Assembly: GCF_009914755.1 (NCBI RefSeq)
Contig: NC_060941.1
Direction: 5' to 3' (one strand)
Source: the human T2T-CHM13v2.0 reference genome, Homo sapiens
Length of the DNA stretch: 64,000 bases
This document shows, piece after piece, positions 1 through 64,000 of the stretch; the stretch's first letter is position 1; each line of letters opens with the position of its first letter. Position numbers and translations under genes: made by a program. Below the pieces are notes generated by a model. It was not told the origin of the DNA, searched no databases, and saw nothing but the letters and a program-made list of their open reading frames with translations.

Positions 1-571
1 AATGTTTGTTACACGTTGTTGCTCATTATGTATACTGTATGGCACTAAAATACAAAGATTACTAATTTCCAAAATACTGCCACACCCAGGGTATCAGAGA
101 AGAAATTTTGGACCTGTATTATCCCCACTCAACAGAGGAAGTCTGAGATGGGACTTTGCTGAGGTCCCAGGGGATGAGTGGCTGGGAATGCAAGCCCAGA
201 TCCCTGACTTGAGAAAACAGTCTTTCCTCCTGGAACTGATCTGCTGAGACTCTGATCCTCGGGTTTGGGTCTCAGGCCTCAAGCTGGCGCCATGTAGCTG
301 GGGACCAGGCCCTGACTCCCTATGGCAAGGCCAACATGCTGCTTAGCAGTTTCCATCCCAGCCGCCAGGCCAGAGCCCAGGCAACTGCAGGGTCCGCATT
401 GGGTTAGGGAAAGCCATGCAGCCCCTGCCGGCCATCAGCACACGACCCTGGGCCCAGCCTCTCGGTCATGCGGGGTTCGCTGAGGTCGCTTGGGGAAGCC
501 GGCTGTGAGGGTGCCTGGCCCTTGAGCTAGGGTGGTGAGGGGCAGGAGCGGTTAGTGACACACTCTTGTAC

Positions 572-1264
572 CTCCTGCTTCACACCAGGGACTGGTGACT
601 TGGACTGCTGCTCTCCAGTGAGGTCTGACTTCGGGCCGGTGGAGCCTGGGGTCACCAGCTCTTCCGGTGGGGCTGGGGAGCGCTGCTTCTTTGGGGCTTC
701 AGGCTTGGCTGGGGATCCTGCTTTCTCAGGGGAGTCTGCCCAGTCTGGGGAGCCTGGCTCCTGGCTGGAGGGCTTCTCCCCCTTCCCAGAAGACTGCTTG
801 CCGCGGGCCTTGTGCTCCTTGCCCCTGCCCCGAGACATCAGGCTCCGCAGGCCCAGGGAGAGCTCATCCTTGGCTGCCTCCTTCTTCACTGCAGGCTTAG
901 GCGGAGCAGGGGGAGGTGGGGGAGGGGGTGGCGGCTTGGGACTAGAAGCTGCCTTTTCTCCCCTCTTGCTTCGAGTCGGGTGCTCGGGGGACTTGACTCC
1001 TCTGCCTGGGGTCTCCTTGGCATTCCCAAGCTCCTCGCTGGGCAGCACCTTACTCACCACCTTCCTCACTGCATTTGCCACCCGCTTCCGGGACAGGCCC
1101 TGGGCCTCTTCGCTTAGGCCTTCTGCTGTGGCAGCTCCCGGGCCGTTCATGGCGAGTGTGGGTGCAGGGCTCCTGGCTCTCTGGGAAGTCTCTGGGGGTA
1201 TCGGGCTGGTGGGAGGCTGAGGACTCCTAGATGGGCCACTGCCTTCCTTTGAGCTGCCCTCTAG
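572..1264 (-). CDS. MYO18A: MYO18A alternative N-terminal exon (gamma-type), 693 nt / 231 codons, Pro/Ser/Lys/Glu-rich with a polyproline tract
   Basis: Acceptor tgtatgactgtag|CTA at 1264 and donor GAG|gtacaa at 572; phase 0 at both ends. Open frame LEGSSKEGSGPSRSP...MNGPG...KPPPPPPPPPAPPKP...GVKQE includes most of ORF 527..1150. Fits the polyproline-containing N-terminal extension described for sarcomeric Myo18A-gamma. Confidence 0.85.
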
Positions 1265-2732
1265 CTACAGTCATACAAATACAGGTAGACATTAGCATCA
1301 CCCCTGCAGCCCTGCCCATCCCATGCAGAGGGAATAAGAAGGTGTGACCTCACGCCCTGGAACAGATCTCCCATTCATCTACCAAGCAACACATGGCTCC
1401 ACGAGGCTACCCAGGAAGCCCACTTTCCATCTTACAGATAGGACAATTGCAGCTAAGAGTCTGGCTTCTTTCCCACAAAGCACAATCAGCACAATCAGGT
1501 ACTACTGTCACCTGCTGTCTATCCCCAGACTTAGCATGGACCTGTGAGATGCCGGCACAGAGCGCCGAGAGGCCTATGAGGTGCTCTGGGGTTACTGGCT
1601 TTGTGTCAGGGCAGCAACCAAGTCCCATTCTAGGTGAGCCCACTGCCTCGCAGCCCAGACACAGCAGAGATGGAGCATGGACACAGCAGAGATGGAGCAT
1701 GGAGAGGTCAAACAGCCGAGTCCCACCTCCATTCCTACCACCAATCCCAGGCCTAACTCCAGGGCGTCCTGACCTTTGTAGTCCTTGGTCCTTCCATCAC
1801 CTGTTTTCCGGGCAGTCAGACCAAGAGCCTACCCATCCTGAAGGAAAAAATGATCAGGGAGCTCTTCCTGGCCCCAAGACATGCCAGGCCTCCTCCTCAC
1901 AGCGTCCCTCGTCTGCGGCCACTGTCTGCCCTTCATCTATGTTCTCAAGCACTGACGAGCCCAGCACGGGCCAGGAAGCTTCCACTTCAGCCTGCTTTCT
2001 GCCAGTCTCCTTGCAGTTTTCCTCCTGCAAACCTCTCAAGGGTTTGGAGACCCCCTAGTTCCCAGAGTGTGTATAGCCCTCAAGCAGCCTCAGCTCCAAT
2101 CTTCCCTGGAGTGGACTGGTATACTCTAGCTGGTGTGCCCACCCTTCCCCCACACACTGGTGCTAACTGTCTGGGTCCCAAGGGACTGCCACTGGAAGGC
2201 CAGGCTGGCTAACGGCAGGATAGAGTTTCCCATAAAGCCAGCTCCATTGCCTGGGGAGCGTAAGGGCAACCTGGGTTCTCCTTGTTGGCCAGGCAGAGCT
2301 CTGTCACCAGCTGAGCTGTGCTTGAGTCCTTGTTACCCAAAACAATGATCTTGGTTCTAGAACACATATGGGCACTGGGCTCCGTGAAGGCCCACCTGCC
2401 CATGCTTGCTTGGATGCAGGAAGACGCTCACAGTAGGCGCACCTGGGAGCTGCTGCCTCTGGATGCCACAAGGAGAAGTTGCTCCACCTTTTGAGCAGAG
2501 CTGAGCCAAGGGCCTTAATCTAGGCCCTGGTTACAGGTTGGCTCCGCTGAAGGGATAGAGAGAGTAAGGGCTTGAAGGTGCCTCTTCCTCAACCTCTTAG
2601 GCCAAGAGTGCTCAATGGCATGCCAGGGCACTGCAGAGTTGGCCAGTGGCCCTAGCCACTGGATCCTACACTCCTCCCCTCCCTCTTCTGGCTTTCCTCC
2701 CATCCCCCGTCCATCATTAAGATGATGACGAT

Positions 2733-3098
<366 letters not shown>

Positions 3099-3193
3099 TC
3101 ACTATGGGCCATGGCACTCTTCCAAGCACTTTACATGTAGTTTTTGCAAAAAAAATAAAATAAAATAAATTCTGGGCAACTCTGAGGCCTCTC

Positions 3194-3196
<3 letters not shown>

Positions 3197-3228
<32 letters not shown>
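3197..3228 (+). repeat. (CA)n microsatellite
   Basis: Uninterrupted CA run. Confidence 0.95.
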
Positions 3229-3229
<1 letters not shown>

Positions 3230-4082
3230 CCCTTTCAAATCACAGGCTGGCTTTCCAGGATTGTTTGCAGATCAGGTGGAAGCCACAGTGCCTGGCTAAT
3301 CAAACTGACCAAGGAAGTGCAGGGAGCCAGGACAGGCACCATCTGGGGTAATGAAGTAAGAATATGTGTTGTGATCCAGCTCTGCCCCAGAGCCCTGGGC
3401 ACTCCTGCCCCCTGTGCTACCAGCTGCCCTCTCCTAACTACACATCTTTGGACTTGGCTATTCAGAAACCTAAGGCTATTCTTGCCTTAGGAGAGTCCAG
3501 GTTTATTCAGGGTCTCTATCCCAATGCGCTGGGGCTGGAGGCAGTGAGTAGCTGGAGCCTGCCTCCAGGTCACCTGCACCAAGCAGCTGACAGGGTCTTG
3601 GAAGAGACAGCAGCGACTACAGTGAAGTCCCTCCATGCCTTTGCCTTGTGCCACCCAGAGCAGGCTGAAGAATCCCAACAGCTGAGCTCTCATTCGACGC
3701 TCCCTGACCTAAGAGTTTGCCCACCCAAGCCTCTCCAGGCCCAAAGGGTTCAGGAAACCAGAACCAAAGGGAGGCAACTTAAGGGGATTGGGGAGGAGGT
3801 TAGGGGAGGTCCCCAAAGCACCTTGGCCATCTCCTTCACACACCTGAAGCTGGCATCACATACACCGTACTTTCTTCCCCTTTACTAGAATTCTCTTCAG
3901 CTGAGCCACACAGGAAGGGGCCCCCTGCAATCCCCACCTACTCCATGGAGCTGTCTCACAGGCTAGTCCAGGGCTAGTGGGTGCAGGGGCAAACACACAC
4001 ACGCACACACACATGCACGCATGCACACACACATGCCCGCACACACACACGCATGCCTCGGAGAACTCAAGGATGCACTTAC

Positions 4083-4142
4083 AGCCCCTTCCTCCTTGCC
4101 AGGAGAGCCAGGCTTTGGCAGAGTTTTGTCCTCCTCTTTAAC
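4083..4142 (-). CDS. MYO18A: MYO18A 60-nt alternative exon VKEEDKTLPKPGSPGKEEGA
   Basis: Acceptor cttcttcatctgctccctcag|GTT and donor GCT|gtaagt; phase 0-0. VKEEDK resembles IREEDK, which follows WEQK in MYO18B. GCATG cluster immediately downstream. Confidence 0.85.
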
Positions 4143-6497
4143 CTGAGGGAGCAGATGAAGAAGTCACTGGCAGGTCAAGGCTGGGAGACCCAGCACTAAA
4201 AGCACAGGGAGAGAACATTCAAGGGGCCTCCCTCACCCTGAGGTGGAGCTCCTGAGTCTTTAGGAATACCGGGGCTAGGGGACCTGGGCAAGAGCTATCC
4301 TATCCTAGAATCAGAACTGTTCAGTGATGACTTCAAGAATGAAGAGTCTGTGGGGGAAAAAGCCAAGTACCCTTGCCCTCAGCAACCAGCCACTTTGCCC
4401 ACTTTGGGGGCTGTCTAAAGAGGTCCACCCACAGTGCCATCGTGGCTTTGGTTACGTGGCAGATGGGAAGATCCAGCTAATTTAACTCATCCAAACTACA
4501 AGAGTCATCCCTAGCTCAGGCAAGAAGTGGTTTGAACAAAAAGCCCCAGATCTAGTGACTGAGGAGGTAAAAGTAACCCAGTGTGGGTACCTGTGGGCCA
4601 GCAGCTTTTAGAGTAGAGTGAAGGTTGGCCCCTACTGGGCTGGCTCTGGCTTACTTCTTGATCCTGCACAACTCCCCCAGCTCAGCTGAGATCTTGCTGG
4701 AGGCAGGGAGTGGGGCAGAGGCGGAGATTCAGGAGGCCAGATATTTTCTCAACCTCAGACCCACAAAACTGCCAACCACGCAGCCGAGGGAGGGAACCCT
4801 GAAGTTAGGGGCGGGGTATGGAGGAAGGAAAGATGCCTAAGCTCTGGACACTGGGGCCAGGGGTTTGTGCTGGAGCCCAGGAGCTGGCTGGCCTGAGTCA
4901 GAGGGGAGGAGTGGAGTCGTGGAAACAGCAGATACCATCACACATCTGGAAAAAGGGCAGATGATGTGGAAGCTCTGAAGGTTCTTTCAGTTCAGAAACT
5001 GGCTCACAACAGATTCAGAGAGGCCAGGCCTCAAGTTTTAAAAAGTCTTCTCCTTTCCCCTCACCAGTATCTCTCCCTCCAAAAGCTCAGGCAGTCCTAT
5101 GGATTTAATTTCTCCTCTTTCCCGCGTCACCTAGGACTACAGGAAAAAGACAGCCCTGTTACCAACCCTACCTCCTCCTCAGCGTGCCTCTCCTTCCCAG
5201 CACAATGTGGGTAGGAGCATGGCAAGAAGTCCTTGATTCCTAAGGGAAAAAATCTTTAGAAACATCCAGAATCATTTACATGATCCACTTGGGGGGACTC
5301 TCCAATTTTAACCAGGGTCTGTGGCTAATTTTGAGCTCAAATTAGCAGTGCCAGGGGCACTGGCTGGCGTGATGGCTGCTGCAGTTTTAAAGCTGCATCT
5401 TGTCCACAGAGCTATCTGCAACGGGCTCAATCTTCATAGTTAGCTCACAATGCCAAGGACGAGGGGAAATGGCAAATATTCACCAGAGTGGAGCCTACTT
5501 CTTTAAGAATTGGAATCGGAGCAGAGAAAGGGAAGGGAGGGACTGGTGGACAGAGGGAGGAAGAGTGGCAGGGTCTAGGTCTGTGCCTGCTGCCCCCCAC
5601 CAAGCCATCACTCTCCCCCTTGCTGCCCCAGGGATCACACCATGCAGTAGTTCTGGGGCACACAGGTTAGTGGGAGGACAAGTGTTCGCAAACCACACAG
5701 ACACACTCATTACTGCACGCAGTGCTGTTAACTTGGGTGCCGGGGTGGCCCAGATTCCAAGTCCACTCTGTGTTCTTCACCAGCTCCAAATCTGTCCTCC
5801 CTCCAGTGGCTCAAGTTTGGGACCCCAAATGTCTGGCCCAAGGTGTGGCATTGGGGAAAACACTGGGTGCCCCCCAAGTGTCTGAAACACTGGGCCCAGC
5901 TCTGAGCTCAGCTCTGGATTTAGCATCAGGCTGACTCACTGCTCCCTCCCCCATCAGAAGGGCTCTGGCTGTTGTAGGTCACTGCCCAGCTGGGGACTAT
6001 GCACACGCATAAAGGCACACACACAGGCAGTCCCAAGTCTGTGGCCTGAATCACCCTCTGGACCCAGGTGGCCAACTGGCCTGACTCCCCACCCTTGGCC
6101 CCTTGTCCTCCTAACCCACTGCAGCCCCCAGGATCAGGGAGACCCAGTTCCAGCGGTCCCTCCACAGCAGCCCACGTTCCAGGGGTGAGTCAAGGCAGCA
6201 GGGTGGTGGGAAGGGTGTGGAGGGGTTAACCCAGAGGGACACCAGCAGGACAAAAGGCAGCTCACCTTACCAGAGGTGGGGCTTAGGGGAGAAGCATGAC
6301 TCAGTGCAGGAGCCCATCCAGCCAGAATAGGGAGTTCACCAGCCCCCGTCATTCTCCCTGCCACCCCCAATTATACACACATGCCCCAATCCATCTCTAG
6401 CTTCCAAAGCTCCCTCTCCCACAAGCCAGTCTCCTGCCTGCAGATACAACATGCCAAGCACACAGGAAAAACATAAAGATTTTAAAATCCAACTTTC

Positions 6498-6536
6498 CTT
6501 TTGCTCCCAGAAGGCGAACCTTGATGAAAAGGCCAT
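6498..6536 (-). CDS. MYO18A: MYO18B-like start exon MAFSSRFAFWEQK (gamma-type N-terminus); donor is non-canonical GA
   Basis: Strong Kozak gccATGG at 6536. Peptide resembles the MYO18B N-terminus MAISSRLALWEQK (10/13 identical). Upstream pyrimidine tract with CAG acceptors giving exon starts at 6558 and 6551. After codon 13 the sequence reads AAG|gaaagt. Confidence 0.65.
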
Positions 6537-6792
6537 GGCGCTGAAGGTAACCTGTGCCCTGGGTCAGAGAAGAAATGGGGGGCAGGGTCTCTCAGTGTCT
6601 CTGAGTCTTCCCAAAGGCCAGAACCTGCCAGGATAAACACTGTGGGCAACAAGGGGAAAGGAGGGATGGAGTGGAGGAGGAAGGATTACAAAACTCAAGA
6701 GGGCATTGGAGTAAGGAATAAAATATTAAAGGAAAATGAAGGAAAGTAGGCACAGAACATAGCACTCCCTACCCTTGGAAGCTGTGTGCATT

Positions 6793-8102
<1,310 letters not shown>

Positions 8103-8510
8103 AGAACTGGTTCATTCTTAAAACTGCTTATCATGAATGAATAGTTAAAAATTAGGAAATGTTTTGTTTTCAATTAATTATTTCTATTTTGCTTTGTTGA
8201 CTTCTGTTTTATTATTCAGTTAATGTGCTAGAGACTTTAAGTTTGTCTGTTGGTGTAATTTTAACTCGTTTGATCTTTGATCTCTTGTTCAAGTTTTCCT
8301 ACTTGTCTATAGAGGTCCCATCTGGCCCAGGCTGTGAGGACACCGGGCCATTTCCACCCAGGCCTGTTCCTCTGCATCAGCTGTTCCTATGAGCTTCACT
8401 CTGAACACAGATGTGGGGCTCTCCCCAGAGGAAATTCTCTCTGTGGCTTTTATGCAGAATTGCCTAGACAGTTTTCCTCTCTCCCTTATCACTGAATTTG
8501 TTTAGGATCA

Positions 8511-8967
<457 letters not shown>

Positions 8968-11900
8968 TATGTAATGTATCCCATAAGTACATAAACCTAC
9001 CATGTACCCACAAAAATTAAAAAAAAAAAAGATCAAGTTACTGTTATCCAAGACAGAATGGGTAAGGAACTCAGGCCCCAAAGGTGGTGGCAGCATATGT
9101 GTTGGGAACATATGGCTCTCTGGAGCAAGGGTGTTTAGATCTAAGGCCTCTCTTCCTTGACTTGTTCTCTCTCTAGAGATTTCAGCCATTTCCAGCAACA
9201 TTACTGAATATGGAGCACCTACAATGAGATGGGCCCTATACAAGATATTGAACATTTATTTTCTAATGTAAATCTTACAACAATCTGAGGATTGGTGATA
9301 TGGGAATTATTATTATTCCCATTTTATCGAGGAGGGAAAAGATTCAGAAAGAGATTAAGTCACAAAGTTAGTTAAGTGGGGGAACCCAGACTTGAACCCA
9401 CACTGGTCTGCCTCCAAAGCCTGTGCTGCTTCCTCAGTGCCCACCTTTTCTGGTATGTTAGGCAGGCATCAGCTTTGGTAGCCAAATCTGGTTGATAAAC
9501 TTCATCGGCGTGAAGGTTCAGAAGATCTGGTCAAGCCAAAGCATGGATTGATAGTGTGTTTTACTAGTGTGCAACTCTCCAAATCGAGTTTTTGGATGTG
9601 CAAAAAGGGAGACCCCACCATGATTCTGCCACTCTGCAGGTCTACCCACCTCCTCCCTCTGTGGCACTTCTGAGGGACAGCAAGAGAGACCAACACTCAC
9701 TGAACACTTACTATGAGCCAGGCACAGGGGAAGGCACTTCATACAGGTCTCCTCATTGAATCCTCATAACAACACACTTTCTAGATAAGGAAATAAAGAA
9801 GGTGAATTGCCGAGAGCGCTGCAACTATTAAGTGGCAGAGCTGGGAGCCACAACCAGAATGTATCTTGGGGAGCTGTTTGTGCGTCTTTGTCATCCCTGG
9901 ACTGTGATTCACCTCTGAGCAGAACTTACCCATCTTACTCATCATACTGTAGGCGCTTAATAAATGTTAGCTGCACGAGAGTGCTGGGACAGGGGTTCTT
10001 TGCACAAACCTCTTATTCCCATCTAATCTCTTCCCCAAATATAAACTACAGAGAACAACACTTGCCCATTCTGATTCCCAGGGACATGGTACAAACAAGG
10101 GAGGTATAATCTCTAAGCCTGCTCACAATAAATACATAGTGAACTCAATGCCTGGGTTTGCAGGGAGGGCAAGGACACTGAAATTGCTTAGTAGCTCTTC
10201 GTGAACAATAGCCACAAAATGCATCATCCTCTGGCCTAGCCATTCCATCTTCAGGAATGTATGTCCAGTGAGCTGACTTAAAGAAAGAAAAAGAAAAAAA
10301 ACGCAAAGATTTTTATAGATGCACTCTATATAACAGCTCCAAATTGGAAAGAGCCCAAATGCCTAGAATTAAGAAATGGTTAGGTACAACCCGTTGTTGT
10401 ATTGCCATTTAAACTGACAAATGTGTGGACAATGTAACCATATGGAAAGCTCCATATAAAATGACATCAATCAAAAAAACTGGAACCCAAATAGTATACA
10501 AACAGTGATCATAATAATCTTGTAAACTGTGTGAATTAGACACAACATGAACACCTGGTATTTATTTTGGTATGTATTTGTTACTTACTGCTTATTTTTA
10601 TTGTGAAGATGGCTAAATAGTCAAAAAAAAAGCAAAGGAGATAATAGCTAGAAGCATTTGTTCTCAAAGAGGAGAAATCCAAGAAATGTACTGAGGGACT
10701 GTCAAGCCTCAGCCCCAGGAGGCTTCTGACACTCTGGGAGCAGCTGGGGTTTACCCTCCACCATGCCAGCAGAGCCTACCCGCCCTTAACCTGCACTCTC
10801 TGGGCCCCTCACAGGAGGGAATGGGGGCACAAATGCTCCTGGGAGAATAATGCCACGCCTCAGGCAGCCCCTCAGGCCTGGAATGCCTGGCCTGGACAAA
10901 TGCTTTGAGGCCCAAGCATCCACACCAGACATCTGCACACTGCAAGCCCCCGAGAGCAGCAGGTAACTCTCAAGAGAGTGCCCAAAGGAAGCTGAGACGT
11001 AGCTGGTGGCCGAGGTCACTTTCCCGCCTCGCCGCTTCTGACAGCACTCACACACCGGAGGCTTCTCCTTCTGAGGACCAAGAGGCAGGGCATTCTCCTC
11101 TCCTCCCTCTTTCCCATTCAGAGGCACAGAGGGCAGCTCCCAGGAGACTTCTTCCTCCCAGTCCCAACCTAGCACCAACTTATCTAGGGATTGAGGGCGA
11201 GGAAGGGTGGCAGGAACAAAGGAGAAGGGAAGAAATACTAGCATAATAGTAAAAAACGGTTAATCATTATTGAGCATTTGGTATGTGTCAGGTGCTGTGC
11301 TGAATCCCTCACATGAATCATCTCATTTGATCCTCACAACATCCCTCTGAAATAGATACTAGTGTGACTGTGTGACTGCTACTTTACAAATGAGCAAAAG
11401 GAGGCTCAGAAGGTCAGGTGACTCGCCCAAAGCCTCACAGCAGCAAGTGGCAGATCTGGGACTCACACTCAGGTCTCCTGCGAGAGCCCTCCACTGCTCA
11501 CTTTAAGGGATGGAGGCACGCCCTGCCCTCCATTTCCCCTGGTTCACCTGCACTGTTGTCCTTCTACATCAGCTGCCAGAAGAGCAGCTTGGGAGGAAAG
11601 CAGGGGTTCCCAATGATGACCCGCCCCTCCACCCACCAACCTGAATATGCTTTACGTGGAACTGCTTGAGAGGAAGGGAAGCTCTCTAAGGAATGAACTG
11701 AAGGCCATGCTGCCAGACAGCGGGGGAGGGGGAGATGAGCTTGGCAGGGACAACCTGGCCCTTGCAGTCCAGCCTCCAGCCAGAGCCCTCCCCAGCCCCA
11801 GGGCGGAACAGAAAGCAGCCGGGCACCCGCCTCACTGCAGGCCAGCCCAGAGGAAGCAGGTGCACTGGAATGGCTTCCTGCCGCAACTGCAGTTGCAGAA

Positions 11901-12303
11901 GGGTCTTGGTTTCCTCCTCCAACGACTGAACCTGCTGGAGGCCCCCCTTCCCTGGGGATGCTCACTGCCCCTCTGGAGGGCACTTTGCTGTCTGCTTGGA
12001 TATCACTGTGCATGGCCCTAAATCTGTGACCTGGTGCTAGTGGCCCGGGGGTGGCTGGGGGAGAGTACCCTAGACCAGGAAGCGCCCATCTCTCAGGGTG
12101 AGGAGCTCTCTCTGACCTCTCCCCCACCCCCGGGCATACTGCCCACACAACTCAGCCCTGGTGCCAGTTTGGGGGCTGAGGCAGGGCAGTCCTGAGCACA
12201 GAGAGATACAAGTACTCACGGGTACATCTCAGGCTCCTGATGCACCTCCGCACCAGGCCAGCCCACGTACTCTGCCAACTGCTGACACAACTGAAAACCT
12301 TAC

Positions 12304-12312
12304 CCTTGGTGG
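12304..12312 (-). CDS. MYO18A: Candidate 9-nt microexon (Pro-Pro-Arg)
   Basis: ccttcccgttcccctgactctacccctcccag|CCACCAAGG|gtaagg: branch-like ccctgac, long pyrimidine tract, strong donor, frame-preserving. Confidence 0.55.
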
Positions 12313-13035
12313 CTGGGAGGGGTAGAGTCAGGGGAACGGGAAGGACTGGGAGCAGCTATGTCTCTCCTCACTTTCTTTTTTAAGGAACTTACTTATCTGG
12401 AGTAATCTCTACTAAAAAAGAGACTTAGGGCCAGTCAGAGCATCCCCAACACGCCATCTGTGCCCCTTGCAAGTGTCCTATGCACAGAAATGGAGGTGGC
12501 CATGCTAAGACTACTCTTGGGGACAGCGAGAAGGGTGCTCCCTGACAACTCCAAGGACCATCCCCTCTCAAGGAGGAAGAGAGGAAAGAGCTATACCAGC
12601 AACAAAGCAGAGACAAGACTACCGAGGACCTTGGGTGCTGTGGGGCTGGGGCTTTGGAAGAAAACAGTGTTCTAAGGAATGAAGGCCAAAAAAGCACTAA
12701 TGGTTGGTGGGGAAGGCGTGTCACAGCCTTGGGGGTGGATGCAACCCCAGGAAACTGAGGTTCAGAAGACGGTGCCCCTCCAAAACTCCTGAAGTCATGA
12801 GTCAGGCCCAGGATGCCCTGCTCCTAGCCACGGAGGGGTTTTGAGGCTTCCGGGGCTGAGTAACTCCCTTCTTACCAAGAAGCTCGGAGAGGAGCCCCAA
12901 GGCTGCCCCACCCCTCTCCCCACCTACTTCAGCCACATCTGGGGAAATCACAAAAAGGTCCCTCCTTTCCTAAATGAGGAAATAGCATGAGGAGCCTGGG
13001 ACATTTCCGGGGTGGGGGGTCAGAGGGACACTCAC

Positions 13036-13041
13036 CCGCAT
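13036..13041 (-). CDS. MYO18A: MYO18A beta-isoform first coding codons (Met-Arg) at the end of an internal first exon (~13090-13036)
   Basis: gccATG CGG|gtgagtg, a consensus phase-0 donor. The PDZ-less beta isoform is known to start with a 2-residue leader before AKTEEQ. Confidence 0.8.
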
Positions 13042-13089
13042 GGCCTGGCCTGGAGCAGCCCAGAGCAAGGAGACTCCGCTCTGATGCTG

Positions 13090-13420
13090 CTCTGGCTCCG
13101 TTAGCAGCTCAAAATAGCACAGGCTGTGGCCCCGCCCAGTTCCCGCCCTCTCCCCGGCCCCTCCCGTCCCGAGCTGCCCAGCCCTAGTTGGAGCCAGCAG
13201 CCCGGAGGACTTCGGGTATCAGGTATGCCAGGAGGGAGAGGGTGATACAGCAGTGTGTGTGGAAGGGAAGGAGAAGGCTCTTAGGGTAAAGCCATTGGGG
13301 TGGGGGGCAGGCAGTGTTAGGGGGTTAGGGCAAGGACAGGGAGGGTGAGACTTGCCTATGGACACACACCCCAGCTCCGGGACAGCTGGGCTGATATGGC
13401 TCCTAAAAATAGCAGAGGAA
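13090..13420 (-). promoter_or_regulatory. Internal MYO18A promoter with GC boxes, MEF2 site and E-box
   Basis: GC boxes at ~13130-13148; A/T element CTCAAAATAG at 13108-13117; perfect MEF2 site CTAAAAATAG at 13403-13412; E-box CAGCTG at 13383-13388; local CpG enrichment. Confidence 0.65.
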
Positions 13421-14499
13421 TTTGAGACCTGCAGCCCCCGGCCCCACAGGCCAAGCTTGAGACAAGCACATGCGCACTCATGTGCATGTACACGTATACA
13501 CACACACACACACACACCAGCATGCACGAACATTCAATCAACACAGTGTTCTTGAGAACACCCAAATCATAGGCCTACCCTAGCCATCTAATTACTGCGG
13601 CAGAGGCCAAGACAGCCACTAACGTCACATCCAAGACAGCACACGGGGCCCACTGCACACTGTGCCCAAACAGCAGCCGCAAAGCAGTCCTGTAAGGTCT
13701 GGCAGGAGCAGAGACCCACACGGGCAGGCCCACTTACTGCCCCACTGCCATCAGCACACAGGGGACATGCAGAGAATCAATTACACTCTCTTTGTTTACA
13801 TCCCTCTCCCCTCCACAGACGCCAGGGACTGCACAGGCAGAGAGGAGGGTGGGGTGGGCCTCAGCCCTGCAGACAGAGGAAGTCATGGGTGTCTAGCCAA
13901 TGAGTGATGGCTGCCTGTGAAAAGCCAGTGTTTCTTGTGAAGAGAAATCCTGGCCTGGCTCTCCAGTTAGCACCATGGGATGCCTAGACCAGGACTAGGG
14001 ACCCGCTGAGACGCTGAAATGGGAGCTGGAGAACAGAATGTCAAGGGGCCAAAAGACAGGGAGAGCAAGTCTCAGAAGCCGTCAGCTCTGCAGAAAAAAG
14101 GAAACAGTCATTGCCTCCCTCTTCCTCTTTAGGAAAAAAAAAAATGGGGTGGGGGTGGTGCTAGGAAGCCCTGATACAGAACCGCCTCCTAACCAGTCTG
14201 GCATACACCCCATGCTTCTTGCCCCTGGCCAGCTCTAAGGGCCATTGGTTCTATACATTGTCTGACTTTCTCCATGAAAAGATTGGTAAGCACTGCCAGA
14301 GAGGATGGAAACCCAGCCCTGCCTCCTACCTGCCATGCGCTGTCCAAGTCTCACTGTCATATAGTCACATACACAGACTCTTAGGACACGGCGCTTGTGT
14401 CCTGCTCTCTAGGGAGTGGGATGTCCCCCCAGGGGAAGCATCTGGCCCTTCTGAAGCACGTGCAGTGTCACAGGTCTTCACATCTTCAGTGGCTACTTA

Positions 14500-15370
<871 letters not shown>

Positions 15371-15464
15371 GGCTTGAAAGGAATGATTCACAGCATACCA
15401 TGGTTAGGAGTATGACCTCCAGGGCCACACGGCCTGGTTTAATCTTGGCTCTTGCATGAAGTAA

Positions 15465-16237
<773 letters not shown>

Positions 16238-18600
16238 TAATACATTTTAACTATTATTATCTACCTATGATCATAAGCGGGGGAAAAAATGAGGCATTGT
16301 AAGCAAAATTTCCAGGTAACTGGAGCCTACCCTTTTTAAGGGATAAAAGATTTAAGTCATTTTCTAAATTCTATACTATTTATAATCCTAAAAATAACCA
16401 ACATATATACCCTGCTTCCTTAAGTACAACACTCCTAATTCATCTCAAAGATCTCACACTCTGAGCTTTCCTTCTTGAACCCAATCCATTTCTGCTCCAT
16501 CCTGTACTGAAGGGCACGCCATCTCCACCATGATGACTCCTGACTTCCTGGCCTGGCTACAGCAGCCTGGCTTCTGCCCCACCAATGCCCCAGCCTCTCT
16601 CCAAGGGCACCAGCCCCTCTTAGGCACCACCATGCTGAAGCCTTGCATATGCCTATATTAGGAAGGCCAGATGCCCTTTGTGGCCATATGTCTGCTTTTT
16701 AATTCTTTTGTCCCCTACCTCATTAGGCCATCAGCTGTCACTCGTCTGTCAGTGTGCCTGTCTCCACTCAGCTTCACATGCAACTACAGCTAGTCCCTCT
16801 GCTGCCCAAAGCGTGGTGGTGCAATATCAGGGCATGGTCCATTTCTTTGATGAGTCTAACTGATGGCTCCAGAGGCCATGTGGACACTCCCACAGCCAGC
16901 CAGGCCACCCCAAGCCCCTCAGCTTGCCTCCAAGGACAGCTGGAAGCTATAATCTGGCCCCTCCTCAGACTTTACTTTCACTTTTCTAGTCTCTTCTCCC
17001 TCTTCCCAGCCAGCCTGGCTCTCCGTCATTTGCCTGCCCTTGTCACCACCAGAGCCATTCCTTACGAATGTGTCTCTACCTTGGCTGACCCTCTCCATCT
17101 CTCCAGGCCCATCTCAACTCCTGCCTCCCTTATGAAGCCTTCCCTGAAACCCAAGACCCACCCGGCAATGCAAAGAACGTGGGCTTGGCAGCCAGACACA
17201 CCTGGGTCTGAATCCCAGCCTCTTTCTTGCTGTCTGACCTAAGGGAAAGTTACTTGACTTCTTAGAGTTTCTACTTTTTTGGCCTTAAAATAGTATGATA
17301 TCCACCTTATGAGGCTGTTATAAGAATAGAAAAGGCAGTACATGTAAAGCAACTGATGTGCGGCCTGGCAAATTATAGTTATTAAATTATTAATATCATT
17401 ATTATCATAAACCATAGCACTCACTGTCCACACCTGAACACATTACATACATACGGTTCTTGGTTATACTCAATATGGTGCTCTATTATATACAGTGGAG
17501 TCACACACTATGTGGGGTTAGATTCCAAAGTCAGCACGTAAGGCAAAAATAGAATATAGTCCAAAACTCCTGAAAATCCCTTAAACTGCTCACAAAGTAT
17601 AGTACACATGATTTTGAGTATGCCATTTGATATAATATAGCTGCAGGAAAGCATAATAGTCATGTACAGCATATAGTAAAAACACACAAAATATTATTTT
17701 TATAATTTTAGGCTACAGTAATATAGTTTCTTTCACAACCATATAGTTGAACTTATTGAAGTTTACTGTCCACGTGCCATGACTATACAGCATAACTAAT
17801 GTTCTGAATGATAATCGATTCGTGTTGAATGTTTAAGCCTGCTCTCCCTGGAGAGCTGGGACCATTTCCTACTTCCTTTATATCCCATCCCGTTCCCCAG
17901 CACTAGGCACACAAAAGGTGTTCCACGAAAATCCATATGGATTTAACCAACTGATCTGAACGGTGCACGCACAATAAACGGGCTGGAATAGAGTGGGGAA
18001 CAAGGGGATCTCCATGTGTGGTGACAACTTCAACTGCTCTGCTCTCCCACATTGGTGGCGTGGATGAGTGGAAGGTCCTTGGCTCTGTTTCAGGCACTTG
18101 ACCAGGCAGAGTGGCTAAGCAGAGCTGGGGGAAGGCCAGACAGGAGGCTCTGAGGGCTGGAGGAAGTCGTTCACTTATTCAACTAGCTGTGAACTGTAAT
18201 ACCTCAAGGCGAACACTGTGGGGAAGCACCGTGCCTGCTTCTTTTTCAGCTTCCCCACCACAGACTGAGCTTCCTGAGGCAGAGGTTGTGTGTTGTTCAT
18301 TGCTCTATCCCCAGCACTCACCTAGCACTGGGCCCTGCTCAGAGACAATATGAGGCACGTTTGAGTGACTGAGTGAAAGAAGATAATTTAGTTCTTGTTT
18401 TCAACTAAATACTTCCTGATTTAAAAAAATGTACAGATCAGCAGAGGAGATAACAAATGTACCCCAATAATTAAAATTCAAGTCAGGGACGTCAATAACA
18501 GTCTAGGGAAGTTCAGAGGCAAAGATCTGTTCCAGTTACGGTATTAAGTAGACAGCTTACAGACAGCTTGGAGCTAGGCCAATGAAAGAGAGAAATGTTA

Positions 18601-20605
<2,005 letters not shown>

Positions 20606-20810
20606 GGAAGTCAAGGTAAAAGGTGATGCCAAATGAGAGATAAGAAGGGTCTTCCTAGGATTCTGGCAGTTGATGGGGAAGAGAGGGTGACTCAAGAGAA
20701 AAAATAAGCTGGACTTGGTGACTATTTGGGGAAGGATGGGAAATGGGCACAAGCGGGTCTGGGTGGAGATTGAGAAAAGTAAGGAAAGATACCAAGGTTT
20801 AAAGCTTGGG

Positions 20811-20874
20811 AAGATATATTTTGTTAAGATATATCTTAACAATGAGATATATATATCTTAACAAAATATATCTT
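20811..20874. repeat. AT-rich perfect inverted repeat (24-bp arms) with nested 22-bp palindrome
   Basis: 20811-20834 is the exact reverse complement of 20851-20874; 20821-20842 is self-complementary. Confidence 0.9.
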
Positions 20875-21275
20875 AACAAAAGAATACTTCTCTGACCCCA
20901 TTTGTCCCTCTAGTTCCCCTGTAAATCAAAACTCCTAAAAAAAAGTCTATAAGCACTGTTGCCATAAATGGGTACTAATTATATGATCCTTGTATTACAA
21001 ATTTGCGGTGTGTAAAGTGTCAATAATAGAACTCTATTTAGGGAGTTGGGGAGAGTCCTGTTTAAAGCACTCAGAGCTCAGGGCCAGGAGGGCCTGGAGC
21101 ACTTGCTTTTGAAGTGGGAGGGCCCAGCCACTAGGGTGGCAGGTGCACTTCCAGGATGACCACTTCAGAGGTCCTCAGCACCAGCCCTAGGGCCAGTACT
21201 AGAGTCTACACCTGTCTCAAAGAAAATGCCAGCGCAGGAGTCCCTTCCCTTTCTTGGGAGGAATTATCCTTTATT

Positions 21276-21279
<4 letters not shown>

Positions 21280-21310
<31 letters not shown>
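21280..21310 (+). repeat. (TG)n microsatellite
   Basis: Uninterrupted TG run. Confidence 0.95.
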
Positions 21311-21312
<2 letters not shown>

Positions 21313-21499
21313 GTAACAAAATGTCACCTCGTATGAAACAGTAGTGTTAGGAGACAGCGATTGGTATTGAGGTGCCAAGATTTTTTATGAAATTCTACCA
21401 GTGCCGATAGCCAGTGGATTCTGAAGGGTTATAGGGCAGACTCCCTTTAAGAAGCCTAGGGATGGTCTCAGAGAGGAGAAGGAGGGCTGAGAGGAAACC

Positions 21500-21920
21500 T
21501 GGAGTGACCAACGGCGCATGCCCAGGGCCACCCCAGCCACTCAGCACCCTACGCACGGGTCAGGCTCTGTGAGGGCCGAGTCAGCCCCAGGCCCGGGGCG
21601 GCACTTCCCGGGTTGGCCCACCGGCCAGCCGGAGCCTGGGCGGGGCCAAGGGGGTGGGGCCAAGCCCAGCACATGCGCCTAGAGCCCTGGAAGCTCCGCC
21701 CTGCAGCGCCGCTGGCGCCCAGCAGAGGGTGGCAGCCCCCTTCTCATCTACCCTCCCGCTTTGCTGGGGCCGCTTTCACCTCCGCCAGGCCGGCCTCCGG
21801 GCCCCACCCCCAGGAGGCGTCCCCCAGGAGCTCCGGCCCGAGGGGGCTGCGGCGGCAAGATGGCCTCTCGCCGTCCCCAGGACGCGTAGGGCAAGAAGAG
21901 GCAGGGATGAGCTCGGTGCC
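21500..21920. promoter_or_regulatory. Small intronic CpG-rich element with CTCF-like and YY1-like motifs
   Basis: CpG-rich non-Alu patch; CCAGCAGAGGGTGGCAG at 21719-21735; AAGATGGC at ~21857; GC boxes. Confidence 0.5.
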
Positions 21921-23372
21921 CACTTTGTTTTTATCACCGCTCTATCCCCAGAACCTAAAACAGTTCCTACATATAGTAGGCATTCAGTAAATGCTTATTG
22001 ATGGAATAAATGAATGAATACATGAATGCAAGGTCAAAAGACGCCAGGAAAGCCTGTTCTAGAGAGGGGCTTGTCTAGAGACAAGCAATCAGGAAGGTCA
22101 GTGGGTATGGGACGGCGAGCCACAGATCACTGCCCCAGAGGTGGTCGCCGAGGCTTGGGGCTCTGACACTCCCCCCAGCCCCTACACCCACCCAGTCCCT
22201 GCATTGGCACACCCATCAGTTTGCTCAGAGCCATGTGCCACCACACCTTTTCGGGCACAGAGCCCAAGTAGGGACGCCTGGGCTTGTCCTCTCTGCCAAG
22301 ACCCTGAGTCAATCCCCAAAGACTAGGCAGGCATATGCGGCCGACTGCAGGGACCACCTGACTGGCCCGACAGCAGGCCTGCTGCTCTCTGAGGTCTCTC
22401 AGCTGCTGGGGATTTCCTCATGGCCCCCGGGGACTTCCAAATTGCCTCTGCTTTGCCAAGCTCCCCCAAGGCCCAAAGCCATGAGCCAGCCTTGAGGATC
22501 CTTTCCCAAAATCCTCCACAGCCCTGCCCCACATCTCATCAGGACTTGGGTCACTTCTGGGTCTCCTAAATGTACCACATGCACTATGTTCTCCTATCCA
22601 CCCCCTCTGGTAGACAGGAGGGAATAAACATAATGAAGCATTGTTCTCTTTTTCATATAAATGACAACTCTTCTCCATTTCCACAGAAGAAAAAAAAGGA
22701 AGCCAGCTTAAGAGTCAGCCACAGCAATTTAAATAAAATATCAGTAAGGTCTTCCTGGGTGTGAGAGATGGAGGCCTGTGGTGCTTATTCTCAAAGTCAG
22801 AGAAGTTCTTCTAGACAAGCCTCAGGTTCCTCGTAACACTGGACATCCAATAAATATTTGAGAATCTGTGTGTTCACCTCTGGAGCCCCTATTGGGCCTG
22901 TTTCTAAAACCCTCTGAAGTAAAAAATAAAGCACAAACCCTATGTCCATAGAAACAGGAAGAAGCAAAAGCCTCTACCTTGCCTACCAACCCACCACCTC
23001 TGTGCTAACAGCCTGGGCCAAATCCACTGGGGCATGTGAGTACCTGTGTGTTACAAAGCTGGGCAGAAGACATCCTTGGCGAGGAAAGGAAGCGCTGCCC
23101 CAGTTGTGGTGGCACACAGCCAGGGACCTGCTGGCCCTGGGGCATTAGGATTCCAGAGCTGGTGGTGGTTGAGGTGTAGAAATTGCCAGAGAGGACAGCT
23201 CTTCCTTCTTGAGAGGAAGGGGAAATGCCACCATCCCCTGCCTTACCAGGGGGACTCTGAAGGAGGAAACAAACCTTCAAGAACACCCAACTATTTCTTT
23301 CTGGGAGCTGTTTAGAGCCGTACTGTTCAATATGGTAGCTACTAGCCATGAGTGGCTATTCAAATTGAAGCT

Positions 23373-23935
23373 GGCCGGGTGTTATGGCTCATGCCCATAA
23401 TCCCAACATTTTGGGAGGTCTAGGCAGCAAGATCGCTTGTCTTCCTTTGATGACTGATTTTGAGGTCTCTCTTCTGTGCCTTTGAAAGACCCTATAGAGG
23501 ATCCTCTACCCTTTGTCCCGCCCATTTTCTTCAAAATCCCAAAACTGTAGCTCTTATTGTTGCTGTAGAAACAGATGCTTGTCAAACATGAAGTTGGTTG
23601 GAAGGGCTAGTTTTGGCTGCAGGAATTGCTTTCAGCTCATCTGGGGAGGAGAGAGGAGGAAGAAAGGAGGAGAGAGGGGGCCCCAGGCAAGGGCCCACAG
23701 GTCAGGAGTTGCTGTGGTTGCAAAGGTGTTGTTAACACAAGACCAGCCTGGGCAACATAGTGAGACCCCGTCTCTACAAAAAAAATTTTTTTTTAATTAG
23801 CCAAGTGTGGTCCCAGCAACTTGGGAGGGGGAGGTGGGAGGATCACTCAAGCCCAAGAGTTCGCTGCAGTGAACTGTGATGGTGCCACTGCACTCTAGCC
23901 TGGGTGACAGAGCAAGACCCCGTCTCAGAAAAAAT
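23373..23935 (+). mobile_element. Alu interrupted by a ~300-bp inverted copy of nearby non-Alu DNA
   Basis: Alu left arm stops at gatcgcttg (~23439) and resumes at agaccagcctggg (~23740). Confidence 0.85.
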
Positions 23936-25423
23936 TCCAGTTAAATGGAAACAATGAGGATACTTCTGATTAAATTAAAATCAAATAAAATTTAAGGTTC
24001 AGTTCCTACTAAGTTGGATAGCATTATAGACCATTTCTACCCTTGCAAATTGTTCTGTTGGGCAGGTCTGGTCTAGAGGTTCCCTTTCAGTGTGTCCTGG
24101 TCCCTCTACCAATGCCTCCTTCAGATGATGCCCCCGCCTACCTGCTGTTGTCTCCCTTCCTCACCCCAGAGTCTGCTTAGACTCCTATCCACACATGCCT
24201 TGCCTTGTTCCCTAGGCCTCCAAAAGAGGTGGAGGAGGGGACTGTAGTCACAATTTAATACCCAGCTGGGAGCAGAAGCCAAGACTGAATGGAAACCTAC
24301 TCCCACCCCAAGGCGTCCCAGGCCTGGGAGAAAGCCCCTCAGTGCCTGCACAATCACACAATGGTTCCTTGTTTCTGCATTCTCTGGGCCAAGCACGAGT
24401 AAGACATCTGGAATGCAGTGGCCTGAGGGCTTCCCCAAGCCACCCGCTGCAGGACTTATCTGATGTTAGTACTCCTATAGAATCAGAAGTCCCAACAGAA
24501 TCCTGAACTTTCAACAGCAAATAAGGCCAATGAAGCCTCATCCAGGGCATGCCAGGATTTCTGCCATGGAGCAGTGAGGCCCATAACTGGACACCTCCCT
24601 GTGTCACCAACTAGATGAAGCAAAGGAGGAGTAGGAAGGGGAGGACACGGTGGAGAATGGACTCTGGACATATCTGACATGCTGGAGAGGAGGCTCAGAG
24701 AAGCCCCCCAGCCCCGCATCCACAGAAGAGCAAAGGAACAGATTGGCGGGTCTGACCACTGTTGTGTTCCGTCACAGAGACTTCACTGGAGAGGTTTTGC
24801 TGCAGTAAAAATCACAAGTGGGAGAGTCTAGGCATGCTCATATGGGTGGTGGAAGGAGCAGAGGACAGACTCTGGAACTGGCAGGTCAGGACTGTCTTTC
24901 TGTTTTATGCCTCAATTCCTGCTTAGTCCTAATCTAAATGGGCTGTCAGGAGCAAGACAGGTGTGAAGAAACAAAATAAATTGTAGAAAGACCAAAAAGT
25001 AGGGTGAGTTTGTTCAAATGGAAAACAAATAGGTAGAAAGACACCTGGTACTCCAGAGGTCTTGCCATCAGCTAAGAATCTGACTGGAGGGAGTCACAGA
25101 GAAAGCAGCCCAATTTTAAAAACTGGAATCAAACTTCAGACCAGATTGGAAACTCAGGCCAAAGCAATCCCTCGCTAAGATTACTGTGCAGCCCTGAGTA
25201 AGCTTAGGCCTGTTCCCCATCTCTACCTGAAAGGCACTTTGGGCATAAGCATCAGCGTGGGGACAAGAATAAAGCAGTTCTCCAACACTCCCCGTGAGCA
25301 GAGCTGAGCCATTAACAGGAACAGCACCTGTGACATTCCTGCGGGTACCAAGCTACCAGGCACCAGTGCTTCCTGACGTACCAGAGACAGATTAATGAGG
25401 ATGATGATAATGTTCACTTCTTC

Positions 25424-26145
<722 letters not shown>

Positions 26146-26293
26146 TGATTATTCTCATTTCATAGATGAGGAAAATGAGGCACAGAGGAATTAAATAATT
26201 TGCCCAAGGTCACTCAGCCAGTAGGCAGCATGGCCAGGATTCAGACCCAAGCAGTCTGGCTCCAGAGGCCAAGCTGTAGCCAATACTTAGCAA

Positions 26294-26609
26294 TGTGTTA
26301 ACAACACCTTCGCAACCACACACAACTCCTCACCTGTGGGTCCTTGCCTAGGGCCCTCTCTCTCTCTCCTCCTCTCTTCCTCCTCTCTCCTCCCCAGATG
26401 AGCTGAAAGCAGTTCCTGCAGCCAAAACTAGTCCTTCCAAGCAACTTCATGTTTGACAAGCATCTGTTTCTACAGCAACAATGAGAGCAGCAGTTTTGGG
26501 ATTTTGAAGAAAATGGGCGGGACAAAGGGTAGAGGACCCTTTATAAGATGGGTCCCTCTTTCAGAGCACAGAAGAGAGACCTCAAAATCAGTCATCAAAG
26601 GAAGACAAG
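26294..26609. repeat. Partner (probable source) of the inverted duplication at 23436-23739
   Basis: Reverse-complement match over ~300 bp; ORFs 23513..23800(+) and 26298..26525(-) give near-identical peptides. Confidence 0.9.
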
Positions 26610-26794
26610 GGGGCTGGGGGAGGACCCCAAAGCCCTGATTAAAGCAGGAAAACTGATTCCCCTACCCCAGAGACAAAGTCCTCTGGTGCGAAGCCAGCTG
26701 CTTTCCTCTGGACAGAGAAGGTAAGGGCTAGAAGCAAATGGCAGAAATTGGAGGGGTCTGGGAGAAAAGGACAACCCACTCTAAATTCTGCAGA

Positions 26795-26825
<31 letters not shown>

Positions 26826-26836
26826 CGTGTGTATGT
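26795..26836 (+). repeat. (TG)n(CG)n alternating purine-pyrimidine tract
   Basis: gtgtgt...gtgcgcgcgcgtgcgtgtgtatgtg. Confidence 0.9.
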
Positions 26837-28607
26837 GGCGCCTAGGCCATTCCTAAGCTGGGTGTCCTGCCACAGAACCCAGTTCTGTGGTTCTCTTCCC
26901 CAGGTCGAAGTTAGGTGATGATGGATGGAGGCAAGAGTGATCAGGCAGCCCTGGGAGAGGCGTGTAGACAGGCCTCAGTGTGCCCGCACAGGGTGGCTCA
27001 CCTCCCTCGAGGGAGGGCAAGGGCATTTGGGGTGAGGTGGTCAGGCTGGTACCCCTAGGAGAAGGCTTCATTCCTGCCTGCCCCTCACCTCATCTAAGCA
27101 AGAAACCCCTTTTCTTGTTCAGAAATCCTGAGGCCAGAATCTCAGGCTGCCAGGGCAATCGGGGCTCTGCCAGGCAAAGCCAAGTGCTAAGGGGAATAGG
27201 GATGTTTGCTGGTCACCGATTCCAGGAAGACAGGCCACAGCAGTCCCCCCAGGCTTCTCAGGCAGGGGGCCCAGTTTCCCTCTTGCCTCTGTTGATCTTG
27301 AGGCATGGCCAAGTGAGTGGGGACTCGACCCAGCCTGTGCCCGTGTCCTTTAGGGAACCTAGGTGCCTGCTGAGAGGAGGCAGGGCTGTGCCAGGCTCAG
27401 CACATGCTGGGTTCCCCCCATGCCTGAAGTGCCAGGCACACTAGCTCCCACAGCCTGGACAGCTCTGGGGAGGGCGAGGCAGAAGATGCCAGCCCAGCCG
27501 GGGAGGAAATCTTTTACTGCTCTGAGCCCAGTGCTTCTGCAATCAGCTCCACAACCAAAGCAGTCCACACATGAGGGAGGGGCAGGGGCATGAGGGAAGG
27601 GCCCCCAGCAGGAAGAACTAACCACACAAGGAGATGGTATCAGACCCTTCCCCTCGCCATGTCCCTGGAAGGTTCTACTGGAATCTCTAGATACTTTCCC
27701 CTTGATGTGTTGGGGCCGGGCATGAAACTGGGTGTCACGGAGAGTCATGACAGTCTCACGCTGCCTGACGGTGCTGTCACTGCCTGGCCTCTAGCCCATG
27801 CCACCCAGGGCTGAGATAGATCTTCCTGCACACGTCTTCTGTCCTTGCAGAAGCACAGGCTCCATCATCACAGGGTGCTATCTTCAGCCTTTCTTCTCCA
27901 CAGAACCAGGCTCAGGGGCTGACACGGAGCAGTGTTCATCAAGGTGTCCTGACGTCCCACCCTGATTGCAACAAGGCTCTGGGGACATCCACATCTGGCC
28001 TTTCCTACAGCACAGAGCTCTGCCTCCTCCCCACCACACATGCAGCCCTCTTCTGCCCCAGGGCCGGGGCAGCCTCAGTCCTGCTGCCAGAGAAGAGCTC
28101 CATGGGAAGAACCTGCCGCCCTGTGTGGACCCTGCTTGCCCCAGGGCCTGGCAGTGAGAGGTGCTGGGGAGGGAGGGAGGAAGTGAGTCAGCTCCCTGCA
28201 GAAATCTGAGTGGGAGGGAGGAGCCAGCAGAAATGAGATCGGGGGCAAAGGGCACAGGAGCCAGAAAGGTCACTAAGAGAGGGAACCAGGCCCCGAAGGT
28301 GTTGCGGGACCCACAGAGTACAAGACAGATACAGGTGATGAATTCGGCAGGGCCACCTCCAACCGAGGCTGGGTGGCCCCAGTAGGCCAGAGAACCTGGG
28401 TCCAGAGGCCTGGCCCCACCTGAGGATGGAATCCGAGGCGGCTCCCCTCCCTGACTCATGTTCACACCAGAGGTAGCAAGGCCTTGTGGGACATGGCCAG
28501 CCTCATTCTCTCCTCAGAGATGGAGTCTCTGGGCTCCAAGGCCTCCCACTCCCTCTCCTGAGCCCTACAGCTCCAGAAGCCCAGGTTCCCCATGACCTGG
28601 CCTAGTA

Positions 28608-29265
28608 GGGACATGCTAAGGTCCTACAGACAAGTCACCTAGGCCAGTCAGAGCGGGAAGGTTCCAGGAACCAAAACTGTCTCCCAGAGGGGATGGGAGC
28701 TGAGCCTGGGCCCCAGGAGCAGAGCAACTGGGGCTGCCTTAGCACCCACTCTCTCCTCCCTGGTAGGGACATGTGGGAGCTGTCCCCAGGCTCCAGCTGG
28801 AATCCATTGCTGTGACTGGGTAAGATCCTTGCTGTGAAAATTCCCATCCTGCTGACATTCCAGTATGAAGGCAGTTCAGGGAGAGCAGCGGAAGGGAAGA
28901 GGAAGCCCCACTGGGCCACATTCCAGCCCCTCAGAGACCTACAGCCAGTGAGACAGGCACATTCCTCCAAGGTCTGAGACAGACACTGCGTAGCCCCCAT
29001 GTAATCCTGAATCTTCTTCTCACCCAAGCCTGGCACCTTCATGTGGGCTCCTGTGTGGGGGCAGGAGGCAGCCTGTCCCCAGGACCTCCCTTCCCAGGCT
29101 CCTGCTCCTGGATGCCCACAGAGCTGCCTCTCCTCCAGTCCTGTGAGAGATGCCAGGCCCCAGGCATGCAAGAAACAGTCCATGGGTGGAGATGGGACAC
29201 GCTAAGGTCCTAGAGACAAGTCACCAAGGTCAGTTAGAGCAGGAGGGGTCCAGGACCCAAAACTG
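28608..29265 (+). repeat. 72-bp diverged direct repeat (28608-28679 and 29194-29265)
   Basis: Ungapped alignment with about 9 mismatches in 72 bp. Confidence 0.85.
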
Positions 29266-30394
29266 AGCTAAAGTTTTGGTTCTGGTCTGGAAGACCGAAC
29301 AGAGAGAATGAGAAACCAGTTCCTGAGTACAGAACCATCTCTTTCCTTCAACAAATATCCCCTGCCCTCATGCAGTGCTCCAGCACTGGAGAAGGAATGA
29401 GATAACTCAGTAATTACCATCTTGTGAATGCTATGAGAAGGCTGGGGTGTTGCCAGGTGGGGACCTGACATGGTCTGGGAGGATCAGGGACAAGTGATAT
29501 TCAAACTGAAGCCAATGTGTAGAAGTGTACAAGGGAGGGCAGGGAAAGGGGCTACAGACAAAAGGAACAGCAGGAGCTCAAGGGTAGACGCCAGTGAGAA
29601 GCCTGCATTGCCCCCACCACTGCTAGGCCCTCTGCCAGGCTGTGCTCCGCCACTGTTTTTCCACAACACACAGAGGAAACAACAGCGTGGCCCTGAGCAA
29701 CACGGCGAGCCCACTCTTGGTCAGAGGTGACACTGCAGGGATCCTGTCACCCCAAGTGCTATGGAGATCAGCACTAGCATGCCAGTATGGGCCAAAAAGG
29801 TGAGAGGGGCAACGTCCCAGACTCCCAGATCTAGCATATGGCCCTCCACTCCTGGGGACCACATCAAATGCTGCCAATGTAGGTGCCACTTCTCTTCTTA
29901 AGGCGTCCCTCTTCCACCCTTCCCTCTCCCGGCTCCCACAAGATTGAATCCTGCCTGCTGCCACTTGGGCTCACTTCCTCTGGCTAACCCTCAGGAGACA
30001 CTGAGAGCAATGGTCACACCCTTCTGCAGCACACCACCACAGCTCAAGAGTGGCCCATCACTCCTGGTTTCCTTCTGGAAGGATGACAAGGAGGTGAAGA
30101 GGCTTTTAGTGACAGGGCAGCAGGAGTCAGAAGGTCTGAGCTAGGCAGTGGATTTATATGGATATCCGGATACTGCCTTGCTCTCCCCTATACAGCAGAC
30201 TAGTCAAGAGCTGATGGCCTGAGTTCAAGTCCTGGTGAGTCACTTAATACCTGTGCAACCTTACACAATTTGCCTAACTTTAACCTCTCAGTAATGCAGT
30301 TTCCTCACTTTAAAACAGATTGTTATGATCCTTCAAAGGGTTGTTGAGAAAATTAAATAAGTGAATATATGTAAACACTGAGAACAGTGCCTAA

Positions 30395-30811
<417 letters not shown>

Positions 30812-33629
30812 TAAACACCACCTAGGGCACGTGTCTACACTATGCACCATACTGAGCGCCACAGATAACACCCGGCGAACACCCGGCAAACACCGACATC
30901 CTGCCCTGGCCCAGAGTCTGTGCAAAGCAACCGGGCTGAGTCGCACCAGGGCAGAACACCATGCCCTGATTCTGGAGAACATATGGCGGGAGATTAAGGG
31001 AGCCCGAGGGGTGACCCAGGTCTAAGGAAATAGTTTCCCAACCAAACTAGAGCCCACAACTGAAAAAATAAGCTTTGCTAACACTGTCCCCTGTATTTAA
31101 CAGAACAGAAGCTGCTGCCAAACACCATGCGGGACTCTTGAATTGGCTGCCCCCCCATCAAACTGCACAGCAGAGGTGGGGGCCCTGAAAACTCCGCTCT
31201 TTCGCAGTGGCTGTCTGGCATGGTGGGCGCCCTCAGTGCTGCCAGATGCCTGGGGCACAACCATACCCGCTGCCCAGGACTGACAATGGAGGCGCCAGGC
31301 TGCCTGCCCAGGCAGCAGGGGAGCCCTCACCTCAGCTGGGTCACCAGTCCCCACCGTCCCCCCAAGACTGCAGTGAGTAGAATACAGCAGCTTAGTGCAT
31401 TGGGGTGGCGGGAGCCCTGCTGGCAGGCAGCGCGTGCCTGTGGTTTCTGGGAAATGCTGTAGAGATTTGCAGCATTTTTAAAATACTTGTGTTCCCACCC
31501 GCCACACACTCCCCTTCACCCTACTCCCCACTCACCCCCAGTCAGGGTGTTTGCATATCTGGTATTTTCCAGAACCAGTCCAATGTAAATAAGAGAGATT
31601 AGAAGGGAGCAGAGGGCAGGGTGACTTGGGGTGTCAGGGCAGGCAGGAAGGGACCATGACAGGAAGAGGCAAGGGCAGGCTACCTTTAAGACCCTGCCCC
31701 TGCACCAAGGCTCCAAGCTGTGCCCACAGAAGCAGCCATGACCATGTCATGTACCCATACTCAGGTCAGTGCAGCCTGGGCACTGTGCCCACCACCCACA
31801 GGCTGGATGGCCACGGTACTCCAGGGCTGCAATTCATCGAGCATCTCATAAGGAAGAAGGCAGAATGGTGCCTCCAAGGACAGAGAAGGGAGCCCTGGAA
31901 ATGATCTAGTCCACTGCTTCGCCCTGACAGTCCCATGCATCCCACTACTCCACAATAGACAATCCCAAAGACCTTTCACCCACCACGTCCCATGCCCTTG
32001 ACACCTGCCCCCTGCCCCCAGCCCTTCATTACCTAAAGGACTTAGATAGGGTCCCTCACTGAGCCCTCAAGCCAGGATTCTCACATGGCGAGACTCAGAT
32101 GCCAGGGGTGCCTGAAGCTTTGGCACAAAATGAAGACAAATTTCCTGTTTTTAAAAACAAAACAAAACAAACAAAAAAAACAGAAACAGAAACCAAAAAC
32201 CCAAAGCAAAACAAAACAAAACAAAAACGCTCCAAGGATCACTTGCAGTAAAATCAGGAACAGAAGCATTGTAGAACACTGAGCCAGGCAGCACACAGCT
32301 GCTCCACCACCACCAGAAGGCCCTAGGAAAGCCCAGTGCTCCAAACCCGGCCTGGCAGACCTGGAGGCAAGACCATTTTGAGTCTTCCCTTGGAATCCTG
32401 CAGGCCCCACTCCTGGCAGCAGCCAGGTACCCTAGGGACAAGGTTGATGAGGCTCATACAGTTTCTACCCAGGGGTCTAGGGCTTCCCCTACAGCAAAAG
32501 GGCTCTCCTGTCCTTCTCCCAGATGCAGGCAACCCTGACTTGCCCATCTCCTGCAGGGCCACCAATGGCCAAGCCTGCAGGCCCGAGAAGCTGGCCTCTA
32601 ATAAGCTAGAAAAGGATAGGAAGCACCCAGAAGGCCATCTCTCCCTTCAGATGGCGTCTATAAGGCTAGGGCTACAGGAAAATCCAGACGAAAGCATCAG
32701 AAAACCTCAGGAGCAAGGATGGGTGAACACTAGGATGGATTCATTAAAGAAGCTGCAAAATTACCCTCCCAGGGTGGCTTTAGAGACTGGGCACAGGGAA
32801 GGGAAGGGTACTAATGTTTCTAAGCATTTACCACCTGCCAACATCTCACATACGTGAACTTGCCTAACATAAACATGCTTACCTTATATAAAGACCCACA
32901 AAATATACAGAATAAAAAGCAAGTCTCCTTTCAGCCTGCAATTCTATTCTGCTTCTCAGAGGCAATTGGAGTGAATTCACTGGGTATGCATCTTTCTCCA
33001 ACTTAACCTTCTCAACCTCTGGGAGGATAGAATAGGCCTATTTCATAGAGATCACAGGTCACCTTCACCAGGAGGCCTCTCCTGATTGCCCCCCACTTCC
33101 CCCAGGCAGAACTTCCTCCTGCCCCACTGTATGCCTGCACAGACTTCTGCGATAGCAGCTTTGCATTTCTTTACTTAGGTCTATGCTTCCTCAAGGAAAG
33201 ATTATATTTTGTTTATTTAATCCCCCAGTGCTAGCACAGTGCCCGGTCCTTAGGTCAACTTCATTAAATATTTACTGAGGGAAAAGTGAACACTGAGGCT
33301 CTGAAAGGTTTGATAACTTTGGTAAAACCCAAACCCAGGTCTTTCTGGCTCCAAAGCCCATGCTCTTTCCACTGTAACATGTCCTCTCCCAAACCCACCT
33401 GAGCGTGGAGGTGGTTTATGTGAACATGGCAACCTCATGAGGAACCCGACAGCCTGAAAGCCTTTGACTAGAAACTCCACCCCACACACTAAAACCTCCA
33501 ACTAGCAGCCTCACGGTCCACCAGGAGAAGTACCCCTACCACAGCGACTAGACTTGGCTGGGAGGGAGTGGTAAGCCTTCCTTTAAGACCCCCTCTCCCT
33601 TCCCACCACATTCTCAAAAGCTCAGGGAG

Positions 33630-34222
<593 letters not shown>

Positions 34223-36589
34223 ATGCTCAGGAGGCCTTGCTTTCTGGCCAGCACCTCTGGCTCTCCATGGCAGGACAACCACATTGGCCAGGGTTTAGCT
34301 GGGTGGGCTTTTCTGAGCTCAGCAGAAAAGTCCTATACTCCCAGATGCAGGAGGACATGCCTCGTCCTAAGGGACTCCATTTGTCCTCCCCTAGAATGGA
34401 CCGACTGAGGATACAGACAGACTCGCCTTCTCCTCTCCCAGGCCCTAGTCTCCAGCCTGGCCTCTGCCCCTTCTCAATGGGCCTTGACTTTCCCATCCGG
34501 ACTTATGGAAGTGGAGGAGGGAATTTTGATCCAACTGGGGTTTTGAGATCCTCAACTTTACCAACATCTCCCCTAATCTCACCAGACTTAGGAAACACTT
34601 GGCCTTCAGCAAACTTAAGAGTAACTGATCCAAATACAGATGCCCCCCAAGAACTTTCCCTAAGGAATCAAAGGGGAAAGAATGTAGCATCTTCCCAGTA
34701 CTCTGGCGGTCACATGACCCCTCCTCTCCCTCAGGCCCCTACCAGTGGGTCACCAAGACCCCAGAGTCTGACTCAGTTGCTCGAGTCTGAGATGGCTCTC
34801 CATCCCACTGCCTCTACCTGAGTCCAGGTCTCCATCCATTCTTCTAGGATCACAATCACTCCCTCACCACTCTCCCCACAGCCAACTTTGCTACACCCTA
34901 GAGCATGCTCCATAAGCAGCCAGAGTGATTTCCTAAAACCTGTTCCTATTGCTCCCTGATTAAATTGCTTCAGTGCCCTTTGGTTAAAGTTCACGTTCCC
35001 CAGCACGGCTCACAGGGGCCTCCATGACCTGGCTCCCGTGGATGCCTCCTAGTGCTTCTCCCAGCTTTCCCTTCCCACACACCGTCTCCCAGCCTTATTC
35101 CTGAAATATGTGATTCTCTCTCCATAACTTTAGGCCTTGGCATGTGTTTGTGACAGTGTTTCCCTTCCTCTTGCCTCCCCTTCACTCATCTACTACCCAG
35201 ATGTCAGCTTTCGCTGACCCATCCACAAGACTGGACTTGAAGCCCCTCTGCTGCACTCCCAGCACCAGGACTGGCCCCTGTGGTTGAGCTTCTCAGAGGG
35301 TACTGTCATGGTCTGCTACTGGAACATCTCTCCCGCTTACTATGAGCTCCTTGGGGCTGGGATTATGTGCTGCTCACCGCTGGAGCCCAGGACCTAGTAT
35401 GCAGTAAGTGCTCAACAAATGCTTCCCTAATGGATGGGCAGGTGGAAGGATGATGGCAGAAGAAAACGGTGTTCTCCCAGGCCTGCTGGTTGATTTCTAC
35501 CAGGCCACAAATCTACCCTACCACTGTGGCTCACCCCTGCTCCCAGCGGAACCTCATCTAGCAGCTACCAGGACACATGAAGGTGTGAACCCAGCATTCT
35601 GGACACACGCCATGTGAGAGGGAAACCCAAGGGGCTGTGTCTCCCTGGGGCCTTCTAAACAGGCCATGGAGAGGAGCCGGGGGCCTGGCCCCATCTGTGT
35701 GCAGGAAGATAACAGATGGCTAGTCAGCTCCCTCAGAGCTCCCTGGGGACAGGCAATGTGTGGACACAGTTGATGGATGGCCTGATGGCAGGGTGGCCAG
35801 CAAGAGCTGTCCCTGTGGGGCTACAGTCATCAGGGTATCCCTCCCAGGAGTCTGGAGGAGGCGGGAAGACTTCTCTTGGCGCATAACTGGGATTAGAACT
35901 GCTGCCAAGACAGGGAGTAGGAGGAGTAAAAGGAAGAGGAGGAGATACAGGCTGAGGGTACAGAAGAGGTGCAGCACCCCACGCCACTCCCAGCCCTGTC
36001 CCAGGAAGCTGGAAACGCTGGGCTCACCCTGGTCCTCTCTGCTTGTGGTATGAGTCCCCACCACCTACCTGGGTGAGAAAAGATATGGGCTTCTTTCAGC
36101 CCTATGTGTCTCCTTATCCTGCCACATGGCTCTAGGAGATGCATGGGGATGGGGTTTGCTACTGTGTCCTCTGGCAGATGAAACAGGCTGAGGCTCGGGG
36201 AAGAAGTCCTCTGGGCACCAGCTGGGCTTACCCCATAGGAGCTAGAGTGAGCCAGCATTTCAGGGATACCAGCTATAACTTGGAATCCACCAGGGCCTCC
36301 AAAGCTAAACCATCTACTTCTCCAGGGATGGGATAGCAGCAGATAGTTGGGAAGGGAAAGCTAGGAAAATCTGAGATGCCAGGATGATCCCTGTGCTATA
36401 AAGAGAAAACCAAACAGCATCTGGGATGCCAGGCCCAGGGCCCCACAGAGGCCTTGCTGTGGTTCAGCAGGGAGCTGGCAACAATCCCCTGGGGGATTCA
36501 TTCTTTAAGAAGAAAATTCCATCTGTTAAAAGCAGCGTTAGCCTGGAAGAACGCAGACAGGCATGGCAACATGTTAGTCTTTGCTTCTG

Positions 36590-36885
<296 letters not shown>

Positions 36886-38379
36886 AGTCTTTGCTTCTGA
36901 CATAAAGACCCCTCCTTGTTCTTCCCTCTCTACCTCGTGGTTCTCTGAGTTCCACCTAACCTGGTGGCTAAAACATAGTAGGTGCTCAATGTGTGCTTCT
37001 GGAATGAAGAGTCCAGGTCTTCCACACAGGCCTCCTCCTCCCATTCACTACCCTTCCCTGACTAGCAAAGCTGCCTAAACCCAGCTAGCTCCGGGTTAAA
37101 GGAAGGCCTGGAACCCAACTACAGTGCTTCCTGACAGTCTGACCCTACCACTGCCAGCCCCTCTTCAGGCCCAAGGTACTACTGGGTTGAGTAGCAGCTG
37201 CTTCCCCTCCCTGGGAGAAAGCTGGGACCGGGACTCTGCCTGTTTCCTCCCATTAGCACTTCCTCCCATTTCTGACTTTGACACATCTGGCTGGTCACTT
37301 AGTACCAAAAGGTCCTGGTCAAGCAGCAGGGGCCAGATCTGGACGGTCCTAAAACCCACAGCTGGGAAGGGAAGATGGCCAGAGGTGGTCACTTGTCCTT
37401 CGTATACTATCTCCAGGCAGGACATTCAAACTGCTATGTAGCCACCCTATCAAAAGACCCCTGGGATTAGTGAGCTTGATGCCCCATGGAGATCCGCTCC
37501 TCCATCTGATCTAAACCTCTCTGCTCCTGTGCCTCCTTCTGCTCTTTTTGCGCGGGCAGCTGGGGTCTCAGTGACAGTCAGGACATACTATCTGTGTAGG
37601 TTTTATCCCTCTTGCTTTTCCAGGTCCATGCTTTTTCTCCTTCCAGGAGAGGTAATAAAGACTCTTGGAGCCCAAGTGACCATTATAAATCAGATCCAGT
37701 TACTCCCCTGCTTCGAATCCTTCAATAGTCCCATTTCACTGGGATGAAATCTGAATTCCAACTGTGACTTACAAGGTCCTTTATGATCTGCCCCTGCTTT
37801 CTCTGCAGCCTCACCTGATATTTCCTTGCTCACTCAGGGGCAAGAGGAGGCTCTGGCCTGAGGTCATCTTTCCCAAAGATATAATCATACCAGCTATACA
37901 TCTCAGATGTTCCATGACGGCCCTAATTTGAAATCATTTGTCCTTTTTTATCCCCAAGATCTAAATACCATGGAAATATTGTATTTTACTGTCCAGATTG
38001 TCTCTTATATCTGGAAGTGACACATGTTAGCCTATACACCCCAATTTAGGGCTCAGGAAATATGGTGCCCAAACCCCTCACCTGTCCTTGTAATGAAGAA
38101 GCTGAATACTTTCACGGTAATTACTAACCAACAGCAGAGCTCTCTCAAGGGCTCCAGGGCTGAAACTAAGGTTCAGGCAGAGCTTGGTCTAGCCCAGCAC
38201 CGTTGAGAAAGGCATTCCGCTGAATTCAGTTAGGTCAATCCAACAGACACAGAACACAGGAGGGAACCATAAAACCATGAGGCCTGGCCAAACTGCTCAG
38301 AACTCTACCGCAGTGAACCTTTGGGGACTTGTCCTCAGCTCCCAGACAAGGTTGAGAGACGAAGGTGTGACTCCTTTAA

Positions 38380-38456
38380 TGTCCTTGTCTTTCTTCATTA
38401 GGTTAAACCTGGTGGGGGTGCTGTTTGTAGGGGTGGCACCCCCAGAGGATTATGAG
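38380..38456 (-). repeat. 77-bp intronic copy of the MYO18A start-codon region (39604-39680)
   Basis: 75/77 identical; ATG changed to AGG. Confidence 0.95.
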
Positions 38457-38635
38457 CATGGGGCACCTTCTCCTGAGTTCATGCTTCCCCACAGGCTCAG
38501 AGAGCAGCAGGGCTTCCCCACTTACACACTGCTAGGCTCTGATAGCAGCTCTTGGGTACCCCGATTACCCAGTCAAGCAGGAGGTGCCCACATTCCCCAT
38601 CCCTGCTTAGCCCAGGTGCCCAGGGAAGCACTCAC

Positions 38636-39634
38636 ATCGGATGGCTCCCTGCGAGGTCCCTCGCCGCTCCGCAGCCAGCTCCTGCTGAGCTCGCTGAGCT
38701 CTGGAATGGGCTGCACCTTGAGCCGCACGCTGTCCCCTGACTGCCGGATCATCTCCACAATCTCATCCCTGGACTTGCTCTCCACATTGTGCCCATTAAT
38801 CTCCACCAGTCGATCTCCTGGCACCAGCCCCAGGGCCAGGTCCTTGGTGCCTGCACCAGGCTCAGCAAAGTGGACCACACGCCGACAGGCCTGGCCCTCG
38901 GGGCCCCGATCCAGCATGGTTGTGCGCCGCAGGGAGAAGCCAAAGTCTCCAGTGGGCCGTCGTTGCAGCTCCAGCTCCCGGAGGGTAGGTGGGGGCAGGG
39001 GCACCACGGGGGGCAGGCGCAGGTCGACTGGGAACTTTTTAGTCACTAGCTCAGGGGCTCGGGATCGGTGCCCTGGTCGAGGGATGCCTGGGCCAGGATG
39101 CTGCACCAGCTGTCCCTCTAGAGTCCTCACCTCCACCTGTGGCGAGGGGGCGGCAGAGTGCTCTGAGGGCGTCGAGGTTTCTGAGGCGCTCTCATCCCGG
39201 CTACGCTGGGAGAAGGAAAAGCGCTTGACAATCATCTGTGAGTTCTGCTTGGCCAGTGAGCCGAACTTGGCTGCCCGCTGCAGCACCGAGCCACGGAAGC
39301 TACCCTCCTCACCCTTGAGGTCATCGCTGGAGCTGGCTGTACTTAGGTGGCCCGAGTCCAGGATGACGCTGCCCCGGTTACTATCGGAGTCAATGTCAGT
39401 CAGGTGCAGGTCAGAGCCGCTGGCCACCTTGATGGGGATGGGGTTGGAGATTTCCAGGCGCGTCTTGGATTCACGCTTGGAGGAGCGGTTCAGGTTGAAG
39501 AAGCCACGTCGCAGGCTCATCTCCTCCAGGCTCCGAAGCTCTGCCGCTGACATCCGCTCCTTTTTCTCCTTTTTCTCCTTCTTCTCCTTCCGCCCGCCAT
39601 CTTTGTCCTTGTCTTTCTTCATTAGGTTAAACAT
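38636..39634 (-). CDS. MYO18A: MYO18A alpha exon 2 coding part (333 codons): KE-rich segment, N-terminal extension, PDZ domain (~38700-38980)
   Basis: Translation [46 protein letters not shown]...GDFGFSLRR...[16 protein letters not shown]...REPSD is the MYO18A N-terminus. Donor GAT|gtgagt at 38636, phase 0. Confidence 0.97.
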
Positions 39635-39715
39635 GGTGGGGGTGCTGTTTGTAGGGGTAGCACCCCCAGAGGATTATGAGTGCTTAGCACAGGGCCTTGG
39701 TGCCCCACTTTGCTG
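39635..39715 (-). other. MYO18A: 5' UTR part of MYO18A exon 2 with NAGNAG acceptor
   Basis: ctctctgtgtgtttctgtttgcag|cag|caaagt; 81 nt to the ATG; in-frame upstream TAA. Confidence 0.85.
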
Positions 39716-40122
39716 CTGCAAACAGAAACACACAGAGAGAAAGGTTATTCGAACAGAGCCTCATGTGTCTCCAGTCCAGACATAACCAAATGATACAGCT
39801 ACTCCTCACTGGGTGCTAGCTATGTGCCAGGCACTCTGCCTTACCCAATATTGTCTCCACTGATTTAATCCTTACAACCCTTCTATAGGTAGTTACTATT
39901 ATTACCCCATTTTACAAATAAGGAAACTTAAGGTTTAGATAAGGCGGTAAAAGCCCAGATTCCAAAAAGGCGGTAAAAGCCCAGATTCCAAAGCCTGTCA
40001 TTTCCTTGAATCTTTGATAGACCAAGGCTTAGGTGTATCTGGAGGTAGTATGTGGGAGACCTGACCTCCTGGTGAGAGAATGCTTCAAACCAACCTGGGA
40101 CCTGACTTAAAGATTCAAACAC

Positions 40123-40408
40123 AGGCCAGGCAGGGTGGCTCATGCCTGTAATCATAGCACTTTGGGAGACTGAAGCAAGAGGATCGATTGAGCCCAGGAG
40201 TTTAAGACCAGCCTGGACAACACAGTGAGACCCTATCTCTAAAAAAAATTTTAAAAATTAGCCAGGCATGCTGGTGCATGCCCACATTCCTAGCTACTTG
40301 GGAATTTGAGGATTGCTTGAGCCCAGGAGGTCGAGGTTGCAGTGAACTATGATCACACTACTCCAGCTTGGGCAACAGAGTGAGACCCTGTCTCAAAAAA
40401 AAAAAAAA
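40123..40408 (+). mobile_element. Alu
   Basis: Alu consensus; aaagattcaaac duplicated on both flanks. Confidence 0.9.
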
Positions 40409-41508
40409 GATTCAAACTCAAAGGAAAAAGAAAAGGGACTCAATGCAACATCACCTCCCACAGACAATGTTCGTTTAAGCAACAGACATCCCATTCTTTG
40501 GACTCTTTCCTGAGCCTGTTATCCCTAGAGTAGCACCCTTAGCCACCGCCTAACAGAAGAACTCAAAGGAACCAACATTTATTTAATGACTACCACTGGC
40601 TAGGCCTAATGCCAGGCACTTTACATGCACTATCTCCTCTGAACCTCACAGCATTCCTACAAGGTAGATATCATTATTTCCACTGTACAAAGGAAGAAAA
40701 TGGGATACAGAAAATTAAGTATATGTTAGTTGTCACACAGCTAATAAATGGTGATGTTGGGATTCAGTGGCAAATATTGTGTTCTTTCTAGGGCCTGGGT
40801 GACCAAAGTAAAGCAGCAAGAGAAAGAAGGGAAGTTCCAGACCAAACAGAGGATAGACAGCTGCGAGGTGGGGGTGGGGTAGGGTCCACTGGATAAACAG
40901 GATCCTAAAAAATTCACATCCTTTTCCCCAGACCAACACCTAAATATAGCCCCAGGAAGAAAACTGTGGTAGCCTGAAAGAAAATCCCAGCCCCAGGGTG
41001 TGTGAAACCTACCCACCAACCTACCCAACCCCCTGCACATCTAACTGGGGACAGGACCAATAAAAACCTGGTGGGAAGAGTTGAGAGAGTCTTTCTTGTT
41101 CTAACCAGCAGGGAACAAGAAGAAGAAATAGGCCATGCCACCTAATTGGAAATTAAATGACATTTTTTCTCTCTCTCTGAAAGCCTACCCCTCTGAGTTT
41201 CACACAGAGGATCTACAAGCTTATCCCTTCTAGTAATGGCCTCTTGCCAGGCCCTGGACAGGCCTTTCCTCTCTGTGTGCTCCACCCCTACAACCAAGCA
41301 GGGCCCTCCGGGATCCCCAGTCTACTGAGAGGGACCATCCTTCAACCCTGGTACAATGCTCAGGAAGGCATCAAGGTCAGAAATTCCCAAAGGCCGTAGT
41401 GCAATGGCTAATTGCTTCCCCCTGCCCAGCATCCTGACTTGTGTTGCTCCTGACATACCAACTCATCTCCTTTCTAGAGCAGTGCTGTCCATAAGAAATA
41501 TAATTCAA

Positions 41509-42043
41509 GGCCAGGTACAGTGGCTCATGCCTGTAATCCCCAATACTTTAGGAGGCTGAGGCAGGCAGATCACTTGAGGTCAGAAGTTCAAGACCACTCA
41601 TGCCTATAATCCCAGCACTTCGGGAGGCCGAGGTGGGCGGATCACCAGAGGTCAGGAGTTCGAGACCAGCCTGGCCAACATAGTAAAACCCCATCTCTAC
41701 TAAAAATACAAAAACTGGCCAGGCGTGATGGCACACGCCTGTAATCCCAGCTATTCGGGTGGCTGAGGCATGAGAATCACTTGAACCCAGGAGGCAGAGG
41801 TGGCGTGATCTCGGCTCACTGCAACCTCTGCCTCCCAGGGTTCACGCCATTCTCCTGCCTCAGCCTCCCAAGTAGCTGGGACTACAGGTGCCCGCCACCA
41901 CGCCCAGCTAATTTTTTGTATTTTTAGTGGAGATGGGTTTTCACCGTGTTAGCCAGGATGGTCTCGATCTCCTGACCTCATGATCCACCTGTCTCGGCCT
42001 CCCAAAGTGCTGGGATTACAGGCGTGAGCCACCGCGCCTAGCC
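41509..42043. mobile_element. Tail-to-tail fused inverted Alu pair, both 3'-truncated
   Basis: Sense Alu to 41801 joins directly to an antisense Alu; no poly(A) or poly(T) between them. Confidence 0.9.
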
Positions 42044-43489
42044 TTGAACTTGTTGGTTCTAAATGCTACATGCACAGTACCTGGGAGTTAGAAAACAGGA
42101 AATCTAGGGCCCAAAAGGCACACAGCCAGGGGCCTTGGCCAGGTAGGTCTGGACTGATTTGGGGTGGAGGAGTACCTGACAGCCAGCATTCTCTCTTCGG
42201 GGCTCTACTGTGACAAGGGGAGTCTCTCTCCTCCTGACTGTTGATGGGGTGTGGCACAGACCTACCATAAACCAAGATGTGGGGTCTTCAGCTGTTACTG
42301 CCCACCTTATACCTTACCCACCACTGCCTGCACCATCTTAAAGGGATGGTTTAGAAGATAACTCCAGGGGCACTTGTGGAAGAAATGAAGAAAGAAATCC
42401 ACCTTGGGGACTTGGATGGGACAAACAAGAGTATCATGGCCTCAGTTCAACCACAGAGAACCCAACTGACTAGAATGCTGTCCCACCAAGACGCCCAATT
42501 CTCGGTCTATAATGCTTACCCAATCCTGGCTCTTTGCTGGGGGCTAGATCGCTGAGTAATATGAGTGGAAAGGATCTCCCAGAATTCTAGGATCTTTGGG
42601 CTGGAAAGGTCCCTGAAAAAGTCTGAGCAAAAGCTTGTTCCTCACTGTCATTGCAGCAGGCAGGACAGCAGACGGTCACAGCAGCAGCACAAGGGATGGC
42701 GCTGGCCAGAAGTTTCAGGAGATTTGGTATCTAGGCCTGGATCTGCCAAAAAATCGCTGGGGGACCTTGAGCCTGTCACTCTGCTCAAGGTTGAACTACA
42801 TGATCTAGATCTCTTCTGGCTCTAAAATTCTAAATATCTAAGTCTCCTGTGGACACAGGTTAAGTTATTAACCTTCTGCCAAAGGCACCCCTCTCATCCC
42901 AACCCTGGGGCCTTCAGAAAATGAGGCTGTGCCAGCCCTTCCCTCACCACCCCTGTCCTGCCACCATAATCTTCACAGCTCACAAGGCACCTCTTCCCCA
43001 CTGCCATCCCCATAATCGCCAGGCCTGGCTGTGGACTGGTTCTCTCCTGAGTCTAGAGCTGCCTGGCTGCCTGCAGCCTCCTGTCCAGGATCAGATCTGC
43101 AATGCGACTGCTGCTCCATGGCCTTCTTGTAGACCTTGCACTTTCCGGCACCTCCTGGCCTCAGGTCCAAAGTCTCCAACAGCTCTGATACCACTACCTT
43201 CCTACCCCCTATCCCGGGCTGCAGTTTCCATCTGCCTCCCATTCCTCTCCTACCCTCTCCCTCCACTCCAGTAAAGGTAACCTTATAATTTTCCTGACCT
43301 CCTTTTCTGCGTTTCTCTCCTCATCATACTCTAAGAAGTTTTTCCTAATTTTAAGAAAAGGAAGGCATCTATGTAAGTTAGGGTATGGACCCGAATAATC
43401 TTGCTCTTACTATCCCCAAAAACAAAAAGAAAGTACAATCTGTCAACTCAGCTGCTCTATCACTTTAAGAGAGTAAGCATCCCGAAGGC

Positions 43490-48760
<5,271 letters not shown>

Positions 48761-49229
48761 CAGCAGTCTGGAAAAATTCGATCCAAAAATTTATCAGTGG
48801 TCATCTCTGGAGAGTAGGGGAGAAGAAGGGTAACACTTTAGTAACGCTTTAGCTTTCTACCTAATGATTCAACTTTTTTCCAGACTAAAAAAAAATGGAC
48901 AAACTAGTAGGCAATCCACCAGCAGTAAAGCTGCAAACAGGGTAATGGTCAGTTTAAGGATTGCCTTCATGTCTTGAAAAAGTTTCAGTGGCTTGGGGGA
49001 CTTGGTTAAAATAGAGTTCACTGGTGTCTTGTGGCTGTAAGTGGGGACACATTTAAATGGGTCACCTAGCAGCTGGCAAAAGAAAAAAAAAACCCAGGAA
49101 ATGGAAACTATAACGTTAGAGTCCCAAGACAAGGGTGCCCAGAGTTGGCTGTGGTGGATAGATACTTAGGTCAGTCCTCCCACCCCCACCCCCAGACCAC
49201 ACTCATAAATAAATACAAAGGAAATACTT

Positions 49230-49760
49230 TCCCGAGAGAGCCGGCCTCTCTCCCTTGGCCTCTGACCTCCCTGAGCGGCCGTTTCCTCCAGCCCCGGGAC
49301 CCCGGCTCTCTCCCCGCGCTCTGCCCCTCGCCAAGGGTTGTAGCAGCGGCCGGAGGGGTAGCCAGCACCTGGCCTGGCCCCGTGCTCCAGGGGGAGCCTC
49401 CTCCCGGCCGGCTGTGCTGAGCTCCGCAGCGCCGGGTGACTCCCTGCCAGGTCACACGGAGCTTATCTGGCTCCAGGTGTGCTCCCTCACGCCGACTGCA
49501 CGCTTCTCACGTGACATTAGCCAGCCCTCACGCCGCCGCGCGGGGAGCCGGGCGGCCCTTGGCGTTTCCCCGCGGCTGGGCCGGCGCAGCCGCAGCCCCG
49601 CGGCGCCTCCCGCTGCGATCCCATCTCCCCCGGAAGGCAGCAATCCCGCGGGCCATGGAGGAACGCGAGCGGGAGAGCTCCTGCGGCCTCGCCAGGTTCC
49701 CTGCTGCTCTTCCAGGTGCACCGCCTGGCGCTCAGTTCCGCTAACATCCCCTTCCGTGTG
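49230..49760. promoter_or_regulatory. Second CpG island in intron 1 (alternative promoter or enhancer)
   Basis: Dense CpG; E-box TCACGTGAC at 49507-49515. Confidence 0.65.
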
Positions 49761-52479
49761 ACCTTGAGCAAGTCCCCTCCCCTCTCTAAGCCTCCACTAT
49801 TTCAGCTACAGTTATCTTCAAGGGCCTGACAGCTCAGATTTGGCCCTCAGCCTCTGCTGGAGAGCTATTCTGCTCAACCACACACTGCAGGTTGTAATCC
49901 CGCTCTGCCTCTGACTTGCTGTGTGACCTTCAGCCCATCATCCAACCTCTCTGAATATTAGAGAATAATCACAATAATCTCTTGTAAGTGATGATAAACT
50001 ACTTGGCAGACAGAAAGGGCCCTGGGTCCTGTAAAATCATCAGTCTAACAACCAAAACTGCTGCCTGACTCTAAACTGTTTAAAATGTCAAGGGAAATTG
50101 ACATTTTACAAGCCCTGCAATTCCTACCTCAAAAGAAGGGCAGGGAAGTGAAGGTGGGAAGTGGAAGCTCACCAGGTCTGCTCACCACCCCTCCCAATCC
50201 AGCTCCTACCTCGGCACCTCCCCAACTCCTCTAATTCAGATCACCTTGGAAAATGCTAGGGGGAAGAAATGGTGATGGGGTGGGGTGTGCAGATCTTAAA
50301 GCACCCGGGGGTCTGACCCAAAGCAGAACTTAAACTCCATCAAGCTGCCCTACCAATCCCAAGTCCTGTGGGAACCTGTCAATTACAGCAGACAGTGGGC
50401 TGGGCCCTCCTACTGCCCCAAACCTTTAAACTACAACCAGCCAGAGCCCCTCAGTTTTCCCACCACACTCAGGCCTGGGACCCCAGGCCACCAACAAAAC
50501 CCAGCTCACGTGGATGCTCTGGCTCCTGCCTGTGGCGTCCACCCCAGGTGAGAGGATCTGGCTGAGGAGAGACCTCTGGTTTGAAGGATTAAGAACAACC
50601 CTGCTGCCCTGAAGACCTGTGACACAGCAAGTCCAGATGAAGGCTTCCTGAGTTCCAACAACTCCCAGCTCCACCTCAGCAGGGTGGATTCTCCCTTTCA
50701 CATGAGCCCCAGTTCTGCCCCACCCAGTCCACCTTTAGGTACCTGCCTCTGGGGGACCCAGAGTTTTCAGGCCCAGTTTCTGAAGACACATGCAGTCCTC
50801 AATGAATAGCCACTACCAGGGCCAGTGAGGGGGCCTCCAGGGAACTGGCTGGCTACCCAGACAGCCCAGGAGTGAGGCTGAGAGACCAGGTGGGAGTCAG
50901 GAAGGGCATAACCCACATGAGGAAAGTCTGGGGCGCAGGAGGAAGCCCTCAGGCACACACTCTGGCACCTGGGCCAGGCCAGGAGAGAGTAAACAAACTA
51001 GACACTCAGAGCTACCAGGCACCAGGTCATCAACTGTTCAAAGTTCAAAGCTCCCAAAGGAAGTGACCGCCAGCCTGTGGCCCCTCCCATGCCCACCCTC
51101 CACCCCCACCTACAACCCTTCTCATTCCCCTAATCCCTCAACACAATAGCTGCCCCCAAAGCCATGGTTTTCCTGGAATTGAGGCCACAACCCCCATGTC
51201 CTCAACCCAAAATGGACAAGCACACCTCCACCCGAGGCTATATATAACCCGTCATGTCAAATCCAGAAACCAGGAGGATGTTTCCTGGAAAGACTTCATC
51301 ACAAAAAAACAGAGAGGAAGCTGAGGAGGTGGGAAGCCATGGACAAAGAGCCAGTGAGGCTTGTCAGGAAGCCAGAGACCTCAGGAGAGCAACTTTCAAT
51401 ATCTCCAGATAGAAAGTAGCCCCTGAACTAAAAAGGGTGGGGAACATTAGGCCAGGCCTGTTGCCACAACAACAGGGCACCAACCTGCTCAAGAAAAGGG
51501 CTCCAAAGCACAAGGGAAAGGCGGCTGATTCAATGGGCTCTGTACTCACCGTCCTGCTCAGGTGATCTTGCTCTTAATCACCCAGGTGGCCTCCCCTCCC
51601 TTCCAGCACACCCCAGTGCATACACACTTCCCAGAGCTCACTTGCCACAGGGGCACTGATGAGGCCTTCTCGGCCACAGACACGCCAGGGGCTCCAAAAG
51701 ACAAGACGAACCCACACTAACTAGCCCAAGTCATTGGCAGGGTGAAGCAGGGAGGGAATCCAATTCTTTAATTCGGGGTGGCCATCTGAGGGAATGAAAG
51801 CCCTAGCCAGGACAGTCCCTCTCAGGAAGCATTCCCCCAGCCCTCCCCACACAAATACAAACTATGAGGCCAGCGCCAAACACATGCCCCATTGGCAAAG
51901 TGGTCAGGCAAAATGAATACCCGCTCAAAAACAAACTGGCTGTCTTCCTCCCCATCTCCCCCACCCCCCACCTCTAGCTCATTCTGGCCGCAACCTTTCC
52001 AACTAATCAGCAAGACACATGTGCCTTGCAGTAGGGCAACTCCCCCATCTCCACCCCCAAAACAAAGCCCCAATGCCTGGCCTGTCCCTGCGGGCCTTAT
52101 CGCACCCAGGAACATGACCCACACTCCTGGCCGGGTTTGGGACCAAGGAGCGCACCCCCACTAACAAGGGGCAGGGTGAGGGGGCAGCCACCCCTACCAC
52201 CTCCCCTTCCCATTGGCGAAACAACTGGCATGACAGGTTAGCAGGGCGGGGCGTCGGGGCGGTCTCTCCAGAGGCCTGGGGCAGCTTGTCCGACCTTCCC
52301 ACACGCACCCCACCCCTCTGCAGGGAAAGGTGAGGTGAGCATTCAGTCTCAGGGCACAGCCTGCACTCCCTAATCCCCAAAGCCTGCCACCATTCACCCT
52401 CTCATCTTCTGTCCCAAGAGGAGGGGGCCCAGGGAAGCGGGGTCTCCATTGTTTTGCCAGCTGTCTAGCAGCTGCTCCT

Positions 52480-53300
52480 TTGAGAGGAGCCCGCAGTCTG
52501 CCCGGCAGTGAAAGAGTGAAGGCCGCTGGGAGGGATAAAAGGGTCGGTAGAGGTGCTCCCCTTCCCCGCTGCCTTCCTCAGCGCCCCGCTCTCTCGCTCG
52601 CTCCATCGTGGGGCCTGGACGGGGGCAGGAGAAGTCCCCCCACCCTCGAGGCTGCAGCCCCCACCCCGCAGCTCCGGGCCACCTGGGCGCCTCCAAGCCC
52701 CAAATCCCCCCACACTGAAGGCCACCCTGTCCTGCCTCCCTGCGCCCCCCAGGTTGGCTGGAAGGGCCGGTGGTTCCCCCTTCCCCGCCGCTCCCGATCG
52801 GCCCCCACCCCCGGGCGTCGAGCTCCACGGCGCCGCCAGGGACGGGAGCCGGGAGTCCGGGCCGCTGCTTCCAGGGGACGGGGGAGGAGGAGGAGGAGCC
52901 GGCGGGCCCCGCCGCCCGCCCGCCCTCCCTCCCGGCCGGAGCCCGCCCCGCCGCCCCACCAAGCCGGGCCCGCCACCGAGCGGCCGCCGCCGCCGACCGG
53001 CACTCACCGGCCACCGGAGCCCGCCCGGCAGGCAGCAGAAGCGGAGACGCGGCATCCAGCAGCCTCGGCCCGGTCAGGGATGGAGCAGAGCGCAGCGCGG
53101 CGCAGCTCAGCGCCGCCCCCAGCGACCGCGCAGGCCGAGCCGAAAGGGAGCTCCCTGCTGGCGGCTGTGGGGATAAACGCCCGGCCTGCCTGGCAGCGCC
53201 AGTGCGCGCCGCCAGACGTGGGCCAGGCGGGCCGGGCGCTGCCCTGGCAGCCTCCGTCCGCTGTGGACTCCGAAGCCCCTCTCGCTGTGTCTGAGAGAGG
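52480..53300. promoter_or_regulatory. CpG island, main MYO18A promoter
   Basis: Very high GC and CpG density, multiple GC boxes, GCC repeats around exon 1. Confidence 0.9.
53008..53095 (-). other. MYO18A: MYO18A non-coding exon 1 (5' end approximate)
   Basis: Consensus donor CCG|gtgagtg at 53008 in the centre of a CpG island upstream of exon 2. Confidence 0.8.
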
Positions 53301-54466
53301 CCCTGCCTGGAGTTTCTGTCTGCACTGGGCACTGGAGGCTGTCCGAAAAGGGTCCGAAAGGGGCTGAGTGGCACTGCCTAGGACAGGCACCAGGGTCATG
53401 ATGAACGTATAGAAGAGGGGCTGTCCAAGGCAGGCACCGAACTCTGCAGGCTGTGTTCAAGGTAGTGCTGTCTAAAGGAAGCAATTAAGTCTTACTGGCC
53501 GCCTCCTCCCAAGGTGGCTCTGCAGAGGCACACACAGGGCCCTGCTGGATGGTGCCCCAGGCTCAGTCCAGACCAGGTACTGCCTGCCATGTCCGAGATG
53601 GCACTGCCAGAATGCACTCCCCAAGGTAAAAACAGACTCCCAATAGCTTGGTCTGATACAGCCCTGCCTCAAAATGGAGTGGATCAAGAGGCGTACCAGG
53701 GCCCGGGAGCCATGGCTGTAAGTGCCACTCACTCCCTAAAGGAGTTCACCAATGCCAAGATTAACACTTTCAGAAGCTCTTTGGAATGCAGTCTGTCCCT
53801 GGGTCCACTGTGTGCTGTAAATATCAAGTGAGCTGCTGTACCCACCAAGAAGACAGTTTATACTTCCTGGGAGAGGCCAAGGGACATCCAGATACCAGGC
53901 CTCCAAGATAGGTGTTATGTCTAGAGTTTGGAGAAAGAAAGAAATGGGGACACTTCCCTGGGCAGTGTCCATGCTGGAGTGGGGTGTGCCAGAATGTGGA
54001 AGAAACTGAGTGGGGTGGTGCAGGAAGAAGGGTGTAGCAGACAAATGCTGCTACCTCCCTAGACAGCCCAAACAGGAACTTCTCCAGGCAAGGGCAGCCC
54101 AACCTGACAGACCAGGGAAGGCTGGAGCAAGGAGGCTCAGAAAGCAGAGAGTTAAGTAAGAGTTAGGGAGTTCCTGAGGAATAGACCCAGGCGGGATACA
54201 CATTTTGGAATAACATGCAACTCAAATTCAATTTAACAAACTGCCTGCTAAGTGCCAAGTGCAGCCCCAGGCACTTGGGGTGACACAGAAGGAGATCAGA
54301 CATGGCATATCTCCAGGGAAATCACATGGGGAACAGGTAGACCTGAGCTGTGACAGTAGTAGGGTTCACCATGCTGGCATAACTTGGATGATGAGATAGG
54401 TGCTATGATGGGAGGCTTATTTGGCTTGAGGAGTGAGAAGAGCAGCTTCAAAAACATGACATTTGA

Positions 54467-54804
<338 letters not shown>

Positions 54805-55107
54805 CTAAGTAGGACAACGACTATCATTAGTGTTTCCTGAGTACCTATTATATACTAGACACTATCTCTACTCCTCACAATGAACCTATGAGGGAGACAT
54901 TATTATTATAGATAGGGGTTGAGTGCATGGACTCTGGAGCTGGATTGCCTGGATTCAAAATCTCAGTTCTGTAAAGTACTAGCTGTGTTACTCTGGGTGA
55001 TTTTTTATAAATCACCTCTCTGTGCTTCACTTTGCTCATCCAAAAAATTGGGATAATAACAGTGACTCCCTCCCTCAAAATTTGTTTTGAAAATTATATA
55101 AGCTTAG

Positions 55108-61505
<6,398 letters not shown>

Positions 61506-61977
61506 TTAAACAATAATTTTTTAATATCGTCAAACATTCTATTATCTCCATGATGGAATGATCTCCATAAATTCCAATTGTCTCCGTAAATGTCTTTTTT
61601 TAAAAAATGTCTGTTTGAATCAAGGTCCACACATTGCAGTGAGTTGACATGACTTTTAAGTATATTTTAATCTACAGGTTTCCCTTCTATCTCTTTCTGT
61701 TTTCCCCCTGCAACTTATTTGTTGAAGAAACATGGTCATTTATCCTATAGATTTTCTCACAGTCAGGATTTTGTTTATTGCATCCACATAATGTAGTTTG
61801 ATATCCTATCATTGGTAGATAGATCTAAGGCTTGATCAGCTTTGAGTTTGATTTTTTTTTGGCAAGAATATTTCTTATATCTGGAAGCACATAGTATCCA
61901 GTTGTCTCTGAAACGATACTTTAAGATATCAGAAATTAATGATTGTCTTCACTTGAAATATAAGAATATAAAAAGAG

Positions 61978-62400
61978 TCTATCCAGCAACAGATAAATGG
62001 ATAAACAAAATGTGGCATATACATACAACGTATGCACATTTTTATTCAGCCATAAAAAGGAATGAAATTTTAATACAGGCTACAACATGGATGACCCTTA
62101 AAAATGTTATGCTAAGTGAAAGAATCCAGACCCAGAAGGACAAATATTGTTTGATTCTCCTTATATGAGCTAACTAGAATATGCAAATTCATAGAGACAG
62201 AAAATAGAAGTTACCATGGACTAAGGGTGGGGGGAATTGTGAGTCATTGTTTAATGGGTATGGAGTTTCTACCGGGGATTATTTAAAGTTCTGGAAATGG
62301 ATAGTGGTGATGGTTGTACAATATTGTGAATGTACTTAATGCCACTGAATTGTACACATAAAATAATTTAAATGTACACATAAAATAGCTAAAATGCAGA
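61978..62400 (+). mobile_element. L1MB-like 3' end
   Basis: agataaatggataaacaaaatgtgg...ttattcagccataaaaaggaatgaaa...ggtgatggttgtacaatattgtgaatgtacttaatgccactgaa. Confidence 0.8.
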
Positions 62401-63393
62401 GATTAACTATTTTATACATAAAATAATTAAAGCCCAGGAGTTCGAGGCTGCAGTGGGCTATGAGCACATGACTGCACACCACCCTGGGTGACAGAGCCAG
62501 ACCCTGTCTTTAAAAAAAAAAAAAAAAAAAAGGTAAATTTTAGGTTATGCATATTTTACCACAGAAAAATTTGTTTAAGAGCCTGGCTATTGCATAGAAT
62601 ATGGCCCCTCTTACAAACCCCTGATGGCATAAGTTTATGTAGTGGCCTTTCTATGAACCTACAGCCTTACTCTTGCACTGATCTACACATAGCTGTGGGG
62701 CTCCTTCTACACTTCCAAGAATTTCCTGACCTCTGCCTGATTCTACAGTGAGCAGGGGATCCATAGCCCTGCCAGCCAGGAGCCCAGCTCCCCAGACTAT
62801 GGACATCTACAACCAGGAGGCAGCCAGGCAAATGCTTCTGGAGTTAAAAGGCTGAGATTGAGCCCTGCCTTTGCCACTTACTTGGCACAGGTGCTTCATC
62901 AAACGCCAACCTCTCCATCTCCACTCCTGTGCAATTGCAGCTACAAACTCTTACCTCGCAGGGTTATTGTAAGGATCAAATGAGGTCATACAATGGTCAA
63001 GTGCTGTACAAAGAGAGCTTTATGTTATTATGGTTGGAGTGATTCAGAAAGGATCAACCTAGTCACTTGTGCCCAGGAGTTTAAGACCAGCCTGGGCAAC
63101 ACAGTGAGATACCATCTCCACAAAAAATCAAAATGAACCAGGTGTGCCTGTAGTCCCAGGTACTCGGGAGGCTGAGGTGGAAGGATTGCTTGAGTGTGGG
63201 AGGTCAAACCTGCAGTGAGGTGTGATCGCGCCACTGCACTCCAGCCTGGGCGACAGAGCAAGACTCTGTCTCAAAAAAAAAAAAGGTTCAACTTAGGACT
63301 TAGGTCATCAACTTTAAGGAAAATTGATACCTTCAGAAGCTAGCTCTTTGCAAGCTAAACTTTTCTTGACATCACTCATGGTAAGGTCAGCAG

Positions 63394-63498
63394 TAGGGTG
63401 ACCAACTCTGCTGGTTTGCCCGAGACTGAGGGCATTCCCAGGATGGGAGTTTTCAGTGCTAAAACTGAGAAAGTTCTGGGTGTGAGTTGGTCACCCAA
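63394..63498. mobile_element. MER81-like hAT-Blackjack MITE
   Basis: Terminal inverted repeats tagggtgaccaactc and gagttggtcacccaa about 105 bp apart. Confidence 0.75.
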
Positions 63499-64000
63499 GC
63501 AGTAACCGCCCAATTGCTAATTCTAGAGCCTGCCTCCCTGGCCTGCTAGTCAATGCCTATTCGACCTGCCTTCCTTCTAGAACTTGGCCTCCAGAAGTAC
63601 TTGTGGATCTCCTGGCTAGATATACTTCCTCTGTTTGACTTTCATTGCTGACACTTCTCAGGATTTCTTCCTTTGCCTTTTGCTCTTATGATCCTACACT
63701 CCCTCCTTGGGAGATCTTGTTCATTCTCAGGACTCCTAAACACCTCCCACACAGTGGATAACTCCCAAATCTCCACGCAGACATTACTCTAGAGGCCAGC
63801 CTGGTATGTCCACCATCACTTACAAATACCCTCAGCTGTATCCAAAGTGAAATGTACAACCTTCACCACAGACTTTTTCCTTTTGGTTAATAACCCTAAC
63901 CCTCTTTTGCTGGGGCCAGAAGTCCACTTTCCCTTCCTCCTTCCTCTCCTTCAGCCACCATCCTCAGGCACCAAGTCCTACTGATCTAATCCCTAAATAT

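What the first reader, a model, noticed from the sequence alone, without database searches (positions are those of the whole stretch)
6492..6536. Non-canonical GA 5' splice site at the MYO18B-equivalent exon boundary
Seen: after ...GAG CAA AAG the intron starts gaaagt, a one-base deviation at +2 from the otherwise perfect AAG|gtaagt. Similarity to MYO18B stops exactly here and resumes in the 4142 exon. The nearby GT (GAAA|gttgga) is out of phase. Inference: either a rare functional GA-AG intron limiting the gamma start, or a lineage-specific GT>GA mutation (or variant allele) that disabled the ancestral start exon.
Basis: partly seen in the sequence, partly recalled or inferred. Interest (0 to 1): 0.8.

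Follow-up and report, generated by a model that had tools for sequence, protein, structure and literature searches.

The report
Ancient GA-AG intron in MYO18A
The odd GA at the start of this intron is not a mutation but an old, conserved non-standard splice signal that the muscle-type start exon of MYO18A shares, letter for letter, with its sister gene MYO18B.

Summary
On the minus strand, ATG 6536-6534 opens 13 codons (MAFSSRFAFWEQK) ending at 6498. The intron then starts gaaagt, with the A at 6496.

- Human MYO18B has the identical AAG|gaaagt at the homologous codon-13 boundary.
- That 2099-nt MYO18B intron is listed as a read-supported, GENCODE-annotated GA-AG intron in the supplement of Parada et al. 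2014.
- 68 of 92 MYO18A models from mammals and birds, chimpanzee included, join WEQK directly to VKE/DEDK. This is the 6498>4142 junction.
- No canonical GT-AG pair can give that junction.

Best reading: a U2-type GA-AG intron of 2355 nt (6497-4143), inherited from before the MYO18A/MYO18B duplication, that begins the sarcomeric gamma isoform.

Not shown here: human junction reads. None of the three gamma exons (6498-6536, 4083-4142, 572-1264) is in the RefSeq table supplied by the hub.

Verdict: a new member of a known rare kind. It resembles the FGFR1-3 GA-AG introns but has no GT 6 nt upstream. Moderate interest.

The parts
6498..6536 (-). Coding part of the MYO18A gamma start exon: ATG (6536-6534) plus 12 codons, MAFSSRFAFWEQK
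   Evidence: tblastn of chimpanzee isoform X5 aa 1-13 gives 100% identity. The peptide is identical in 63 of the 69 models that begin with this exon.
6492..6497 (-). Non-canonical 5' splice site hexamer gaaagt (G 6497, A 6496)
   Evidence: The same hexamer follows codon 13 of MYO18B. U1 duplex energy is -5.9 kcal/mol, comparable to the canonical donors of the next two exons.
4143..6497 (-). Inferred GA-AG intron, 2355 nt. Its 3' end has TTGAC at -33 (branch-point-like), a pyrimidine tract and ctccctcag.
   Evidence: The boundaries are fixed by the WEQK|VKEEDK junction in orthologous models. The intron is inferred, not seen in human RNA.
4083..4142 (-). Second gamma exon, 20 codons VKEEDKTLPKPGSPGKEEGA, with a canonical donor gtaagt
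   Evidence: Chimpanzee X5 aa 14-33 are 100% identical.
572..1264 (-). Third gamma exon, 231 codons. It encodes the Pro/Ser/Lys-rich N-terminal extension with a polyproline run. Acceptor tgactgtag, donor gtacaa.
   Evidence: Chimpanzee X5 aa 34-264 match at 228 of 231. It has homologues in mammals, turtles and an alligator.
6559..6580 (-). Candidate 3' splice site before the start exon (ccccatttcttctctgacccag|G, 22 nt before the ATG). Whether the exon is internal or a first exon is open.
   Evidence: 17 of 20 bases upstream are pyrimidines. The homologous MYO18B exon has an upstream acceptor. This part is inference only.
13036..13085 (-). Annotated alternative first exon ending ATGCGG|gtgagt ('MR'). 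In elephant and camel models it is joined to the VKEEDK exon.
   Evidence: P0099 and P0102, and the hub's gene table.

Best explanation
Position 6497-6496 is the 5' end of a U2-type GA-AG intron of 2355 nt (6497-4143). The intron joins the 13-codon start exon of the striated-muscle MYO18A gamma isoform to the VKEEDK exon at 4142.

The GA donor is ancestral. It was already present in the single class-18 myosin gene before the vertebrate MYO18A/MYO18B duplication, and both copies have kept it.

Inferred mechanism: U1 snRNA pairs with every 5'ss position except +2 (AAG|GAAAGU). The consensus +3 to +6 bases then serve the later U6 contact, so the spliceosome accepts A at +2. No competing GT of similar strength lies nearby. 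The 3' end is an ordinary branch point, pyrimidine tract and AG.

Shown here: the sequence, the paralogue identity, the junction in orthologous protein models, and GA in other genomes. Inferred: that human muscle uses the site, and the U1/U6 mechanism.
For: 1. Paralogue. The whole-genome pattern search hits only this site and chr22 MYO18B, and the control hits none. MYO18B reads ...GAGCAGAAG|gaaagtgac. Its next exon, IREEDKSPPP..., starts 2099 nt downstream after aaaacag.

2. Published use of the MYO18B intron. The Parada et al. 2014 supplement (PMC4176328) lists MYO18B chr22:26157098-26159197, 2099 nt, GAAG, U2_GTAG-like. It has 69 + 846 reads, 6 cDNAs and 6 tissues including heart and skeletal muscle. 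It is in 4 GENCODE v17 transcripts and in the sheet of U2/U12-like junctions that passed a 1:20 coverage ratio.

3. Selective conservation. The paralogues differ at 8 of the 39 coding bases, synonymous positions included (AGG/CGC, CAA/CAG). All 6 intron bases are identical, and similarity ends after them.

4. Orthologous junction. Of 92 MYO18A models, 68 join WEQK directly to VK(E/D)E. These include Pan troglodytes X5, Cercocebus, Callithrix, Microcebus, mouse XP_017170119 and 16 bird models. Chimpanzee X5 maps to 6536-6498, 4142-4083 and 1264-572.

5. GA in other genomes.
- The cat model P0096 reads WEQK-ESW, which matches gaa agt tgg.
- The read-through ORFs P0140 (KESW) and P0141 (KESR) put GAR after the K codon.
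- P0142, in another frame (SKRKVGF), requires +2 to +4 = AAR and +5/+6 = GT.

6. No GT-AG pair gives the junction. Shifting the boundaries gives only AA-GG, GG-CA or AG-TC (my reading).

7. The review PMC11112018 states that the first 19 residues of cloned mouse Myo18A-gamma resemble Myo18B. Those 19 residues are 13 from the start exon plus 6 across this junction.

8. The U1 duplex energy of the GA site is -5.9 kcal/mol (-6.7 for MYO18B). The canonical donors of the next two gamma exons score -6.5 and -5.7. Every GT within 130 nt scores -3.6 or weaker.
Against: - No human RNA evidence for the 6498>4142 junction was available.
- The junction is absent from the Parada 2014 tables, which include heart and skeletal muscle. 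'MYO18A' occurs 0 times, and no junction has coordinates beginning 2744-2747, which was my estimate of the hg19 range.
- The hub's RefSeq table for this assembly lists none of the three gamma exons.
- The primary gamma paper (Horsthemke 2019) and the FGFR GA paper (Brackenridge 2003) could not be read.
- GA in other species is inferred from translated read-through models, not from their DNA. Three of the four sources are unnamed.
- Bird and gecko MYO18B models insert 'GS' after WEQK. This implies GG rather than GA at +1/+2 there, so the A itself is not invariant across all vertebrate class-18 genes.
- Some models start instead at 'MR' (2 models) or at the internal MNG methionine (6 of 19), so other starts may coexist.
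Confidence: 0.85

Rival explanations
1. GA is ancestral and is spliced in other species, but in humans the 13-codon exon is used little or not at all. Human gamma-type transcripts would then start elsewhere, for example at the 'MR' exon 13036-13085 or the internal methionine MNGPG in exon 572-1264.
For: - None of the gamma exons is in the hub's RefSeq table for human, while chimpanzee has a model.
- There is no MYO18A junction in the Parada 2014 tables despite heart and muscle samples.
- 'MR-VKEEDK' models exist in elephant and camel.
- 6 of 19 models start at MNG.
Against: - The human exon, its ATG, its donor context and the acceptor are all intact. They are identical in translation to the chimpanzee model.
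- Models that start at MNG are what gene predictors produce when they cannot cross a non-canonical donor.
- Absence from a 2014 short-read catalogue that demanded two data sources is weak evidence.
- From my recall of its abstract, Horsthemke 2019 saw the novel transcript in human heart. I could not read the paper.
Confidence: 0.1
2. A human-lineage GT>GA mutation, a variant allele of the CHM13 haplotype or a sequencing error has disabled an ancestral canonical start exon.
For: GT>GA at +2 is a classic disabling splice mutation (established knowledge). CHM13 is a single haplotype.
Against: - The same GA is in human MYO18B.
- GA is inferred in cat and in three other non-identical genomes for MYO18A.
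- An identical 66-aa read-through ORF exists as an independent database entry, P0138.
- The MYO18B GA-AG intron is read-supported and annotated.
Confidence: 0.02
3. The spliceosome cuts at the GT four bases downstream (GAAA|gt, 6493). ATG 6536 would then open a 15-codon upstream ORF (…KES-stop) that regulates translation of a downstream start.
For: A GT is present at +5/+6 in both paralogues. The phase-1 result is a stop in the next exon.
Against: - That GT has a poor context: 4 of 9 consensus matches and a U1 duplex of -1.6.
- For MYO18B the reads and cDNAs support the GA junction.
- 68 of 92 orthologous MYO18A models use the in-frame junction.
- Near-invariance of the 13 residues from birds to humans argues that they are translated as part of the protein.
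Confidence: 0.03

Closest known systems
MYO18B GA-AG intron (after its first coding exon; hg19 chr22:26157098-26159197)
   Same: - Homologous position, after codon 13 in phase 0.
- Identical donor AAG|gaaagt.
- Similar intron length (2099 against 2355 nt).
- The next exon starts with the homologous (I/V)(R/K)EEDK.
- No GT 6 nt upstream.

   Different: The MYO18B intron is read-supported and annotated in GENCODE. The MYO18A one is not in that catalogue and is not in the human RefSeq table given by the hub. The rest of the two introns share no significant similarity.
GA-AG introns of FGFR1, FGFR2 and FGFR3 (Twigg 1998; Brackenridge 2003; seen here only as cited in PMC4176328 and PMC7072748)
   Same: Both are U2-type introns with GA at the 5' end, conserved across paralogues of one gene family. 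FGFR1 and FGFR2 carry the same GAAG / U2_GTAG-like label in the Parada table.
   Different: According to PMC4176328 and PMC7072748, the FGFR GA site depends on a canonical GT 6 nt upstream and is an alternative site. Here there is no GT 6 nt upstream in either paralogue. The GA site is also the only route to the conserved protein. I did not read the FGFR sequences or the primary papers.
ITPR1 GA-AG intron
   Same: It is a GA-AG intron classed as U2-like. It is documented as a source of annotation and alignment errors (PMC4176328; TOGA2 preprint). The mis-modelled MYO18A and MYO18B proteins seen here are a parallel case.
   Different: The gene is unrelated, with no paralogue pair. Its sequence was not examined here.

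Membership tests
U2-type GA-AG intron | The intron, as delimited by the mature junction, begins GA and ends AG | tested here: met
   The junction WEQK|VKEEDK from 68 of 92 orthologous models and the chimpanzee mapping fixes the boundaries at 6497 (ga) and 4143 (ag). The alternative boundary shifts give AA-GG, GG-CA or AG-TC (my reading).
U2-type GA-AG intron | The remaining 5'ss positions fit the U2 consensus, and there is no U12 motif (TATCCTT) | tested here: met
   AAG|GAAAGT matches 8 of 9 positions of (C/A)AG|GTAAGT. There is no TATCC. The identical MYO18B site is classed U2_GTAG-like by Parada 2014.
U2-type GA-AG intron | A branch point and pyrimidine tract precede the AG | tested here: met
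   TTGAC lies at -33, followed by cttcttcatctgctccctcag. This is judged from sequence only.
U2-type GA-AG intron | The junction is observed in transcripts of this species | not testable with these tools
   No human RNA data were available. The junction is absent from the Parada 2014 tables. It is present in those tables for the MYO18B paralogue.
U2-type GA-AG intron | The GA is conserved in other species, so it is not a private mutation | tested here: met
   GA is inferred from read-through translations in cat (P0096) and in P0140, P0141 and P0142. It is also in human MYO18B. This is indirect evidence: no orthologous DNA was available.
MYO18A gamma isoform start | The extreme N-terminus (first 19 residues) resembles MYO18B | tested here: met
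   MAFSSRFAFWEQK+VKEEDK against MAISSRLALWEQK+IREEDK. The review PMC11112018 states this for mouse.
MYO18A gamma isoform start | There is no PDZ/KE region, and the N-terminal extension has a polyproline stretch | tested here: met
   Exon 572-1264 encodes ...SPKPPPPPPPPPAPPKP.... The gamma-type models carry no PDZ Pfam domains. The reviews describe a PPII helix.
MYO18A gamma isoform start | Striated-muscle expression and the long serine-rich C-terminus | not testable with these tools
   No expression data were available, and the C-terminal exons lie outside the window.

The most novel reading that the evidence does not exclude
The non-U base at +2 is not merely tolerated. It would be kept by selection in both class-18 myosin genes as a regulatory gate. 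On this reading it is a slow 5' splice site, prone to stalling after the first catalytic step, that needs a muscle-enriched factor or slow transcription. Production of the conserved 19-residue sarcomeric N-terminus would then be restricted to striated muscle, and this gate would have persisted since before the MYO18A/MYO18B duplication.
Probability: 0.15. Interest if true: 0.75.

Novelty: new member of a known kind. Interest (0 to 1): 0.5.

Why it matters
1. Annotation. It may explain why the human gamma start is missing from the supplied annotation. It may also explain why many models in other species begin at an internal methionine or carry spurious 'ES', 'ESW' or 'GS' residues. The essential cardiac isoform of MYO18A begins behind a splice site that standard aligners and predictors reject. 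Variant interpretation in heart and muscle disease would miss these exons and would misjudge changes at this donor.

2. Splicing biology. It adds a second paralogue family, after FGFR1-3, in which a GA 5' splice site has been kept since an ancient duplication. Here the site has no helper GT 6 nt upstream, which makes the pair a natural system for asking how a 'dead-end' GA site is spliced constitutively.

Tried and rejected
- Primary papers. Horsthemke 2019 (DOI and PMC6509511) and Brackenridge 2003 (PMC152907) are not held. What I say of them rests on citing papers or on recall.
- Literature searches. 'GA-AG' with 'MYO18A' and 'GA-AG' with 'MYO18B' each returned 0 papers. The peptide strings FAFWEQK, LALWEQK, MAFSSRFAFWEQK and MAISSRLALWEQK returned 0 papers. 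These searches cover main texts of the held library only, so the claim 'not described' is limited to that.
- Parada 2014 supplement. File 1 and the PDF of legends could not be read. A phrase search to count GAAG/U2 rows failed on the tab-separated text, so I give no total for human GA-AG introns.
- Shared intronic elements. A comparison of the MYO18A and MYO18B introns found nothing significant beyond the exon and the donor hexamer. The next best match had E = 0.002 in GC-rich sequence.
- Muscle promoter motifs. A scan of the 660 nt upstream for MEF2, CArG, TATA, GATA and MCAT motifs found only three E-boxes. It says nothing either way about a promoter.
- Orthologous DNA. The collections on hand hold no vertebrate genomes other than this one, so GA in other species had to be inferred from translated read-through models.
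- U12-type intron and A-to-I RNA editing were considered and rejected. There is no U12 motif, and editing of A gives G, not U.

Full report
**1. The observation**

On the minus strand the window reads ...cagcgccATGGCCTTTTCATCAAGGTTCGCCTTCTGGGAGCAAAAG|gaaagttggatt.
- The ATG is at 6536-6534.
- The 13 codons MAFSSRFAFWEQK end at 6498.
- The next bases are G (6497) and A (6496).
- Apart from +2, the site fits (C/A)AG|GTAAGT at every position.

The GT at 6493-6492 would leave a 43-nt exon in phase 1. Joined to the next exon it would give K-E-S-stop (my reading).

The next exon is at 4142-4083. It has acceptor ctccctcag, encodes VKEEDKTLPKPGSPGKEEGA, and has donor gtaagt.

The 9-mer AAGGAAAGT is not rare by itself: 3 matches in the window against 1.09 expected, with 11 of 100 shuffles reaching 3. 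What needs explaining is its position, not the motif.

**2. The paralogue has the same GA**

A degenerate pattern of the peptide was searched in the whole T2T genome. It hit exactly two places, this site and chr22:26222281. The reversed control hit none.

The chr22 site is the first coding exon of MYO18B...cagcATGGCCATCTCATCACGCCTCGCCCTGTGGGAGCAGAAG|gaaagtgacact. The next MYO18B exon (aaaacag|ATTCGGGAAGAGGACAAG..., IREEDKSPPPSSPPP...) starts 2099 nt further on.

The two genes therefore share four things:
- the intron position, after codon 13 in phase 0;
- the donor hexamer gaaagt;
- the motif that follows, (V/I)(K/R)EEDK;
- a similar intron length, 2355 against 2099 nt.

In the DNA alignment the 39 coding bases differ at 8 positions, synonymous ones included (AGG/CGC, CAA/CAG). 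All six intron bases are identical, and similarity ends right after them. Old paralogues that have diverged at silent sites but keep gaaagt intact point to selection on the donor as it stands.

**3. The MYO18B intron is a published, read-supported GA-AG intron**

The supplementary table of Parada et al. 2014 (PMC4176328; I read passages of the main text and parts of supplement file 2) lists MYO18B chr22:26157098+26159197.
- The entry gives length 2099 nt, dinucleotides GAAG and type U2_GTAG-like.
- It has 69 reads in the tissue mixture, 6 cDNAs, and 846 reads in 6 tissues including heart and skeletal muscle.
- It is annotated in four GENCODE v17 transcripts.
- It also stands in the sheet of U2/U12-like junctions that passed a 1:20 coverage ratio.

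The length equals the one I measured on T2T.

Rows with the same label were seen for FGFR1, FGFR2 and ITPR1.

MYO18A does not occur in that file. No junction has coordinates beginning 2744-2747, which was my estimate of the hg19 range. File 1 and the legend PDF could not be read.

**4. Orthologous proteins carry the junction**

The third gamma exon (572-1264, 231 codons, Pro/Ser/Lys-rich with a polyproline run) found MYO18A models in mammals, turtles and an alligator. Of those 19 hits:
- 6 begin MAFSS(R/K)FAFWEQKVKEEDK;
- 6 begin at the internal MNG methionine;
- 1 turtle model begins MVKDEDK;
- the rest are alpha-type or fragments.

A second search, with residues 1-45 of the elephant model, gave 91 proteins. 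I examined 92 models: the 86 new proteins plus six gamma-type models, five of which one search returned again.
- 68 join WEQK directly to VK(E/D)E. They include Pan troglodytes X5, Cercocebus atys, Callithrix, Microcebus, mouse XP_017170119 (MAFSTRFAFWEQK) and 16 bird models.
- 1, the cat model P0096, reads WEQK-ESW-EDK.
- 20 enter the VKEEDK exon from the PDZ exon (...RREPAD|VKEEDK).
- 2 start MR-VKEEDK.
- 1 has another start.

tblastn of chimpanzee X5 maps aa 1-13 to 6536-6498 (100%), aa 14-33 to 4142-4083 (100%) and aa 34-264 to 1264-572 (228 of 231). The human exons are therefore intact, and the 6498>4142 junction is the one annotated in a great ape.

No pair of canonical GT-AG boundaries can yield this junction. 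Sliding the boundaries gives only AA-GG, GG-CA or AG-TC.

**5. GA in other genomes**

No vertebrate DNA other than this genome was on hand, so I used translations that run through the donor.
- The cat model's ESW equals gaa agt tgg, the human intron start.
- The human read-through ORF (6336-6563) was searched against 1.84 billion representatives and gave 5 hits.
- P0138 is identical to the human ORF.
- P0140 (WEQK-ESW..., 60% identical) and P0141 (WEQK-ESR...) place a GAR codon right after the K.
- P0142, in another frame (...SGSKRKVGF...), requires +2 to +4 = AAR and +5/+6 = GT. A GTAAGT there would give a stop.
- P0139 matches only further inside the intron and is not informative.

For MYO18B, the hedgehog model reads WEQK-ES-....

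Of 32 MYO18B hits, 8 contain the first coding exon. Four have the direct junction (Rhinopithecus, Leptonychotes, Lacerta, Pelodiscus). Four carry inserts: hedgehog ES..., gecko GS..., and two birds GS.

The GS inserts imply GG, not GA, after the K codon in sauropsid MYO18B. This counts against a strict requirement for A at +2 and remains unexplained.

**6. What it is and how it probably works**

The best reading is a U2-type GA-AG intron inherited from the pre-duplication class-18 myosin gene.
- The 5'ss keeps every U1-pairing position but +2.
- Its U1 duplex energy is -5.9 kcal/mol (-6.7 in MYO18B). This is in the range of the canonical donors of the next two gamma exons (-6.5 and -5.7).
- All GTs within 130 nt are -3.6 or weaker.
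- The 3' end has TTGAC at -33, a pyrimidine tract and cag.
- There is no U12 motif.

That U1/U6 contacts at +3 to +6 compensate for +2A is inference from established splicing knowledge.

The FGFR precedent, as reported in PMC4176328 and PMC7072748, needs a GT 6 nt upstream. Neither MYO18 gene has one. In that respect these sites resemble the constitutive non-canonical class that Parada et al. mention.

**7. Link to the gamma isoform**

The review PMC11112018 (abstract, section 6 and passages) says two things. Mouse Myo18A-gamma, cloned from heart, has an alternative N-terminal extension with a polyproline helix. Its first 19 residues are highly similar to Myo18B.

Nineteen is 13 + 6, exactly the span across this junction.

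PMC7900500 (passages) lists a gamma isoform for mouse only. PMC11285346 (passages) sees the isoform in mouse heart-tube cells.

The hub's RefSeq table for this assembly lists none of the exons 6498-6536, 4083-4142 or 572-1264. A non-canonical donor is a plausible reason, and Parada et al. document such annotation failures for ITPR1.

**8. What is not shown**

- Use of the site in human tissue.
- Whether exon gamma-1 is a first exon or is spliced from upstream. A good acceptor sits 22 nt before the ATG.
- Whether the GA limits or regulates expression.
- The primary gamma paper was not readable, so I cannot say whether its authors noted the GA. My searches 'GA-AG'+'MYO18A' and 'GA-AG'+'MYO18B' found no paper in the held library.

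**9. Verdict**

- The mutation, variant or error reading is rejected.
- A functional ancestral GA-AG intron is strongly supported.
- It is a new member of a known rare kind, with practical weight for annotating the human cardiac isoform.
- It has some mechanistic interest as a paralogue-conserved GA site without a helper GT.

Noticed in passing
window 572-1264, 4083-4142, 6498-6536 (minus strand): All three gamma-specific 5' exons of MYO18A are intact in human. Their translation is identical or near-identical to chimpanzee isoform X5 (228 of 231 in the large exon). None of them appears in the RefSeq table supplied for this assembly.
   Followed up: partly
window 13036-13085 (minus strand): The annotated alternative exon ends ATGCGG|gtgagt. 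Elephant X5 and camel X13 models start 'MR' and join it to the VKEEDK exon. The gamma N-terminal extension can therefore apparently be entered from at least three upstream exons: gamma-1, 'MR' and the PDZ exon.
   Followed up: partly
proteins P0100-P0120, P0137: Twenty predicted alpha-type models (dog, fox, elephant, hamster, squirrel, badger, fishing cat) splice the PDZ exon into the VKEEDK exon (...RREPAD|VKEEDK at residue 333). This gives proteins of up to 2740 aa that carry both the alpha and the gamma N-terminal extensions.
   Followed up: no
proteins P0039, P0044, P0047 (MYO18B of gecko, duck, turkey): These models insert 'GS' after WEQK. That implies GGN AGY after the last exon codon, so GG rather than GA at +1/+2 in sauropsid MYO18B. 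An in-frame donor 6 nt downstream is another possibility. Lizard and turtle models have the direct junction.
   Followed up: no
window 3990-4060 (minus strand): A (TG)n-rich stretch, with interrupted gtgtgtgtgc/gcatgc repeats, starts about 25 nt downstream of the donor of exon 4083-4142. UG-rich repeats next to a muscle-specific exon could bind splicing regulators. This was not tested.
   Followed up: no
window 6336-6536 (minus strand): If the GA intron is retained, the ATG opens a 66-residue ORF (MAFSSRFAFWEQKESWILK...). Database entries translating exactly this read-through exist (P0138, P0140, P0141). They are most likely naive ORF calls on genomic DNA, not real proteins.
   Followed up: partly
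window 9712-9780 (minus strand): The annotated 69-nt exon of other transcripts has ordinary splice sites on both sides (ccttatctag|AAAGTG ... CTCATA|gtaagt), so it is an internal cassette exon.
   Followed up: no
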